The notes under the pieces were generated by a model that searched no databases, was not told where the DNA came from, and saw only the letters and a program-made list of their open reading frames with translations. DNA of 64,000 bases, taken from Chloroflexota bacterium (lineage in GTDB: Bacteria; Chloroflexota; UBA11872; VXOZ01). The position numbers and the translations under genes are program-made. Positions 1 to 64,000 of this stretch are shown here, piece after piece. Where the stretch lies: contig CAXXVD010000004.1 in NCBI GenBank assembly GCA_963662335.2, positions 128,001 to 192,000 of the forward strand, written 5' to 3'. How positions within the stretch are numbered: position 1 is the first letter of the stretch; every line of letters starts with the position of its first letter.

Positions 1-272
1 ATCGCGTTGACGCGAGCGCCGTGCAGATGGCGTTCTCTCTCCGTGACCTCTTGGCAGACGCCGGGCTGCGCGTCAAAGCGTTCCGCTACTCGGCGCAAGA
101 GGGTTTGTCCGTCGAGGCCGAGGACGGCTGGGTAGCGAAGTATGGCAGCGCCGATCGCATCCTGGCTAAGACGCAGGAATTGCTGGCGGTGCTGCACTTC
201 GCCCGCGAGCAGCAAATCGCGCTCACCGTCATCGACCTCCAACCAAGCAGAAGTCCAACGTTCCGCGCGTGA
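1..272 (+). CDS. ftsQ: Cell division protein FtsQ/DivIB, C-terminal part (5' end outside window)
   Basis: Ends ...LTVIDLQPSRSPTFRA, like the FtsQ C-terminal 'IDLR' motif; directly upstream of ftsA. Confidence 0.7.
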   Translation, partial: RVDASAVQMAFSLRDLLADAGLRVKAFRYSAQEGLSVEAEDGWVAKYGSADRILAKTQELLAVLHFAREQQIALTVIDLQPSRSPTFRA

Positions 273-320
273 GCCACAGGAAGTGGACATAAGGTACTTG
301 ACAACCATCGATTTCGGGAT

Positions 321-349
321 TTGCCGTAAACGGTCCTTCACGGTATAAT
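321..349 (+). promoter_or_regulatory. Sigma70-type promoter for ftsA-ftsZ
   Basis: TTGCCG-17nt-TATAAT. Confidence 0.7.
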
Positions 350-378
350 GTAGCAATCCTTTTCCAAAAGGTAGATAG

Positions 379-1629
379 GTGAGGGGAGTGCCCAAGAAGA
401 GTGTCATTGTCAGCCTCGACGTAGGTACCACCAAGACCCGCGCTCTGGCGTGTGAAGCCGCGCCGGACGGCCGCTTGAGCATGATTGGCGCCGGCATAGC
501 GCCAACGTTTGGACTGCGGCGCGGCGCCGTGATCGACATGGAGGCAACGACCGGCTCGATCTCTACCTGCATGCGTAGTCTCCAGCAGTCGCTGGACCAG
601 AAGCCGCTTGCAACGCAGCTTAGCGTCAGCGGGTGTAACGTGAGCTCGCAGATCGTGCGGGTCGAAACGGTCGTAAAGCAATCCAGAGGTTCGATAACAC
701 CGGCCGAAATCGACCACGTCATGGAGATGGCGTGCAGCATCTCGCTGCCGGAAGATCGTCAGATTCTCATGGCATTCCCGGTTGGTTTCATCCTCGACGG
801 CACTGAGGGCATCCGAGACCCTGCCGGCATGTATGGGCACGTGCTGGGCGCCGAGGTTCACCTGATTACGGGCGCGGTGGGAGCGGTTCGCAACCTGACT
901 TCGTGCCTGAACGCGGCGGAACTCGAGGTGGACGGCGAAATCATGCCGCAGGCGTTCGCGGCGGCCGAGGCGGTGCTCACGGAGCACGAAAAGCAGCTTG
1001 GCGTTGCGCTGGTGGACATTGGCGGCGGCACGACCGACATCGCGCTGTATATGGACGGCTTGCCGTGGCATACTGCCAGCATACCGGTTGGCGGCATGAG
1101 CATAACCAAGGACATTGCCTACGGCCTGCGGCTGCCGCAGCACGTAGCCGAGGAGATCAAGCTGCGCTGCGGCACGGTGGGAGAGGGCGCACTGGAAGAC
1201 AATACGGAATTCAATGCGCCCGGCCTCCATCCCGGCAGGTGGACCAGTATCCCGCGCCGGGACCTTGCCACGATTGTCGTCGCGCGCATGGAGGAACTCC
1301 TGGAACTCATCAAGGATGAGATTCGGCGCACGGGGTACTTCGACGTGTTGCCGGCCGGTGTCGTGCTCACCGGCGGCGGCTCTGAATTGCACGGGCTGGA
1401 GGAGTTGGCGCCCGCCGTGCTGGGCTTGCCGGTGCGGCAGGGAGTGCCGCCGGTGCTGCACGGCATGGACGAAGATGTCTGCCGACCGGAGTTTGCTACC
1501 AGTGTCGGGCTGTCCATCTATGCCGCTCGTATGCAGCGAGCGCAGAGGCGGCGCCCGTTCAGTACTGCCATCGGCGCGGTGGCAGCGAGAGTTGGGTCAC
1601 TCATGCGGCCGTTCATACCGATGAGTTAA
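379..1629 (+). CDS. ftsA: Cell division protein FtsA
   Basis: LDVGTTK, VDIGGGTTD and VLTGGGS actin-like ATPase motifs; synteny with ftsZ. Confidence 0.96.
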   Translation: MRGVPKKSVIVSLDVGTTKTRALACEAAPDGRLSMIGAGIAPTFGLRRGAVIDMEATTGSISTCMRSLQQSLDQKPLATQLSVSGCNVSSQIVRVETVVKQSRGSITPAEIDHVMEMACSISLPEDRQILMAFPVGFILDGTEGIRDPAGMYGHVLGAEVHLITGAVGAVRNLTSCLNAAELEVDGEIMPQAFAAAEAVLTEHEKQLGVALVDIGGGTTDIALYMDGLPWHTASIPVGGMSITKDIAYGLRLPQHVAEEIKLRCGTVGEGALEDNTEFNAPGLHPGRWTSIPRRDLATIVVARMEELLELIKDEIRRTGYFDVLPAGVVLTGGGSELHGLEELAPAVLGLPVRQGVPPVLHGMDEDVCRPEFATSVGLSIYAARMQRAQRRRPFSTAIGAVAARVGSLMRPFIPMS

Positions 1630-1639
1630 CGCAATGTAG

Positions 1640-2836
1640 GTGGTGCACATGGCACAAGGCGCAGAAAACCGCATTTCCCGCTTGTCACCGGGACCGTCCG
1701 ATCAGCCGGACAGATCCGACCATGGGCAAAGGCAAGAGTCGTGGGCGCAGATCAAGGTGGTTGGCGCCGGCGGCGCCGGCGGCAACGCGATCGACCGCAT
1801 GATCCAGAGCCGGGTGGGCGGCGTTGAGTTCATCGCCGTGAATACCGATGCGCAGACCTTGATGAGTTCCGACGCCGAGGTGCGCCTGCGCATTGGCGAC
1901 AAGCTCACCAAGGGCCTCGGCGCCGGCGGCGACCCCGCGGTTGGAGAAAAGGCGGCAGAGGAAGCCTACGAAGAGTTGCAGGACGCGCTGCGCGGCGCGG
2001 ACATGGTATTCATCGCCGTCGGCATGGGCGGCGGCACGGGCACGGGCTCTTCACCCGTAATTGCGGAAATCTCCCGCAGCATTGCCGCGCTCACCGTCGG
2101 CGTGGTTACCAAGCCGTTCACCTGGGAAGGCGTGCCCCGCAGACGCATTACCGAAGAGGGCATCCGCAGACTGCGCGAGCACGTGGATACGCTCATCACC
2201 ATACCCAACGACCGCATTCTGCAAATCGCCCCCAAGAACACGCCAATCGCGGAAGCCTTTCGCTTGGCGGATGAAGTGCTGCGCCAGGCCGTCCAAGGCA
2301 TCTCCGACCTCATCACGCAGCCCGGGCTCATCAACCTGGACTTCAACGACGTCAAGACGATCATGCAGAATTCAGGCACCGCCTACATGGCCATTGGCTA
2401 CGGCAGCGGCGAAAACCGCGCCTCCGACGCGGTGCGCGACGCACTGGCCAATCCGCTGCTGGAGATGTCGATCGACGGGGCCAAGGGCATTCTGCTCAAC
2501 TTTACCGGCGGGCCGGACATGAGCCTGCACGAAGTTTCGCAGGCGGCTGAGATCGTCTCGAAAGCCGCCGACCCGGACGCCACGATCATCTTCGGCTCGG
2601 TTGTGGACGACTCGATGACTGCCGACCTCAAGATTACGATCATCGCAACCGGGTTCGATGAGCAAGAGTTACGGCGGATAAACATGCGTTCCGCCCCCGA
2701 ACCGCGAGGACTGGAAGATCCGCAGCAACCGTCCGTGATTCCGATCGATCAGGAAGAGGTGCGGGAAATGGAAGCCGACAACGACCTCGACGTGCCCACC
2801 TTCCTGCGCAAACGCATCAACCGGCGCGGCCAGTAG
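1640..2836 (+). CDS. ftsZ: Cell division protein FtsZ
   Basis: GMGGGTGTG tubulin signature, INLDFND, C-terminal LDVPTFLR. Confidence 0.99.
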   Translation: MVHMAQGAENRISRLSPGPSDQPDRSDHGQRQESWAQIKVVGAGGAGGNAIDRMIQSRVGGVEFIAVNTDAQTLMSSDAEVRLRIGDKLTKGLGAGGDPAVGEKAAEEAYEELQDALRGADMVFIAVGMGGGTGTGSSPVIAEISRSIAALTVGVVTKPFTWEGVPRRRITEEGIRRLREHVDTLITIPNDRILQIAPKNTPIAEAFRLADEVLRQAVQGISDLITQPGLINLDFNDVKTIMQNSGTAYMAIGYGSGENRASDAVRDALANPLLEMSIDGAKGILLNFTGGPDMSLHEVSQAAEIVSKAADPDATIIFGSVVDDSMTADLKITIIATGFDEQELRRINMRSAPEPRGLEDPQQPSVIPIDQEEVREMEADNDLDVPTFLRKRINRRGQ

Positions 2837-2846
2837 CTGCCTTTTT
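2828..2846 (+). terminator. Possible intrinsic terminator of ftsZ
   Basis: Short GGCCAG/CTGCC hairpin around the stop codon followed by TTTTT. Confidence 0.4.
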
Positions 2847-2850
2847 CTTG

Positions 2851-2965
2851 CTGCGCCTCCGGTGAAGTTGGCCGCGGCCGGCCGATTCCGAGTCCCGCGT
2901 ATCCCCTGGCAGGGCTGAACGTTCAGGTCTCGCAGCGAGCACGCCTCGCGCCAACCCCAGCGCAG
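2851..2965 (-). ncRNA. Candidate structured small RNA (6S-like rod with internal bubble)
   Basis: On the minus strand CUGCGC/GCGCAG, UGGGGUUGGC/GCCAACUUCA and CGAG-CCUG/CGGG-CUCG pair with G-U wobbles that work only on this strand. Confidence 0.35.
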
Positions 2966-3021
2966 GCTTCATGCTCGCCCAGCGCATCAACACCGCCTAT
3001 AGGACAGACTATCGCACCGCT

Positions 3022-4698
3022 CTACCGCGCCGATGGAATGACGGGCAGCAGGATGTGGGAAGGATAGGCCCGGCTGTGGTGGACAGTCTGCCGCGCCGCT
3101 TGCCATTTGTCCTCCAGGCCGTTGTTCTCCGCGCCCGTGTTGAGGTTGCGGTCGAAGCGCGGGAAGTTGCTGGATGAGATTTCCACGCGGATGCGGTGTC
3201 CGGCCTTGAAGACGTTGCCGATCACCCACAGGTCGATCTCGTACTCGTAGACCTTGCCCGGCTCGATGAGTGACGAGGCTTCCCGCCCTTCCCGGTACCG
3301 GGCGCGCACGATGCCGTCGCAGAGACTGAAGGCGCGGCCGTCGGGATGCACGTCCACCAGCTTGGCGGTCCAGTCGGTGTCCGGCTGATCGCTCTCGGCG
3401 TAGAGCGCGACCGTGATTGGCCCGGTTACCTCCAGATCGCTTGCCAGCGGCTCGCCGGTGTAGCAGAGCACGTCCTGGCGCATCTCGATGTTCTGCTGGT
3501 CGTACGGCCCCCAGGGCACGATGTGGGGCGAGCAGCAGTTGTTGCCGCCGAGCGTCGGCACCGGCGCGATTGGGTCGTACGTGTAGCCGTCGGCCGGTTC
3601 GTCCGCCGGCGCATCGACCGATAGGCCGCCGTCGCCGTTTAGCGTATTCGCGCCGCCGCCGGAGTGGAAGTACCACTTCTGCCAGTCGGTGCGGGCGAGC
3701 GGCCACTCGTGCTCGTCCCGCCACTCTTTGCGCCCCATGATGAAGAGACGCAGCGGCGGTTCGTCCACGATGCCGTTCTGTTCGCCTTTCAGCCAGTAGT
3801 CGAACCAGCGCAACTCTTCGCCGTCCAGGTCAACCAGCGAGTCCGGGCCAAAGTCCACCTGCCCCGTGACCTGCGACGTGGATAGCCCATGCGGCCAAGC
3901 GCCCATGATGAGCCGGCTCTGCCGCGCTTCCGCCGAGGCCCCGCGCAGTCGCTGTTCGTTCCAATTGTCGAACGTGGCCTTGGAATAGAGGTCGAACCAG
4001 CCGCCCATGTTGTACGCGGGCGCGGTAACCGTCTCCCAATTCTCGCTGTTGCTGGATGGCTTCCAGTACTCGCCGTAATTGGGATGGCGGATCCAGTCCT
4101 TCCAGAAGTCCAGGTCACGCCCGATTTCGGTAGTAACGTCAGCCACGGGCAGCGTGCGGAAGACGCGAACCCAGTCCTCATACTCGATATTCTGCGCCGT
4201 GCGGCCATGGGTGCGCGAGCCCCACGTGGCAAGCACGCCAAGCTGCAGGGCGCCGTTGGTGTAGCCGGGTGAATCGTAGAAGTCGCACGGCGCGACCCGG
4301 GGCGCGATACAGGTCAGGTGCGGGCTGCCGCGCCAGGCTGCCGTCCACTGGGTGATGCCCAGGTACGAGCCGCCGGCCATGCCTATCTTGCCGGTGCTCC
4401 AGGGCTGCGCGGCAACCCACTCCACCGTGTCGTGGCCGTCGTCCGCTTCATTGTTCACCGGGTAGTACGCGCCGTCGGAATCCCAGCGGCCGCGCACGTC
4501 CTGGATCACCACTGCGTAGCCCCGGCTCGCCAGTTTGCGCCCTTTCTCGATGTGCAAATCCGTATTGTTGCCGTACGGCGTGCGCACCAGCACCGTCGGC
4601 GCCGGCTCCGCCTGGGGCGGCAGAAAGACGTCGGCGGACAACGCCACCCCGTCACGCATTGGCACTTTCGCGTCAACCATGGTCCGGATTATCGACAT
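3022..4698 (-). CDS. CocE/NonD family serine hydrolase
   Basis: RTPY, QDVRGR, GGSYLG nucleophile elbow, C-terminal SSSNFPRFDRN. Confidence 0.93.
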   Translation of the reverse strand: MSIIRTMVDAKVPMRDGVALSADVFLPPQAEPAPTVLVRTPYGNNTDLHIEKGRKLASRGYAVVIQDVRGRWDSDGAYYPVNNEADDGHDTVEWVAAQPWSTGKIGMAGGSYLGITQWTAAWRGSPHLTCIAPRVAPCDFYDSPGYTNGALQLGVLATWGSRTHGRTAQNIEYEDWVRVFRTLPVADVTTEIGRDLDFWKDWIRHPNYGEYWKPSSNSENWETVTAPAYNMGGWFDLYSKATFDNWNEQRLRGASAEARQSRLIMGAWPHGLSTSQVTGQVDFGPDSLVDLDGEELRWFDYWLKGEQNGIVDEPPLRLFIMGRKEWRDEHEWPLARTDWQKWYFHSGGGANTLNGDGGLSVDAPADEPADGYTYDPIAPVPTLGGNNCCSPHIVPWGPYDQQNIEMRQDVLCYTGEPLASDLEVTGPITVALYAESDQPDTDWTAKLVDVHPDGRAFSLCDGIVRARYREGREASSLIEPGKVYEYEIDLWVIGNVFKAGHRIRVEISSSNFPRFDRNLNTGAENNGLEDKWQAARQTVHHSRAYPSHILLPVIPSAR

Positions 4699-4763
4699 GG
4701 CGCGTAACTCCTCTTTCAGTGAAGCGCTTTACTGAGTTTTCTTCGTCGGCGGGCGGCGGGAAA

Positions 4764-5096
4764 CTACGTAAGCGGCTGCGCCGCGTCAATCTGCCGTCCG
4801 CCCTCTCGGGGCCGCACACGCGCGGCAATCTGCTCTCCCGATTCAATCTCCGCGGCGCGCAGTTCGTAGCCCTGCTGAAGGTTCAGCCAGAATTGCGGCG
4901 TGGTGCCAAAGTAGCGGGACAGGCGCAGCGCCGTATCGGCCGTGATGCCGCGTTGGCCGTTCAAGATTGCTGTCACGCGATTGGCAGGCACGCCCAGCGC
5001 CTTGGCCAACGCGTTGGCTGACATGCCAAGTTCGTGAAGTTCTTCAGCCAGGATTTCACCCGGGTGGACAGGTCTCATTCCGTTTTTTACAGCCAT
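4764..5096 (-). CDS. higA: HigA family antitoxin (HTH), no intact toxin upstream
   Basis: MRPVHPGEIL...ITADTALRLSRYFGTTPQFWLNLQ; GAGGAG RBS before ATG at 5096. Confidence 0.9.
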   Translation of the reverse strand: MAVKNGMRPVHPGEILAEELHELGMSANALAKALGVPANRVTAILNGQRGITADTALRLSRYFGTTPQFWLNLQQGYELRAAEIESGEQIAARVRPREGGRQIDAAQPLT

Positions 5097-5197
5097 GCCA
5101 GACTCCTCAAAGATGGCCTTTAGCCGTCTCCTGGTCGCGCGAGCCATCTACCCTCGATATGGCAAGAGACTGCCGTTACAACTTGCAAGAACCGAGA

Positions 5198-5224
5198 CCG
5201 TTCGCGCTGAGCCTGTCGAAGCGC
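5198..5224 (+). repeat. Single arm of a palindromic interspersed repeat (CCGTTCGCGCTGAGCCTGTCGAAGCG)
   Basis: Resembles from memory a widespread 'CTGAGCCTGTCGAAG' REP-like family; only one copy in window. Confidence 0.4.
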
Positions 5225-5327
5225 TCGGCAAGTTGGGTCTCGCTGCCACGCATGGTATCATGGTGGCACGGAATTGAACCAACCGCAATCTGCGGCGCTC
5301 CCAGTCGCGGAAACCGACGATACCGCC

Positions 5328-6875
5328 ATGGCAAAGTACTACGTTACCACACCAATCTACTACCCCAACGCCAAGCCGCACATCGGCACGGCCTTTTGCA
5401 CTATCGGCTGCGACGTGCAGGCGCGCTACCGGCGCTTGCGGGGATACGATACGTTCTTCCTCACGGGCCTCGACGAAAACAGCCTCAACGTCGAGCGGCA
5501 GGCCCGCAGCCAGGGCAAGGAGCCGCAGGCCTACTGCGACGAAATGGCCGGGTTCTTCGAAGACCTTTGGCAGAAGCTCGACATTTCCCACGACGGCTTC
5601 ATTCGCACCACCGAAGCGCGCCACCAGCACGCCGCGCGGCTCCTGTTGCAGAAGTGTTACGACGCCGGCGACATCTACAAAGGCACCTACGCCGGCTGGT
5701 ACTGCCTTCCGTGCGAGGCCTTCTACGCCGATGAAGACCTCGTAGACGGCAAGTGCCCGGTGCACGACGCCGAGCCGGAGTGGACGGAAGAAGACAACTA
5801 CTTCTTTGCCCTGACCAAGTATCAGGACAAGCTGCTGGCGTTCTACGAAGAACACCCGGAGTCCGTGCTGCCGGACTTTCGCCGCAACGAAGTCGTCAAC
5901 ATGGTGCGCAACGGCCTGCGTGACTTCAGCATCTCGCGCGCCAACAAGACGTGGGGCATCCCGGTGCCGTTCGATGAGCGGCAGGTTATCTACGTCTGGT
6001 TCGACGCCCTCACCAACTACCTGACCGGCATTGGGTTTGGACAAGACGACGAGATGCTGGGGCGCTACTGGCCGGCCGACGCCCACGTGGTCGGCAAGGA
6101 CATCATCCGCTTTCACTGCGTCTACTGGCCGGCAATGCTCATGTCCGCCGGCGTGCCCTTGCCCAAGACCGTGTGGGCGCACGGCTGGATCATGTTCCGC
6201 GGCGCGAAGATGAGCAAGTCGCGCGGCGCCGGCGTCGACCCTTTCGAGATGGTGGACGACTTTGGCGCCGATGCCGTGCGCTACTACCTGATGCGGGAGG
6301 TGCCGTTCGACCAGGACGGCGTCTTCTCCTGGGAGAGTTTCTACAACCGCTACAACGCCGACTTGGCAAACGACTTGGGCAACCTGGTGCACCGCACCAC
6401 GTCCATGCTCGGACGTTATTTCGATGGCGCGCTGCCCGCCCCTGGCGCGGAAGCCGCGCTGGACGCCTCCCTGCGGGAAACCGCGCAAGGCGCGATCGCG
6501 GGCGCGGAGCGCGGGCTGGAGTCCTGGGATCTGGACGCGGCGCTTGATAGTGTCTGGACGCTGGTCACCCGGGCCAATCAGTACATCGAAGAGAACGCGC
6601 CCTGGGAACTGGCGAAGCAGCCTGCGCAACGCGAACGGTTGGGCACGGTGCTCTACAACGTGACTGAAGCCGTGCGCATCCTGGCCCTGTTGCTCGGCCC
6701 CTATATTCCGCAAACCGCCGGCACGATACTGGAGCGGCTGGGCGAGCCGCCGCTTACGGCCGGCGCGTGGGAATCCCGCCTGTCGTGGGGACTCCTCACG
6801 CCCGCACGCGCTATCGCCAGGGGCGCGCCGCTCTTCCCCCGCCTGGAAGCGCCGGAGTTGGCGGAGAGCACGTAG
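5328..6875 (+). CDS. metG: Methionine--tRNA ligase (short form, no C-terminal tRNA-binding domain)
   Basis: YVTTPIYYPN..PHIG, CxxC..CPVH knuckle, YVWFDAL, GKDI, KMSKS. Confidence 0.97.
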   Translation: MAKYYVTTPIYYPNAKPHIGTAFCTIGCDVQARYRRLRGYDTFFLTGLDENSLNVERQARSQGKEPQAYCDEMAGFFEDLWQKLDISHDGFIRTTEARHQHAARLLLQKCYDAGDIYKGTYAGWYCLPCEAFYADEDLVDGKCPVHDAEPEWTEEDNYFFALTKYQDKLLAFYEEHPESVLPDFRRNEVVNMVRNGLRDFSISRANKTWGIPVPFDERQVIYVWFDALTNYLTGIGFGQDDEMLGRYWPADAHVVGKDIIRFHCVYWPAMLMSAGVPLPKTVWAHGWIMFRGAKMSKSRGAGVDPFEMVDDFGADAVRYYLMREVPFDQDGVFSWESFYNRYNADLANDLGNLVHRTTSMLGRYFDGALPAPGAEAALDASLRETAQGAIAGAERGLESWDLDAALDSVWTLVTRANQYIEENAPWELAKQPAQRERLGTVLYNVTEAVRILALLLGPYIPQTAGTILERLGEPPLTAGAWESRLSWGLLTPARAIARGAPLFPRLEAPELAEST

Positions 6876-6895
6876 CCGGCGCTTGCGGCCTCTCT

Positions 6896-7675
6896 ATGAC
6901 GGATACCCACGCCCACATCAACTCGCCGCGCTTTGCCGACGACCTGTCCGCCGTGGTCGAGCGGGCCGCCCAGGCCGGCGTCACGGCGATTGTTGTCGTC
7001 GGCGTGGATATACCGTCGAGCCGCGCCGCCGTCGAGATTGCCGCGCGCTATCCGGCGTGCTGGGCAACGGTTGGCGTGCATCCCCACGAACCCGCCGCCG
7101 GCACGCCTGCCGCGTGGCGCGAATTGGAGGCGCTGGCGGGCGCGCCGAAGGTAGTGGCGATTGGCGAAACCGGACTGGACTACTACCGGATGCTCGCCCC
7201 CAAGCGCGCGCAGCAGGACGCCTTTTCGCGTCAACTAGCGTTGGCGGCGCAATGCCGGCTGCCCATTGTCGTCCACATGCGTCAAGCCTACGCGGACGTG
7301 CACCGGACGCTGGCGGCAGCGCAGCCGCGCCCGCGGGCAGTCATGCACTGCTTCTCCGGCGATGAAACTCAGGCAGCGGCCTTTATCGCGCTTGGCTGTA
7401 TGATCTCGCTCGCCGGGCCGGTGACGTTTCGCACGGCGGCGAAGTTACACGAGGTCGCAAAGATGGTACCATCGGATAGACTATTGATAGAGACGGACTG
7501 CCCGTACCTCGCGCCGGTTCCTCACCGCGGCACGCGCAACGAACCGGCGTACGTGCGCTATACGTTGAAATTTGTCGCGCGGCAGCGCGGCGTATCGCCG
7601 CAAGCACTGGAAGAGATCACAGACCGCAATGCCCAGACGTTCTTCGGAATCACCGCCCGCGGCGGAACACAGTAA
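6896..7675 (+). CDS. tatD: TatD family hydrolase/DNase
   Basis: DTHAH, GVHPH, IGETGLDY, ETDCPYLAP; classic metG-tatD order. Confidence 0.95.
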   Translation: MTDTHAHINSPRFADDLSAVVERAAQAGVTAIVVVGVDIPSSRAAVEIAARYPACWATVGVHPHEPAAGTPAAWRELEALAGAPKVVAIGETGLDYYRMLAPKRAQQDAFSRQLALAAQCRLPIVVHMRQAYADVHRTLAAAQPRPRAVMHCFSGDETQAAAFIALGCMISLAGPVTFRTAAKLHEVAKMVPSDRLLIETDCPYLAPVPHRGTRNEPAYVRYTLKFVARQRGVSPQALEEITDRNAQTFFGITARGGTQ

Positions 7676-8747
7676 CGCGGCTGCATCCCTGGATGCGGCG
7701 CCGCTCGACGGCGCGCGGGCCGACGTCGCCCGGATTAGCGCGCCGGTGGCGGACAGGCTCGAGGAAGTGGAAGCCTTCCTCTCGGCGATGTGGGAAGAGA
7801 CGCCCAACCCCGCGCTATCGCAATTGGTGCGCCACATCATGGCCGCCGGCGGCAAGAAACTGCGGCCGCTGCTCACGCTGCTCTGCGCCTCGGCCTGCGC
7901 GCCCCCGGATGCCCGCGCCGTGAACGTGGCGGCGGCGATTGAGATTCTCCATGCTGCCACCCTGATTCACGACGACGTCATCGATCACGCGCACGTGCGG
8001 CGGGGCCTGCCGACCGCCAACGCCCGCTGGTCAAATGCCCTCGCCGTGCTCTCCGGTGACTATCTCTTTGCCAAGTGCTCCCACGTGGTAGCGCAATTGG
8101 GCGATCCGGAACTCGTGCGCATCCTGGCGCGCACCGTCATGCGCATGGTCGCCAGCGAAACAACCCAATTCTCGAGCATCGAGCACATCGACGTGGTTGA
8201 AGACGAGTACTACCGCAAGGTGCGGGGCAAGACCGCCTCTCTGCTGGAGTTGTGCTGCGAGGCGGGCGGATTGGTCGGCGGCGCTTCCGCCGCGCAGCGC
8301 GACGCCCTGCGCGCCTACGGCGAGAACGTGGGCATTGCCTTTCAAATCGTGGACGACATTCTCGACATCGCCGGCACCGAAGAGGAGTTGGGCAAGCCGG
8401 TCGGGGGCGACCTGCGGGAAGGCACCATCACGCTGCCCATCATCATCTACTTGCGCCAGCAACCGCCACATGGGGCGGCGCCTGCGACGAAATCGGCTCC
8501 GGCCCAGTCAGCCGTTGCCCGGCTGCTCACGCGGGAGTCTGATGATGAGAGCGCGCTGTGGGAAGCGGTGGCGGCCATTCGCCAGTCCGAGGCCCTCGAC
8601 GCCGCCTATGCCGAGGCCCGCAAGTATGGCGAGCGGGCGCGCGCGGCGCTGGCCGCCCTGCCAGCCGGCGACTCAAGCCCGCGCGGCGCCGATTGCCGTC
8701 GCTCCCTGGACTTGCTCGTAGACTACGTTATCGAGCGGCGGCAGTAA
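7629..8747 (+). CDS. Polyprenyl diphosphate synthase (start uncertain)
   Basis: GGKKLRP, LIHDDVID, FQIVDDILD aspartate-rich motifs; near menG. Confidence 0.93.
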   Translation: MPRRSSESPPAAEHSNAAASLDAAPLDGARADVARISAPVADRLEEVEAFLSAMWEETPNPALSQLVRHIMAAGGKKLRPLLTLLCASACAPPDARAVNVAAAIEILHAATLIHDDVIDHAHVRRGLPTANARWSNALAVLSGDYLFAKCSHVVAQLGDPELVRILARTVMRMVASETTQFSSIEHIDVVEDEYYRKVRGKTASLLELCCEAGGLVGGASAAQRDALRAYGENVGIAFQIVDDILDIAGTEEELGKPVGGDLREGTITLPIIIYLRQQPPHGAAPATKSAPAQSAVARLLTRESDDESALWEAVAAIRQSEALDAAYAEARKYGERARAALAALPAGDSSPRGADCRRSLDLLVDYVIERRQ

Positions 8748-8803
8748 CCGGAGAAGCTGACTTTCTGCGCGGAAAGCCCGCGCGAATTGCAAAGGGGGGT
8801 CCC

Positions 8804-10273
8804 ATGGCGCGCGTGCTTATCGCGGAATTGCAGCAGGAGACGGCAACGTTCAACCCGCATCTGACCCAGTACGAGGACTTTCGCGTCGTGCGCGGCGCCG
8901 CTATCGTGGAGGAACTGCGCGGCACCAATACGGAGATTGCGGGCGCGCTCGACGTCTTTGCGGAACACCCCGACGTTGCGGTCGTTCCCACCATGGCGGC
9001 CTGGGCCGTGCCCCATGGTCCCGTCGCGGACGCCGTACTCGATCGGCTAATTCAAGAGATCATCGCTGCCATGGAGGCGGAGGGCAGCGTGGACGCGGTG
9101 CTGCTCGTGCTGCACGGCGCCATGGCGAGCGAGACCGAATTCGACCCGGAAGGCAGGCTGTTGGCAGCGGTGCGGGCGCGGGTGGGCGCCATTCCCCTTG
9201 TCGCCTCGCTGGACTTCCACGCCGTCATCACCGACCGCATGTTGCAAAACGCCGACATGATGGTCGGCTACCACACGTATCCCCACACGGATTTCTACGA
9301 GACCGGCGTGCGGGCCGCGCGCAACCTGGTGCGCATGTTTAAGGAGAACGCCGCGCCGGCCACGGCCCGCGTCAAGATCCCGCTCATGGCGCGGGGCGAC
9401 GAACTGCTCACGGACACGGGACGCTTTGGCGAGGCGATTCGCATGTGCCAGGCCCTCGAAGAGTCCCCGGGCGGGCTAGCCGCCAACATCTACCTCTCCA
9501 ATCCCTTCACCGACGTGCCCGATCTCCAGTCCTACGTCATCGTAACCACGGACGGCGACCAGGAGCGGGCGAATGCGGAAGCCGAACGGATTGCGCGCTT
9601 CATGTGGGAGAATCGCGACCTGTGGATGGCCGAGTTGACGCCGCTCCCCGAAGCGGTTGCCCTGGCGCGGGCCACGCCCGGCCTGACCGTCTTTTCCGAT
9701 GCCGCCGACGCCACCTCTTCCGGCGCGCCGGGCGACAGCAACGCCGTGTTGAAAGAGTTGCTGGCGCAGGACTATGACGGCAAGGCCCTCATCCCGCTCA
9801 TCGACGCGCCCGCCGTGGCGGCCGCGTTCGCGGCCGGCGTCGGCGAGACCGTTACCCTGCCATTGGGCGGCACCATGGATCCCGGCCGCAACGCGCCATT
9901 TACGGCAACTGTTTATGTAAAGAGCCTGCACGACGGCGAATTCGCCTATGAAAACAGCGTCATCGAACAGGCCGGCCGCACGGCGGTGCTCACGATTGGC
10001 AACGTCTCCGTGCTGACCACCGAACGCCTCATTCTGTTCGTCGGCCGCCGGGTGTTCCAGGCGTTCGGCCTGGAGCCGCAGGACTTCTCCTTAGTGGTCG
10101 CGAAATCCCCTAACGGCTTTCGCACCTGGTACGAGGAGATCGCAGCCCGCATCGTGCATCTGGACACGCCCGGCTCCGCCAGCCTCAATCTCGAGTCGCT
10201 GCCCTACGAACACTGTGTGCGCCCGATCTATCCGCTGGATGACGACGTTACCGCTGACTTGCGCGCCGGGTAA
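8804..10273 (+). CDS. M81 family metallopeptidase (MlrC-like)
   Basis: QETATFNP, LHGAM, DFHA, YPHTD motifs. Confidence 0.9.
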   Translation: MARVLIAELQQETATFNPHLTQYEDFRVVRGAAIVEELRGTNTEIAGALDVFAEHPDVAVVPTMAAWAVPHGPVADAVLDRLIQEIIAAMEAEGSVDAVLLVLHGAMASETEFDPEGRLLAAVRARVGAIPLVASLDFHAVITDRMLQNADMMVGYHTYPHTDFYETGVRAARNLVRMFKENAAPATARVKIPLMARGDELLTDTGRFGEAIRMCQALEESPGGLAANIYLSNPFTDVPDLQSYVIVTTDGDQERANAEAERIARFMWENRDLWMAELTPLPEAVALARATPGLTVFSDAADATSSGAPGDSNAVLKELLAQDYDGKALIPLIDAPAVAAAFAAGVGETVTLPLGGTMDPGRNAPFTATVYVKSLHDGEFAYENSVIEQAGRTAVLTIGNVSVLTTERLILFVGRRVFQAFGLEPQDFSLVVAKSPNGFRTWYEEIAARIVHLDTPGSASLNLESLPYEHCVRPIYPLDDDVTADLRAG

Positions 10274-10324
10274 CCGGCGGAAGCCGGGACGAGCGCCCTC
10301 CCGCGCGGCGCGAAAGGCGGAGCG

Positions 10325-11044
10325 ATGATTTCACGCCACGAGAAGCCGGCCTACGTGCGGCGCATGTTCGACGCCATCGCGCCGACGTACGACTTCATGA
10401 ACACGGTCATGACGGCCGGCGCGCACCATCTCTGGCGGCGCGCGGTGGCGCGCCAGATCGTAGAAGATGATCCCCAGGTCGTACTGGACCTGGCCTGCGG
10501 CACCGGCGACCTCAGCTTTGCCGTCATGCGGGAAGCCATGGCCCCGTGCACGATCCTGGGCGCGGATTTCTCACGTCCCATGCTCGAACTGGCCCAGCGG
10601 AAGCACGCGCGCCTGCCGGAACAACGCTTTCCCATCACGTTCATGTGTGCGGACGGGTTGGCGCTCCCGCTGCCGGACGCCAGCGTTGACGTGGTGACGA
10701 ACGCGTTTCTGCTGCGCAATCTGGTTGACCTGCACGAGTTCTTCAGTGAGTGCGAGCGCGTGCTGCGGCCCGGCGGCAAGCTCATCTCATTGGAAATTAC
10801 CCACCCACCGTATCCGGGGTTTCGCCAGGCCTTCCAACTCTACTTCAACAACGTCGTGCCGCTGCTGGGCAAGTTGCTGGTGCGCCACTTGGAAGCGTAT
10901 ACGTACCTGCCCACGTCGCTGCAACCCTTCCCGGACGCGCCCGCCCTGGCGCAAGTCCTACGCGCCGCCGGCTACGCGGAGGTTTCGTACCGCTACCTTG
11001 GCTTGGGCACAGTAGCCGTGCACAGCGCAAGTAAGGTATCCTAG
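10325..11044 (+). CDS. menG: Demethylmenaquinone methyltransferase (UbiE/MenG)
   Basis: MFDAIAPTYDFMN, LDLACGTGD, LRN, YTYLPTS. Confidence 0.92.
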   Translation: MISRHEKPAYVRRMFDAIAPTYDFMNTVMTAGAHHLWRRAVARQIVEDDPQVVLDLACGTGDLSFAVMREAMAPCTILGADFSRPMLELAQRKHARLPEQRFPITFMCADGLALPLPDASVDVVTNAFLLRNLVDLHEFFSECERVLRPGGKLISLEITHPPYPGFRQAFQLYFNNVVPLLGKLLVRHLEAYTYLPTSLQPFPDAPALAQVLRAAGYAEVSYRYLGLGTVAVHSASKVS

Positions 11045-11097
11045 CGGGAGACTGAACTGACGAGCAATCCGCCTACCCACAAAAGGAGAATGAACCC

Positions 11098-12264
11098 ATG
11101 AAACGACGCCTCAGCCTGGCGGCACTTCTTGCCTTCCTCTTTGCGCTCATCGCCGCGCCGGCCGCGTTTGCGGCCGACTTTCGCGTCGATACCGATATTA
11201 CGATCGCCAAGGGCGAAGTCATCGACGACGACCTCTACCTCTTCGGCACCACCATCGTCATCGACGGCACGGTCAACGGCAACGTCATCGTCGCCGGCAC
11301 GACGGTGAAGATCAACGGCACGGTGAATGGCGCCGCCGACATTGCCGCCACAGACCTGGTGGTCAACGGCGTGGTTTCACAGAGCGTACGCGCAGCCGCG
11401 AATAGCGTGACGATTGTAGGCTCCATTGGCGAGGACCTTCTGCTGGCCGCCAACACCGCGGAAATCGGCGCCGACGCCGGCATTGGCCGCGACCTGATCG
11501 CGTATGCAAACACGCTGACGCTGGACGGCGCGGTGGAGCGGCGTTTGAGCGGCGGCATGGGAACGCTGAACCTGAACGGCGCCGTGGGCACGGATGTTGA
11601 CATCGACGTGGACAGCCTCGTCATTGCGGACGGCGCACGCATAGGCCGCGACCTCACCTATCGCTCGAACGAGGCGGCCGAAATTGCCTCCGGCGCGCAA
11701 ATCGGCGGCGAGATTACGGCTGAAGAATCGGCCGTCACGGACGTGGAAGAGGGCTTCTCGTTTGACTCGTACGTGCCCGCCGTCATCGGCCTCCTGATGG
11801 CGGTGGTCTACGGCACTGTGCTGCTCTTCGGCTTCCCCCGACTCACGGTGGCAGCCTCGAACCAGTTGATTGGCAGCCCGCTGCTGAGCCTGGGCCTGGG
11901 CGTGGTCTTCCTCATCGTGGTGCCGATACTCTCCGTGATCGTGATGATTACGGTTGTCGGCATTCCGCTGGGAATTGTTGCGCTGCTGCTCTACGGCATC
12001 GCGCTCTTTTCGGGTCAAGTGTTCGTGGGCATGTCCATCGGTAGGCTGATCTTCAGCTTCTTCACCGACGCCAATCGCCGCCTCATTCAGTTTGTGGGAC
12101 TGCTGCTCGGCTTGATAATACTCTTCGCGCTCGGCTTCATTCCCTACGTCGGCGCGTGGATTCCGCTGCTGGTGGCGATATTCGGCTTGGGCGGCTTGAT
12201 GGTGGCGCTCGGCCGGCTGCGCCAGGAGCCGGCGCGGGCCGGGTCGGCGCCGGCTGAAGGATAG
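11098..12264 (+). CDS. Exported bactofilin-like beta-helix repeat protein with C-terminal multi-TM region
   Basis: Signal peptide, repeated 'I-x-G-x-V-x-G-D/N' units, about 4-5 hydrophobic helices. Confidence 0.75.
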   Translation: MKRRLSLAALLAFLFALIAAPAAFAADFRVDTDITIAKGEVIDDDLYLFGTTIVIDGTVNGNVIVAGTTVKINGTVNGAADIAATDLVVNGVVSQSVRAAANSVTIVGSIGEDLLLAANTAEIGADAGIGRDLIAYANTLTLDGAVERRLSGGMGTLNLNGAVGTDVDIDVDSLVIADGARIGRDLTYRSNEAAEIASGAQIGGEITAEESAVTDVEEGFSFDSYVPAVIGLLMAVVYGTVLLFGFPRLTVAASNQLIGSPLLSLGLGVVFLIVVPILSVIVMITVVGIPLGIVALLLYGIALFSGQVFVGMSIGRLIFSFFTDANRRLIQFVGLLLGLIILFALGFIPYVGAWIPLLVAIFGLGGLMVALGRLRQEPARAGSAPAEG

Positions 12265-12269
12265 GCCTT

Positions 12270-13322
12270 GTGCGGAAGGGAGTAGCCGCCGCCGGTTGCA
12301 CGGCGGCGGGACTCACCTTCGACTCCGCTCCCTCCCGCCAAGCCTGGGACGAATTCGTCAGCGCCGGGGGCGGTCAACTGCTCCAAAGCTGGGCGTGGGG
12401 CGAATTCAAGGCCCGCACCGGATGGCAAACGGCGCGCATGGTGTGCCTGCGCGACGGGCGGCCCGTCGCGGCCGCCCAGTGGCTGCGGCGGCGCGTGCCG
12501 TTGCTGGGCGCGCTGGCGTACGTGCCCCGGGGGCCGGTGGTGGCGCGGGACGAATTCGCGCTGGTTGCGCCGTTGCTGCGGCAAGTCGCGCTGGCTGCGC
12601 GGCGCGCGGGCGCGTTCGGCCTGTGGCTCGAACCACCGTGGGAGAAAGAGAGCGGCCCGGCGCTACCGCCCGGGTATGCCGCCACTGCCCAGTACATACA
12701 GCCCCAGGCCACCGGCCTCGTCGATCTCCGTCCGCCGTGCGACGCCGTGCTCAGCGGATTCCACGGCAGTATGCGCCGCAATATCCGCTTGGCCGTGCGG
12801 CGCGGCCTGGAAGTGCGTGAAGGAAGCGGCGAGAGCGACTGGCGCGAGTTCTACGCGCTCTTGACGGAGACGGCCGCGCGCGACGAATTCGGCATTCATA
12901 CGTGGCCCTACTTCGCGGCGATGCGCGAGACCCTGGAGGAGCCGGGGATTGCCACGCTATTTTTGGCCGAGCACGGCGGCAAACCCGTAGGCGGCTTGCT
13001 GCTGACCGTGTACGGCGGTGTTGCCGCCTACCTCTTTGGCGCCAGCGCCACGCAGGCGAGAGACCTGCGGGTGGGCCACGGCTTGCAGTGGCGCGCCATG
13101 TGTTGGGCTAAGGAACGCGGCTGCCACACCTACGATCTCTGGGGTATGCCGGCCGCAGCCGGCGCGGACGCTCCTCTCGCCGGGGTCTACCGTTTCAAGC
13201 AAGGGTTCTCGCCCCAGGTTGTCAGCTACGCCCCCACGGCGGTTGCCGCGCTCGATGCGCGCCGCTTCTGGCTTTGGCAGCGGCTCGCGCCGCTGGCGCG
13301 CAAAATCCTGCCCGGGCTCTAG
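12270..13322 (+). CDS. FemAB/FemX family peptidyltransferase
   Basis: LLQSWAWGEFK, YVPRGP, YDLWG, GVYRFKQGF. Confidence 0.9.
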   Translation: MRKGVAAAGCTAAGLTFDSAPSRQAWDEFVSAGGGQLLQSWAWGEFKARTGWQTARMVCLRDGRPVAAAQWLRRRVPLLGALAYVPRGPVVARDEFALVAPLLRQVALAARRAGAFGLWLEPPWEKESGPALPPGYAATAQYIQPQATGLVDLRPPCDAVLSGFHGSMRRNIRLAVRRGLEVREGSGESDWREFYALLTETAARDEFGIHTWPYFAAMRETLEEPGIATLFLAEHGGKPVGGLLLTVYGGVAAYLFGASATQARDLRVGHGLQWRAMCWAKERGCHTYDLWGMPAAAGADAPLAGVYRFKQGFSPQVVSYAPTAVAALDARRFWLWQRLAPLARKILPGL

Positions 13323-13362
13323 AGACCTTTCACACTCGACGCGCCTCGTTGGTTGCAACGCT

Positions 13363-14403
13363 TTGAAGTCTTCCTCTCTCAACGTCATCACAAACGTCGC
13401 CCAAGTTGCGTGGACGGAGGCCTTGTCGACTCTGCCGCCCCCGCATTTCCTCCAAACCTGGGAGTGGGGCGCGCTCAAGGCGCGCTACGGCTGGCGCGTC
13501 CAGCGCTTCCTCTATGAGCGAGACGGCCAGGTCGTTGCCGCCTGCACAGTGCTCACCCGCCGTCTCGCTCCGCTGCCGTGGACCATTGCCTACGTCCCCA
13601 AAGGCCCCCTGCTAGACTACGCCGGCACGGCCCTGTTCGAGGCGGTGCTCGAGCACGTTGCCGCCGTCGCCGGGGCGGCGCGGGCCGCGTACGTAAAAGT
13701 CGATCCCGATTTCTCCGCCAAAAACCGGCAGGCGCAGCGCATCTACCGGCGGCGCGGCTGGCGGGCGAGTGAGGAGCAGATTCAGTTTCCCCACACCGCC
13801 GTGCTCGACCTCAGTCCCGGGCCGGAGGCGCTGCTGGCCACCATGAAACCGAAGACGCGCTACAATATCCGCTTGGCGGGCCGCCGGGGCGTGGAAATCG
13901 AGCCAACGACCGACTGGCAGACGCTCTTCACGCTCTACGCGGAGACCGCGCGGCGCGACGGCTTTGCCATCCGCGAAGAGGGCTACTACCACGCGCTGTG
14001 GTCTGCCTTCCAGCAATCCGGCCAGGGGGAAGCCTTCGTGGCGCGCGTTGAAGGCGAGGCCGTGGCCGGACTCTTCCTCATGCATACCGGCGACACCGGC
14101 TGGTTCTTCACCGGCGCTTCCTCACAGCGACAGCGGGAGAAAATGCCCAACTACCTGCTCCAGTGGCACGCCATCCAATGGCTCAGCGCGCGCGGCTACC
14201 GCCGGTATGACTTGTGGGGCGCGCCCGACGTGTCGGATGACGACGATCCACTGTGGGGCGTCTACCGCTTCAAACAAGGCTTTGGCGCGCGCTACGCGCC
14301 GGGTCTCGGCGCGTACGACCGTGTGTTGAACCGCCCGCTCTACTACGCCTTAACACAGGTCATGCCTCGGTATTGGCGGCTGCGCCGCCGCCTTCTCCGC
14401 TAG
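13363..14403 (+). CDS. FemAB/FemX family peptidyltransferase, second paralog (start approximate)
   Basis: HFLQTWEWG, YVPKGP, KTRYNIR, YDLWG, GVYRFKQGF. Confidence 0.9.
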   Translation: MKSSSLNVITNVAQVAWTEALSTLPPPHFLQTWEWGALKARYGWRVQRFLYERDGQVVAACTVLTRRLAPLPWTIAYVPKGPLLDYAGTALFEAVLEHVAAVAGAARAAYVKVDPDFSAKNRQAQRIYRRRGWRASEEQIQFPHTAVLDLSPGPEALLATMKPKTRYNIRLAGRRGVEIEPTTDWQTLFTLYAETARRDGFAIREEGYYHALWSAFQQSGQGEAFVARVEGEAVAGLFLMHTGDTGWFFTGASSQRQREKMPNYLLQWHAIQWLSARGYRRYDLWGAPDVSDDDDPLWGVYRFKQGFGARYAPGLGAYDRVLNRPLYYALTQVMPRYWRLRRRLLR

Positions 14404-14532
14404 ATCTTGCCGCGCTTGGCCGTTGCTTGACCGCGAGGGCGTCGCTTGGCCGCGAAGGCGTCGCTTGACCGCAAGTGCGGCGTACACTACCATGCGCGCG
14501 TACACTTCTTCGATCCCTGGGAGCAATTGGCA

Positions 14533-15903
14533 GTGGCCAGAATCGCCTTCATCGGCGCCGGCAGCGTGACCTTCGCGCGACGCATCCTGACCGACGTCCT
14601 CACCTGGCCGGAACAGAGCGAGAGCGCGCTGGCCCTCATGGACGTCGACGCCGAGACACTCGCGATCACGGGTCAATTCGTCGCGCAACTCATCCGCGAG
14701 CAGAATCTTGGCGCAACCGTCACGACCACACTCGACCGGCGGGAAGCGCTGGCCGGCGCCGATTACGTGATTACGGCCATTGACGTGGGCGGCCAGCCGC
14801 TGCGCATGAAGGACTGGCAGATTCCCGCGCAATACGGCGTCTACCAGACGGTAGCCGACACCCTTGGCCCCGGCGGCGTCTTTCGCGGTCTGCGCACCGC
14901 GCCGGTGCTCGCGTCAATCGCGCAAGACATGGAGGAGCTTTGCCCCGACGCCCTGCTCATCAATTACGCCAACCCCATGAACATCAACATGTGGCTCATC
15001 GGCGCTACCAGCGGCATTCGCGCCGTAGGGCTCTGCCACAGCGTGCAGGGCACGGCCGGCCAGCTTGCCGGCTACCTGGGCCTGGAACCGGATGACGTGT
15101 CGTACTGGGTGGCCGGCATCAATCACCAGGCGTGGTTTTTGCAACTCCGCCGCGACACCTATCGCGGGGATGACCTCTACCCGCGCCTGCGCGCGGCGCT
15201 GGACGACCCGGAAATATACGCCAAAGACAGCGTGCGCTTCGAGGTTCTGCGCCACTTCAACTATTTCGTCACCGAGTCGAGCCACCATATGTCGGAGTAC
15301 ACGCCGTGGTTTCGCCGCACGGCCGCGGACCGCGCGCGCTTCATGCCCGTACACTTGAGGCGCTGGGCGGAGCAGAATGACGTGGCGCGAGACGAACGCG
15401 GGCGGATTCTGGATGAGGAAGCGCAAATACGCGAAGCCTTCATGTACGCGCGGCAGGAGCGGCGGGAGGACTACTTCGCAAAGCTGCGCCAAGACCTGGA
15501 AAGCCCCGAACCGCTGCCTTTCAACCGCACCCACGAGTACTGCTCGTTCATACTCCACGCCGTCGAGACCAATTCGCCCTATCGCTTCAACGGCAACGTC
15601 CCAAACACCGGCTTGATTACTAATCTTCCCCCGGGTTGCAACGTGGAAGTCCCAATCCTGGTGGACGGCGCCGGCATGCATCCGTGCTACGTCGGCGATT
15701 TGCCCGCCCAGTGCGCCGCTATCAACCGCACCAACGTCAACGTGCAAGAACTGACCGTGCAGGCGCTCGTGGAGCAAGACCGGCGCCGCGTCTACGAGGC
15801 GATTGCGCTCGACCCGCTCACCACAACCCAGTGCTCGCTGGAAGACGTGCGCGCCATGACCGACCAACTCTTTGAGGCAAGCGCGGATTTCTTGACGATC
15901 TAG
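14533..15903 (+). CDS. GH4 NAD-dependent alpha-galactosidase/glucosidase (MelA-like)
   Basis: IAFIGAGS, DTLGPGG, INYANP, GLCHSVQ, GINHQAW, TESSHHMSEY. Confidence 0.92.
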   Translation: MARIAFIGAGSVTFARRILTDVLTWPEQSESALALMDVDAETLAITGQFVAQLIREQNLGATVTTTLDRREALAGADYVITAIDVGGQPLRMKDWQIPAQYGVYQTVADTLGPGGVFRGLRTAPVLASIAQDMEELCPDALLINYANPMNINMWLIGATSGIRAVGLCHSVQGTAGQLAGYLGLEPDDVSYWVAGINHQAWFLQLRRDTYRGDDLYPRLRAALDDPEIYAKDSVRFEVLRHFNYFVTESSHHMSEYTPWFRRTAADRARFMPVHLRRWAEQNDVARDERGRILDEEAQIREAFMYARQERREDYFAKLRQDLESPEPLPFNRTHEYCSFILHAVETNSPYRFNGNVPNTGLITNLPPGCNVEVPILVDGAGMHPCYVGDLPAQCAAINRTNVNVQELTVQALVEQDRRRVYEAIALDPLTTTQCSLEDVRAMTDQLFEASADFLTI

Positions 15904-15916
15904 GTGCGGGCGCGCA

Positions 15917-15944
15917 TAGATTCCTCGCTGCGCTCGGAATGACA
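15917..15944. repeat. TGTC/CGTC-type palindromic repeat arm
   Basis: TAGATTCCTCGCTGCGCTCGGAATGACA identical to 38979-39006. Confidence 0.8.
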
Positions 15945-16075
15945 TACGTTGCCAACGATGGCTATTGGTCAGGAGAATCTGTCAACGAATTAGTCAGCAC
16001 TTACTGGAATGACAGGGAGCGTAGTCCCGCCTTCCGTAGCGCTCATGCTCACTATTCTCACATAGGTCACGTGCC

Positions 16076-16465
16076 ATGGACGATGAACGCAACCGCGCCG
16101 CGGCCCACGAGGAACCGCCGGAACATCAGGCGCAAGCGCCCGGACCGGCCGGTCCCGTAGACAGGACGGCCGAGGGCTTTCCCATTTGCCAGTGGTGCGG
16201 CGGCGCGATTACGGCAAAAGACGACCTGGTCGTTGCCGAGAACGAGACCGGCGTGCCGGCCCGCATCGCGCCGGTGGGCTACACCGCGCCGCGCACGTTC
16301 GGCGCCTATCACCGCGACTGCCATGCCGAAGCCGCCGAAGAGGGCTTTGGCGAGCCGCCGCCGACCGGCACAGGCACGTTCTGGACGCCGGTCAACGTCG
16401 CCATCGTTTGCGCCAGCCTGCTGCTAATCCTCATTGTGCTGCTCGTTGCGGTCTTTCCGCGGTAG
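16076..16465 (+). CDS. Hypothetical protein with CxxC...HxxC motif and C-terminal TM helix
   Basis: CQWC...HRDC and hydrophobic tail. Confidence 0.6.
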   Translation: MDDERNRAAAHEEPPEHQAQAPGPAGPVDRTAEGFPICQWCGGAITAKDDLVVAENETGVPARIAPVGYTAPRTFGAYHRDCHAEAAEEGFGEPPPTGTGTFWTPVNVAIVCASLLLILIVLLVAVFPR

Positions 16466-16480
16466 CACCCGCGCCCGCAC

Positions 16481-16509
16481 TTGACGGCATCGCGGGCATA
16501 GCGTAGACT
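16481..16509 (+). promoter_or_regulatory. Sigma70-type promoter for sugar ABC ATPase
   Basis: TTGACG-17nt-TAGACT. Confidence 0.65.
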
Positions 16510-16650
16510 TCACGTAAGCTGTGCTGGGCGCAGGCGTGCCGCTTTGCGCGTCTACCCGCTCAGGCGCAGGAGGACAGCAAATATCCGTCGTGTTGGAAAG
16601 CACGACACCGGGCGGCAAGAACCGCAAGCGCACAGAAGGAGGCGCCGCAG

Positions 16651-17760
16651 ATGGCTAGCGTAACCCTTGAAGCCGTGACAAAGCGCTTTGGCGAAGTTGT
16701 CGCGGTGAGCAACATGAACCTGGAAGTGAAGGACAAGGAGTTCCTGGTCCTGGTCGGGCCGTCCGGCTGCGGCAAGTCGACCACGCTGCGCATGATTGCG
16801 GGGCTTGAAGAGATCACCGAGGGCAGCCTCTTCATCGGCGACCGCTTGGTCAACGACGTGCCGCCGAAGGACCGGGACATCGCCATGGTGTTCCAGTCCT
16901 ACGCGCTCTACCCGCACATGTCGGTGTACGACAACCTGGCCTTCGGTCTGCGGCTGCGCCGCACGCCCAAGAAAGAGATCGACCGCCGGGTGCGTGAGAG
17001 CGCGGAAATGCTCGGCATCGGCGAACTGCTCAACCGCAAGCCGCGGCAGCTTTCCGGCGGCCAACGGCAGCGTGTGGCGTTGGGACGCGCCATCGTGCGC
17101 GACCCGGCCGTCTTCTTGATGGACGAGCCGCTCTCCAACCTCGACGCCAAACTGCGCGTTACCACGCGCGCGGAGCTCATCAAGCTCCACCGCCGCTTGG
17201 AGACCACCACCATCTACGTTACCCACGACCAGGTGGAAGCGATGACGATGGGGCACCGCATCGCCGTGATGCGCGACGGTGTCTTGCAGCAACTGGACTC
17301 GCCGCAGAACATCTACGACCACCCCTCCAATATGTTCGTAGCCGGTTTCATTGGCAGCCCGGCGATGAACTTCCAGGAGGCGACGCTCTCCGGCGACGCC
17401 GACGAGATGTGGGTGGAAACCAGCGGCTTCAAGCTCCGCTGGCCGCCCGACAAGGCCGCCAAGTTGGCCAAGGCCGAGGCTGACCGGGTCTACTTTGGCT
17501 GGCGGCCCGAGGACATGTTCGACCCGCGCTTCCGCCCGGCCGCGCTCGACGTTACCGAGGGCAACTCGATGACGGCCCGCGTAGACGTGGTGGAGACCCT
17601 GGGCTCCGAGATGTACGTCTACTGCTTGGCCGGCGACATCGACTTCGTGGCCCGGCTCGACCCGCGCGCCGAAGCCATCGTTGGCCGCGACATCGAGATG
17701 GTAGTTGACGTGGACAAGTGCCACGCCTTCGACATGCGGACGCAAGAGTCGATCTTCTAG
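16651..17760 (+). CDS. Carbohydrate ABC transporter ATPase (MsmX/MalK/UgpC family)
   Basis: GPSGCGKS, LSGGQRQR, MDEPLSNLDAKLR, TOBE-like C-terminus. Confidence 0.97.
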   Translation: MASVTLEAVTKRFGEVVAVSNMNLEVKDKEFLVLVGPSGCGKSTTLRMIAGLEEITEGSLFIGDRLVNDVPPKDRDIAMVFQSYALYPHMSVYDNLAFGLRLRRTPKKEIDRRVRESAEMLGIGELLNRKPRQLSGGQRQRVALGRAIVRDPAVFLMDEPLSNLDAKLRVTTRAELIKLHRRLETTTIYVTHDQVEAMTMGHRIAVMRDGVLQQLDSPQNIYDHPSNMFVAGFIGSPAMNFQEATLSGDADEMWVETSGFKLRWPPDKAAKLAKAEADRVYFGWRPEDMFDPRFRPAALDVTEGNSMTARVDVVETLGSEMYVYCLAGDIDFVARLDPRAEAIVGRDIEMVVDVDKCHAFDMRTQESIF

Positions 17761-17819
17761 TTCAGGCAACATCCGCTGCCTGCCGGTGCTGCACCGGCGG
17801 CGCAACTAAGCCGAAAAAG

Positions 17820-17851
17820 AGAGAGGAGGCGGGAATTCCTGCCTCCTCTCT
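17820..17851. terminator. Bidirectional terminator hairpin between convergent genes
   Basis: AGAGAGGAGGCGGG-AATT-CCTGCCTCCTCTCT inverted repeat, preceded by an A-run. Confidence 0.8.
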
Positions 17852-17876
17852 TGATTTGCATACGTGCGCGGCGCGG

Positions 17877-18446
17877 CTATACCGGCAACTCCCAGAGCGC
17901 GTACCACTTGGATTGATCCCCTTCCAGCGGCAGTTCGCCGTCGGCAACGGCCTGCATCCGCAGTTCCAGCGCATTATCCCGCGTGCGTGCACCCGTCGGC
18001 GCAAATGGGTAGAACGACCCGCGCTTGTAGTTGTAGAGCCAGTAGAGTCCGGAATTCTCCATGTCCTTGAAGTGGAACGCCGCCGCCAGCAACTGGTCGC
18101 GGTAGCCGTGTTCGGACAACGTCAGGCTCACCATGTGAATCGTGGTCACCAGGTCCTCGAAATCGGGGTCTTCCAGCACCACCCAGTGGTAGCCGAACGA
18201 GTCTTCTTTGATGAGCGTATCCGTGCCCGTCTCTTTGCCGCTGACGTGCAGCAAGTCGGCAAGTTCGCGCTGCAATCCGGCAAACTGGCTTGACGAGAGC
18301 GACCGGAAGCAGATGCCGGCGCTGCCGGTGCTCTCCAGCCCGTTGCTGGCGGCGAACGCGAACGCGGCGGTGGAGATGCTCATCAGGCTTTCCAGGTGGG
18401 AGCGCACCGGCCGGCTGCGGCCCAGCAGCGCGTCCAAGAACTTCAC
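17877..18446 (-). CDS. PspA-associated protein PspAB-like
   Basis: FLDALLGR, DSFGYHW, YNYKRGSFYPFAP, RDNALE; coupled to htpX. Confidence 0.75.
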   Translation of the reverse strand: MKFLDALLGRSRPVRSHLESLMSISTAAFAFAASNGLESTGSAGICFRSLSSSQFAGLQRELADLLHVSGKETGTDTLIKEDSFGYHWVVLEDPDFEDLVTTIHMVSLTLSEHGYRDQLLAAAFHFKDMENSGLYWLYNYKRGSFYPFAPTGARTRDNALELRMQAVADGELPLEGDQSKWYALWELPV

Positions 18447-19348
18447 TACGCGCGCTCCATCTGCTGCTCCAACGCCGCCAGACGCTTCAGGCGGTTCTCC
18501 AGCGAGGGATGGGTGGATATGAGTTCCATCAAGGAATTCTTGCTGAGCGCGGGCATGATGAAGAACGCGTTGGCGCCCTCTACCTGCCGCAAGTCATCCT
18601 GCGGGATGCGCTGCATGCGGCCGCTGATCTTCAGCAGGGCGGAAGATAGATGCGAGGGCGCGCCGGTAAGCGCGGCGGAACCCCGGTCGGCGGCGTACTC
18701 CCGGTAGCGCGAGAGCGCCCGAATCAAGAAGAAACTCACGATCCAGACCAGCAGCGCCACGAAGTATACCATCATGATGGCCATTCCCGAGCTATCGCGG
18801 CCCCGGCCGCCAAAGCCGCCGAACAGCCCCATATAGAAACCGAGGCGCATGATCATGAAGGCCAGGGTGGAGAAGAAACTCGCCAGCGTGATGACCATAA
18901 CGTCGCGGTTCTTCACGTGGCTCAATTCATGGGCCAGCACCGCCTCCAATTCCTGGCGATTCAACTGATGCACCAGGCCGGTGGTCACGGCCACAACGGC
19001 GTGTTTGGGGTCTCTCCCCGTCGCAAAGGCGTTCGGCATCGCGTGTTCCACGATAGCGACGCGCGGCTTGGGAATGTCCGCCATGGCCGCGAGCCGTTCC
19101 ACCATCGCGTGCAGATCCGGGGCCTGCTCCGGCGTCACCTCTTTCGCGCCCATGGACCAGAGGATCATCTTGTCGCTAAAGAAGTACTGCGCGCCCAACA
19201 AGATGACCGCAAAGACGACCATCGTCATTGCGCCGGCCCCCAGCGACCAGAGCGCGGCCAAGAAGAAGACGTAGACCGCGCCAAGGAGAAAGATGGTAAC
19301 GAGCATGCGCACCTGCAGCCCGCCATCGCCAATCCACTTTCGCTGCAT
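18446..19348 (-). CDS. htpX: Zinc metalloprotease HtpX
   Basis: PNAFATG, AHELSHVKNRD, SRYREYAAD, STHP. Confidence 0.96.
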   Translation of the reverse strand: MQRKWIGDGGLQVRMLVTIFLLGAVYVFFLAALWSLGAGAMTMVVFAVILLGAQYFFSDKMILWSMGAKEVTPEQAPDLHAMVERLAAMADIPKPRVAIVEHAMPNAFATGRDPKHAVVAVTTGLVHQLNRQELEAVLAHELSHVKNRDVMVITLASFFSTLAFMIMRLGFYMGLFGGFGGRGRDSSGMAIMMVYFVALLVWIVSFFLIRALSRYREYAADRGSAALTGAPSHLSSALLKISGRMQRIPQDDLRQVEGANAFFIMPALSKNSLMELISTHPSLENRLKRLAALEQQMERA

Positions 19349-19630
19349 GAGTGTACTCCTGGTTTCGCTGAAGCGCTTGAAAACTTGGCTCTACATCGGG
19401 TAAAGCTCGCGTCGTAATGCGGCACACCGCGCGAGAGAACGCGGCCGGGCGCGGCGTTGCTCTTCTTTTCCAGTATACTTCAGTCCCGGCGCTTTGACCA
19501 TAGAGCAACACCGCTCCTGCGCCCTGACCCGCTCTCGCGCCGGCGCGAATGCATACTCGCCCGGAATTTGTTACAGTAGAGGCGTCGAGGCCGTTGTGAC
19601 GGGTTTGCGGGCGCCGCGGAGAGCCGAATT

Positions 19631-20368
19631 GTGGCCGGCATGAACATTGCGGACAGGATCGCGCAGGTACGGGAGCGCATCGCGGCGGCCGCGGCGCGCG
19701 CCGGGCGCGACCCGGCAGACGTAACCCTGGTAGCGGTGTCTAAAGGATTTGGCGCGGAGGTTGTCGCCCAAGCGGCCGCGGCCGGACTTACCGTATTCGG
19801 CGAAAATCGCGTGCAGGAGGCCGCGGCGAAGATTCCCGCGCTTCCCGCGTCGCTGGAGTGGCACATGCTTGGGCACGTCCAATCGAACAAGGCGCGGCAA
19901 GCGGTAGAACTCTTCGACTGCGTTCAGGCCGTGGACAGCGTCCGGCTGGCCGGGGCGCTGGCGCGTCGTGCGGCGGAACACGGCCATTGCCTGCCGATCC
20001 TGCTTCAGGTGAACGTCTCCGGCAAAGAGGGCCAGTTTGGGTTGCCGCCCGCCGCCGTGCCCGCGGCGGCCTGTGACATGGCGGCGCACGAGCATCTCCG
20101 CCTGGAGGGACTGATGGCGATTGCGTCTTTCACGGACGATGAGGCCACGCTCCGCGCCGAATTCCGGACGTTGCGCCGCCTGCGCGATGAGGTTCAGGCC
20201 AGTGTGCCCGGTCGCCTCTGCGCGGAACTCTCCATGGGCATGACGAACGACTATGCAATCGCCATCGAGGAGGGCGCAACCATCGTGCGGGTGGGCCGGG
20301 CGCTATTTGGCGAGCGCCCGCCGCTGCCGCAGAGAGTCGCGGCCGGAGCCGAGAGTCGAAGCGCCTAG
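19631..20368 (+). CDS. yggS: PLP homeostasis protein YggS (start 19631 or 19640)
   Basis: LVAVSK, FGENRVQE, LSMGMTND, VRVGRALFG. Confidence 0.95.
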   Translation: MAGMNIADRIAQVRERIAAAAARAGRDPADVTLVAVSKGFGAEVVAQAAAAGLTVFGENRVQEAAAKIPALPASLEWHMLGHVQSNKARQAVELFDCVQAVDSVRLAGALARRAAEHGHCLPILLQVNVSGKEGQFGLPPAAVPAAACDMAAHEHLRLEGLMAIASFTDDEATLRAEFRTLRRLRDEVQASVPGRLCAELSMGMTNDYAIAIEEGATIVRVGRALFGERPPLPQRVAAGAESRSA

Positions 20369-20392
20369 CACCGAGGTGGAAATCCAGAGAGC

Positions 20393-20653
20393 ATGATCGA
20401 AATAATCTGCCAGTTCATCCACTTTCTCACGCTCGCGTTGATCTTTGCCATCATTGCGCGCGCCCTGGCCTCGTGGTTCATTCAGGATCCCGGCAATCCC
20501 ATCATCGCGATGCTCAACGACATCACGGAGCCGGTCGTGGGCCCGGTGCGCCGCTTCATGCCCAACACGGGCATGATCGACTTCTCACCCTTGGTAGCGC
20601 TCCTTCTCCTCCAGATCTTGCGCACCGTCTTGCGCTCGCTGATCGGCTGTTGA
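20393..20653 (+). CDS. yggT: YggT family membrane protein
   Basis: ITEPVVGPVRRFMP..GMIDFSP. Confidence 0.93.
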   Translation: MIEIICQFIHFLTLALIFAIIARALASWFIQDPGNPIIAMLNDITEPVVGPVRRFMPNTGMIDFSPLVALLLLQILRTVLRSLIGC

Positions 20654-20656
20654 CGA

Positions 20657-20971
20657 ATGTCGCGTCCGGTCCCCTACATCCAGGACTGCGCCGACGGCTG
20701 CGAGTTAACCATCCTCGCCAGACCGCGCGCGCGCCGCACGGAATTCGCCGGTACCCACGACGGCGCGCTGTGCGTGCGCGTGCACGCGCCGCCCATAGGC
20801 GGCAAGGCAAATGCCGAGTTGATTGGGTTTCTGGCACAGGAGCTTGGCGTGCCCAAAGCGGCGGTTGCCGTACGGCGCGGCGCTGCCTCGCGCCGCAAAG
20901 TGGTGACAGTGCGCGGCCGTTCCGCTGCCGCTGCGGCGCGCCGCATCTCGTCGATGCGGCAAGGAGCGTAG
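20657..20971 (+). CDS. DUF167 (YggU) family protein
   Basis: APPIGGKANAELI, GAASRRK; follows yggT. Confidence 0.88.
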   Translation: MSRPVPYIQDCADGCELTILARPRARRTEFAGTHDGALCVRVHAPPIGGKANAELIGFLAQELGVPKAAVAVRRGAASRRKVVTVRGRSAAAAARRISSMRQGA

Positions 20972-20974
20972 GAC

Positions 20975-22246
20975 GTGCTACAAACTCCCCGCGGCACCGC
21001 CGACCTCCTGCCCGGCGAGCAACCCTACTGGCGCGACGTTACCGCCCACTTTCAGCGCATCTGCGCCACCTACGGCTATGGCGAAATCCGCACGCCCGTC
21101 TTCGAGGATACCCAGCTTTTCCAGCGCACGGTAGGCGAGGGCACGGACATTGTCGAGAAAGAGATGTACACCTTCGCGGACCGCGGCGGCGACAGCCTCA
21201 CCCTGCGACCGGAAGGCACCGCACCGGTGGTGCGCGCCTATCTGGAGCACGGCATGCACCGGCTGCCGCAGCCGGTCAAGCTCAGCTACGTGGCGTCGAT
21301 CTTTCGCTACGACCGGCCCCAGGCCGGGCGGCTGCGCCAGCACCACCAGTTCGGCATAGAGGCCCTGGGTGAAGCGGAAGCCGGTATCGACGCCGAGGTG
21401 ATTGGGCTGCTCCTGCACCTCTACCGCAGCGTGGGGCTGACCGGCGTCTCCCTGCAACTCAACAGCATTGGCGACGCCGCCTGCCGGCCGCAGTACATCG
21501 CGGAATTGGCGGCGTACTACCGCGGGCACGTGCAGAGCCTGTGCGATAACTGCCAAACGCGCCTGGAACGCAATCCGTTGCGCCTGCTCGATTGCAAAGA
21601 GGATTCGTGCCAGCCGTTCATCGCGAAAGCGCCGCACACGCTGGATAACCTCTGCGGCGATTGTGACGCGCACTTCGGCGTCCTCAAACGCGCGTTAGAG
21701 GCCATGGGCATCAGCTACACGCTGAATCACACGCTGGTGCGCGGCCTGGACTACTACACGCGCACGGTGTTCGAGGTCTGGCCGGAGACGGTGGGACGGC
21801 AGAGCGCCCTGGGCGGCGGCGGGCGTTACGACGGTCTGGCGCGGCAGATCGGCAAACGCGACGTGCCCGGCATTGGCTTCGGCACCGGCATCGAGCGCAT
21901 CATCCTCAACCTCCAGCGCCAGGGGATTGCGCCCGACGATGAGCGGCCGTTTAGCGTCTTCGTGGCGACGCTGGGCGAGCGGGCCGGCGCGTACGGCACG
22001 GGCCTGGTGCACGACCTGCGGCAGCGCAACATCCGCGCCCTCACGACGTACCGGCCGCGCAGCCTCAAGGCGCAACTGCGCCAGGCGGGAAACCAGCAAG
22101 CGGACTACGCCGTGATCATCGGCGACGATGAGTTGGACGCCGGGCAGGCGCTGCTGCGGGATCTGGCCTCTAGCACGCAAGAAAACGTGGCGGCGTCCGA
22201 CCTGGCGGACACCCTCGAACGCCTGCGCGCCGAAAAGACCGGCTGA
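20975..22246 (+). CDS. hisS: Histidine--tRNA ligase
   Basis: PRGTAD, KEMY, LRPEGTA, FRYDRPQAGR, LVRGLDYY, GGGRYDGL. Confidence 0.98.
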   Translation: MLQTPRGTADLLPGEQPYWRDVTAHFQRICATYGYGEIRTPVFEDTQLFQRTVGEGTDIVEKEMYTFADRGGDSLTLRPEGTAPVVRAYLEHGMHRLPQPVKLSYVASIFRYDRPQAGRLRQHHQFGIEALGEAEAGIDAEVIGLLLHLYRSVGLTGVSLQLNSIGDAACRPQYIAELAAYYRGHVQSLCDNCQTRLERNPLRLLDCKEDSCQPFIAKAPHTLDNLCGDCDAHFGVLKRALEAMGISYTLNHTLVRGLDYYTRTVFEVWPETVGRQSALGGGGRYDGLARQIGKRDVPGIGFGTGIERIILNLQRQGIAPDDERPFSVFVATLGERAGAYGTGLVHDLRQRNIRALTTYRPRSLKAQLRQAGNQQADYAVIIGDDELDAGQALLRDLASSTQENVAASDLADTLERLRAEKTG

Positions 22247-22284
22247 GCGCTTGCCGCGCCCCGGCACGCTCCCTCCTAATCTGC

Positions 22285-22367
22285 GTAGCGCGGGGGCTTG
22301 TCCCCCGCTCTTGTCGCGCCCCAGCGTGCTTCTTCACACAAGCGTAGCGCGGGGGCTTGTCCCCCGC
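22285..22367 (+). repeat. Two tandem GTAG-type REP elements
   Basis: GTAGCGCGGGGGCTTGTCCCCCGC at 22285 and 22344. Confidence 0.9.
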
Positions 22368-22511
22368 TGATGTTGCGCCCTGGCGACCACTGCGCTATAT
22401 TCCCGTTGTGAATAGACCTGGCGGCGTCTCCTCTTGCGCCCCGCTCTGGCGGACAGACGAGGCCGCGCGTGGTACAATGGCGGTAACTGTCGCGCAGCCA
22501 TGCGCGCTGCC

Positions 22512-22585
22512 GGGCCACTAGCTCAGTTGGTTAGAGCGCGCCCCTGATAAGGGCGAGGTCTGTGGTTCAAATCCACAGTGGCCCA
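22512..22585 (+). tRNA. tRNA-Ile(GAT); CCA not fully encoded
   Basis: GGGCCAC/GTGGCCC acceptor, loop CTGATAA, T-loop TTCAAAT; upstream TGGTACAAT extended -10. Confidence 0.97.
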
Positions 22586-22677
22586 CCTTCGTTACACGGT
22601 CCGCCAGCGTCCATACGTTAGACTTCCGTTGCCAACACACCTGGCGGCGGTGTCTGGCTGCCCGGTCAGCCGCCCCT

Positions 22678-22753
22678 GGGGATGTAGCTCAGTTGGGAGA
22701 GCACCTCCTTTGCAAGGAGGGGGTCAGGAGTTCGAGTCTCCTCATCTCCACCA
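22678..22753 (+). tRNA. tRNA-Ala(TGC)
   Basis: GGGGATG/CATCTCC acceptor with G3:U70, loop TTTGCAA, encoded CCA. Confidence 0.98.
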
Positions 22754-23343
22754 GTTTGCGCCCGGACTCATCTGAGGAATCGAACTCCATTTCAGCGTAC
22801 GCCATTCCGCTTGGATCGGATCACTAAAGGGCAAGACCCCAGGATTCACCACAGTCGCTTCGTCCCCGCGCGGCGGTGGAGAAACTGCGAGCGCGACGCC
22901 CCGATTCCATCTGTATGAGCCGCCGGTGCAAGGGTAGTTTCCGGTCGATCCTCCTTTCCACCAGAGCAGTCGCCGTTCGGCGCCGCGCTCATTGCCGCTC
23001 GCCTGGTTGATTCCCGAGCGCCACCGGGCGGATTTCGGGGGAACCTTCGCAGCCTCTCCACGGTTCGCCGCGCTTAGTTGCAGTGTATCTCTTTGGCTTC
23101 ACACTCTTTGTCAGATACGGTAGAATGGTGCGGTAGCGGCAATCTGACCACGGTCATCGGCTGCGCCCGTACACTGCACCGACCCGTGTGGCCGCTTGCC
23201 GCCTCGCCGCTGCGAGCTAGACGCCGTAGTACGCGCAACGTTCACAACGGAATTTCCGCGCGACAATTGCGGCGCGTAGACATCGTCACTGGAGCCGAGC
23301 GGCCTGGTCAACGCAAGCCACATCTAAGGAGGGGAGCGCTGCG

Positions 23344-25113
23344 ATGCGAACCGAGCAAGAACTGTATCCAAAGACCAGCCGTATGGGACTGATTGCCAGT
23401 CAAGTACGCAAAGGCCTCGGCGTTTCGTTCTTGCTCCTGGCCTTGGCATCCCTCGTCACACTTGCCGGCGCCTGCGGCTACTACCCTACCGCGATCTCCA
23501 TGCCCACGGCGACTCCGGCTCCCGAACCTGCGGCAGTTCCCGATCCCCAGGATGAAGCCGACGCCCTCACCCGCGCCTACGTGGAGAAGGCGATTGAACG
23601 CTATGTGCGCGAGGGGCTTGAGGCGACGGTCGCATTCTACAACAGCGAAGAGAGCGTAGAGGGCGAGCGGTACTTGACGTTGCTCCGCCAGGAAGACGGC
23701 ACTTCCCTGGCCATGCCATACTTCCAATACGCATTGGGAACCAGGCTCAAAGCCTTTGACATATACCTGGAGGCGGCTACGGCTGAGGGAATCTGGCTTG
23801 ATCACCGGGGAATGCTCTCGTCCCGATCCGCCGCTGGCGAGAACATCCTCAGGGTAGAGCCGCTGAGGAGTTTCGTCATTCTGCGCGACGGCCTGGTTTT
23901 CGTATCCAGACACTCCGTATTGCACGAGAACGTGGCGGAAGCCACCCAGGACTACGTGAGCCGCGCGATCGCTCTCTACCAGAGCGACGGGCTTGACGCG
24001 ACGGTTGCCTTCTACAACAGCCAGCAGAGCCTGGAGGGGCACTTCTACCTGTTCCTCATCGGCGCGGACGACAACTATCTGGCGCATCCGATATTCCCGC
24101 ACCTGATTGGCACTGACGTAAAGGACGTTGTGGGTTCGGACGGCCAGGAATTGGGGAAGGAGATAGCGCAAGCGACGGAGGACGGGATTTGGGTTGAATA
24201 CCTGTGGCCCAATCCGGTGACCCGGGTAGAGGAGCCGAAGACCACCTGGGCGGTCCGGCACGATGGGCTGATATTCGCTTCGGGCTACTACACATCCGTC
24301 GAGGAGGCGGTTTCGCCAGCCTGGGAGGGCGCGGACCCGCGCGAATACACGGTGGATTACGTGAACCGCGCGATAGAGCGGTACGAGCGCGACGGCCTTG
24401 AGGCGATGAAGACGTACTACAACAGCGTGGCGAGTTTCGAGGGCGAGTGGTATCTGTTCGCGGTGGACGAAAATGACCTGTACATCGTTCATTCACTCCT
24501 TCCCCGCCTGCTAGGGACGGACATCAAGGACTTGGTTGGATCGGACGGATTCGAACTGGGCAAGGAGTTGGCCAAGGCGACGGAGGAAGGGATCTGGGTG
24601 GAATACCTGTGGCCGCATCCGATTACGCTGCAGGAAGTGCCCAAGGTCGGGTACGCGGTCAGGCGAGACGGGATGATCTTCGCATCGGGCTACTACCCGG
24701 CGCCGGAAGACCCCGCCGCCGACGTGAAAGCCTTTGCGCGGCAGGCAATGGACTACTATGACTCAAATGGGCTGGAGGCGACGGTCGACCACTTCAACAG
24801 CGAGGCGAGCGAAGAGAGTTCCTACAATCTGCTCTTGGTCAGCGGCGAAGGCGAAGTCCTGGCGTTCAAGTTAAGACCGGCGTTGATTGGTCTGAATGTC
24901 GCGTTTCTGCGGGGACCCTTGAAGGGCGAGCCCGTTGGCGAATTGATCATGGAGGCGACGGCGGAAGGCCATTGGATTAGCTTCTTGTGGCAAAGCACAA
25001 TGGCGTCTGACGGTGTGCCCGCCCACGTATGGTCGGTCCGCCACGACGGTCTCGTCTTCTCGGTGTTCTACTTCGGCAATCTGGCAGCGGCGGAGGTAGA
25101 CGACGACGCCTGA
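23344..25113 (+). CDS. Lipoprotein with four tandem Cache-like domains
   Basis: Lipobox LAGAC; four repeats of 'YV.RAI..Y..DGL.AT..FYN...G.W..Y.W.....K....VR.DG.IF.SGY'. Confidence 0.8.
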   Translation: MRTEQELYPKTSRMGLIASQVRKGLGVSFLLLALASLVTLAGACGYYPTAISMPTATPAPEPAAVPDPQDEADALTRAYVEKAIERYVREGLEATVAFYNSEESVEGERYLTLLRQEDGTSLAMPYFQYALGTRLKAFDIYLEAATAEGIWLDHRGMLSSRSAAGENILRVEPLRSFVILRDGLVFVSRHSVLHENVAEATQDYVSRAIALYQSDGLDATVAFYNSQQSLEGHFYLFLIGADDNYLAHPIFPHLIGTDVKDVVGSDGQELGKEIAQATEDGIWVEYLWPNPVTRVEEPKTTWAVRHDGLIFASGYYTSVEEAVSPAWEGADPREYTVDYVNRAIERYERDGLEAMKTYYNSVASFEGEWYLFAVDENDLYIVHSLLPRLLGTDIKDLVGSDGFELGKELAKATEEGIWVEYLWPHPITLQEVPKVGYAVRRDGMIFASGYYPAPEDPAADVKAFARQAMDYYDSNGLEATVDHFNSEASEESSYNLLLVSGEGEVLAFKLRPALIGLNVAFLRGPLKGEPVGELIMEATAEGHWISFLWQSTMASDGVPAHVWSVRHDGLVFSVFYFGNLAAAEVDDDA

Positions 25114-25451
25114 CCTCCGCCTCCCGGGTCGTTATCCCATCACAAAATGAGGTGGGCGCCAGCGATTGCCGGCCGTTCTCCGCGGTGGACTTGCGTTCTC
25201 CGCATCCCGCTCTATCCTGAGGTAAGAACTGAAGAGTCCCACTCGGGCATGTGTGGAATATTCCCCATATGCCCGACCTTGGGCCTCAGCGGTTATGCGC
25301 CAGGCCCATCGCATTGGCCTCCTTACCGTTGGGCTTGCCACCGAAGAGTTGGCAATCGAGTCGCCGCCGTCCAGGTCTTCTTGAGAATCCACCGGCCCGA
25401 TGGGCCTGGCTGGCCTGTCTATGGCCACCAAGATGCGCGGGTCTATACGCC

Positions 25452-26564
25452 ATGCTGAATCTGCCTCATGCCGATGTCGTTGGGAGCCTCATTAGACCAC
25501 CGGAACTCCTCGCCGCGCGCGCGGAATTCGCGGGCGGGCGCATCTCGCCCGCGGCATTCAAGCGCGCCGAGGATGCCGCCGTCGATGGCGCCATTGCCGC
25601 CCAGGAGGAGGCCGGCCTTGAGATCCTCACCGACGGCGAAATACGCCGGCTCTCATTTCAGAGCCAGCTGCCCGAGGCTGTCGCGGGCTTTGGCGAGTTC
25701 GATCTCGACGCGTTTCTCTGGGGCGATTGGCGGGGGGACGAGCGGGTAGGCGACTCGCGCACGGATCGTCCCGCGACCCTAGGTGTCGTCGGTCGCCTCC
25801 AGCGGAAGCGCCACCTGTCGGCGGAGGAGTTCACCTACCTGCGCGGCCGCACCACGCGCCTAGCAAAGGTGACGTTGCCGAGCCCCAGCTTGTTCGCCAA
25901 CTTCTGGTCGCCGGTGAAGTCCGCCGCGGCCTACCCCACACTGGATGCGTTCCTGGCCGACGTCGCGCGGATACTCCGCGAGGAGATCGAAGAGCTGATC
26001 AGGCTGGGGGCGACCTACATCCAACTCGACGCGCCGCACTACCCGCTCGTGCTGGATCCGCAGTGGGCGGCGTTCTACGAGGCGCAGGGGTGGTCCGCGG
26101 CGGACTGGATCGCCCAGGGCGTCGAACTGGACAACGCCGTGATGGACGGTTTCTCGGATGTGGTGTTCGCGTTCCACCTCTGACGCGGCAACCAGGGCGG
26201 CCGGTGGCTGGTCGAAGGCGGTTACGACCGGCTTGTTGAGCCGGTGCTCCGGCGCATACACGCGCAGCGGCTGATGCTGGAATACGACGACCCGCGCTCA
26301 GGCTCGTTCGCGCCGCTGCGCGGCGTGCCCGACGACAAGCTCGTGGCGCTGGGACTGGTCACGACCAAGTCGCCGCGCGCGGAGACCCCAGCCGAACTTG
26401 CGTCTCGCATCGCCGAGGCCGCCCGCCACTTCCCGCTCGAGCAACTCGCCATCAGTCCGCAGTGCGGGTTCGGCTCATCCATCGTCGGCAATCCTCTCTC
26501 GATCGAGCAGCAGAACGCAAAACTGCGCCTCGTCGCCGAGACCGCCCGCAACGTTTGGGGGTAA
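25452..26564 (+). CDS. Cobalamin-independent methionine synthase II (MetE C-terminal-like) family protein, probable selenoprotein (in-frame TGA at 26181-26183)
   Basis: ADVVGSLIRP, TDGEIRR, YIQLDAP, FHL-[TGA]-RGN at the H-x-C-RGN Zn site, then in frame LEYDDPRSG and SPQCGF. Confidence 0.85.
26184..26212 (+). promoter_or_regulatory. Candidate bacterial SECIS element
   Basis: CGGCC-GGT-GGCTG hairpin (alternative ACCAG/CTGGT pairing), G-starting loop 19 nt after the UGA. Confidence 0.55.
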
Positions 26565-26841
26565 ACGTCCTCGCCATGTTTGCCAGCGACCCCCAGGGGT
26601 CCCTTCCTCGGTCCGTATAGCGGCCTTGCTAACGACCGTCCACACCCGTGACCCATAGTTTCTTGAACTGCCAACCAGAGCGGAGCAATGAAATACACTC
26701 GTACGGTATACCCCGCCTTCTATTCTCCCTTTTCTGGTATTGCATTGTTTCATGCATCGCCGGTCCAATTTCCCAGTGGCCCTCCACCAAGAGCAGCGCC
26801 GGCACTTAGTAGCCAGCGCCCTGTTATACTAGCCGTCGCAC

Positions 26842-26917
26842 TGGGATGTAGCTCAGTTGGGAGAGCACCTCTTTGTAGAAGAGGGGATCAGGAGTTCGAG
26901 TCTCCTCGTCTCCACCA
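26842..26917 (+). tRNA. tRNA-Ala-derived 76-nt tRNA with GTA anticodon (G3:U70 kept, U1.C72 mismatch); functional status unknown
   Basis: Near copy of 22678-22753; stem CCTCT/AGAGG around TT-GTA-GA; encoded CCA; TGTTATACT extended -10 at 26822-26830. Confidence 0.75.
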
Positions 26918-27069
26918 ATTTGCATCTGAGACTTGAGGGGGGACTCGGACTCCTGACCTGCGGGTCGCCGTGTGCGGGCAAGCAGGTTAGTTTTGCCGGA
27001 TCAGTCGGTGAGGCTGATGACGTGGAGCAGGACCGTATGTCCACTTCCATTCAATCAACGGCTGCTTTG

Positions 27070-28035
27070 TCAATCTACCACCTGGTACTTGGCAGGCAAG
27101 TTACTGGGACTGTAGGGGTTGCCGGAATTCTCCATGCGTCTGGGCACGCTCGAATGAATCTTCGCCGATTCGGGAATGCGCCGCTGTACCGGACGCCAGA
27201 CGCGCCACATGCCTCGTCGGGACTCCTGGATTGCGCCTAGTGGATCCGGATTAAGGCTGTCCTCCCAACCATTTCTCAAGCGCAGCCCTTTGTCCCGCGC
27301 GTTCTCCAACATCCACTTTAGTGAAATGTCCGATATTCTAGGATCAGGATGCGACCCGCCCACGTCGGAATGGAAGCCCGGGAACCAGACTTGCTCTATG
27401 ATCTGGCGCTCACTCCTGCGACTCTCGTTCCAAAGGCTCACAGGGAAGTGTCTGCGTCGTTCGTCGATTGAGACCGCTTGGTAGCCATAGGTCACGTCCT
27501 CGTTCAGGACGGTATCGAAGAACTTCCTCCCCCAAAACCAGCCCATAGAACCGACGGTGTCCCATACACCAATGAAGTAAGGCTTGCATTCGTGGCAGTA
27601 CGTTTCCTTGAACCCGGCGGCAATATCGTGATTGTCACGTCTGTTGTAAATCTTCGTAGCGTATGGAATGAGATTGTTGCTGCCCTTTTGCAGCAGGCCG
27701 CACTTGTGCAACATGCCCGCGAGCGCGCGAACCGTAAAGGCTCCTCTACTGAATCCGAAGAGGAACACCCTATCCCCCGCTTCATACCGGTCCATTAGGT
27801 ATCTGTAGGCATCCTCCACGTTCTGCTGCAGACCCGCGCCAAAGGCTTTGCCCAACAGGATACCCACTCGGCGGCCGGCTTCCCGCCCCAAGAAACTGAA
27901 GGTTCCGACACCAGGGTCGTAGAAGGCGATCTGATCCGAATCGCGTACGACGCGCTGGTACAGCTTGACCACGTTGGTACTGTTGCGACTATGTTCAGCC
28001 CCGGTCCCGTCACAGCAGATGACGATGTTCTTCAT
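27070..28035 (-). CDS. DUF2235 (Tle1-like) alpha/beta hydrolase
   Basis: CCDGT, YDPGVGT, FGFSRGA, GVWDTV, VWFPGFHSDVGG. Confidence 0.92.
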   Translation of the reverse strand: MKNIVICCDGTGAEHSRNSTNVVKLYQRVVRDSDQIAFYDPGVGTFSFLGREAGRRVGILLGKAFGAGLQQNVEDAYRYLMDRYEAGDRVFLFGFSRGAFTVRALAGMLHKCGLLQKGSNNLIPYATKIYNRRDNHDIAAGFKETYCHECKPYFIGVWDTVGSMGWFWGRKFFDTVLNEDVTYGYQAVSIDERRRHFPVSLWNESRRSERQIIEQVWFPGFHSDVGGSHPDPRISDISLKWMLENARDKGLRLRNGWEDSLNPDPLGAIQESRRGMWRVWRPVQRRIPESAKIHSSVPRRMENSGNPYSPSNLPAKYQVVD

Positions 28036-28110
28036 GCGGCTCTTCCAACGCGGGGGACCGATATGTCGTGTCTCGCGATCATAGAGCGGGTGCTTCTACT
28101 TGTCCCCAGG

Positions 28111-30459
28111 CTACCTGTAGGCATCGCCCAGCCACGGATCCGACCTGAGGTCCCTGTCGAACTCGCGAAGTGGGTGGCGGTCGGGGTCGAGTTTCTCTCC
28201 GGTATCCCATGGCTCGAAGGCGTTCTTGATGTTCCCCAGTCCCGTTCGGCCAAGCTCCGGGAAGTGACGGAGTATAACGGTCTTCAGGTCGGCGGCATCG
28301 ATCCAGGCAAGCCCCTCCTTCGTGTAGGTCTGTTCATTGTAGTCGTCGGTGTAGAAACGGTCCGCCTGGAGTCTGCGAGTCGCGTTCAGGATGAATATCT
28401 GGAACAGCGTTTCGCCGAACCCGAATCCGGTGGGGCGATGCCCCTCAGCGAGTGTACCAATCAGCAAGTCCAGCTTCTCCACGTCACTCGGCTGGTCCCC
28501 ATACACGTCCTTGAGCTTCCGTACCTGTTCGACGTCGTCGGTAAGGTCGTCGAACGTGCGAATTGGGTTGAGGCCCAATTGACGCCTGAACTCGTTGTAC
28601 CGTGGCACGCCCCTTTCGCGCGCCCTGAGGATGTCTACCGCACCCATATCGAAGAGCGGGTTGCCCGGTACACTAAGTTCTCGCATGAAGCTGGGGTAGT
28701 TGTTCAACACCAGTTGGCCCGGGTGCTGGACGCCAAATGAGAAGAACAGATCGGCCATTGACGTTCTGGCGGTCAGCCTGCCGGATCCCGCCTGGCGAGT
28801 CTGACCGAACGGCACGTCCTCGACCGCATTGTCGTTGCCGAGGCTTCTGATTCGGATTGCCTCGGGCAGAAGCGAGTGCAGGCGATAGACTTCGGCAAAC
28901 TCCTCGGTGAGGCCGTAGGGCTGCCCGTGCTTGTTGATCGGATTGCCTACAACACCGCCCATCTCCGGGTTCCGCACGTTGATGTCCGCAACCGTCTTCC
29001 TGTTCTCAGCGGCCCTGTAGGTGGTGAACAACCCATACCAGTTGGCATTCAGTCCTGAGTCGAGTCCGCGATTCGGGAGAATTGCCGGCGTCCATTCCAC
29101 GGTGTGTATCTTCGCCATCACGGCCGCGTTTATAAGGCGCGCCACGCTGAACAGGCGTGCGTCATCCCAATCATGATGGGCGCTCTTCAATCTGTCGCAG
29201 ATGGCATTATGCTCTCGCGTGAAGAGGGTGTGCAGCATGGTCAGGCCTATCCACCAGTTCCGGGTGAAGCCAGTCTGCTCGATACCCTTATCGTCGAGAG
29301 GTAGATTGCCCGCATCGTTGAGCCGAAGCTTGCCGTCGACCTTGGTACGGAGCTTTTCCAGAGTCTCCTGATTGCTGCCGTATATCTGAGAACCGTCCCA
29401 CCAGTGGGTGACTTCGTTGATGAACGTTATCGGGGTCCGTTCTCCATCGGGCATTCGGGTGGGATCGGATTGTGTCTTACCGATGAACATACTGGTCTGC
29501 CAGTGCTTCTTCCGAGCCGGGTCGTCTTCGGCCAGCGGAATCTCGTGCACCTCGTTGATGAGAGGCTCCCCATGGTGAACCCAATCATGGTTTTGGAAGT
29601 TGATCCATGACGCAGCCAGCAGATTGAGGAAAGGCACCTCCTTCATTTGCTCGCCCCTGGCCAGGAAGATGCGGCTTAACTCTCTCGGGTTCGGCGTCAT
29701 CAGGCTTTCACCCGTCTCTGGATGAATTACGTCGTTGTTCACATTGCGGGGGAAGCGAGTGCCTGCGGCGCCTTCTTTGGGATCGGCCAGGTTGTTCCAA
29801 CTTCCATCGGCCGTGCGAAAGTGTCTGACGCCCGGAGGTGGAGACTGTCCCTCCGGCTGAAAGCCTATCAAGGCTCCGGGTGGATAGGTGCTCTTGAGGT
29901 TGTTCTTGTTGAGTTGGTCGCGCATGTAGGCCAGGGTGAGAATCCCGATGAAGTACGGCCGGCGGTACCAGTTTGTCCACACCTCGTCGCGGTAGCCGGT
30001 CAGACCTCCTAGAACACTGGTCAATACGCTCATGACCAGCGACACAAACGCCCCTCCCGCGTTCCCCACCGCTAGCAGAACCCACTGGAAGAAGTTCCGC
30101 CTCGGCGCCGCCATCGGAGTAGAGGGTATAGAGCCATCCTCTACGACCGGCCTGGCGAGCAACGCGTCGCGGTCGAAGTAGGATATGTCCGGTACGTGCA
30201 CGTTCACTTCAGCCGCCGCATTCACGCGGGCCTGCGTCAACATGTCCTGCCACGTGCGCCTGTTGGGATCGAGCTTCAACGCTTGCCGGTAACTGTCGGC
30301 AGCCTCGTCATACTGCTGCAGACCGTAGTGCGCGGCCCCGGCGAGGGCGTGAGTTTCACCATCGGCGTCCGCGTCAATCTGCGCGCTCAGCAGTTCGAGA
30401 GCGTCCCGGAACCTGCGTTTCTCGATCAGCCGCGCCGCATCTTCGTTCGAGTTGCTCAT
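28111..30459 (-). CDS. Peroxidase-cyclooxygenase family heme protein (fatty-acid alpha-dioxygenase-like) with N-terminal TPR
   Basis: RTADGSWN, SWINFQNHDW, THWWDGSQIYG, AKIHTVEWTP, EEFAEVYRLHSLLP, RERGVPRYN, RRLQADRF. Confidence 0.9.
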   Translation of the reverse strand: MSNSNEDAARLIEKRRFRDALELLSAQIDADADGETHALAGAAHYGLQQYDEAADSYRQALKLDPNRRTWQDMLTQARVNAAAEVNVHVPDISYFDRDALLARPVVEDGSIPSTPMAAPRRNFFQWVLLAVGNAGGAFVSLVMSVLTSVLGGLTGYRDEVWTNWYRRPYFIGILTLAYMRDQLNKNNLKSTYPPGALIGFQPEGQSPPPGVRHFRTADGSWNNLADPKEGAAGTRFPRNVNNDVIHPETGESLMTPNPRELSRIFLARGEQMKEVPFLNLLAASWINFQNHDWVHHGEPLINEVHEIPLAEDDPARKKHWQTSMFIGKTQSDPTRMPDGERTPITFINEVTHWWDGSQIYGSNQETLEKLRTKVDGKLRLNDAGNLPLDDKGIEQTGFTRNWWIGLTMLHTLFTREHNAICDRLKSAHHDWDDARLFSVARLINAAVMAKIHTVEWTPAILPNRGLDSGLNANWYGLFTTYRAAENRKTVADINVRNPEMGGVVGNPINKHGQPYGLTEEFAEVYRLHSLLPEAIRIRSLGNDNAVEDVPFGQTRQAGSGRLTARTSMADLFFSFGVQHPGQLVLNNYPSFMRELSVPGNPLFDMGAVDILRARERGVPRYNEFRRQLGLNPIRTFDDLTDDVEQVRKLKDVYGDQPSDVEKLDLLIGTLAEGHRPTGFGFGETLFQIFILNATRRLQADRFYTDDYNEQTYTKEGLAWIDAADLKTVILRHFPELGRTGLGNIKNAFEPWDTGEKLDPDRHPLREFDRDLRSDPWLGDAYR

Positions 30460-31240
30460 TTTCTCCCTCCAATGCGGTGAACGTTTGCGCACATGCATAC
30501 AGATTCAGCTGCTCAGTCGGGTCTTACGTGATACCTGAGGCCACCCTCTGGATACGAGTGTGGCAGCGGGTCTTGCGATAAGACTGGACTTTGCGGGCGT
30601 ATTCGACCGTACTGAATCAGCTTTAGGATAGCCACCTTGCAGACGAGGAGAATGAGTCCCTTGCCGAGGCAGTCCTCGCGCCGCCGAGAAAGAGGCTGGG
30701 ATACATGGCCTCTGCATCGCTTCCAGGTTCCACAGAAGGCCCACCGCTACGGCGATACGGAACCCATTGAGCGAAACGTTCATAAAGCCAGACCTTCGTA
30801 CTTTCTTTACCGTTGTACCATACTGTAATTCGTGTGAGGCTGCAAGTAGCCGATGCAGCGCCATCAGCCCGACGGGTCCGCTAACGTGCGCTCACTTGAT
30901 GTCCACCGCCGGGGCGCTGGGACCGGCCTCCACGGAGAGCCGAGTGATAGAGGGTGCTATGAACGCCGCCCATGAGCGGTGGTAACCCTTGCCGTACAAA
31001 GTCCATCGGGACAGATAAGTGTATCGCGGCCGTGGTAGACACTGGCTTCACCGGGTCCCCGACCGTGACTCCGGCGCTGGTCATAGAGTTGGAATAGCCC
31101 CTCGCTGGCAATAGCCGTGTGACGTCGAATCTCCCACCGAAGAGTTCGCAATTCGGTACGCCTTGGCCCGCCAATTCAACCGCTCTCAGCTACAATACTA
31201 TCTGGGCCAGCCGCGCAGACGCGCATTTGGAGTGCACACT

Positions 31241-31735
31241 ATGGCCGGCAAGACGTCCAAGTCGGTAAAGCGGGAGCGAGAGAAGGCCGCCGCGCAGAAG
31301 GATGACGCGAAGCCGGTTCTTCTCTCCGGCGGCAACCCGCAGATCGCCAAGGCCGACGGCGACGCGCCCGTGCGGGCCTACATCGCGGCCATGCCTGAGT
31401 GGAAGAGCGACCTCGGCCGCAGGCTCGACGCGCTCATCGTGCGCGAGGTTCCGGAGGTACGCAAGGCGGTGCGCTGGAACTCGCCCTGGTACGGCATCGT
31501 GGGCCGGGGCTGGTTCCTCAGCTACCACGTCTTCACACGCTACGTCAAAGTGACCTTCCTGAACGGCGCGTTACTGCATCCCGCGCCACCCGGCTCCGGC
31601 AAGGACCCGGACGCCCGCTGGATTGACATCTACGAGGGCGAATTCAACGAGGAAGAGTTGGCGGCGTGGGTGCGGCAAGCCGCCGTCCTGCCCGGTTGGG
31701 ATGGCTTCCAGCACGTTGCGGACCCCAATTCGTAA
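31241..31735 (+). CDS. DUF1801 domain protein
   Basis: LLSGGNPQIAKADGDAPV, KAVRWNSPWYG, VKVTF. Confidence 0.85.
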   Translation: MAGKTSKSVKREREKAAAQKDDAKPVLLSGGNPQIAKADGDAPVRAYIAAMPEWKSDLGRRLDALIVREVPEVRKAVRWNSPWYGIVGRGWFLSYHVFTRYVKVTFLNGALLHPAPPGSGKDPDARWIDIYEGEFNEEELAAWVRQAAVLPGWDGFQHVADPNS

Positions 31736-32215
31736 CCTGAGAGACCCGCCAGGCGAAGTTGGGCGTGCGCGCAGAGCCCCTGCTGTGCACGATAGAGGAT
31801 GAAGAGTTCGATCGGCCCATTCGCCCCTCGCCGGAGAACCGCCCGCGCCGCGCCGCATTCCCACGCACACACCTCGACTACCACATCTCATGGGCTTCCT
31901 TCCTAAGCTGCAAAGCTCGCCCCGTGCAGCGCGTTGCATTTGACACGATGGTTTGCATCGCCATACGATAGTAACCCACCGCTTCCGACCGCCGCATTCC
32001 AGGGCCAGTGCTGGCGCGTCCCTGACGTGGACGGTAAACAATCCAGCCCCGGAACTCTGGGACACGGCGACCGGTCGGTCCCGTCTGCCCGCTGGTGCGA
32101 ATTCGCCGAGGAATACGCCTTCATCCTGGCGAGCCTGGGCATGGCGGAATGAGCGCGCCACTGCGGTGATGGCTTTGCGGCCGGGCTGCGAGGCCCGGTC
32201 TGGCCGGAGGGCAAC

Positions 32216-33226
32216 GTGCCGAAATACAAGGTGGTAGCGCAGGGGCGTCCCGACGGGACCGGCGACTTCACGTACGAGTTGGAGGAATTGCGGGGCCTTG
32301 ACGTTGAGCTTGTGGAAGTCCCCGCCGGTTCCGATGCCGCGTTTCTGGAGGGAGCGCGGGACGCTGACGCCATCCTGGGACGGGGCATGAGACTCTCCGG
32401 CGCGGTGATAGACGGCCTCACCCGCTGCAAGCTCATCGCCCTGGACAGCGTCGGCTTCGATCTGGTCGACGTCGCGGCGGCCACGGCCAAGGGCATTCCC
32501 GTAACCAACTGCCCGGACATCAATATCCAGGAAGTCGCGGAGCACACGGTCACGCTCATTCTTGCCGCCCACCGCCGCCTGCTGCAGGTGAACGCTATCG
32601 TCCGGCAAGGCCACTGGTGGGGCGGACACCCGCTGCTGCGCAAGCTGCCCCGGCTCTACGGACAAACTCTGGGCCTCATCTCATTCGGCAACATCCCCCG
32701 GGCCGTTGCGCCGTTGGTGCAGCCGTTTGGCCTGCGCCTCCTTGCGCACGATCCGTTCGTCAAAGAGACCACGATGATTCGCTACGGCGTGGAGCCGGTC
32801 GGATTGGATGAGTTGCTGCAACGGTCGGACATCGTCTCGAACCATCTGCCGGCGACGAACGGCACGGCTAAGTTGATTGGGGAAAGGCAATTCAAACTGA
32901 TGAAGCCCCAGGCAATCTTCGTGAACTGCGGCCGGGGCGCGACCGTGGACGAGGCCGCCATGATTCGCGCGCTGCAAAAGGGGTGGATTGCCCACGCCGC
33001 GCTGGACGTGCTGGCACAGGAACCGCCGGAGCCCGACAATCCGCTGCTCGGCATGGAGAACGTCACCCTGACCGGCCACGTGGCTTCCGCATCCTCACGG
33101 GTTGTGGGAGTGAGCCGGCGCCGCGTGGGCCTGGAGGTCGCGCTGGTTTTGCAAGGCCGCCGGCCGCTCTCGTGCGTCAACCCGTCGGTGCTGGCCGGCT
33201 CCGGCCTGCTGGAGTGGCAGACCTAG
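32216..33226 (+). CDS. D-isomer-specific 2-hydroxyacid dehydrogenase (CtBP-like)
   Basis: EVAEH, VNCGRGATVDE, AALDVLAQEP, TGHVAS. Confidence 0.9.
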   Translation: MPKYKVVAQGRPDGTGDFTYELEELRGLDVELVEVPAGSDAAFLEGARDADAILGRGMRLSGAVIDGLTRCKLIALDSVGFDLVDVAAATAKGIPVTNCPDINIQEVAEHTVTLILAAHRRLLQVNAIVRQGHWWGGHPLLRKLPRLYGQTLGLISFGNIPRAVAPLVQPFGLRLLAHDPFVKETTMIRYGVEPVGLDELLQRSDIVSNHLPATNGTAKLIGERQFKLMKPQAIFVNCGRGATVDEAAMIRALQKGWIAHAALDVLAQEPPEPDNPLLGMENVTLTGHVASASSRVVGVSRRRVGLEVALVLQGRRPLSCVNPSVLAGSGLLEWQT

Positions 33227-33329
33227 CCGCCGGCCGGCCGCACGCGGGCAGGGGTAAAGTGCGCGCCTCAATCTCGACCTCGCCAACGCGCCGGAGCGGC
33301 CCGGCATAGCCCCCTCAAGGAGAAACGAC

Positions 33330-34970
33330 ATGAACGTGTTACAGGCGGTTGCCAGAATCCTGAAGACGGAAGGCGTAGAGTGGGTCTCGTGCTTCCCCTC
33401 CAACGAACTGATCGAGGCGGTGGCCGAGCAAGGCATCCGCACCATCATGTTCCGGCAGGAGCGCGGCGCGCTGATGGCCGCCGACGGCTTCAGCCGGGTT
33501 AACGACCGCAGGAAGTTCGGGGTAGTCATTACCCAGGGCGGCCCCGGCGGGGAAAATTCGATGGGCGGCCTGGCGCAGGCGTTTGCCGACAACGTTCCCA
33601 TTCTCTACTTTACCGCGGGACCACCGTTGAACCGGTACGCGGTGCGCCCGGATTTCTCGCCGGTCCGCACCTATCAAAGCGTCTGCAAACGTGGCGAAGT
33701 CATTATGCATCCCAGCCAGGTAATCAGCGCGATGCGGCGGGCGTTTCATGCCCTCCGCAACGGCCCTCCCGGTCCGGTGATAGTCGAAATCCCCTCTGAC
33801 ATGGACGAACAGGAAGTCCCGGAGGCGGCGGCAGACTATCAACCGCCCCATAGCTCTCCGCAACAACCGTCACACGGCGCGGTCAAAGATGCGGTCAGGC
33901 TACTCTTAGACGCCAAGAAACCGGTCATCTGGTCCGGCATGGGAGTGCTGTTTGCGGGCGCCACCGGGGAATTGCGGGAGTTCGCCGAGCTTACCCAGAT
34001 TCCGGTGTATTGCACTATGCCCGGCAAGTCTTCATTTGATGAGCGCCATCCTCTGGCGCTCGGCGCCGGCAGCCTCGCCACCACCTTGCCCGCCTGGCGC
34101 TGGCTGCAAGACTCCGACGTCCTCTTTGCCGTTGGCTCAAGCATGACCAGAACAACGTACGGCCAGGCCATCCCCGACGGCAAGACCATCATCCATAACG
34201 TGGACCGCATTGAAGACATCAATAAGGACTATTCCGTTGCCGTGGGGCTGCCGGGGGATGCCAAACTCACCCTGCGGATGATGATCGAGGAGGTAAAGGG
34301 GCAAATCGGCGAGTCCGGGCGAAAGGGCAGTTGTCAGGTTGCCACGGAAATCAGCGCGCTGAGAGAGCAATGGCTCGCCGAGTGGCGGCCGCTATTGGAA
34401 TCCGACGAGGCGCCCATCAACACCTACCGGGTAATCGGCGAACTCGACAGAGTTCTCGATAAGGAAAACAGCATCGTTACCCATGACGCCGGCGCGCCCC
34501 GGGACTCGATCATGCCCTTCTACACCGCCACAGTCCCCCACAGCTACATTGGCTGGGGCAAGACCACGCACCTTGGCTTCGGCATCCCGTTGATGATTGG
34601 CGCCAAACTGGCGAAGCCCGATAAGTTCTGCCTCAACTTCATGGGAGACGGCGCCTTCGGCATGTCGGGCCTCGACATCGAGACCTCCGTGCGCGCCAAT
34701 GCCCCGATTACAACCGTCGTCCTCAACAACGGCGACATGGCCACCTATCCGGGCGGCTATCCGGTTTCGCGGCAACGGTTCGACCTCACCGCCATGGGCG
34801 GCGACTACGCCAAGATCGCCGAGGGCCTGGGCGCGGTGGGCATCACCGTGAAAGACCCCGCTGAAATAGCGCCCGCGCTCAGGAAGGCGCAGCAACTAAA
34901 CGCGGACGGCAAGACCGTGCTGTTGGATGTGCATAGCGACATGGAAGGCCGCCGGTCGAAATTCGACTAG
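33330..34970 (+). CDS. Thiamine pyrophosphate-dependent enzyme (acetolactate synthase-like family)
   Basis: RQER, QGGPGGEN, GDGAFGM...LNN TPP motif. Confidence 0.92.
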   Translation: MNVLQAVARILKTEGVEWVSCFPSNELIEAVAEQGIRTIMFRQERGALMAADGFSRVNDRRKFGVVITQGGPGGENSMGGLAQAFADNVPILYFTAGPPLNRYAVRPDFSPVRTYQSVCKRGEVIMHPSQVISAMRRAFHALRNGPPGPVIVEIPSDMDEQEVPEAAADYQPPHSSPQQPSHGAVKDAVRLLLDAKKPVIWSGMGVLFAGATGELREFAELTQIPVYCTMPGKSSFDERHPLALGAGSLATTLPAWRWLQDSDVLFAVGSSMTRTTYGQAIPDGKTIIHNVDRIEDINKDYSVAVGLPGDAKLTLRMMIEEVKGQIGESGRKGSCQVATEISALREQWLAEWRPLLESDEAPINTYRVIGELDRVLDKENSIVTHDAGAPRDSIMPFYTATVPHSYIGWGKTTHLGFGIPLMIGAKLAKPDKFCLNFMGDGAFGMSGLDIETSVRANAPITTVVLNNGDMATYPGGYPVSRQRFDLTAMGGDYAKIAEGLGAVGITVKDPAEIAPALRKAQQLNADGKTVLLDVHSDMEGRRSKFD

Positions 34971-35105
34971 CCAGACCAGACTGATAGCGTTTTACGTCAT
35001 GCCGTCGAGTGTAAGGCGGAAGTTGCGGCGCAATGCAGTATTGGTGGACGACCGACATCTTAGATAGGGTAACGCGGCGACACGGCGCCGCAGGAGACGT
35101 GGGCC

Positions 35106-35612
35106 ATGCGAGCGAGGCTTCGACTGCCACATGAAGGCGAAGAGATCGACCGTCTCATACGCCAAATAAAGGATGCCGCGCAAGAGATGCGAACGACCGT
35201 AGTCGCCGGGGTCGAGGTGACCTACAATATCTGCGACCCATGGCCCGATGGCATGGATCCGGCTATGTATGATCACGACGGCAATATATTCCTCCCGGCA
35301 GAACAGGTGCGGGCAAATCTACTAGCCGCCGACTTGGCCGCGCTCCACGAACACACCGAAATCCGCCACAAGCGCGCCGGCAGAGCACATGGCTACGCGC
35401 ACCAGCGGGGACTGCTCCAAGAGTTCCTGGCAGCCAAGGAGATAGTGGACGAGGACGGACTGAGAGCGTACGTCCACTTTAGGGTGTTCGAATACCCAGA
35501 CTGGAAGCTCCCAGACAAGAGCGCAGTTGAGGAAAGCCTATGCAGACTTCTCCTAGCCGAGCGGCCCCTGAGAGGCAAGCTCTTGGAGGTCTTCAAGAGA
35601 GCGGGTATGTAG
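35106..35612 (+). CDS. Hypothetical protein with HExxE...H possible metal site
   Basis: LHEHTEIRH...AH; 168-aa ORF fills the gap. Confidence 0.5.
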   Translation: MRARLRLPHEGEEIDRLIRQIKDAAQEMRTTVVAGVEVTYNICDPWPDGMDPAMYDHDGNIFLPAEQVRANLLAADLAALHEHTEIRHKRAGRAHGYAHQRGLLQEFLAAKEIVDEDGLRAYVHFRVFEYPDWKLPDKSAVEESLCRLLLAERPLRGKLLEVFKRAGM

Positions 35613-35747
35613 GAGAACTCCAGAGTCCGAGTTAACGCGCTGAGAGCCGGTGACTCCGGGCAAAGTCGGCTCTGCGCAACTCTTGTCCAGTGATGGTGCC
35701 GGACTATACGTGCTTGTCAGCACGATAGGTAGCTTCAAGGAGGAACT

Positions 35748-36389
35748 ATGCGTTTCGATGCCAATGTCCACCTCAACGCGGTAGAGCGAACCGTGTCATA
35801 CCTTGAGAGGGACGGCAATCCCGCCAGCGACGTCACCCTCTCCCGCAGTTACGCGACCGCGGTTGAAAACTTGTGGGATGCCGTGACGAACGCCGAGCGC
35901 ATTCCGCGCTTCTTCACGGGGATTAGCGGCAACCTGGAGCTTGGCGGGCGCTTTCAGTTGGAAGGCAACGCGAGCGGGTCGATCATCGAGTGCGAGCCGC
36001 TGTCACACTATGCCGTCACCTGGGAGTTCGCCGGAGACGTGAGTTGGGTTGCGGTGCGCCTGGCGGGCGCCGGCGCCGGCGGCGCGCGGCTCACGCTCAC
36101 GCATACCGCGCGCCTCTCGCCGTTCTGGGACCAGTATGGCCCAGGCGCGGCCGGCGTGGGCTGGGAGATGGGATTTCTGGGACTCGCCTTCCACCTGGCG
36201 CAACCGGACGCGCCCAGGCCGGACGAAACCGCGTTCGCCACGTCCCCTGACGGCAGAGCGTTCATCATCGGCAGCAGCGAGGGCTGGGCGCAAGCGGCCA
36301 TAGAATCGGGTACGGATGCCGATTCCGCCCACGCGGCGGCGCGGCAAACGAGCGCCTTCTACACTGGAGAATCAGCGGAGTCCACGTGA
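35748..36389 (+). CDS. SRPBCC (AHSA1) family protein
   Basis: LWDAVTNAERIPRFF, YGPGAAGVGWE; AAGGAGG RBS. Confidence 0.88.
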   Translation: MRFDANVHLNAVERTVSYLERDGNPASDVTLSRSYATAVENLWDAVTNAERIPRFFTGISGNLELGGRFQLEGNASGSIIECEPLSHYAVTWEFAGDVSWVAVRLAGAGAGGARLTLTHTARLSPFWDQYGPGAAGVGWEMGFLGLAFHLAQPDAPRPDETAFATSPDGRAFIIGSSEGWAQAAIESGTDADSAHAAARQTSAFYTGESAEST

Positions 36390-36459
36390 GGCGCGGACGC
36401 TGCCGCCCGCCGGCTGCGTTAGGCCGTGCGACAATACCATGAGAATAGCGCGACTAAAT

Positions 36460-36533
36460 CCGTCATTCCCGCGCACGCGGGAATCCATCTTCGCCGCCGC
36501 CACAGTGGATTCCCGCGTGCGCGGGAATGACGG
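36460..36533. repeat. CGTC-type palindromic doublet (dRS3-like ATTCCC-N8-GGGAAT)
   Basis: CCGTCATTCCCGCGCACGCGGGAATCCA...TGGATTCCCGCGTGCGCGGGAATGACGG perfect inverted pair between convergent genes. Confidence 0.9.
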
Positions 36534-36613
36534 TCAGACGGCCAGCCTCCCACTTTCATTTCCTTGGGTGGCCATCGCTAGGCTATGGTGATCCCCGGAA
36601 TTCGCGGGAAACG

Positions 36614-37060
36614 CTACGCGCTCCGCCGGCGCAGGGCGACGAAGGTGACGGCGGTAGACGTAATCAGGCTCAGCAGCCCGCCAATCAGAATGTCAATCGG
36701 CACCAGCGCCGTGGGCCACGTGGCAAACGTCACGTAGAGGGGGGCGATGTAGGTAGCGTACGCCGCGCAGCCCAGCACGAAGCTACTTAGGGCCGCCCGG
36801 CGCAGGCTTCCCTCTCGCAGCGCCGGTTCGATCGCCAGATAGCTGTTGGCCAGCGCAATGAGCAGGAAGAACGCCAGCAGGGAGAGTAGCTCGGTCCCGC
36901 CCCACGTGTCCATCTGCTTGCCGAACGTGTCCAGGATGGCCTTGCTGCCGCTCTCCTCGTGGAGGTTCGCGTACATGCCGGTCGCAATGGGCGAGATATT
37001 CCACACTATATCGACTACGGCATAGACGACGAACGCGGCGACGAATCTAATGTACGGCAT
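36614..37060 (-). CDS. Small membrane protein (DUF2177-like)
   Basis: VDIVW, YATY, W...IDI..GG; about 4 TM segments; AAGGAG RBS. Confidence 0.6.
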   Translation of the reverse strand: MPYIRFVAAFVVYAVVDIVWNISPIATGMYANLHEESGSKAILDTFGKQMDTWGGTELLSLLAFFLLIALANSYLAIEPALREGSLRRAALSSFVLGCAAYATYIAPLYVTFATWPTALVPIDILIGGLLSLITSTAVTFVALRRRSA

Positions 37061-37218
37061 TCTCTCTTTCTCCTTGGTGTGATTGAGCTTTCCACTCCCC
37101 GCCCCTTTATACCATCAATCATGCAAACCCAACAAGCGGAAGAAGGGGTAGAATAGAGATGCGTCTAACCAGCGCTTCGATTGGCGCTGAAATCGATGAT
37201 TGCGGGAGGCGGCAAGCA

Positions 37219-37599
37219 ATGGGCGCTACGCACGTAACGGTCAGGATTACGAACCCCGCGGATCCGGAGAGATTCTGGGAGGGTTTGTTCTTAGTAGATA
37301 CCGGGGCCACCGATTCACTGGTGCCCAGAGAGCACCTGGAAGCAATTGGTCTCGAGCCGAAGGGGCGGAGAATTCGCAGGCTGACGGACGGCCGTGAACT
37401 CATACTGGACGCAACCATCGCTGAAATCGAGTTCATGGGTGAAATCGTCGGCGGCACGATAGTCTTTGGCGAACCTGACGCGGAACCGCTGCTCGGCCTA
37501 ACGGCGCTGGCATCGGTCGGTATAGAGGTTGACCCCGTAAGCCAGCGTTTGAAGCGGCTACCGGCCGTGCGCCTGAAAGGACTGGCGGGGCGGCACTGA
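37219..37599 (+). CDS. Clan AA (retropepsin-like) aspartic protease
   Basis: LVDTGAT and PLLGLTAL motifs. Confidence 0.88.
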   Translation: MGATHVTVRITNPADPERFWEGLFLVDTGATDSLVPREHLEAIGLEPKGRRIRRLTDGRELILDATIAEIEFMGEIVGGTIVFGEPDAEPLLGLTALASVGIEVDPVSQRLKRLPAVRLKGLAGRH

Positions 37600-37710
37600 G
37601 TGGGCAGTTTGCGAGCGCGCCGCCGCTTGAAGCCAGCCAGCGACGGGACGCGACTCAGCCACGGCAGGTTACACGCAGTTTCTGCCTGAGGAGTCGAGAG
37701 GAGCCAGACC

Positions 37711-38814
37711 ATGAGAATTCGTTCGAATGACCCGGATTGGGAAGGGCCGCGCGCCGATCTTGTCGCGGCAGCAAGCGCCCCCAAAGGCCACTACCGCGCC
37801 GCCGTGGTCGGCTGCGGCCGCATGGGCAGCACCATCGACGACGAGCACGTGGGCAAGCCCCATTACCCGTGGCCGTGGGCGCACGCGCCGGCGATCATGG
37901 AAGCGCGCAACGTGGAACTCGTCGCCGGCGTAGACTTCGACACCCGGCGGCTGGCCTACTTTCGCGAACGCTGGGGCGTAAAGGCGCTCTACACCGACCT
38001 GCGCGAGATGGTGGCTAAAGAAAAGCCCGACATCGTGTGCGTCACCACGGGCCCGGTAGATCGCGCGGAGGCGGTCACGGCTTTGGCGGAGGCCGGCGTC
38101 AAGGCCATCTACGCCACCAAACCCATGTGCCGCACCCTCGCCGAGGCCGACGCCATGATCGACACGTGCCGCCGCACGGGCACAATCCTCGCCATTGCCG
38201 CCCACCTCAACTGGTACGCGCCCTATACCAACGCCAAAGCCCTCATCGACAGCGGCGAACTTGGACCCCTGCGCTCGATGGTCTGCCAGAGTCCCATGCC
38301 GCTCTCCAACATCTATAGCCATGTGCTGTGCCTCTTTGCGTTGTTCGTCGGCTCGCCCGCGCGCTGGGTGCAGGGTCACATGGACGACCCGGAGTTGGCG
38401 CAAACCGATGAAGACCAAAGAGGCTCCGGCATGATCGGCTACGAGAACGGCGTGTTGGGGTTCCTCAACTCCCACGCGCCCTGGCGGAGCTGGACCATGG
38501 AGTTCAACTGCGAGCGCGGCCGGGTCTACACCCGCAACCACCATGCCTGGTTTGAATTGTGGGGCCTTGGCGAAGAGGAATTGGATGGCGAACATCAACG
38601 GCAATTCCCCTTTCCGTGGCGCCCCCGCAGTTCCATGACCGACGCCATTGAGGGTGTTGCTCAATCCATTGAGGCCGGTGTCGAAGAGTCGTGCCCCGGT
38701 GAATTTGGACGCGAGGCCCTGGAGATTGGCATCGCCATCCGCGAGTCCTACCGCAGCGGCCGCCGCCTGGAGTTGCCGTTGACAGACCGCAGCCTCCGCC
38801 TCGGCGGCGAGTAG
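37711..38814 (+). CDS. Gfo/Idh/MocA family oxidoreductase
   Basis: VVGCGRMG, KPDIVCVTT, TKPMC. Confidence 0.88.
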   Translation: MRIRSNDPDWEGPRADLVAAASAPKGHYRAAVVGCGRMGSTIDDEHVGKPHYPWPWAHAPAIMEARNVELVAGVDFDTRRLAYFRERWGVKALYTDLREMVAKEKPDIVCVTTGPVDRAEAVTALAEAGVKAIYATKPMCRTLAEADAMIDTCRRTGTILAIAAHLNWYAPYTNAKALIDSGELGPLRSMVCQSPMPLSNIYSHVLCLFALFVGSPARWVQGHMDDPELAQTDEDQRGSGMIGYENGVLGFLNSHAPWRSWTMEFNCERGRVYTRNHHAWFELWGLGEEELDGEHQRQFPFPWRPRSSMTDAIEGVAQSIEAGVEESCPGEFGREALEIGIAIRESYRSGRRLELPLTDRSLRLGGE

Positions 38815-38930
38815 CCTAGGTACGCTGCCAGTCGCAACTGGCTGCCAGTCGCAACTGGTAGAACTGGGATCGGGATGACCGGCCATAGGCAAGACACGTG
38901 CCCGTCTCCAAGTCTGAGCCAACTCCCATA

Positions 38931-39043
38931 TGTCATTCTGAGGAGCGCAGCGACGAAGAATCTAGAGCGGGAGTCACGTAGATTCCTCGCTGCGCTCGGA
39001 ATGACAACTGCGCCCGGAATGACAACTGCGCCCGGAATGACAA
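38931..39043. repeat. TGTC-type palindromic doublet with three tandem 18-bp end copies
   Basis: TGTCATTCTGAG...GAATCTA / TAGATTC...GGAATGACA, with CTGCGC(T/C)CGGAATGACAA x3. Confidence 0.85.
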
Positions 39044-39425
39044 GAACCGCTGCCTGCAAAGACTTCAAGCCGAAATCTATCTATTGCCTGCACGGCTTCG
39101 ATGCCAGAATCGTCGCACTATGCTACGATAGTATGCAAGTGTAATTCAGTTGAGCGGGTGCACATTCCGGCTACGCTGGGCTGCCCAAGGCGCAACGGTA
39201 TTGAGACGTATGCGGTTTCGCGGCGATTGCGCAGGCCAATTCTGTCCGTTCAACGAACCTACGCTCGCTCCCTGGAATCCCTCGTACCAAGAGTGAAGTC
39301 TTGGCAGCGGACGCTGAATTGCACGTCGTTAGACCCTCTAGTCTGCTCGCAATGTGAATCATCTCTCCAAATGATTGGCGTGAACCACGTGGGGCGCAAG
39401 CAGCAGCGCGGCTAAGGAGCTACCA

Positions 39426-42386
39426 ATGCCCAAGCAATTGAAGTCAACTTTCATTGGCGTCTTGCTCGCATTGCTCTCCGCCGTCCTCGTAGCGTGTAGC
39501 GTTCAGCCTGTGCCTGCGCCGGTTTCAGAGCCAGCGGCCGCGCCGGTCGCAACCGAAGTCCCCGCGCCCACACCGCCTCCCGAGCCGGTTGCCCCGACTC
39601 CTGTGCCGGCTGCGGAACTCACGTCCGATTCCGTCTTGCCGCTTGACCCCGTGGTGACGTACGGCACGCTGAGCAACGGCATGGCCTACTACATCCGGCA
39701 CAACGAAGAGCCCCGCAACCGCGTGCAATTGATGATGGTCGTGCGGGCGGGTTCCGTGTTGGAAGAAGAATCTGAGCGCGGCCTGGCGCACTTCGTCGAG
39801 CACATGGCCTTCAACGGCACCGAACGCTTCGAAAAGGACCAGATCGTCGCGTATCTCGAATCACTCGGCGTGGACTTTGGCCCGGACCTGAACGCCTCCA
39901 CCGGCTTCGACACTACGAATTACTATCTTGAGGTGCCGACAGACGACGCCGAGGTCTTGGAAACCGCGTTCCAAATCCTTAGCGACTGGGCCTACGCGAT
40001 TTCGTTCGACGAGGAGGAAGTCGAGAAGGAACGCGGCGTGGTCATCGAGGAGTGGCGCTCCCGGCTAGGCTACGGCGACCGCTTCCTCAACCATTGGATT
40101 CCCCTGGTGTTTGGCGCCGCGCGCTATACCGAACGGCTGCCAATCGGCTTGCTGGAAGTCCTGGAGACCGCGACGGCTGACGACCTGCGGGGCTTCTACG
40201 AACGCTGGTACCGGCCGAACCTGATGGCCGTGGTGGTCGTGGGCGACATCGACGTTGCCGAAATGGAGGCCGCGGTGAAGCGTCATTTCGCGCCGCCGCC
40301 GGAAGGCGAGGCGACACAGGCGCGCGCCGCCGTGCAGCCGCCGACGGTACGCCCCCGTTACGACGTGCCGAGCCACGCCGAACCGCGCGTGACCGTGTTT
40401 ACCGACCCCGAAGCAACCGGGACGAGCACGTTCATCGTGCGCACGATTTCGTCCGGCTACGGCTTCACGCTGGCGGCCTATCGCGACATTCTCATCGAGC
40501 GGCTCTCCTTCATGATGTTCAATGGGCGGCTCTTCGAACTAAGCCGCACGCCGAACCCCCCGTTCCTGGGCGCAAACTCCTATCGCAGCGGCCTGGCCGA
40601 TACGGCGGACATCCTCGTCTTTGGGGTCGGTGTTGAAAAAGACGGCGTTGAAGCCGGCCTCGATGCCATGCTCCAGGAGATGCAGCGCGTGCGCCAGCAC
40701 GGCTTCACGGCTCCTGAGTTGGAGCGGGAAAAGGCCAATCTGCTCAGCCAGATGGAAAGCTACTATGAGCGGCGCGGCCAACTGGAGTCCCGCGCGCTTG
40801 CCCAGGAGTACGTCGAGCATTTCTTGAGCGCCACGGTGGCGCCGGGCATCGAGATGGAGTGGGAGTTGACGCAACTGCTGCTGCCCCAGATTACATTGGA
40901 CGAGGTGGACGCCCTGGCGAGGTTCTGGACCGAACCCGGCAATACCGTGCTGCTGGTCACCGGTCCCGAAGACATCGGGCCCGGCACCAAAGACGAACTG
41001 AAAGAGGCCGTAACGCAGCAGCTTGTGAACGCGCCCGCGCTGGCAGTGGCGGGCTATGAGGATGAAGCCGCGGGCCAGGTCCTATTGGCGGACATTCCCG
41101 CCGCCGGCTCGATCATAGACGAGCAGCAGATCGAATCCATCGACGCCGTGCACTGGACGCTCTCCAACGGCATCACCGTGGTCGCCAAGCAGACCGACTT
41201 CAATAACGACCAGGTGCTCTTCCGGTCCTTCAGTCCGGGCGGCACGTCCCTCGTAGCTGACGCGGACTACGTTTCGGCCACCCACGCCGCCACGCTCGTT
41301 GCCGGCAGCGGCGCCGGCCCCCACGATCAGGTGGCATTGGATAAGCTACTGGCCGGCAAGCGCGTTGGGGTCTCGCCGTTCATCGCCGCGCAGTTCGAGG
41401 GCTTCAGCGGCAGCGCCTCGCCGCAAGACCTGGAGACGCTGTTCCAACTGCTCACCCTGTATGCCACCGACCCGCGCATTGACCCCGTGTACTTTGACAC
41501 CTACGTCGACAGGCTGCGCGACACGGCTGAGAACCGCCTGCTTGACCCGGATACGTTGTTCTTCGATGAGGTGCGGCGCATTCTCTTCCAGGACCATTTC
41601 CGGCGCCGGCCGCTCACCGTCGAACTGCTCGAAGAACTGGACATGGAACGTGCATTGACGGTCTATGGCGACCGTTTCGCAGACCTGGGCGACTCGACGT
41701 TCGTCTTCGTCGGCGCTTTCGATTGGGATGCGCTGCGCGCATTCACCGAGACATACCTGGCCAGTCTGCCCGTCACCGGGCGCGCCGAGCAGTGGCATAA
41801 CCCCAACATCGACCCGCCCGCCACCCTGGAAGACCACGAGGTCTACTTCGGCATCGAGCCGCGGAGCACGACCATTCTGATCTTTGCCGGCGACCTCGAT
41901 TGGAGCCTGGAGGAGGCGCTTACGGTAGCGCTCATGGGCAGAATCCTCGACATCCGGCTGCGTGAAGAGATACGCGAGGAACTTGGCGGCACGTACGGCG
42001 TGAGCGTCAGCGCCTCGACTTCGTCAATCCCAGACTCAGAGTATCAAGTGTATGCCTACTTTGGCAGCGATCCCGAGCGCGTTGAAGAACTCTTTGCCGC
42101 CATCCAGCGGGAGTTGAACTGGCTCATCGACGGCGGTGAGCAGAAGTATCTCGACACCGCCAAAGAGCTTTTCCGATCCTCTCGGGAAGAGCAAGTGGAG
42201 GAGAACTCCTTCTGGCTGAACCAGATGCGGGCTGTACTGCAGCGCGGCCATGACTTCGACGTGATCAACCAGTACTACGACCGCCTGGACGCGGTGACCC
42301 TGGAGCAGGTCGCCGGCGCGGCCGAGCGCTACCTCACGCTCGACCGTTACATTCGCGTGGTGCTCTTCCCTCAGGAAGATGAATAG
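39426..42386 (+). CDS. M16 family zinc protease (PqqL-like) lipoprotein
   Basis: GLAHFVEHMAFNG (HxxEH), NAST, lipobox LVAC, Pro-rich linker. Confidence 0.93.
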   Translation: MPKQLKSTFIGVLLALLSAVLVACSVQPVPAPVSEPAAAPVATEVPAPTPPPEPVAPTPVPAAELTSDSVLPLDPVVTYGTLSNGMAYYIRHNEEPRNRVQLMMVVRAGSVLEEESERGLAHFVEHMAFNGTERFEKDQIVAYLESLGVDFGPDLNASTGFDTTNYYLEVPTDDAEVLETAFQILSDWAYAISFDEEEVEKERGVVIEEWRSRLGYGDRFLNHWIPLVFGAARYTERLPIGLLEVLETATADDLRGFYERWYRPNLMAVVVVGDIDVAEMEAAVKRHFAPPPEGEATQARAAVQPPTVRPRYDVPSHAEPRVTVFTDPEATGTSTFIVRTISSGYGFTLAAYRDILIERLSFMMFNGRLFELSRTPNPPFLGANSYRSGLADTADILVFGVGVEKDGVEAGLDAMLQEMQRVRQHGFTAPELEREKANLLSQMESYYERRGQLESRALAQEYVEHFLSATVAPGIEMEWELTQLLLPQITLDEVDALARFWTEPGNTVLLVTGPEDIGPGTKDELKEAVTQQLVNAPALAVAGYEDEAAGQVLLADIPAAGSIIDEQQIESIDAVHWTLSNGITVVAKQTDFNNDQVLFRSFSPGGTSLVADADYVSATHAATLVAGSGAGPHDQVALDKLLAGKRVGVSPFIAAQFEGFSGSASPQDLETLFQLLTLYATDPRIDPVYFDTYVDRLRDTAENRLLDPDTLFFDEVRRILFQDHFRRRPLTVELLEELDMERALTVYGDRFADLGDSTFVFVGAFDWDALRAFTETYLASLPVTGRAEQWHNPNIDPPATLEDHEVYFGIEPRSTTILIFAGDLDWSLEEALTVALMGRILDIRLREEIREELGGTYGVSVSASTSSIPDSEYQVYAYFGSDPERVEELFAAIQRELNWLIDGGEQKYLDTAKELFRSSREEQVEENSFWLNQMRAVLQRGHDFDVINQYYDRLDAVTLEQVAGAAERYLTLDRYIRVVLFPQEDE

Positions 42387-42524
42387 CCGGGCGCACAGCG
42401 CCCGGTTTACCAATGCGCCGGGCGGCACGCTGGGACTAGGCGGAGGATAGGTGTAGGATGCGCTGTCTCTATCCGGGCCGCAGAGTTTCCGCGCGTAAAG
42501 GCGGCCCCACTATGGCTATTGCTG

Positions 42525-43685
42525 ATGGCACAGTCCGCCAGGGAGTCTTCCGTGAGTCAAGCTGAAATCGACGAACGCATTCACCAGGTGCTTTCTGAGT
42601 TCAAGCAACACAGCCCGTACTTTGCGGGCTATCCGGTGAATCAGGATTTCGACTATTCGTCGCTTTACCCCCTGCTGAGTTTCTCGGCGAACAACGTCGG
42701 CGATCCGTTCGGCTTCTCGCGCTATCTGACGAACACCCACGAGACCGAGCGCGAGGTCGTGCGCGAGGTGGCGGAGTTGATGCGCCTGCCGGCGGACGAG
42801 GCCTGGGGCTACGTGACCACCGGCGGCACCGAAGGCAACATGTACGGCATCTATCTGGGCCGGGAGTTGCTGGGCAACCCGATTGCCTACTTCTCGCAGG
42901 ACACCCACTATTCGGTGCTCAAGATCCTGCACGTGCTGAACATTCGCAACATCATGATCCGCAGCCAGGAAAACGGCGAATTGGACTACGACGACCTGCG
43001 CGAGACGATGCGCATCAACCGCGATTCGCCGGCGCTGATCGTGGCCAACATCGGCACGACCATGAAGGGCGCGGTGGACGACCTGGAGCGCATCCACGCC
43101 ATTGCCAAAGAACTCTTGCTGCCGCGCTACTACGTCCATGCCGACGCGGCGTTGAGCGGGATGATCCTGCCGTTCGTCGACGACCCGCAGCCGTTCGGCT
43201 TCGACAGCGGCATCGACAGCATCGCCATCTCGGGACACAAGATGATCGGCTCGCCGGTGCCGTGCGGCGTGGTCGTGACGAAGAAGGAGTACTCGGCGCA
43301 GGTTGGCCGCGCCATCGAATACGTGGGCGTGCTGGACACCACCATTCTCGGCTCGCGCAGCGCCATTTCGCCTATGATAATCTGGTTGGCGCTGACTAAG
43401 CACGGGCGGGAGGGCTACCGCCGGGTGGTGGCGCAGACCCTAGACACCGCCGCGTACGCCGTGCGGCAGTTCAACGCCAACGGCATTCCCGCCTGGCGCG
43501 CCAAGAATAGCGTCACGGTCGTCATCCCGCGCCCTTCGCCCGCCGTCGTCTTTGGGTGGCAGTTGGCGCCGCTGGAAGACATCGCGCACATCATTACCAT
43601 GCCGCACGTAACACGAGAGATAGTCGACAAGGTTATCGCCGATATCCTGGAGTGGCAGGCAAGAGATGAACCAAAGTCAAACTGA
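42525..43685 (+). CDS. hdc: PLP-dependent histidine decarboxylase (start uncertain)
   Basis: GYP, NNVGDP, WGYVTTGGTEGNMYG, DTHYS, HADAALSG, SGHKMIGSPVPCG. Confidence 0.85.
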   Translation: MAQSARESSVSQAEIDERIHQVLSEFKQHSPYFAGYPVNQDFDYSSLYPLLSFSANNVGDPFGFSRYLTNTHETEREVVREVAELMRLPADEAWGYVTTGGTEGNMYGIYLGRELLGNPIAYFSQDTHYSVLKILHVLNIRNIMIRSQENGELDYDDLRETMRINRDSPALIVANIGTTMKGAVDDLERIHAIAKELLLPRYYVHADAALSGMILPFVDDPQPFGFDSGIDSIAISGHKMIGSPVPCGVVVTKKEYSAQVGRAIEYVGVLDTTILGSRSAISPMIIWLALTKHGREGYRRVVAQTLDTAAYAVRQFNANGIPAWRAKNSVTVVIPRPSPAVVFGWQLAPLEDIAHIITMPHVTREIVDKVIADILEWQARDEPKSN

Positions 43686-44091
43686 CAATTCGGCGCCTGA
43701 GCGCCGCATCATCGTGATGGTACCCGATGAGCCGGGTTCGCTGGCGCGCGTAACCGAGGCGCTGGCGAAAGGGCAAATCAACATCGAGTCGATTGAAGGG
43801 CGGCAGATCGGCGACTTCGGCGTCATCACGCTCCGCACCAGCGACGACGACGCGGCGCTGCACGCGCTGCTGCGGATCGGCCTGCGCGCGGTAACGTCCG
43901 ATGCCGTGGTCTTCTCCCTGCCCGATGAGCCCGGCGCGCTCGCCCGCGTGGCGCAGCGCTTCGGCCAGCATCAGGTGAACGTGCGCACCATCCACATTCT
44001 GCACCGCCTTGCCGCACACGCCCTCGTCGCCGTCACCACCGACGACAACGACCTGGCGCGCTCGCTGCTGGACGAGGAATCCCTGGTCTAA
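43666..44091 (+). CDS. Tandem ACT domain protein
   Basis: Two PDEPG.LARV...INI/VNV units; overlaps hdc stop. Confidence 0.88.
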   Translation: MNQSQTDNSAPERRIIVMVPDEPGSLARVTEALAKGQINIESIEGRQIGDFGVITLRTSDDDAALHALLRIGLRAVTSDAVVFSLPDEPGALARVAQRFGQHQVNVRTIHILHRLAAHALVAVTTDDNDLARSLLDEESLV

Positions 44092-44154
44092 GCGCCGGAA
44101 GTCCGATGTCCAGTTGCCCCAAACCGCAATGGTCGCGCCAATGCTCGCATCCGC

Positions 44155-44488
44155 GTAGCGCGGGGGCTTGTCCCCCGCCGGTGTGCATGGCGCGTAGGGG
44201 GATCGCCGATGGTTTCGCATTTGGAAGAACGACAGCAGAACTCGCCTCTGGATGCTCCGGTAGCGCAGGTTTGTAACCTGCGAAGCGGATTGCTCAATCT
44301 GGTGCGTGCCAGTCTCAATGGCGCCGGCGAGGGACAAACCCCAGTGGTTTCGCGTTTGCGTAGCGCGGGGGCTTGTCCCCCGCCGGTGCGCAAGGCGCGG
44401 AGGGCGCTTGCCGATGGTTGCTCTCCGGTAGACGACGCCCACATCTTGTCCATAGCAAGACGCAGGTTGCAAACCTGCGCTACCGGAG
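44155..44488. repeat. Cluster of GTAG-type REPs of two families
   Basis: Family 1 at 44155 and 44360; family 2 (GTAGCGCAGGTTTGYAACCTGCG) at 44260 and inverted at 44460-44483. Confidence 0.88.
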
Positions 44489-44647
44489 AAATCAGGCACG
44501 GTGTAGTTCCTCATTATGTCTTAGGCGACGGCATGGGGGCTGACCCCCGCTGCTTGCCAAATGACGCCCTCCCTCTCAGACAGGTCGCTTGCGCGGCCAA
44601 ACCCCTGCGTAATCTGCTATCGATATCCCGCTATTCCAGGAGCCTCC

Positions 44648-45616
44648 ATGAAAACCCTAACTCCATCGCAGACTGCTAACCCGCATCCCCTCAGCCAGGA
44701 TTGCCGCCAGTTCCTGGACTACTGCGGCTACCTCAACCGCTCGCCGCAGACGGTGCGGACGTACGCGCAGATGCTGGACGAACTGGTGGGCTACTGCGAG
44801 AAGACGAACCGCCCGGTCGCGCGCGTGGAAGACCTGACGCTGCCCGTAGTCACGGCGTTCCTGGCGTGGAAGCGCACCCACACCAGCGCGTCCACGTTGG
44901 CAAAGTACGCCTCGTGCGTGCGCAGCATGTTGCGCTACTTCAGCCTGCACGAGGACCGCGCCGTGCTGGCATACGACAAGGTACAGTTGCCCAAATTGCA
45001 ACGCCACGCGCCGCGCAACGTGCCAACCGCCGAGGACGTGGTGCGCCTCTTCCGCGCCATCCCGCAGGATTCACCGCAAGGACTGCGCGACCGGGCGCTG
45101 GTGATGCTCTTCTTCTCGACGGGTCTGCGCTTGGCGGAACTCTGCGCCCTCGACCGCGCCGACCTACCTCAGGAGCGCCTGGGCGCGGAGGAACTCATGC
45201 AAATCATCATCCGGGGCAAGGGCGACAAAGACCGGCCGGTCTTCCTGCAGCAAGGCGCGCAGCTTGCGGTGCGGGAATACCTGGCGGCCCGCGAGGACGA
45301 GTTTTCCCCGCTCTTCATCCGCTACCGCCCCGGCATGGCGGCAGAGGATGACGCCCAGGACACGGAGAAGCGGCTTTCACCCCGCATGGTGCGTAAGATC
45401 ATCACGCAACACGCCCGGCGTTCCGGCGTGGGGCACCTGGCGCCCCACGCGCTGCGGCACGGCTTTGCCGTAGACCTCCTGCGCAACGACGTGAACTTGC
45501 GCGTAATTCAAGAGCTTCTCGGCCATTCCAGCCTCTCCACCACGCAAATCTACACCCACCTGGTGAACCGCGCCCTGGCTGACGCCGTGCGCCATCGGGT
45601 CGATCCGGTGAGCTAG
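44648..45616 (+). CDS. XerC/XerD-like tyrosine recombinase
   Basis: TGLRLAE, GKGDK, HALRH, LLGH, TQIYT catalytic residues; SAM-like N-terminus. Confidence 0.92.
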   Translation: MKTLTPSQTANPHPLSQDCRQFLDYCGYLNRSPQTVRTYAQMLDELVGYCEKTNRPVARVEDLTLPVVTAFLAWKRTHTSASTLAKYASCVRSMLRYFSLHEDRAVLAYDKVQLPKLQRHAPRNVPTAEDVVRLFRAIPQDSPQGLRDRALVMLFFSTGLRLAELCALDRADLPQERLGAEELMQIIIRGKGDKDRPVFLQQGAQLAVREYLAAREDEFSPLFIRYRPGMAAEDDAQDTEKRLSPRMVRKIITQHARRSGVGHLAPHALRHGFAVDLLRNDVNLRVIQELLGHSSLSTTQIYTHLVNRALADAVRHRVDPVS

Positions 45617-45690
45617 CGCGCGCACCGGGCGTACGTGGGGCTCCCGTCCGCTTAATGCTGGTAAAATCCAAAAGGAAACCGCCACTCCCC

Positions 45691-45781
45691 GTAGCGCGGG
45701 GGCTTGTCCCCCGCCTCTTGCGCCGCCGCAGCCTCCCCGCCGCTGCCCGCATACCACGTAGCGCGGGGTCTTGTGCCCCGC
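45691..45781 (+). repeat. Two GTAG-type REP elements
   Basis: Exact copy at 45691, variant GTAGCGCGGGGTCTTGTGCCCCGC at 45758. Confidence 0.88.
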
Positions 45782-45907
45782 CTCTTGCTTAGCAGCCGCG
45801 TTCTTGCCGCCACTTGCGCAAAAGAGAGGAACCGGTTCCCGAGGGAACCGGCTCCTCTCTTCTTCACCCTGTGCTACGTCATGCAGCAAGCGTAAGGGAA
45901 TACTTCC

Positions 45908-47335
45908 TTACTTCGCCGCCTCTTCCGCCAGGATGTTCTCCAGAATCGGCTTGACGTTCTTCAAGCCGTCGGCCGGCGCCACCGTGCCGGAAATCATCTC
46001 ACCCCACAGCGGCCTGACCGCTTCTTCCATCATGCGCGGCCACGCCGAGGTAACCAGCACCGGGTCGCCGCCGTTGCCGCCCAGCGGGAGCGAGTTGATG
46101 AAAGCGTCCACGCGCACGCCCGGTCGTTCCTCATACAGTTCGCGCAGGAACTTCTCCGCGCCCGCGAGCCGCGCCGGGATATTGCTGGTAAGCAACGCCC
46201 AGCGGTCTTCGGGAATGTGGAACTTGACAAACTCCCAGGCCAGATCCGTTGCCTGCGACTGGGTGCCGACGCCGTAGCCCCAAATCTTGAACTCGGGCAG
46301 CGAGACCGCCGCCTTCGGGAACGGGGTGAACGCCCAGTCGATGTCGGTCGTGTCGCGGTAGCCGCCAAGCTGCCAGGAACCCATCTTGATCACGCCGGTC
46401 TTGCCCAGCGTGAAGTGGGTGAAGCCACGCTGCGGCTCGCCCAGATTCTCGTTGGCCTGGTCGCGCGAGGGCCAGGAGCGGTCCTGGAGTTGCAGCGCAA
46501 TGTACGACTCGTACGCCTCGATCACTTCCGGCGAATCGCACGTGATCGACTGGAAGTCATCCGAAATCCACGCGCCCTCCCAGAGCATGGGCGTGTTGGG
46601 ATAATAGTTGATGCCCACGCGGTCCAGGCCGTACTGTGTGAATTTGCCGCCGGACTCCTGGGTGAGTTGCAGCATGGTGTCGCGGAATTCGTCCCACGTC
46701 CACGAGTCGGCCCAGTCCTCGGACGGCTCATCGACACCGGCGTCGGTAAAGAGTTGCCGGTTGTAGAGCAGCGCGATCGCCTCGCCGTGATGGTACGTGG
46801 TCAGGCCGTACACTTTGCCCTCGAACGAGGAGAACGTCGTGCGGCCGTCCCTGGCGAACTGCGACATATCGTAGTTGTCGCGCTTGATGAGGTCATCCAG
46901 CGGCTGGACGAGGCCGTTGCGCACGTACAACGGCGGCGCGAGGCACATGAAGCAATCCACCAGCACGCCGCCGGCCAACATCGTGGTAAGCTCGATGCCC
47001 TGTCCCACCAGGCTGCCCGGCGCGACCACAAGTTCTACGGTCGCGCCCGGGTTGGCCTCGGCAAACGGGTTCAGCATGACGCTTTCCACGTTGCCCAGGT
47101 CGCGCTCCGAGAACCAGGAGTAGTAACGAATGGTTACTTCCTCCGGCGCCGGCGCTTCTTCCGCCTTAGCTTCCGGCTCCGCTTCCTCCTTGGCTTCCGG
47201 CTCAGCCGCCGGGGCCGTGGCCGCCGTGCCGCACGCCGCCAACAGACCGACGCCCAAACCGCCAATGCCGATGCCGGCCAGCAGACGCCGCCGCGTCAGG
47301 CCGGTCAGTTTGGTTTCTTCCTGCTCTGCGCGCAT
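45908..47335 (-). CDS. Sugar ABC transporter substrate-binding lipoprotein (Tat signal), no adjacent permeases
   Basis: LTRRRLL...LLAAC, LLYNRQLF..AGV..P, WTWDEF, AWEFVKF. Confidence 0.9.
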   Translation of the reverse strand: MRAEQEETKLTGLTRRRLLAGIGIGGLGVGLLAACGTAATAPAAEPEAKEEAEPEAKAEEAPAPEEVTIRYYSWFSERDLGNVESVMLNPFAEANPGATVELVVAPGSLVGQGIELTTMLAGGVLVDCFMCLAPPLYVRNGLVQPLDDLIKRDNYDMSQFARDGRTTFSSFEGKVYGLTTYHHGEAIALLYNRQLFTDAGVDEPSEDWADSWTWDEFRDTMLQLTQESGGKFTQYGLDRVGINYYPNTPMLWEGAWISDDFQSITCDSPEVIEAYESYIALQLQDRSWPSRDQANENLGEPQRGFTHFTLGKTGVIKMGSWQLGGYRDTTDIDWAFTPFPKAAVSLPEFKIWGYGVGTQSQATDLAWEFVKFHIPEDRWALLTSNIPARLAGAEKFLRELYEERPGVRVDAFINSLPLGGNGGDPVLVTSAWPRMMEEAVRPLWGEMISGTVAPADGLKNVKPILENILAEEAAK

Positions 47336-47409
47336 GATCTCTGCCTCCTTTGAAGCACACGCTTACTTTGCAATCGACGATGAACTAGCGGTTAGCTCAT
47401 CCTGAACGT

Positions 47410-47438
47410 AGTGTAGTCCTGAGCGCCAATTCTGTCAA
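47410..47438 (-). promoter_or_regulatory. Sigma70-type promoter for the SBP gene
   Basis: TTGACA-17nt-TACACT on minus strand. Confidence 0.75.
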
Positions 47439-47550
47439 AAGCGGTCAGGCAATCCGCGGGGCGCGCAGGCGCGACCTACGCGGTAATGACGAGCCGCCAT
47501 TCATGCGAATTCAAAACCCGGCTACGGCACGGAGGCGGGCGGGCGCGGCG

Positions 47551-48342
47551 TCAAGCCTGCGCCGCTTCGTCGTGCATCGCAATCATGAGCGCGGCCAGAG
47601 AGATTATGTCGAGAACGTTGTGGTGGAAAACGCCCTCAAGGGAATCGAGGTCGCCGGTCTCCAGGAAGTCGAAGTAGAGGCCCGGCACGTCGCCGGAAGG
47701 CACGTCGCCCTGCCGCTTGAAGCCGAGCACGCCCTCTTCCAGGGTCTGCAAGCGGCAGTTGGGCAACCGCCGCTGCCAGAGCCGCCGCGCGCCGTAGAGC
47801 AGGTCGCAGTGCAGAATGTCGCGAAAGCTGAACTTCACGCCAAGCGCCCGCATACGGGTGCGCAACAATGGCACATCGAAACTGACGCCGTTGAAGGTGG
47901 TGATGGTGGGACACTCGCCAAGCGTCTCCGCGACCGCGTGCAGCATGGCGGCCTCTTCGTCGGGACTGCGGATGAAGTGCTGCCGCACCACGAAGGCGTC
48001 GTCCTCCACGAATCCCAACCCCACCAGAAAGGCATACGTGCCCGGCCCGCCCAGGCCGGTGGTCTCGGTATCCAGGAAGAGCATCCGCCGCACGTCGGGC
48101 GGAGCGCTGTCTCCGCTCCCGCCGGTCGATTCCCGGCCCTGCGCCGCGCCATCCCCGGCAGGCGCGGCTTCGCCACGACGCCGGTAGTCACGCGGCCGCC
48201 GCGCGCCGCACGTGCGCAGAACCTGGGCCGTATCTACTTCCAAGACCCGCCCCAGCGCGTACTTCCCGTGCGTGGAATCTGGTGGATGCGCTACTGAACG
48301 CCCCAAGTGCACACCGTGCGCTGACGTGCTCGATTGCCACAT
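47551..48342 (-). CDS. RNase H-like domain protein (YprB/RNase_H_2 family), start uncertain
   Basis: FLDTETTGL, TFNGVSFDVP, HCDLL, HHNVLDI. Confidence 0.8.
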   Translation of the reverse strand: MWQSSTSAHGVHLGRSVAHPPDSTHGKYALGRVLEVDTAQVLRTCGARRPRDYRRRGEAAPAGDGAAQGRESTGGSGDSAPPDVRRMLFLDTETTGLGGPGTYAFLVGLGFVEDDAFVVRQHFIRSPDEEAAMLHAVAETLGECPTITTFNGVSFDVPLLRTRMRALGVKFSFRDILHCDLLYGARRLWQRRLPNCRLQTLEEGVLGFKRQGDVPSGDVPGLYFDFLETGDLDSLEGVFHHNVLDIISLAALMIAMHDEAAQA

Positions 48343-48427
48343 GCGTAATTGCGTCCTTGGTCTGGAACGGAGTAAAGCGGGTACTGCTTTGCGCTGGCAA
48401 GTAAGATGAACCAGATAGCACGCCAGT

Positions 48428-48688
48428 TCATGCCAGACAGAATTCGCGCTTGACTTCCTCGTGGCTGACTACGCGCCCGGCTTGTATGTCCGACAACCCC
48501 TCGCGGACTGCGTCCGCCTCGGCCGGTGATTCGGGTTCGTCGTCTATCGGCGCCGCCATCAGCCGCTGATATAGCGAAGTCCTGCCGTTGTGCTGCAAAT
48601 ACTCCAGAAAGCCTTCAGCCGCACGAAGTTCACTGGTGGGCAAGGCATCTACCAAGCGGTGGAGCCGTTCTTTCGCGCTCGAGCTCAT
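48428..48688 (-). CDS. Putative type II antitoxin (RelE/ParE-partner type)
   Basis: KERLHRLVDAL...APIDDEP...DIQAGRVVSHEEVKREF; its stop overlaps an ATG (ATGA). Confidence 0.7.
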   Translation of the reverse strand: MSSSAKERLHRLVDALPTSELRAAEGFLEYLQHNGRTSLYQRLMAAPIDDEPESPAEADAVREGLSDIQAGRVVSHEEVKREFCLA

Positions 48689-48836
48689 GTGAGCCTCACT
48701 GCCTTTTCTTTGTCGCTTACTCTCTACCAGTCTGAGGGCAACAGCCAATATCGGAAAGTCTAATCCCGGAAAGGCTTGCACATTATACATTAGGGCCAAA
48801 GGCCGGCGCATTAGGCCGCAATAGGGCGCATGCACA

Positions 48837-49805
48837 TCAATTGGAAGCGCCAAAGAGAATCCCGCTATCGGCGCCATCTTCAGGCAGTGATTCATCCACC
48901 AGTTCGTCAAGCGTGGGGGAGCCGCTCTTGGGCAGCGTGACGTCGTCCATGTCCAACACGGCGTCGATGAGGTTCATGAGCAGCCAGGCGTGGGTCGCCT
49001 CCAGCATGAAGACTTCCGGTTTGGCGCGGGCGGTATCGCGCATGATGCCGAGGCCGTCGCTGTACGGCTCGAACGAGACAATTCGTTCCAGACGGACGCG
49101 AAAGCTCTTGGCGCCGCCGGTGAAGTAGATGTGCTTCGTGGTGATGCCCAGCAGGCCGGTGTCCACGTGTTCCATGGCGCTCGTCTCCACGGACTTGCCG
49201 CGAAACTGCCCCGGCCGCACGTACACGCCGGGCATGACGCGAATGCTCAGGCCCAGGGAGCGGCCGCGAAATTCCCGGCGGGTGATCTCTTGCCAGTATC
49301 CCACGTCCGTGAAGACCCAGAGCAGGGCTTCGCTCTTCATCAGGTTGAACGGCAGGGGGCCAAAGCGGGCGCGCGCCGCCCGGCGGTCGTAACGGGGTAT
49401 CACGCCGTCGTCGCGCACCGCCTTCAGCAGCACCATCATGCGGTAGACGGAAAAGTGGCCCTCCGCATCAAGTTCTTGCGCGCTGAGGTTGAAGTGCGCG
49501 CGAAAGCGGTCGAGGCCGTGCTTCTCCGCGCCGGAGAGCGAACGGTCTTCGATGGCGGACTCCACAGCGTTGCCCCACGCCGCAGCCAGCCTGCGCGCAA
49601 GCTGACCCTCGGTCAGCGCGACATTGCCGGCCGCCGCCAGTTCCCGCACCCGGCCCGGCAACGCGTCAAGGCCCTCGCCCCGCAATGCGGCCGCCGCGCA
49701 GACCTCGTCGATCGCGGCGGCGGCCTGCTCGTGCCGCCGCGCGCAGTCATCGTGCTGCTTGCGGAAGAACCCGGCGGGCTTGCCGCAGTACCGGCAGTCA
49801 CCCAT
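48837..49805 (-). CDS. Hypothetical protein with N-terminal CxxC..HxxC motif and PH-like C-terminal region
   Basis: CRYCGK...HDDC; GITTKHIYF...YSDGL; AAGGGAG RBS. Confidence 0.65.
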   Translation of the reverse strand: MGDCRYCGKPAGFFRKQHDDCARRHEQAAAAIDEVCAAAALRGEGLDALPGRVRELAAAGNVALTEGQLARRLAAAWGNAVESAIEDRSLSGAEKHGLDRFRAHFNLSAQELDAEGHFSVYRMMVLLKAVRDDGVIPRYDRRAARARFGPLPFNLMKSEALLWVFTDVGYWQEITRREFRGRSLGLSIRVMPGVYVRPGQFRGKSVETSAMEHVDTGLLGITTKHIYFTGGAKSFRVRLERIVSFEPYSDGLGIMRDTARAKPEVFMLEATHAWLLMNLIDAVLDMDDVTLPKSGSPTLDELVDESLPEDGADSGILFGASN

Positions 49806-49901
49806 ATTTGCTCCCTTCCTGCCGGCTGGCAAGAGACTTGGCCGGCCACGTAACCGAGTTGCGGGCTTGTGCGGTTGAGCCTCTTGCCAGCGGCCCAGCA
49901 G

Positions 49902-50108
49902 CTAGACTTCTACCAGTTCCGTTGACGCTTGTGGTTTTGAAATGGGTTCCCCCTGCTCCCTCATACCCTCAAGGTGGAACTCAATTGCCTCTTGAATGTG
50001 CCGTATGACTTCCTCTCGCGTCTGACCGTTGGCCACACACCCCGGTAGGTCCGGCACGAACGCCGAGAAGTTACGCGGCGTCTTTTCAATTACCACGGCA
50101 TACGTCAT
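49902..50108 (-). CDS. hicB: HicB family antitoxin
   Basis: YAVVIEK...SAFVPDLPGCVANG.T.EE....EAIEFHLEG. Confidence 0.92.
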   Translation of the reverse strand: MTYAVVIEKTPRNFSAFVPDLPGCVANGQTREEVIRHIQEAIEFHLEGMREQGEPISKPQASTELVEV

Positions 50109-50111
50109 CGC

Positions 50112-50198
50112 TCACCTCGCTTGCTTTAGGATACTGTGCCACGATCCGCCCGCCAAGTCATCACCCGGACGTCCGGGGACTGTTACCAGCCCCTTCCT
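50112..50198 (-). pseudogene. hicA: HicA toxin C-terminal remnant
   Basis: Reads RKGLVTVPGRPGDDLAGGSWHSILKQAR* directly before hicB; in-frame TAG upstream, no start codon. Confidence 0.8.
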
Positions 50199-50706
50199 CT
50201 ACTGTGGAAGAATCCTGGATTGCCGCATACGCTTTGCGGGTGCCTCTGGCGACCGGGCGCAAGCGGCGTTGTCTGACAAGGGTGTCGACGGCGGTTTTCA
50301 CGGCGGGTTCACCGTGGCGGCGGAACTTGCCGCTGATCTTGCTGAGGGTGCGAGGGCGGGCGCAGTAGGCCAAGACCTCTTCCGCAAGCATCTCGTGCGC
50401 GGCCGGGAGCGGTTGGATGGGCGTAACGAGCGTGTGGCCGGGGTTGGCGCCGATATTCTCGCCCGGGGTGAAGTCCAGCCGGCCCTGGGCCGCGTGTTCC
50501 GCCAGGAAGTGGCGCAGCCGTGTGCGCAACACGCCGCCATTGCCGGTAGAGCCGTAGCCGTGGATTATGTCTAGTGTTTCCGGGGCGAAGCCACCGGCGC
50601 GCGCTAGCGCCTGGTTGTAGAACGCGATGAAGTCCGGCAGGGCCTCGTGCCAGGTCTGGCCGTGAAGGTCAAGCGTGTGATCGGACTCGGCTTGCGAAGA
50701 AGACAT
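50161..50706 (-). CDS. Stand-alone Smr/MutS2-domain protein
   Basis: LDLHG, IIHGYGSTG, NPGHT. Confidence 0.8.
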   Translation of the reverse strand: MSSSQAESDHTLDLHGQTWHEALPDFIAFYNQALARAGGFAPETLDIIHGYGSTGNGGVLRTRLRHFLAEHAAQGRLDFTPGENIGANPGHTLVTPIQPLPAAHEMLAEEVLAYCARPRTLSKISGKFRRHGEPAVKTAVDTLVRQRRLRPVARGTRKAYAAIQDSSTVEEGAGNSPRTSG

Positions 50707-50721
50707 CGATGGGCACGCATA

Positions 50722-50946
50722 GTAGCGCGGGGGCTTGTCCCCCGCCAGGGTTGGGAGTACGTGTCGGGTTATTTGGCGAGCCGTCGCGTGGCAGGACGCG
50801 CCGCTCTAATCGACATTAATGCGGCGCAGGTTTGCAACCTGCGCCGCTGTGCGGTCAATTATCCAAGGCCGGCTCTTATCGTGTCAGGCCGCCGGAGCAT
50901 ACGCCAAGCGCTTCACGTCCGGGCGGGGGACAAGCCCCCGCGCTAC
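50722..50946. repeat. Inverted GTAG-REP pair enclosing a family-2 palindrome
   Basis: REP at 50722 (+), GCGGCGCAGGTTTGCAACCTGCGCCGC at 50821, REP at 50923-50946 (-). Confidence 0.88.
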
Positions 50947-50979
50947 GCTATTGCGAGAACACTAATGCGACAAGACTAG

Positions 50980-51016
50980 CCCCTCACCCTAACACTCTCC
51001 CCAAAGGAGAGGGGAC
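50980..51016. repeat. BoxC-like pyrimidine/purine palindrome downstream of 5S
   Basis: CCCTCACCCTAACACTCTCCCCAAAGGAGAGGGGAC. Confidence 0.6.
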
Positions 51017-51070
51017 AAGGGAGATCCGGCTGGGCGTGCCTGAAACTGGTCGTTCCAAAAAAAACAAAAA

Positions 51071-51191
51071 TCCTTGGGCAACGGCCTATTTTCCCACACA
51101 GTCGCCCGTGCAGTATCGTCGGTGCTGAGGGACTTAACTACCGTGTTCGGGATGGGAACGGGTGTACCCCCCTCGCCTTGTCACCCAAGGA
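51071..51191 (-). rRNA. rrf: 5S rRNA
   Basis: CACCCGTTCCCATCCCGAACACGG core; terminal helix TCCTTGGG/CCCAAGGA. Confidence 0.96.
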
Positions 51192-51485
51192 GATTTGACT
51201 CAGGTATGAAGTGCTGCCGCGTTGGTGTTGACCGCAGCCCGCAAGCGGGCCCGGCAAACCGCACGGCGCACATTGTGAACGTGCACCGGTGAACAATGCG
51301 CAAGTCGTGGAAATGCAGAACTCCAATTTTGCCGATTCGACGCGCGGCTAAGTCCTCGACCATTAGTACCGCTCGGCTGAACGCGTTACCGCGCTTACAC
51401 CTGCGGCCTATCAACCAGATCATCTCTCTGGGGTCTTACCTCTCGCCGCAAAGCGGTCGAGAGTGGGGAACCTAATCTTGAGGCT

Positions 51486-51518
<33 letters not shown>

Positions 51519-51576
51519 ATTCCGCACGTAGCTACCCAGCTATGCCTCTGGCGAGACAACTGGTACACCAGCGGTG

Positions 51577-51608
<32 letters not shown>

Positions 51609-51636
51609 CTCCTCGCAAGTTCCCTGCGCCTGCGGA

Positions 51637-51683
<47 letters not shown>

Positions 51684-51686
51684 GCG

Positions 51687-51721
<35 letters not shown>

Positions 51722-51797
51722 GCTCCAGCCCCAGGATGCGCTGAGCCGACATCGAGGTGCCAAGCCTCCCCGTCGCTATGAACGCTTGGGGGAGATA

Positions 51798-51828
<31 letters not shown>

Positions 51829-51990
51829 ATAATCCACGGCCCTTCCACTCGGAACCGTAGGGTCACTAAGCCCGACTTTCGTCCCTGCTCGACGTGTATG
51901 TCTCGCAGTCAAGCTCCCTTGTGCCTTTACACGCTAAGGCTGATTTCCATCCAGCCTGAGGGAACCTTTGGGCGCCTCCGTTATCTTTTG

Positions 51991-52026
<36 letters not shown>

Positions 52027-52284
52027 CTGTCCCCCTCCCGGATCACGGCAAGGGGTTAGAATAAGGATCGTAGAAGGGTGGTATTTCACCATTGCCTCCC
52101 CAATCCCCAAGAGGAAAGGTTCACAGGCTCCCACCTATCCTACGCATCGACGGCCCCGATCCAATGCCAAGGTGCAGTAAAGCTCCACGGGGTCTTTTTG
52201 TCCTTCCGCAGGTAACCAGCATCTTCACTGGTACTTCAATTTCGCCGGGTCCCCTGCTGAGACAGTGCCCAACTCGTTACGCCA

Positions 52285-52323
<39 letters not shown>

Positions 52324-52999
52324 CGGTACATCGCGGCGTCTCCGCCGCAACTTATCCCACTCTGTTTCCAGAGGGGCCGGACTTTCTCTTCACTCGTCCT
52401 CTGTTCATCTGGCCGGCGATCGCGCGGATCTCGGCTATGCCTTCGGTCGTCACGTGCGTCCCACGCTCCATGAGCAGCAGGATGCGCCGGAATTTGATGA
52501 AGTCCACACGCTTCTTGGAGCGCAGTTCGTGCTTCTCAAAGAACGGAATAATCCGTTCCCGGAGGTGTTGCACGCTGCGCACCCGATAGCACATGCGGTC
52601 ACCGTGGTTTCTACGCACTACTCCACACCCAAAGAAAGCCTTGAGTTGGTAGAGCAGTTGCGCGTCGCGTTCATGCTGCACCACGGTAAATTCAGGCAGC
52701 ACCTGAAAACCGGAGGTCATTTCGTCGTGGCGATTGATGCCCACAAAGAAGCACCCTTCTCCATCGACGAAACCGCAGATCCATTGCGCCGTCAACCGTG
52801 AAGACGAGGCCGGACGTAAAGTCTCTGAGGGTTCTCTCGTTTCGGTCATGCGAGAGCCTTCCCTGCGGATTGTCCCCATGTCCGCCAGGCTTCTTACTGC
52901 TTGCGCGCCGCGCGGAAGCGCGGCCTGCAAACGAGTACCTGATGGCTGTGCGAGGAGTTTCCCGCATATGGTCCGGTTTTACTAAGGCTCGCGAAGTGA
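52324..52999 (-). mobile_element. Group I intron in 23S rRNA at the site equivalent to E. coli U1931
   Basis: 676-nt insert in CCUAAGGU^AGCGAAAU; P1 with U-G at 5' splice site; UCAGAGACU and AAGAGAAAGUCC core motifs; terminal G. Confidence 0.95.
52352..52849 (-). CDS. Single-motif LAGLIDADG homing endonuclease
   Basis: WICGFVDGEGCF, F.V.QH, FFGCG.V, IIPFFEK..L...K..DF..F. Confidence 0.95.
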   Translation of the reverse strand: MTETREPSETLRPASSSRLTAQWICGFVDGEGCFFVGINRHDEMTSGFQVLPEFTVVQHERDAQLLYQLKAFFGCGVVRRNHGDRMCYRVRSVQHLRERIIPFFEKHELRSKKRVDFIKFRRILLLMERGTHVTTEGIAEIRAIAGQMNRGRVKRKSGPSGNRVG

Positions 53000-53216
53000 A
53001 CCTTAGGACGGTTATAGTTACCGCCGCCGTTCACCGGGGCTTCCCGTCAGGGCGTGAACCCCTCTAGTTAACCTTCCGGCACCGGGCAGGCGTCAGCCCC
53101 CATACATCAGCTTTCGCTTTCGCGGAGACCTGTGTTTTTGTTAAACAGTCGGTTGGGCCTCTTCAGTGCCACCGCGGCTCGCTAGCCGGCGCAAGGCCGG
53201 AGCACGCGCCGCGGTA

Positions 53217-53249
<33 letters not shown>

Positions 53250-54546
53250 GAGTTCCTTAGCAGAGGGTCTCCCGCTCACCTTGGGACATTTACCCCCGCC
53301 CACCAGTGTCGGTTTGCGGTACGGGCGCCCATATTCTGGCTAGAGGCTTTTCTTGCAGGCTGGGCTCAAAGGAATCGCCCTTGACGATTGTCGCGGACTC
53401 TCCATCGCTTCTCGGCGTTTGGGGTAGAGCGGCGGATTTACCTGCCGCTCCCGCCTACCAGCTTGGACGTGTATAGCCAAGAACACGCTCCTCCTACCCT
53501 GCCCGGTCCCCCCTTCGCTCATAACGAACACGGGCGGTTCCGGAATATCAACCGGATGTCCATCGCCTACGCCATATTGGCCTCGGCTTAGGCCCGACTA
53601 ACCCTCAGTGGACGAACCTTCCTGAGGAAACCTTGGGCTTACGGTGAGCCGGATTCTCACCGGCTAACGCTACTCATGCCGACATTCGCACTTCCCTGCG
53701 CTCCACCCGTCCTTTCGGTCGGGCTTCGCCGCCCAGGGAACGCTCCCCTACCCGGCGGCTGCTCCCGTAGGATTGCCGCCGCCCTAGCTTCGGTACCAGA
53801 CTTAAGCCCCGTTGAATTTTCGGCGCCAGACGGCTTGACCAGTGAGCTGTTACGCACTCTTTAAAGGATGGCTGCTTCCAAGCCAACCTCCTGGCTGTCC
53901 GGGCTATCCGACATCCTTTCCCACTTAGTCCGGATTTAGGGACCTTAGCTGAGGGTCTGGGTTGTTTCCCTTTTGACGATGAAGATTATCCCCCACCGTC
54001 CCACTCCCAGGCAACGTGTACACGGCATTCGGAGTTTGGTTGGGTTTGGTAACCGTTTTGGCCCCTAGCCCATCCAGTGCTCTACCTCCGCGACACTTAA
54101 ACCTGAGGCTGCACCGCAATGCATTTCGGGGAGAACCAGCTATATCTGAGTTCGATTGGCATTTCACCTCTAGCCACAGCTCATCCCCCAGTTTTGTAAC
54201 ACTGGTGGGTGCGGGCTTCCACGAGATATTACTCTCTCTTCACCCTGGCCATGGCTAGCTCACTCAGTTTCGGGTCTACTCCACGCGACTGGATCGCCCT
54301 GTTCGGACTCGCTTTCGCTACGGCTCCGGCCCTCCGACCTTAGCCTTGCCACGCATAGTAACTCGTCGGCTCATTCTCCAAAAGGCACGCCATCAGGCAT
54401 TCCGCCTCATAATGCGGGCTCAACGCCCCCGCGCGCCGCGCCTCCCGAAAGAAGCGCAGTTTGCGGGCACGCCGTCCCAGCAAGGCGGCATAGCCCTCTG
54501 ACTGCTTGTAGGCGTACGATTTCAGGTTCTGTTTCACTCCCCTCCC

Positions 54547-54577
<31 letters not shown>

Positions 54578-55196
54578 CGTTCGCTATCGGTCGCCAAAGG
54601 TGTTTAGCCTTGGGAAGTGGGCTCCCCAGCTTCCCACAGGGTTACACGTGTCCCGTGGTACTCAGGCACAGCAACGAGAGAGCCGTGGCTTTCGTGTACG
54701 GGGCTCTCACCCTCTCTGGCGGGCCGTTCCAGGCCCTTCTACTAACCACAGCTTTTCTCCAACTCTCCGGGCCCCTTGCAGAGGGCCCTGTTGCGGCCTC
54801 CAACCCTCACGCTGCAACGGCTGCAACCTATCGCACAGCGTGAGTTTAGGCTCATCCCCTTTCGCTCGCCACTACTCAGGGAATACTCTCTCTTCCTCGC
54901 CCTACTAAGATGATTCAGTTCGGGCGGTTCCCCCCGCAGGTCTATTAATTCAACCTGCGGTGACGAGGCATCACCCTCGCCGGGTTTCCCCATTCGGGCA
55001 CCTGCGGATCAAAATCTGCTGACGACTCCCCGCAGCTTTTCGCAGTCAACCGCGCCCTTCATCGGCCTTTGGCGCCAAGGCATCCGTCGCACGCCCTTAG
55101 TAACTTAGCCTGCTTCGAACCGGCAAAATTGAAGTTCTGCTTGCGCATATTCACCTGTTAACGTGCCGCCCCCACTCGCGCAAGGGCGCATCCCCT

Positions 55197-55226
55197 AATG
55201 TACCAAACATCGTCCCACGCTGTCAA
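55197..55226 (-). promoter_or_regulatory. Promoter of the 23S-5S unit
   Basis: TTGACA-18nt-TACATT with TG extension, about 90 nt upstream of 23S. Confidence 0.75.
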
Positions 55227-55333
55227 GGAAAAGGGGGGCAAAAATAGTAGACGTAGACTTGCACCATTGCGGTTTCTGAGTAAGAAGGAAATTCTTAAGG
55301 AGACATGGGAGTGGAAACAAGCGGTGAGGCATC

Positions 55334-56776
55334 GTGAAGATTGCCTGTATACTCATTACCCACCCGCGCGCCAAGTGCGAACTGAGGCGGCAGCCGGAAC
55401 TGGCAGCAGTCCCGGCTGTTATCGTAGATCGTTCTTCAGGCAGCCCGCAGGTTATCGATGTCTTCCCGGCCGCTACCGGGGTGGCAGCGGGTATGTCGCT
55501 GGAGGAGGCACTCTCCCACAATGCCGATACCGTCGTCATCGAAGCCAATGAACCGGCGTACCGGCGGGTTTTCCGGCAGGTGCTTACCTCCCTCCAGCAA
55601 GTCAGTGATCGGGTGGAACATGCGGCGCTGGGCGTTGCGTACGTGCGCCTTGACGGACTTGAAACCCTCTATGGCGGTGAAGAGCGGGTCGTCGCTGCGC
55701 TGTTGAATGCCATCCCCGCGGATCTCACGCCGCGCGTGGGCGTGGCAGACGCTAAATTTCCCGCTCTAGTCGCGGCCCAAGCCAGCCGCGCGGGTGAGGT
55801 AACGCGAGTACCCGAGTATGCGGCCGCGTTCTTAGCGCCACATCCCGTTACGCTGCTGCCGCTCGCTCCCGCAGTGCACGAGCGTCTGCAACGCTTCGGC
55901 TTACGCACCTTGGGCGATGTGGCGGCCATGCGCGTGGACCAATTGAGCAACCAGTTTGGCGCTGACGGTACCAAGGCCTGGCAACTCTGCCACGGCATTG
56001 ACGAGGAACTGTTTATCCCGCTGAAGCATGAGGAGTCCGTCACCGCCCACGTTACTTTGCCATTTGTCTCCACCTCTCTGGAACTCTTCTTGGTGACGCT
56101 GGAAGGTCTGCTGAAGAGTGCCTACGCGCAGCCGCAGATGCGGGGACGCTATGCAGAGCAAGCCATCATACAGTGCAGCCTCTTTCGGTCGCAGCCGTGG
56201 GAGAAAGTGGTCAACTTCAAGCACGGCGTCGGCTGTGAGGGGGCCGCGCGCATTATCAGAAGCCGTCTGGAAGCCGACTATCCGCCCGCGCCGATTGAAG
56301 AAATCACGCTTACCGTAGCGAATCTCACGGGCGAGTCCGCCACGCAAATGGGACTGCTCCGCGATGTCCGCAAAGATAGAAATGACCGTCTGGTAGAGGC
56401 GGACAGGCAATTCCAAGCCCGTATGCAGGGCAGGCGGGCGCTGTTCCGCGTGGTGAACATCGCGCCCTGGCATCCGGCGCCGGAGTTGCGCGCGCTACAG
56501 ATACCTATCGATCCGGCAGCGAAGGACAGCTTGAGACCGCTTGCCAATCCTACGGCTGTAGAGGTGCAAGTAAGCGAGGATAACCAACCCCTAGCAGTAC
56601 GCTTGAAGAACCGCTGGCATCAGGTAGCCAGCATCGACGATAAGTGGTGCTTCGACCTCTGGTGGCTGGCCGCGCCGCTTACGCGCGCCTACTATCGGGT
56701 GCGGCGGGCGGATGGGGTCCCGCTCACCCTGTTCCGTGACTGGAGAGATGGCTGCTGGTATCGGCAAGTCTCATAG
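55334..56776 (+). CDS. imuB: ImuB-like Y-family polymerase accessory protein with fused C-terminal domain
   Basis: GVAAGMSL, GLETLYGGE, RFGLRTLGD; C-terminal W..WW...R.YYRV..LFRD..W; upstream of dnaE2. Confidence 0.8.
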   Translation: MKIACILITHPRAKCELRRQPELAAVPAVIVDRSSGSPQVIDVFPAATGVAAGMSLEEALSHNADTVVIEANEPAYRRVFRQVLTSLQQVSDRVEHAALGVAYVRLDGLETLYGGEERVVAALLNAIPADLTPRVGVADAKFPALVAAQASRAGEVTRVPEYAAAFLAPHPVTLLPLAPAVHERLQRFGLRTLGDVAAMRVDQLSNQFGADGTKAWQLCHGIDEELFIPLKHEESVTAHVTLPFVSTSLELFLVTLEGLLKSAYAQPQMRGRYAEQAIIQCSLFRSQPWEKVVNFKHGVGCEGAARIIRSRLEADYPPAPIEEITLTVANLTGESATQMGLLRDVRKDRNDRLVEADRQFQARMQGRRALFRVVNIAPWHPAPELRALQIPIDPAAKDSLRPLANPTAVEVQVSEDNQPLAVRLKNRWHQVASIDDKWCFDLWWLAAPLTRAYYRVRRADGVPLTLFRDWRDGCWYRQVS

Positions 56777-56785
56777 AGCAGCCCG

Positions 56786-59700
56786 ATGTCTTCCACAACA
56801 CCGCAGTCCGCCGGATACGTTGAGTTGCATGCCAAGAGCTTCTACTCCTTCGGGATAGGAGCCTCTCACACTCACGAGTTGCTCGCCCAAGCCAAAGCGT
56901 TCGGTTATGGTGCGCTCGCCCTGTCCGACACTAACCTCTGCGGGGCTCTGGAGTTCGCGCGCCTTGCTAACAGCTTGGAAATTCGGCCCATCACCGGCGG
57001 CGAGTTTGCCCTGCTGGATGGTTCGCGAATCGTCTTGCTGGCCAGGACGCGCGAAGGCTATGCCAACCTTGCGCGGTTGTTCACGCTGGCGAACGCCGTC
57101 GACCGCCGAGAGCCACGTTTGGATCCCGCGCATCTTCCTACGCATGCTACAGGCCTGATTCTGCTCACCGGTGGTCGCGATGGACCGCTGGCGCGCTTGG
57201 GGGAGGCTGGCTGTCACGAAACGGCGCTGACACGGCTGAATGAATACGCAACATGGTACAGCCAAGACGCCGTATACGTGGAGTTGCAGCAGAACTTCCT
57301 GCGCGGCGACACCAAGCGCAATTGCGAGCTAGCGCGACTTGCCAGCGACGCAGGCGTGCCTGTGGTGGCTACCAATGATGTGCATTATCACGCAGCGGAG
57401 CGTTATCGGCTGCAGCACGCCCTTGAAGCCGCCAAGCGCAATATCACCATCGACCAGGCCCTCCCGCATCTCAAACCGAATCATCACCTCCACTTGAAGC
57501 CCTTTGAACAGATGGAGCACATCTTCAAAGACGTTCCTGAAGCTGTTGCTAACACCGTGAAGATCGCGCAACAATGCGATTTCGATCTCAGCACCGATCT
57601 TGGTTACACCCTCCCCGATCCCGCTGTGCCGGAGGGCTTCACACCCTCACAGCACTTGCGCTCGCTCTGCGAAGCGGCGGCAGTGCGGCGCTATGGAGCG
57701 CTAACCGCATTGGTGCAGGCGCGGCTCGACGAGGAGTTTGACCTGATCGAGAAGCACAATCTGGCAGGCTTCCTGTTGCTGTACCGGGAGATTGTGAGCG
57801 TTGCACAGCAGATCATGGTGGAGCGTGGACTAGTAGACCCCGAGACACCGCTAGAGGAGCGCCCTCCAGGGAGAGGGCGCGGCTCATCGGTGGCGCTCCT
57901 CGTCGGCTACCTCATCGGTATTAGTCACGTAGACCCGCTCAAGTGGAATCTCACCCTGGAGCGCTTCATATCTGCCGACATGACCATGCTGCCGGACATC
58001 GACCTGGACTTTCCACGTGAAATCAGGGACGCGCTGCTGGAGCGGGTGCACCGCCACTTTGGGTCGGAGTACGCCGTGCTTGCCAGCGCCATCGCTACCT
58101 ATTCGGTGAAGGGCATCATTCAAGACCTGGGAAAAGCGCTGGGGCTGCTCAAGGAAGACCTGTCGCTCCTTTCCAAACAACTCCACTCGCACCATGCCGA
58201 CAATCTCAAAGAAGAAATGCTGGCGCTGCCCGCCTTTCGGGATAAGGTGACAGCCGCGGGGTGGCGTGATCTCATCCAGCTTGGGCCTGCGCTCATGGAT
58301 GCGCCCAAAGGAATCGGCCAGCACGTCGGCGGCATGATCCTGAGCGATAGACCTATTTCTGCGCTCGTGCCCATCCGTGCCGGCGCCATGGAAGGCCGCT
58401 ACATCATGGACTGGAACAAGGACTCCGTGGCGGATGCCAACTTTGCCAAGATCGACCTACTCTCGCTGCCCGTCCTCGACCAGATCGAGGAGGCGCTGGA
58501 TCTGATTGAAGCCAGAGAAGGAAAACGGCCGGACCTAAGCCGCATTGATCCTGAGGACCCGCAGGTGTACGACATGATCAACGCGGGGCGGTCTATCGGC
58601 ATCTTCCTGCTCCAATCGCCTGCGCAACTCAAGATGGGCCAGCGCCTACGTTCGCGGACTCTGCTCGACTTGGCCTATCAAGTGGCGCTCATCCGTCCCG
58701 GTGTGGGCGTACAGGGAAGCGCTGTTTCGCAGTTCGTAGAGCGGTATCGGCACGGCGTCTCGTGGGACTACGACCATCCCTTGGAGCAACGCGCACTGGA
58801 ACGGGGCTACGGCATCATCGTATGGCAGGAGCAGGTGGTGCAACTCATTATGGACGTGGCCGGCATGACGGCGGCGCAAGCCGACGAAGTGCGGCGGGCG
58901 TTCACTAAGCCCAACAACGCACACCTGATCGCCATGCACTGGCAGCAATTCTTGGAAGGCGCGCAGCGTAGAGGAGTGCCGGAACCGATTGCGGAGAAGA
59001 TCTTCGGCAAGATCAACGGCCACTACATGTTTCCGGAGAGCCATAGCCATGCCTTTGCCATCACCGCTTATCAGGCTGCCTGGCTGAAGCGCTATTACCC
59101 ACTGGAATTCTTCATTGGCTTGATGAACAACCAGCCCATGGGCTTCTATCCACTGGAAACGCTCAAGCAGGACGCGCAGAGCTTTGGAGTGTCCTTTCTA
59201 AATCCGTGCGTGAACCACAGTCAGGTACGCTGCACCCCCGCTGAGGACGCCGTGCTGCTGGGTTTGCAGTTCGTCAATAACGTCGGCGCGGAGATGGCGC
59301 AGCGCATCGTGGCCGAGCGGGAGAGCGGCGGCCCATACACGGGAGCGAGTGACTTTGTGAGGCGGACGGGTGTGAAATCCCAGACGGTACAGTCATTAGT
59401 CCAAGCAGGCGCATTCGACGCGATTTCGCCGAATCGTCGAGAGGCGTTATGGGACTCAGGTCTCGCCATTCGCCCCGGCAGGCACGGGCAACACGCTTTT
59501 GCTGTGGCTACGGCAGAGAGTGTGCCACGGTTGGCAGACTTCAACGACTTTGAGCGCATGGTGGGCGAGTATGCCGTCATGGGCATCCATCCTAAGGGGC
59601 ACCTGATGGAACACTTCCGGCCCTCACTGGGGCCTAATGTGCTGCCCACTGTCGCGATAGAGGACGTGGCAGAAGGCGAGCGGATCCAGGTAGCCGGATG

Positions 59701-59950
59701 GCCGGTGGCGCGGCAGCATCCGCGCGGCCGGGACGGCACGGTGTTTGTGACCATCGAGGACGAGGTGGGCAGTGTCCAACTCATTCTCTGGCCGCGGGTC
59801 TTTGCCCGCCATCGGAGAGCGCTAGGAAGCCAGGTGATTTTGGCAACCGGCAAGGTGTCGCGCTGGGACGGCACCACAAACGTCATCGTCTCAGCGGTGC
59901 AGGCGCTAGACGCCTCGGTGCCTATGCCCGCCTCCCACGACTGGCATTAG
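56786..59950 (+). CDS. dnaE2: Error-prone DNA polymerase III alpha DnaE2
   Basis: YVELHAKSFYSF, GRGSS, PDIDLDF, FPESHS, NNQPMGFY, C-terminal SHDWH. Confidence 0.95.
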   Translation: MSSTTPQSAGYVELHAKSFYSFGIGASHTHELLAQAKAFGYGALALSDTNLCGALEFARLANSLEIRPITGGEFALLDGSRIVLLARTREGYANLARLFTLANAVDRREPRLDPAHLPTHATGLILLTGGRDGPLARLGEAGCHETALTRLNEYATWYSQDAVYVELQQNFLRGDTKRNCELARLASDAGVPVVATNDVHYHAAERYRLQHALEAAKRNITIDQALPHLKPNHHLHLKPFEQMEHIFKDVPEAVANTVKIAQQCDFDLSTDLGYTLPDPAVPEGFTPSQHLRSLCEAAAVRRYGALTALVQARLDEEFDLIEKHNLAGFLLLYREIVSVAQQIMVERGLVDPETPLEERPPGRGRGSSVALLVGYLIGISHVDPLKWNLTLERFISADMTMLPDIDLDFPREIRDALLERVHRHFGSEYAVLASAIATYSVKGIIQDLGKALGLLKEDLSLLSKQLHSHHADNLKEEMLALPAFRDKVTAAGWRDLIQLGPALMDAPKGIGQHVGGMILSDRPISALVPIRAGAMEGRYIMDWNKDSVADANFAKIDLLSLPVLDQIEEALDLIEAREGKRPDLSRIDPEDPQVYDMINAGRSIGIFLLQSPAQLKMGQRLRSRTLLDLAYQVALIRPGVGVQGSAVSQFVERYRHGVSWDYDHPLEQRALERGYGIIVWQEQVVQLIMDVAGMTAAQADEVRRAFTKPNNAHLIAMHWQQFLEGAQRRGVPEPIAEKIFGKINGHYMFPESHSHAFAITAYQAAWLKRYYPLEFFIGLMNNQPMGFYPLETLKQDAQSFGVSFLNPCVNHSQVRCTPAEDAVLLGLQFVNNVGAEMAQRIVAERESGGPYTGASDFVRRTGVKSQTVQSLVQAGAFDAISPNRREALWDSGLAIRPGRHGQHAFAVATAESVPRLADFNDFERMVGEYAVMGIHPKGHLMEHFRPSLGPNVLPTVAIEDVAEGERIQVAGWPVARQHPRGRDGTVFVTIEDEVGSVQLILWPRVFARHRRALGSQVILATGKVSRWDGTTNVIVSAVQALDASVPMPASHDWH

Positions 59951-60038
59951 GCATAGATCACCCCCCCAACACGCTACGCAAATGTGGGATAATGCGACTG
60001 CATACAGCCGCTCAATGCCATACAAAACGGAGGGGAGC

Positions 60039-60713
60039 ATGTGTGGCAGATATAGCCTAAAAGCGGACATCGCGCAACTCGCCTTGCGATTTGAATTCGC
60101 CGCCGACGAAGTTACATACGAACCGGCCTACAACATCGCGCCCACACAACAGGTGCTCACAGTCACAAACGACGGTGAGCGCAGGGCCGAGCACATGCGC
60201 TGGGGACTCATCCCATCTTGGGCCAAGGACTTGAAAATCGGCTACCGCATGATTAACGCGCGAGGCGAGACCGTAGCGGAGAAGCCCAGCTTTCGCACCG
60301 CGCTGCGCAAACGCCGCTGCTTGATTCTTGCCGACGGTTTCTACGAATGGCAGAAGCTAGGCGGCAAACAGAAGCGACCAATGCGAATTACGCTCAAGTC
60401 GGACGAACCCTTCGCCTTTGCCGGCCTATGGGAGACCTGGAGCGACCCAGAGGGCGGTACAATAAAGTCTTGCGCTATCATCACCACGTCGGCGAATGAG
60501 ACCCTCAGACCCATTCACAATCGAATGCCCGTGATATTGCCCCCGGACATGGAGTCGTTCTGGCTGAATGAGAAGATTGATGACCCCATAGCGTTAAGCA
60601 GCGCACTGGCCCCATACCCCGATGATGACATAGAGGCATTCGAAGTCTCCCGACTGGTGAATAATGTCAGAAACAGAGGGCCTGAAGTGATGTCTCCTGT
60701 CTCAGTAGAGTAA
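60039..60713 (+). CDS. SOS response-associated peptidase (SRAP/YedK)
   Basis: N-terminal MCGRY, NIAPTQ, INARGET, GFYEW, HNRMPV. Confidence 0.95.
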   Translation: MCGRYSLKADIAQLALRFEFAADEVTYEPAYNIAPTQQVLTVTNDGERRAEHMRWGLIPSWAKDLKIGYRMINARGETVAEKPSFRTALRKRRCLILADGFYEWQKLGGKQKRPMRITLKSDEPFAFAGLWETWSDPEGGTIKSCAIITTSANETLRPIHNRMPVILPPDMESFWLNEKIDDPIALSSALAPYPDDDIEAFEVSRLVNNVRNRGPEVMSPVSVE

Positions 60714-60758
60714 GCATCTGTGCCATTGGTGTTTGCCCGAGTGTTCGAAAAACCCACC

Positions 60759-62480
60759 CTAACGGCTATAACCGGAGTCCGGCCGCTCCTGCTGGGCCGT
60801 CTGCGTCAGGAACTCCAGCACGAAGCTGAAGTCCTGGTAGGCCGTCAATTCGCCCAACTGGCGTTCCAGGGACCAGAGTTCCTCCAGTAGGATCTGCAGG
60901 TCGCGGTCTACCGGCGATTCGGCGTAGTCCAGATTGCTGTAGCGGTCGGCGGCCAGCGCGACGATTGCGCCAAAGCGCAGGTAGGCTTCGTCCAGCCCGC
61001 TTTCCATGGCCGCGCTCGTGCTCAGCAGCGTTGCGTGTTGACGGTTGGAGTCGCCGGTGGCGGGCGTGACCCAGCGGATTTCCACCTCGCCCAGGCGGGC
61101 GGTGTCGCGCCTACCCGCGTCGGTGAGTTGCAGTTCGAAGAAGACCGTGGTGGCGGCCCCCGCCGGTATCTCCGCAAACTCCTTCCGCGCCTCGGTGAAC
61201 GACTCATCGGAGGTAACGCGGTTCTCGTAGCCCACGATGCGCCACACTGAGACCATCGCCGGGTCCCACGTCACCTGGGCGCGGGTCTGGTCAGCAAAGG
61301 GTATCGAGAGCGCCAGCCAGTTTTCGCGGCTGAACGTTGCCCGCGCTTGCTCCACCGTGCTCAGGTAGCGGTACCAGCCGTTGCCGTGCTGCGCCAATTG
61401 CTCCAGCAGGTAGTCGTTGTAGTTCTCGATGCCCACGCCGATGGTGATGAGGCGCAGCGGATTGGTGTCGTCCCGGTCGTCCGCCGTCTCCAGAATCGAG
61501 AACGGGTCGGTGGCGTCCACGTTGGCCACGCCGTCCGACATGAGGATGATGTAGTTGTACGCGTCCGGCCGCTCCCAGCGGATGCGGTCGGCAAGCTGTA
61601 CGGCCAGGTCCAGACCGGCCTGCACGTTGGTGGAGCCGTGCGGCGAAAGCAGGTCGATGGAGCGCCGCACCGCCCGGTCGTCCGGCTCGCGGTGTGTGAC
61701 CGTGTAACTCTCGATGACGTGGGTGGTGAAGTGCACCACGCCTATGCGGTCCTGGGGACGCAGGCTGCGCCGGATGGCCTCGGCCGCCTCCCGCGCGATG
61801 GCCACCCGATTGCCCTCGCGCATCGAACCCGAGGCGTCCAGCACCAGGGTCACGTTGAGCGGCGTGTCGTCGTAGGCCAAATCGGCGGCCTGGAAAGCAA
61901 TGCGCGCCAGGTGCAGGCCGCTATCCAGCGGATGCCGGAAGATGTCCGTGGCGATGGCAAAGCTATCGTCCCGCAGCGGCAGCGCGTAGTCGTAGTTGAA
62001 GGCGTTGATCCACTCTTCCGCGCGCACGGAATCCGGTTCCACCCGGTAGTTGGAGCGCGCCCAGTTCAGCGCCAGATGGAAGGACGTGCGGTCGGTATCC
62101 AGGCTGAAGGTCGCCACCGCGTCGCGCGCCGTGTTGACGAACGTGGCGCGGGGATAGTCCTGGAACGTGGTGGCGCCCGCGGTCTGCGGCGGCGCTACCG
62201 CCGGTTGGCGGGAGGTCTGGGACGACTGCGCGCGGGATGCCGGCGCGGCTTCAGACTTGGCCGCGGGCGCGGGCGCGCGTTCGGCGGCGGGCGCTTCTTT
62301 GGCCTCAGCTTGCGGCGCTTGCTGCGACTCCGCCCTGGGGGCCGCCTCCTGTTTGGCTTCAGACCTCTGCGCCGGGGCGCGGCTCTGTTCCGCCGCCGGC
62401 GCCGGCGCCGCTGCCCCGCAAGCCGCAAGCAGTAGCGCCCCCACCAGCATCAGCAATATCGTCGCAAAGCGTCTCTTCAT
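60759..62480 (-). CDS. VWA domain lipoprotein (YfbK-like)
   Basis: Lipobox LAAC, TFSLDTDRTS, VRAEEWINAF, LDASGSM MIDAS, SDGVAN, GYENR. Confidence 0.9.
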   Translation of the reverse strand: MKRRFATILLMLVGALLLAACGAAAPAPAAEQSRAPAQRSEAKQEAAPRAESQQAPQAEAKEAPAAERAPAPAAKSEAAPASRAQSSQTSRQPAVAPPQTAGATTFQDYPRATFVNTARDAVATFSLDTDRTSFHLALNWARSNYRVEPDSVRAEEWINAFNYDYALPLRDDSFAIATDIFRHPLDSGLHLARIAFQAADLAYDDTPLNVTLVLDASGSMREGNRVAIAREAAEAIRRSLRPQDRIGVVHFTTHVIESYTVTHREPDDRAVRRSIDLLSPHGSTNVQAGLDLAVQLADRIRWERPDAYNYIILMSDGVANVDATDPFSILETADDRDDTNPLRLITIGVGIENYNDYLLEQLAQHGNGWYRYLSTVEQARATFSRENWLALSIPFADQTRAQVTWDPAMVSVWRIVGYENRVTSDESFTEARKEFAEIPAGAATTVFFELQLTDAGRRDTARLGEVEIRWVTPATGDSNRQHATLLSTSAAMESGLDEAYLRFGAIVALAADRYSNLDYAESPVDRDLQILLEELWSLERQLGELTAYQDFSFVLEFLTQTAQQERPDSGYSR

Positions 62481-62672
62481 CACCGTTCCTCCTCGTTACG
62501 CGCTTTCCACGGCGGCAGGCCGCCGATCCGCTTATCGCAAGCCTCCCAAACCGCCGGCGGATACCCCCTATCCGCAGCCGGCGTGCGCGACTGTAGTACA
62601 CCGGCATTGCCGCCGCCAGATTGGATGTTGTTAAGACAATGGTAAATGATTGACGGGGATTTATCTAGCGGT

Positions 62673-63758
62673 TTAAGGAGCGTTGCGGTGGCTAGCCTCC
62701 GTTGCTCGTGATGCGTCGAAAGTTGCGCGGTCGCCGCCCAGCCAGCGGTAGGGACGCGGGTAGAGCGTGAGCGAGCGGTCTGCCAGCGGCAGCGAGAGGG
62801 GCACGGAGCCCCACAGGGCCGAGTATTTCGCGGCAATCGCGGCCTCCAGGCACTGGCGCAGGTCGTGGGCCGAAATGGCCATCTCGGTCCCGTTCTGCAC
62901 GGCTGAAATGAACGACAGAATAGAACTTGCCAGGTAGCCGTACTGCGGCCAGGCGAACGGGGTGAATGTCCGGTCGGACTTCACACGCGCGCCACTCTTA
63001 TCGAAGCCCTGGTAGATGTCCATCACCTCGCTCCAGTCCCAGCGCAGGAGCGCGTCCGCCGTCCAGACGTCCACGCCGCGAGCGGGAGTTGGCTCCCCAA
63101 ATACCGGAACCGTTATGCCGGTGCTCAGGGTGAAGCGGCCGTTGATGATCAGCCCGGTGTCCTCATCGGATTCCAGCGCCTCTCGCGACTTGCCCCACGC
63201 TACGACCTCAGTGATCTCGGCCTGCGTGAGCAGCCTGAGCACGGCGATGTGCTGGCAGCCGCCGCCGGAAATCTCGCCGCCCCAGGCGTGCACCGCCGCG
63301 CCCCACACCGCGCCAAAGTCGCCGCGCCGCAGCCAGCCCGCGGCCTCCTGCACGTCCGCGCGCGCGCACTGCAAGTTGCCGCCGTGGAAGACGACGCCCC
63401 GCTCCGCGCACACGTCGATCATCGCGTCCGCGTCGCTGAGCCGCGCGCCGATGGGCTTCTCGGTGGAAACGCCGCGCACACCGGCCTCCGCCGAGGCAAT
63501 CACCGCGTCCTTGATGAACGCGCCGGGCAGCACGGTAACGGCAAGATCAGGAACCTCCCCCATCCGCTGGTACAGCGCCTCGGCGTCCTTGTACAACCTC
63601 TTGACGCCGAACCGCTCGCCAACGGCCTTACGCCGGTCGTCGTTGTACTCGGCAATGGCGACGATCTCAGTATCGTCGAGCAAACTATAGAACTTCGCGT
63701 ACTCCTGGCCCATCCGGCCGCAGCCAATGAGCGCCACCCTAAGTTTTGCTTCGGCCAT
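62673..63758 (-). CDS. Gfo/Idh/MocA family oxidoreductase
   Basis: VALIGCGRMG, EKPIG; paralog of 37711-38814. Confidence 0.88.
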   Translation of the reverse strand: MAEAKLRVALIGCGRMGQEYAKFYSLLDDTEIVAIAEYNDDRRKAVGERFGVKRLYKDAEALYQRMGEVPDLAVTVLPGAFIKDAVIASAEAGVRGVSTEKPIGARLSDADAMIDVCAERGVVFHGGNLQCARADVQEAAGWLRRGDFGAVWGAAVHAWGGEISGGGCQHIAVLRLLTQAEITEVVAWGKSREALESDEDTGLIINGRFTLSTGITVPVFGEPTPARGVDVWTADALLRWDWSEVMDIYQGFDKSGARVKSDRTFTPFAWPQYGYLASSILSFISAVQNGTEMAISAHDLRQCLEAAIAAKYSALWGSVPLSLPLADRSLTLYPRPYRWLGGDRATFDASRATEASHRNAP

Positions 63759-64000
63759 TTCGCCTCTCTTTCGCGTGCGACGGTCTCCGCTAGGCAAAGA
63801 GCGGCCCGCATTTGCGCTCCGCCGGCTTGCGCCAGTCCTAGCTATGCGGCAGCGGGAAATTGACGTGCGGCTGCCCACGCCGCCCTTGGCTCCTAGTGTC
63901 CATGCATTGCGCCCATGTGTCGAATCTCGTTGCGGCCGCCACTCAGATCGCCTTCAACCACGGGCGCGGGGGCCGGTAAACGCGCCTGCGGCGCGCAATG

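Follow-up and report, generated by a model that had tools for sequence, protein, structure and literature searches.

A MetE-like protein of a Chloroflexota bacterium very likely carries selenocysteine in place of a zinc-ligand cysteine

The gene at positions 25452 to 26564 on the forward strand of the 64,000-nt stretch of Chloroflexota DNA that we analysed (assembly GCA_963662335.2, contig CAXXVD010000004.1; here called the window) very likely encodes a genuine selenoprotein, a relative of MetE in which selenocysteine (Sec) stands in place of a zinc-ligand cysteine. Directly supported here are the reading frame, the pairing of Sec with Cys at the position in question, purifying selection downstream of the UGA codon, the presence of the Sec machinery in the genome, the fit of a hairpin to the bacterial SECIS model and the conservation of the ligand residues; the insertion of selenium itself, the binding of zinc and the enzymatic activity are inferred.

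The coding sequence extends from an ATG at 25452 to a TAA stop codon at 26562-26564 and yields 370 residues when TGA is translated as U. This frame of 370 codons contains a single in-frame TGA, codon 244 at 26181-26183 (forward strand), which is embedded in the context F-H-L-TGA-R-G-N, is read here as Sec and aligns with the zinc ligand Cys643 of E. coli MetE. The start is conserved, with MLNLPHAD or MLDLPHAD in all orthologs from the same genus, and the motifs LEYD and SPQCGF are found downstream of the TGA. Translation table 11 gives two ORFs in the same frame, 25251..26183 and 26244..26564, the second restarting at a GTG (26244). Annotation would thus split the gene as broken; as inferred from sequence alone, it is more probably, and in our view very likely, one MetE relative of 370 residues. 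A preliminary description of the window, made without database searches, had reported the ORF split, the one frame broken by a TGA, the two downstream motifs and a hairpin behind the TGA, and all of these held at their coordinates. The frame of the 370-residue product with Sec244 that it proposed held as well, and Sec insertion is supported from the sequence data; its expectation that pipelines would call a pseudogene is consistent with the splitting of the gene into two ORFs by table-11 calling.

By homology, the protein is very likely a stand-alone homolog of the MetE catalytic domain and a member of the 'cobalamin-independent methionine synthase II' family represented by PDB 1YPX. When the query was written with Cys at position 244, residues 9-340 matched PF01717 (Meth_synt_2, the MetE catalytic domain) with 62 bits against a cut-off of 21. 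The nearest solved structure was PDB 1YPX (1ypx_A, from Listeria), with an E-value of 3.5e-47 over residues 6-370, and its HICRGN motif lines up with the HLURGN of the window protein. An AlphaFold2 model computed from 46 sequences (pLDDT 89, pTM 0.90) had 1ypx as the first of its top Foldseek matches, followed by the MetE proteins of C. albicans, T. maritima and N. crassa (TMq 0.71-0.74). The profiles NF005085 and NF004875, which describe short B12-independent methionine synthases, both remained below their curated cut-offs (217.5 bits against 313 and 198.4 bits against 576, respectively), and none of the NCBIfam selenoprotein models was matched by the window protein. A full-length two-domain MetE of ~750 residues was rejected as a candidate because TIGR01371 scored far below its cut-off of 929.95 (39.2 bits; 48.7 bits in hmmscan) and was covered at profile positions 421-601 only.

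Sixteen other genomes of the same genus were searched, and an ortholog with 88-90% identity was present in 13 of them, ten with TGA and three with TGC or TGT at codon 244; with the window's own gene included, TGA occurs in 11 of 14 genes within the genus. The genomes G009, G010 and G011 of this genus gave only weak matches at the level of paralogs. A wider set of 80 loci, the best of 197 relatives from a scan of species-representative genomes (61-90% identity), has TGA in 38 loci, TGC in 35 and TGT in seven. This set overlaps with the same-genus set, so the two TGA counts are not independent. The titles of the TGA forms comprise Chloroflexota, Dehalococcoidia, Poribacteria, Anaerolineales, Caldilineaceae, Desulfobacterales, Acidobacteria and Thermoanaerobaculia. 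When the phylum was sampled evenly (401 genomes), eight of 41 orthologs had TGA, and all eight belong to the window's own genus. The Sec form is therefore not rare among relatives sampled by similarity (38 of 80) and is a minority across the evenly sampled phylum (8 of 41).

These homologs bear on the most obvious rival explanation, a pseudogene or truncated gene in which the TGA terminates translation and leaves a fragment of 243 residues, possibly accompanied by a separate product of 106 residues starting from the GTG at 26244. In favour of truncation, table 11 gives two ORFs, as a gene caller would report them, and there are no expression data at hand to counter it. Against it speaks that the TGA is kept in 38 of the 80 loci across several phyla, without a further in-frame stop in any of the 81 genes. 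Moreover, the 126 codons that follow the TGA have a median dN/dS of 0.13 in 36 Sec forms without indels, the same as upstream (0.12 over the preceding 60 codons). Codons 245-264, between the TGA and the GTG at 26244, keep their residues with synonymous variation, and a product of 243 residues would be without two of the four zinc ligands. Two outcomes that could have refuted the preliminary description also failed to appear: not all close homologs have TGC or TGT, since TGA stands at this column in 11 of 14 genes of the genus and in 38 of the 80 loci of the wider set, and an assembly error is excluded because the TGA recurs in many independent assemblies, a conclusion reached without read-level evidence. 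Given this recurrence, together with purifying selection downstream and the absence of other stops, we consider a pseudogene or a split gene all but excluded.

The active site of the intact protein was assigned by alignment with residues 417-753 of E. coli MetE (annotated K-12 record). The zinc ligands of MetE are H641, C643, E665 and C726, and S433, E484 and D599 are its homocysteine-binding residues (Price et al., PMC7857596). The former align with H242, U244, E277 and C338 of the window protein and the latter with S12, E63 and D193. On the forward strand, His242 is encoded by CAC at 26175..26177, Glu277 by GAA at 26280..26282 within LEYD, and Cys338 by TGC at 26463..26465 within SPQCGF. All 39 Sec forms and all 42 Cys forms have His at the first of these positions, and the Glu and the Cys were each found in 81 of 81 rows of the alignment. 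The codons of the putative homocysteine-binding residues, also on the forward strand, lie at 25485..25487 (Ser12, equivalent to Ser433), 25638-25640 (Glu63, equivalent to Glu484) and 26028-26030 (Asp193, equivalent to Asp599). Asp193 is kept in 81 of 81 rows and the other two in 80 of 81 each, the sole exception at both being one Sec-form row that is gapped there. In the structural model, H242, E277 and the residue preceding C338 end β-strands, as expected for the active site of a barrel. The claim made beforehand that the UGA replaces a zinc-ligand Cys thus holds by homology, through the MetE alignment and in the absence of zinc data. Sec244 very likely occupies a zinc-ligand position, with zinc binding itself remaining an inference.

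Decoding of UGA as Sec requires a machinery that is encoded in the same genome. Profile searches returned selD (379.6 bits), selA (562.4 bits), selB (381.2 bits) and tRNA-Sec (67.8 bits), all over their curated cut-offs, and ARAGORN reported a tRNA-SeC with the anticodon tca. The search for selA, selB, selC and selD that had been proposed beforehand as a check was thus run and found all four, so refutation by missing machinery failed. Furthermore, the genome's own selD carries an in-frame TGA (SLAACAG-U-AGK), as does a FdhA-like gene (CNRT-U-HAPSVAG); we take both to be classical Sec sites. Among more distant genomes, selA was over the cut-off in four of five with the Sec form. It was likewise present in genomes with the Cys form, in four of five distant ones and in three of three within the genus. 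Since Cys forms occur in Sec-competent genomes, the choice between Sec and Cys is not dictated by the machinery.

A SECIS-like hairpin was identified inside the coding sequence at 26192..26218 (forward strand), based on an RNAalifold consensus, the loop rule and the fit to the bSECIS model. Its upper stem of 5 bp is formed by CGGCC (26198-26202) and GGCTG (26206-26210) and encloses the apical loop GGU (26203-26205), the first G of which lies 19 nt past the A of the TGA; lower pairs of the consensus connect 26195-26196 with 26212-26213 and 26192-26193 with 26217-26218. The RNAalifold consensus of 36 distinct Sec-form sequences shows the upper stem of 5 bp (columns 18-22/26-30), the 3-nt loop and, beneath the upper stem, two pairs across a G·G mismatch followed by two more. 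According to the bSECIS model, the loop should have 3-9 nt and begin with a G followed by G or U, the upper stem should have 4-16 bp, the distance from the UGA should be 16-37 nt and the MFE should be <= -7.5 (PMC13188914). With its 3-nt loop GGU, 5-bp stem and spacing of 19 nt, the hairpin meets these constraints, which we applied by hand and not with bSECISearch. The 45 nt after the UGA have an MFE of -14.7 kcal/mol with the hairpin kept as the apex, and the hairpin alone reaches -7.7 to -8.7 kcal/mol.

The support for the hairpin is comparative, not energetic. When 70 nt were folded with RNAfold, the energy was not better than that of shuffled sequences (z = -0.14), 84 of 200 shuffles folding at least as well, and covariation was scant, with changes on both sides in only one of nine predicted pairs. 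All 39 Sec forms have GUU or GGU as the loop, compared with 16 of 42 Cys forms. The Arg codon in the loop is CGT in 29 and CGG in ten of the 39 Sec forms and never CGC or CGA, and among the 42 Cys forms it is CGC in 23, CGT in nine, CGG in seven and CGA in three. The wobble base of this Arg codon is the one feature that discriminates Sec from Cys forms, with the qualification that the kin compared are not independent. A naive Fisher test of the contrast gives p 1.5e-10 and ignores kinship, and in a test of phylogenetically independent pairs, of which there were only five, the contrast was not significant (median p 0.5). The preliminary description had asked for the conservation of the hairpin among homologs to be checked, and the outcome is mixed: there is a consensus hairpin in the 36 Sec forms, yet it is also present in most Cys forms. 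The named hairpin folds at <= -7.5 kcal/mol in 28 of 39 Sec forms versus 21 of 42 Cys forms, with medians of -7.7 for Sec and -6.6 for Cys forms (Mann-Whitney p 0.04, kin again not independent). Its presence in most Cys forms is explained by the stem being built from codons of conserved residues (G-S/G-R-W-L). These codons lie in the family-specific stretch N-Q-G-(S/G)-R-W-L, which is part of an insert of 11 residues absent from MetE. Six of the eight Cys forms that are nested in a Sec-rich clade of 33 rows keep CGT, and these may possibly be relics of recent changes from Sec to Cys, which is an inference.

The other two genes with in-frame TGA in this genome were compared as well. The FdhA-like gene can form a 6-bp hairpin with the loop GGUCU, 18 nt after the UGA and at -10.6 kcal/mol, and this loop appears only in a near-optimal fold (-17.2 versus an MFE of -18.1). 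For selD, the hairpin in the RNAfold MFE structure has the loop CCG and does not follow the G-first rule. A genus-specific SECIS consensus was rejected on these two grounds.

A second rival explanation accepts that the UGA is read through and denies that it is read as Sec, the residue being supplied by a near-cognate tRNA (Cys, Trp or Arg) or by a reassigned code. The lack of an energetic signal of the hairpin's own is compatible with such readthrough, and so is the functional Cys that 42 of 80 relatives have at this position. However, TGA acts as an ordinary stop in this genome, as it ends the window's HisRS, Cache-repeat and Tle1-like genes, and a reassignment of the code was therefore rejected. 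Non-Sec readthrough is further opposed by the full Sec machinery together with two classical selenoprotein genes that have TGA at canonical sites, by the loop base, which in all 39 TGA forms is the U or G required by the SelB-binding model, and by the pairing of the position with Cys, which is the signature of Sec. Taken together, we regard this alternative as very unlikely.

Under the preferred reading, a selenoprotein with Sec as zinc ligand, UGA244 would be decoded as Sec by SelB with Sec-tRNA(Sec), recruited by the hairpin starting 11 nt after the UGA. The selenolate of Sec244, in the place of Cys in H-x-C, would then hold the catalytic Zn2+ together with His242, Glu277 and Cys338 at the C-terminal ends of the barrel strands. 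The zinc is predicted to bind and activate the thiol of the substrate, as in MetE, and the activated thiol would attack a methyl donor that remains unidentified. The substrate is most likely L-homocysteine, because the Ser/Glu/Asp binding triad is kept. It is conceivable that a selenolate ligand leads to a more electron-rich zinc site, a more nucleophilic zinc-bound thiolate and faster alkylation. In an aerobic organism, it might also keep this notoriously oxidation-sensitive site from being irreversibly oxidized. Both suggestions are conjecture.

The third rival explanation grants the insertion of Sec and assigns it a role other than that of a passive zinc ligand, namely that of a catalytic nucleophile or methyl acceptor, a selector for a softer metal or an oxidation-resistant switch. 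Such roles have some precedent in non-redox selenoproteins for which alkyl-group uptake or metalloid binding by Sec has been suggested, namely methylated-DNA-protein-cysteine methyltransferase and arsenite methyltransferase (PMC13188914). A switch would also be in line with the hypochlorite stress response of B. subtilis, in which MetE is S-bacillithiolated at an active-site Cys and the related YxjG is modified too, at a site that was not given (PMC4360819), and with the haem peroxidase gene 1.5 kb away. On the other hand, neither Sec forms nor Cys forms vary at His242, Glu277, Cys338 or the homocysteine triad, and Sec and Cys have frequently been interconverted. In a quick maximum-likelihood tree of the 81 proteins, computed with column 244 masked as X, the Sec/Cys label needs at least 13 changes, of which at least five are forced by starred branches. 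We argue from this frequent interconversion that the two forms share a mechanism and that residue 244 has the same function in both, and we consider a non-ligand role of Sec unlikely.

The physiological role of the presumed zinc-selenolate enzyme is less clear from its genomic setting. The genome encodes two split MetE gene pairs and no MetH over the cut-off; as two such pairs are already present, the enzyme may serve a side route and not the main synthesis of methionine. A conserved neighbour was not found, as the most widespread family occurs in 13 of 80 loci and the neighbours in the window have unrelated functions. One of the genes within the window, 1.5 kb from the gene described here, encodes a haem peroxidase. 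Between 25000 and 26700 no Rfam family reached its gathering score, the sole match up to E = 1 being the P10 sRNA (19.2 bits, E 0.12). In the absence of a conserved neighbour and of an upstream riboswitch, nothing ties the gene to methionine metabolism.

A bolder reading, which we consider somewhat less likely than not, sees in these proteins a zinc-selenolate catalytic centre that occurs in nature. The Sec form of an alkyl-transfer enzyme would then be widespread, with representatives in at least seven bacterial lineages of different title among the 80 loci, and the family would toggle between Cys and Sec unusually easily. The ease of toggling would follow from the insert codons (N-Q-G-S-R-W-L), which already fold into the shape of a SECIS element, so that a change of the Arg wobble base from C to U or G and a change of TGC to TGA suffice. 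If this holds, these enzymes would provide a natural system for studying the role of selenium at a non-redox metal site, in particular faster thiolate alkylation versus protection from oxidation. The hairpin would be an example of a SECIS element arising from pre-existing coding sequence.

The preliminary description had left open whether this family is already catalogued, and we found no listing in the selenoprotein tables and main texts that were searched. Of at least 7,997 relatives at E <= 1e-30, 120 were listed; those that bear a name go under 'cobalamin-independent methionine synthase II family protein' or '5-methyltetrahydropteroyltriglutamate--homocysteine methyltransferase', and none is called a selenoprotein. 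The family table of a 2026 review of the prokaryotic selenoproteome (PMC13188914) contains none of the terms PF01717, methionine synthase, homocysteine or cobalamin-independent, nor do these terms occur in the main texts of a 2022 review, a 2016 comparative study, deep-Sep and BSepDB. In a 2020 review, the only methionine synthase to appear is the B12 enzyme MetH, and there is no MetE-like entry in the relevant parts of its Table 4. No paper on a Sec-containing MetE-like protein was found in the literature searched; supplementary family lists were outside this search, and a prior listing is not ruled out. What we describe is, by homology, very likely the Sec form of an already known enzyme family, with Sec at the position of a zinc ligand.

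In nearly all catalogued selenoproteins, Sec serves redox chemistry or stands beside a redox-active metal. The earlier remark that the case is unusual, most selenoproteins being redox proteins, is therefore kept, and we likewise call the non-redox use of selenium inferred here unusual. If the reading is true, a Sec that ligates a catalytic zinc in a methyl-transfer barrel extends the known enzyme chemistry of selenium. The many natural Sec/Cys pairs found within a single genus (88-90% identity) would lend themselves to measuring the benefit of the substitution. Since gene callers split the Sec forms or mark them as broken, the selenoproteome counts of these Chloroflexota and Poribacteria genomes would be too low.

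Among known systems, the window protein is most similar to the single-domain PF01717 proteins of ~370 residues of the YxjG/YxjH type, represented by 1YPX, which is also the best structural match of the model (TMt 0.82). They share the length, the fold and the H-x-C-R-G-N motif followed by an insert ending in EGGY, and they differ at residue 244, which is Cys in 1YPX and all named relatives and Sec in the window protein. In Lactobacillus, yxjH is under the control of a methionine T-box and is co-transcribed with luxS (PMC6004538); in contrast, the window gene has no methionine-linked regulation or neighbours. With the C-terminal domain of E. coli MetE, the protein shares the barrel fold, and the four zinc ligands and the three homocysteine residues align. 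Unlike E. coli MetE, however, it is without the N-terminal domain that binds the folate tail, is only 21% identical, contains several family-specific inserts, one of them with the hairpin, and has Sec for Cys643. The single-domain organization resembles that of the core methionine synthases MesA-MesD, single-domain relatives of MetE with a zinc site of the HCEC type that use donors other than methyl-folate (Price et al. 2021, PMC7857596) and in which the position of Cys643 varies, being His in most MesC proteins (PMC7857596). The match to the MesD structure 3rpd_A is weak (30.2 bits, E 2.4e-6). Assignment to MesD would call for close similarity to a characterised member, for which the authors use 560 bits to ACIAD3523 (PMC7857596), and for MesX to be present. 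The closest parallels among selenoproteins are the Mo/W-containing formate dehydrogenase and the [NiFeSe] hydrogenase, in which Sec replaces a metal-binding Cys and Sec and Cys forms coexist (PMC13188914). As in these enzymes, Sec is inferred to sit at a ligand position of the catalytic metal in the window protein; unlike these redox enzymes with their redox-active metals, it would do so at a redox-inert zinc and in the service of alkyl transfer.

The genome holding the window (G000; C1 and C5 denote contigs) carries in-frame TGA codons in further genes: selD (G000:C1:382996-383925) and an FdhA-like gene (G000:C5:266479-268341), both on the forward strand, each contain a single one at the canonical Sec position. 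In the FdhA-like gene, a possible 6-bp hairpin with the loop GGUCU lies 18 nt past the UGA. Among homologs of the MetE-like selenoprotein gene, six Cys forms placed inside the Sec-rich clade (L060, L081, L082, L064, L066 and L055) have retained CGT, the Arg codon that yields the GUU apical loop typical of Sec forms. This retention resembles a SECIS relic left after a recent Sec-to-Cys change, a possibility that is inferred from sequence alone.

This genome also has two split MetE pairs, at G000:C5:293637-295315 on the reverse strand and G000:C1:668230-670007 on the forward strand, in which the N- and C-terminal halves were matched separately on adjacent genes. No MetH scored over the cut-off in G000, and just three proteins resembled the MetH homocysteine-binding domain.

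The immediate upstream neighbour of the selenoprotein gene, on the same strand (+), encodes a 589-residue, apparently secreted protein built of repeated Cache-like modules (window 23344-25113; sCache_2/dCache_2 matches), and the 338-nt gap between the two genes gave no Rfam match. Downstream, on the reverse strand, lies a gene for a 321-residue protein with a Tle1-like phospholipase catalytic domain (27070-28035; PF09994, 253.7 bits). The product of another reverse-strand gene (28111-30498), situated 1.5 kb away from the selenoprotein gene, is 795 residues long and combines TPR repeats at its N terminus with a haem peroxidase domain of the animal type (PF03098, 365.5 bits).

Further along the window, the 23S rRNA gene (51344-55110, reverse strand) is 3767 nt long, compared with 2925 positions in the model, and includes a same-strand segment, a putative intron, that matches the Rfam family of group I catalytic introns (52358-53014; RF00028, 61.1 bits against a gathering score of 50). 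Introns are uncommon in bacterial 23S rRNA genes.

Follow-up and report, generated by a model that had tools for sequence, protein, structure and literature searches.

The stretch of DNA analysed here (the window, 64,000 nucleotides) comes from a Chloroflexota bacterium whose genome assembly, referred to as G000, consists of 5 contigs and 3.23 Mb at 64.5% G+C. Three tRNAs are found in the window by ARAGORN: a tRNA-Ile(GAU), a tRNA-Ala(UGC), referred to below as Ala1, and a 76-nt gene on the plus strand, referred to as copy2, whose anticodon GTA leads the program to call it tRNA-Tyr(GTA). The Rfam tRNA model gives 69.5 bits to the tRNA-Ile, 69.4 to Ala1 and 56.1 to copy2. The locus contains the following features:

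22512 to 22587, plus strand: tRNA-Ile(GAU), the partner of Ala1, whose 3' end gave rise to the remnant upstream of copy2.
22678 to 22753, plus strand: Ala1, the functional parent tRNA-Ala(UGC) (ARAGORN), identical over positions 1-75 in all 12 genomes read; one of them, G006, encodes T for the last A of CCA.
25449 to 26564, plus strand: MetE-like (Meth_synt_2) gene with an in-frame TGA at 26184-26186, the anchor upstream of copy2 in all five copy2-bearing genomes.
26764 to 26841, plus strand: remnant of the last ~22 nt of a tRNA-Ile (about 26764-26785) followed by the ancestral Ile-Ala spacer, including the -10-like TGTTATACT, identified by aligning the stretch with the primary Ile-Ala units in related genomes.
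26842 to 26917, plus strand: copy2, a second copy derived from tRNA-Ala(UGC) and most likely a pseudogene, with GUA, G37, U1.C72 and an encoded CCA (ARAGORN, Rfam).
26918 to 32203: variable segment, starting right after the CCA of copy2; conserved synteny is back at ~32204.
27070 to 28035, minus strand: Tle1-like hydrolase, in the variable segment.
28111 to 30498, minus strand: haem peroxidase, in the variable segment.
31163 to 31735, plus strand: DUF1801 protein, in the variable segment.

Base by base, copy2 is identical to Ala1 at 67 of 76 positions. Two of the nine differences lie in the acceptor stem (G1>U, which produces a U1.C72 mismatch, and A67>G, which produces a U6.G67 wobble), two compensate each other in the 31-39 pair (C31>U and G39>A), four fall in the anticodon loop (U34>G, G35>U, C36>A and A37>G, turning UUUGCAA into UUGUAGA), and one, G46>A, is found in the variable loop. 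The original prediction had described a 76-nt copy of a tRNA-Ala with encoded CCA, GUA, G3:U70, A73 and a short variable loop, a description that both ARAGORN and the base-by-base comparison confirm; the changes that it listed are correct, and only G46>A was missing from them. U1.C72 is the sole broken pair in the cloverleaf. The cloverleaf energy is weaker than that of the parent by 6.6 kcal/mol (-21.3 for copy2 vs -27.9 for Ala1), and the minimum-energy fold of copy2 (-24.1) differs from the cloverleaf.

Copy2 retains both the G3:U70 and the A73 of an AlaRS substrate, together with the supporting G2:C71, G4:C69 and G20 and the encoded CCA, and in its T-arm and at G18G19 it does not differ from the elongator parent. 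An alanine anticodon (NGC) and an intact G1:C72, as expected of a tRNA-Ala, are missing. GUA and A73 are Tyr identity elements in bacteria, and copy2 has both, but it lacks the class-II long variable arm of a bacterial tRNA-Tyr (its variable loop is 5 nt) as well as the A37 of a CUGUAAA-type loop, having G37 in UUGUAGA instead. A modified A37 is needed in tRNA-Tyr. Elsewhere in G000 (C3:355300-355385) lies a canonical 86-nt tRNA-Tyr(GUA) of class II, which has the long arm and a CUGUAAA loop with A37. The isotype of copy2 was judged by its 88% identity to Ala1 and its missing long arm. In one study, three runs, which may be of the source samples, yield contigs that match the region with 0 differences over 26534-27231 (26534-27187 in the third run), so the copy2 sequence is real DNA and no assembly slip. 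A relative in run X5 (~90% identity) gives an alignment that ends at 26871, short of the anticodon.

The MetE-like gene upstream of copy2 is unusual in its own right. Its in-frame TGA lies in the motif FAFHL-TGA-RGN, at what we take to be the position of the family's zinc-binding Cys, and the printed frame also ends ...HL in four relatives (G007, G005, G015, G001). Reading through the TGA gives a protein that the Pfam domain matches end to end (residues 10-341 of 371), and a tRNA-Sec is encoded in G000 at C2:661756-661853. On the basis of the read-through match and this tRNA-Sec, the product is probably a selenoprotein.

The DNA immediately before copy2 reveals what was duplicated. Its ~80 nt align with the tRNA-Ile 3' end and the Ile-Ala spacer of the primary units in G001, G006 and G016, which indicates that the duplicated unit comprised the tRNA-Ile 3' end, the spacer and the tRNA-Ala. 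The primary Ile-Ala pair sits behind the 16S rRNA gene in G003, G004, G005 and G007; in G000 a different contig carries the 16S gene (C5:433293-434826), and the tRNA-Ile is preceded by hisS. The 23S-5S pair of G000 is linked neither to the 16S gene nor to the Ile-Ala tRNA pair, and its 23S rRNA gene, which lies in the window (51344-55110, minus strand), carries a group I intron at 52358-53014. The extended -10 reported by the original prediction is present as TGTTATACT at 26822-26830, 11 nt upstream of copy2, and the motif TGNTATAMT is found twice in the window vs 0.44 times expected. Promoter and terminator scans of 26500-27150 found no two-hexamer sigma-70 site and no terminator. The -10-like motif is identical in G004, the genome with the most damaged tRNA copy, and degraded in G003, G005 and G007, so whether it is present is no guide to tRNA integrity. 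The motif is ancestral to the duplicated unit. Two sources for the copy2 anticodon arm by gene conversion were rejected. The first, the real tRNA-Tyr, was set aside because its canonical anticodon arm is unlike that of copy2. The second was a pair of sites where the 13-mer of the copy2 arm occurs again in G000; both lie inside mutually alike GC-rich sequences (250 nt compared) that have no tRNA fold and, judged by eye, look like paralogous genes.

Comparison with related genomes can show whether such a copy has been maintained. A search of 41 related genomes with the 76-nt copy2 sequence gave matches in 37, in most cases at the ordinary tRNA-Ala, and in four of the 16 other same-genus genomes (G003, G004, G005 and G007) a second, weaker match lies 1.8-9.5 kb from the first. 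The region was compared in 11 of these 16 congeners, five fragmented assemblies being left out. According to ARAGORN, the four second copies all read TGC and the other seven of the 11 loci contain the Ile and Ala1 genes only. Window positions 25357-26918, spanning the MetE-like gene, the intergenic region and copy2, form one continuous alignment of ~88% identity to each of the four genomes, and in each the alignment stops at the 3' end of the second tRNA-Ala copy. This continuous alignment establishes the second copies of the five genomes as orthologous.

The orthologues are damaged, each in its own way. The second copies of the four relatives carry 3-5 changes each, breaking pairs and invariant positions. 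In the case of G007, G4>A creates A4.C69 adjoining G3:U70, and A14>G, C31>G (G31.G39) and C62>U are also present. The G003 copy has two acceptor-stem mismatches (U6>C, giving C6.A67, and G7>A, giving A7.C66), a variable-loop change and CCA>CCC, while that of G005 has A14>G, G22>U and C25>G, with two D-stem pairs broken, and two variable-loop changes. The G004 copy has a 7-nt insertion and T-arm changes. Rfam scores of these four copies are 57.3, 49.8, 47.7 and 44.4 bits (56.1 for copy2 of G000 and 69.4 for Ala1), and cloverleaf energies are -24.1 (G003), -19.5 (G005) and -17.9 kcal/mol (G007). Random divergence among relatives had been put forward in the original prediction as an observation that would tell against a working tRNA of odd identity, and it is what is seen: different damaging changes in each genome, at a neutral rate.

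This rate can be gauged from the neighbouring DNA. The second copies of the four close relatives differ pairwise by 9-13%, and each differs from copy2 of G000 by 16-18%. The corresponding values are 2-5.6% and 10-13% for the 197-nt upstream intergenic region, and the pS of the MetE-like gene is 0.04-0.07 and 0.24-0.25. Set against the pS of this neighbouring gene, the rate of change of copy2 is no lower than that of silent sites. The nine copy2 changes on the G000 branch correspond to 0.118 per site, about half of 0.25, which matches the prediction of neutral drift. One further congener, G015, is without copy2, and its alignment stops at 26702. A maximum-likelihood tree of one neighbouring gene from 10 genomes places G015 as sister to the clade of four, with G000 outside (supports 0.98 and 0.95). 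Because G015 falls inside the copy2-bearing clade, copy2 has been lost at least once. The body of Ala1 is the same in 12 of 12 genomes, whereas copy2, which diverges at or above the synonymous rate and is lost in G015, is not kept by purifying selection in the way of functional tRNA genes.

Homology ends where copy2 ends. Past its CCA nothing is common to the five genomes: the segments that follow the second copy encode IS-type transposases in G003 and G004, the latter also with a C-5 DNA methylase and a HATPase_c_3 protein, and a methyltransferase in G007. In these respects copy2 resembles the tRNA pseudogenes and remnants found at the borders of variable DNA, being a paralogue of a functional tRNA gene that evolves at a neutral rate, with damaged orthologues, a loss in one lineage and a synteny break at its end beyond which relatives have transposases, a DNA methylase and other cargo. 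Unlike the 3' att-core remnants of such borders, the repeated unit is a whole tRNA with its spacer and a piece of tRNA-Ile. Unlike the borders of integrated elements, there is no integrase beside it, neither among the five ORFs scanned at 23344-31735 in G000 nor among the 10 ORFs scanned in the four relatives; the adjacent integrase and short att-type repeat of an island border were thus not found. And unlike damaged border remnants, copy2 of G000 still folds as a nearly perfect cloverleaf. The haem-peroxidase gene, which follows copy2 in G000 (28111-30498, minus strand), lies directly after Ala1 in G003 (L032 11021-13636), and this position suggests that recombination between the two tRNA-Ala copies moved cassettes. 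A classic case of the more usual kind is also found in G000, where a partial tRNA-Val(GAC) duplicate lies 13.7 kb from the intact gene (C5:555746-555820 and 569447-569523, minus strand). By eye, most of the 3' part of this pair agrees and the 5' part of the copy is unrelated, a pattern typical of elements that have integrated at a tRNA.

Taken as a whole, copy2 is likely to be a non-essential, neutral relic of an old duplication, with no role in translation, whose DNA marks the edge of a variable segment. The original prediction had offered, as the last of three readings, a decaying integration-site duplicate. The decaying duplicate is supported by the different disruptive mutations of the orthologues, the one loss, the neutral rate and the border with variable DNA; its attribution to an integration site is only partly shown, since no integrase occurs in the scanned ORFs and the unit is larger than the usual att repeat. 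In the history that we propose, duplication of the tRNA-Ile 3' end, the Ile-Ala spacer and tRNA-Ala(UGC) would predate the split of G000 from a clade of at least four congeners. Copy2 would have drifted at an approximately neutral rate since that split, its loop changing by chance from UUUGCAA to UUGUAGA in the G000 lineage. It would not be maintained as a tRNA, and its 3' end would form the edge of a variable, cargo-carrying segment. Any transcript would start at the -10-like motif inherited with the unit or reach copy2 by read-through of the MetE-like gene, and with U1.C72, G37 next to A36 and a weakened cloverleaf it would probably be a poor substrate for processing and decoding. The U1.C72 mismatch would be expected to impair processing and EF-Tu binding, and G37 beside A36 to impair codon pairing. 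We infer that copy2 is neither expressed nor charged and has no function.

The GUA form of the copy was found in this one genome only. Looking for the variant in related genomes, as the original prediction had suggested, gave no GUA copy in any of the 16 other same-genus genomes, and an Ala-type pattern (G2-G4, Ala D-arm, U33-GUA) occurred in one of 401 sampled genomes of the phylum, namely G000 itself. The exact copy2 anticodon arm had 0 matches in the metagenome collection. The Ala-type GUA pattern was found there at six loci, none of them from a relative: four consist of 140-nt units in tandem that carry truncated 5' parts of tRNA-Ala; a fifth is an Ile-Ala pair whose copy has a 6-nt loop; and at the sixth (L162:7279-7351, plus strand) an Ala-like GUA tRNA precedes a phage-type integrase (7888-8898, plus strand) by 537 nt. 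The L162 tRNA, on an AT-rich contig, is class-I with G3:U70, A73, a G2.A71 mismatch, no CCA and a CUGUAAA loop; it is another GUA-bearing Ala-like copy at an element border. The tandem repeats of ~140 nt, in up to 5 copies (L164:2157-2750, L165:87-260, L161:1708-1883, L166:1525-1559), each include a tRNA-Ala truncated to its 5' two-thirds, which has an altered anticodon arm and lacks the 3' acceptor strand, and an intact tRNA-Ala(GGC) follows just downstream of them. A looser pattern applied to species-representative genomes matched at least 119 stretches, of which 82 matches in 80 loci were listed. Those listed include intron-containing tRNA-Tyr genes of archaeal and eukaryote type, bacterial tRNAs with an interruption behind the anticodon, and a small number of remnants; none of the 82 has an Ala acceptor stem with a full cloverleaf. 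A wider family of Ala-type GUA tRNAs was therefore not found in the phylum, the metagenomes or, among the matches listed, the species-representative genomes.

The alternative that survives best is that copy2 is a functional, alanine-accepting tRNA that reads Tyr codons (UAC/UAU) and inserts alanine at a low level, which we consider unlikely. By this account, which corresponds to the first reading of the original prediction, transcription of copy2 would still start at the -10-like motif or come from read-through, and AlaRS would recognise the processed RNA via G3:U70 and A73 and charge it, a route to which we give only a slim chance. It would act as a low-dose Tyr-to-Ala mistranslator or as a dual Ala/Tyr acceptor, its substitutions being the trace of selection, and the odds are well against this too; U1.C72 and G37 would then serve to keep activity tolerably low, a role that is equally doubtful. 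Every sequence-readable AlaRS determinant is intact in copy2, and G3:U70, A73, CCA and the -10-like motif have all been kept. The pattern of changes is also suggestive. Copy2 has one broken pair (1-72), a compensated 31-39 pair and a 6-67 wobble, and 0 of 12 positions taken as invariant in tRNAs are changed. When nine independent substitutions were placed on Ala1 in 200,000 simulated runs, the probability of at most one broken pair with no invariant change was 0.008, that of a run of at least four adjacent changes 0.007, and that of at least six changes in the anticodon arm 0.003, values that assume independence and were computed after copy2 had been picked out by eye. A doubly changed pair that still pairs appeared in 11% of runs. 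However, the read aligner renders the arm differences as 2 indels (one deletion and one insertion) and 2 substitutions, that is, as four events and not six, and the clustering then becomes borderline (P ~0.05, a hand estimate). The easiest way to the compensated 31-39 pair is C31>U and then G39>A, via a U.G intermediate, and it could have been taken at a time when the copy still worked as a second tRNA-Ala. It is because the changes preserve structure and cluster in the anticodon arm that we leave a small share of probability to a low-level Ala-charged tRNA(GUA).

The comparative evidence weighs against it. GUA is unique to one genome, and a mismatched anticodon conserved across related genomes, as would be expected of deliberate mistranslation, was not found. 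The orthologues decay and one has been lost, the number of changes fits neutral drift, the cloverleaf is weakened and not the minimum-energy fold, and the 26500-27150 scans detected no sigma-70-type promoter. In addition, tRNAs that decode codons beginning with U do not typically have G37 after A36. The proposal of a Tyr-to-Ala mistranslator thus gains nothing from the comparisons.

Anticodon-shifted tRNA-Ala genes are reportedly found in the yeast CUG-Ala clade and among human tRNA-Ala variants. Like them, copy2 combines a G3:U70 tRNA-Ala body with a non-alanine anticodon after duplication (available text of PMC11415595 and PMC10543346). According to the same texts, both yeast and humans provide cases in which tRNA-Ala anticodon variants mistranslate, and the review PMC11415595, in the text available, describes natural mistranslating tRNAs in Streptomyces, CUG-clade yeasts and humans. 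For instance, 52 of 57 engineered yeast tRNA-Ala anticodon variants mistranslate (PMC10543346), and no statement specific to GUA was found in the main text of that study. Those cases, however, are conserved across species or have been shown to be expressed and to mistranslate, whereas copy2 occurs in one genome only; it also needs four loop changes, vs one in the known tRNA-Ala variants, and has G37, the 1-72 mismatch and decaying orthologues. A second parallel is tRNA-ProX of Streptomyces and Kitasatospora, which like copy2 is a bacterial tRNA whose body and anticodon disagree (available text of PMC11415595). In contrast to copy2, around which there is no family, tRNA-ProX forms a conserved family with a co-encoded dedicated synthetase, ProRSx, and has A33 and A34. 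The available text of this 2024 review and a limited literature search describe no natural bacterial tRNA-Ala with a non-alanine anticodon.

A further reading from the original prediction, to which we attach very little probability, is that copy2 donates alanine outside the ribosome to two FemAB-family transferases for cell-wall cross-bridges, the 1-72 mismatch allowing it to avoid EF-Tu and leaving the anticodon free to drift. The two Fem-type genes reported in the window are real and adjacent (12339-13229 and 13441-14355, plus strand), and the acceptor end, G3:U70 and CCA of copy2 are intact while its anticodon is altered. In the staphylococcal case, the cell-wall tRNA-Gly species differ from elongators in the T-stem or G18G19; such T-stem or D-loop changes weaken EF-Tu binding, and linkage or co-conservation with the Fem genes is a further mark of donor tRNAs. 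Copy2 has the T-stem and G18G19 of its elongator parent, it lies ~12.5 kb from the FemAB genes and is unlinked to them, and the comparisons lend the idea no support: the relatives do not conserve the acceptor end (two acceptor-stem mismatches and CCC in G003, A4.C69 in G007), their copies decay, and G015 has lost the copy. Among 14 control genomes, only Thermus and Deinococcus have the FemAB family. Least probable of all is that copy2 has a dual or Tyr identity and is charged mainly by TyrRS via GUA and A73 as a harmless extra tRNA-Tyr, given the missing long variable arm, U1.C72 in place of G1:C72, G37, a G3:U70 that would still attract AlaRS, and the same damaged orthologues, neutral rate and G015 loss. 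That a canonical class-II tRNA-Tyr is already present in the genome supports the reading of copy2 as a relic.

Other tRNAs of G000 deserve mention. A well-formed 76-nt class-I tRNA with anticodon GCU (Ser AGY), A73 and a short variable loop is encoded at C3:472588-472663 (minus strand), adjoining coaBC, even though the genome also has a normal tRNA-Ser(GCU) with a long arm (C3:167554-167647). No close paralogue of the class-I gene exists in G000, and none of the 16 same-genus genomes has it. As a tRNA of odd identity it is a better candidate than copy2. ARAGORN lists 51 tRNAs in G000 with no tRNA-His and one unassignable 87-nt call at C2:501869-501955; the absent tRNA-His may be an assembly gap (the assembly is 96% complete) or a detection miss.

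As the pseudogene that we take it to be, copy2 matters mainly for annotation, where the tRNA-Tyr call of tRNA finders would lead to a false second tRNA-Tyr gene in G000. It also records a duplication of the genus' 16S-Ile-Ala unit and marks a hotspot for variable cargo. If the mistranslating reading were nevertheless true, copy2 would be a case of natural bacterial mis-insertion of alanine at tyrosine codons and the first natural bacterial tRNA-Ala to read them, and it would show how the indifference of AlaRS to the anticodon lets new decoders arise.
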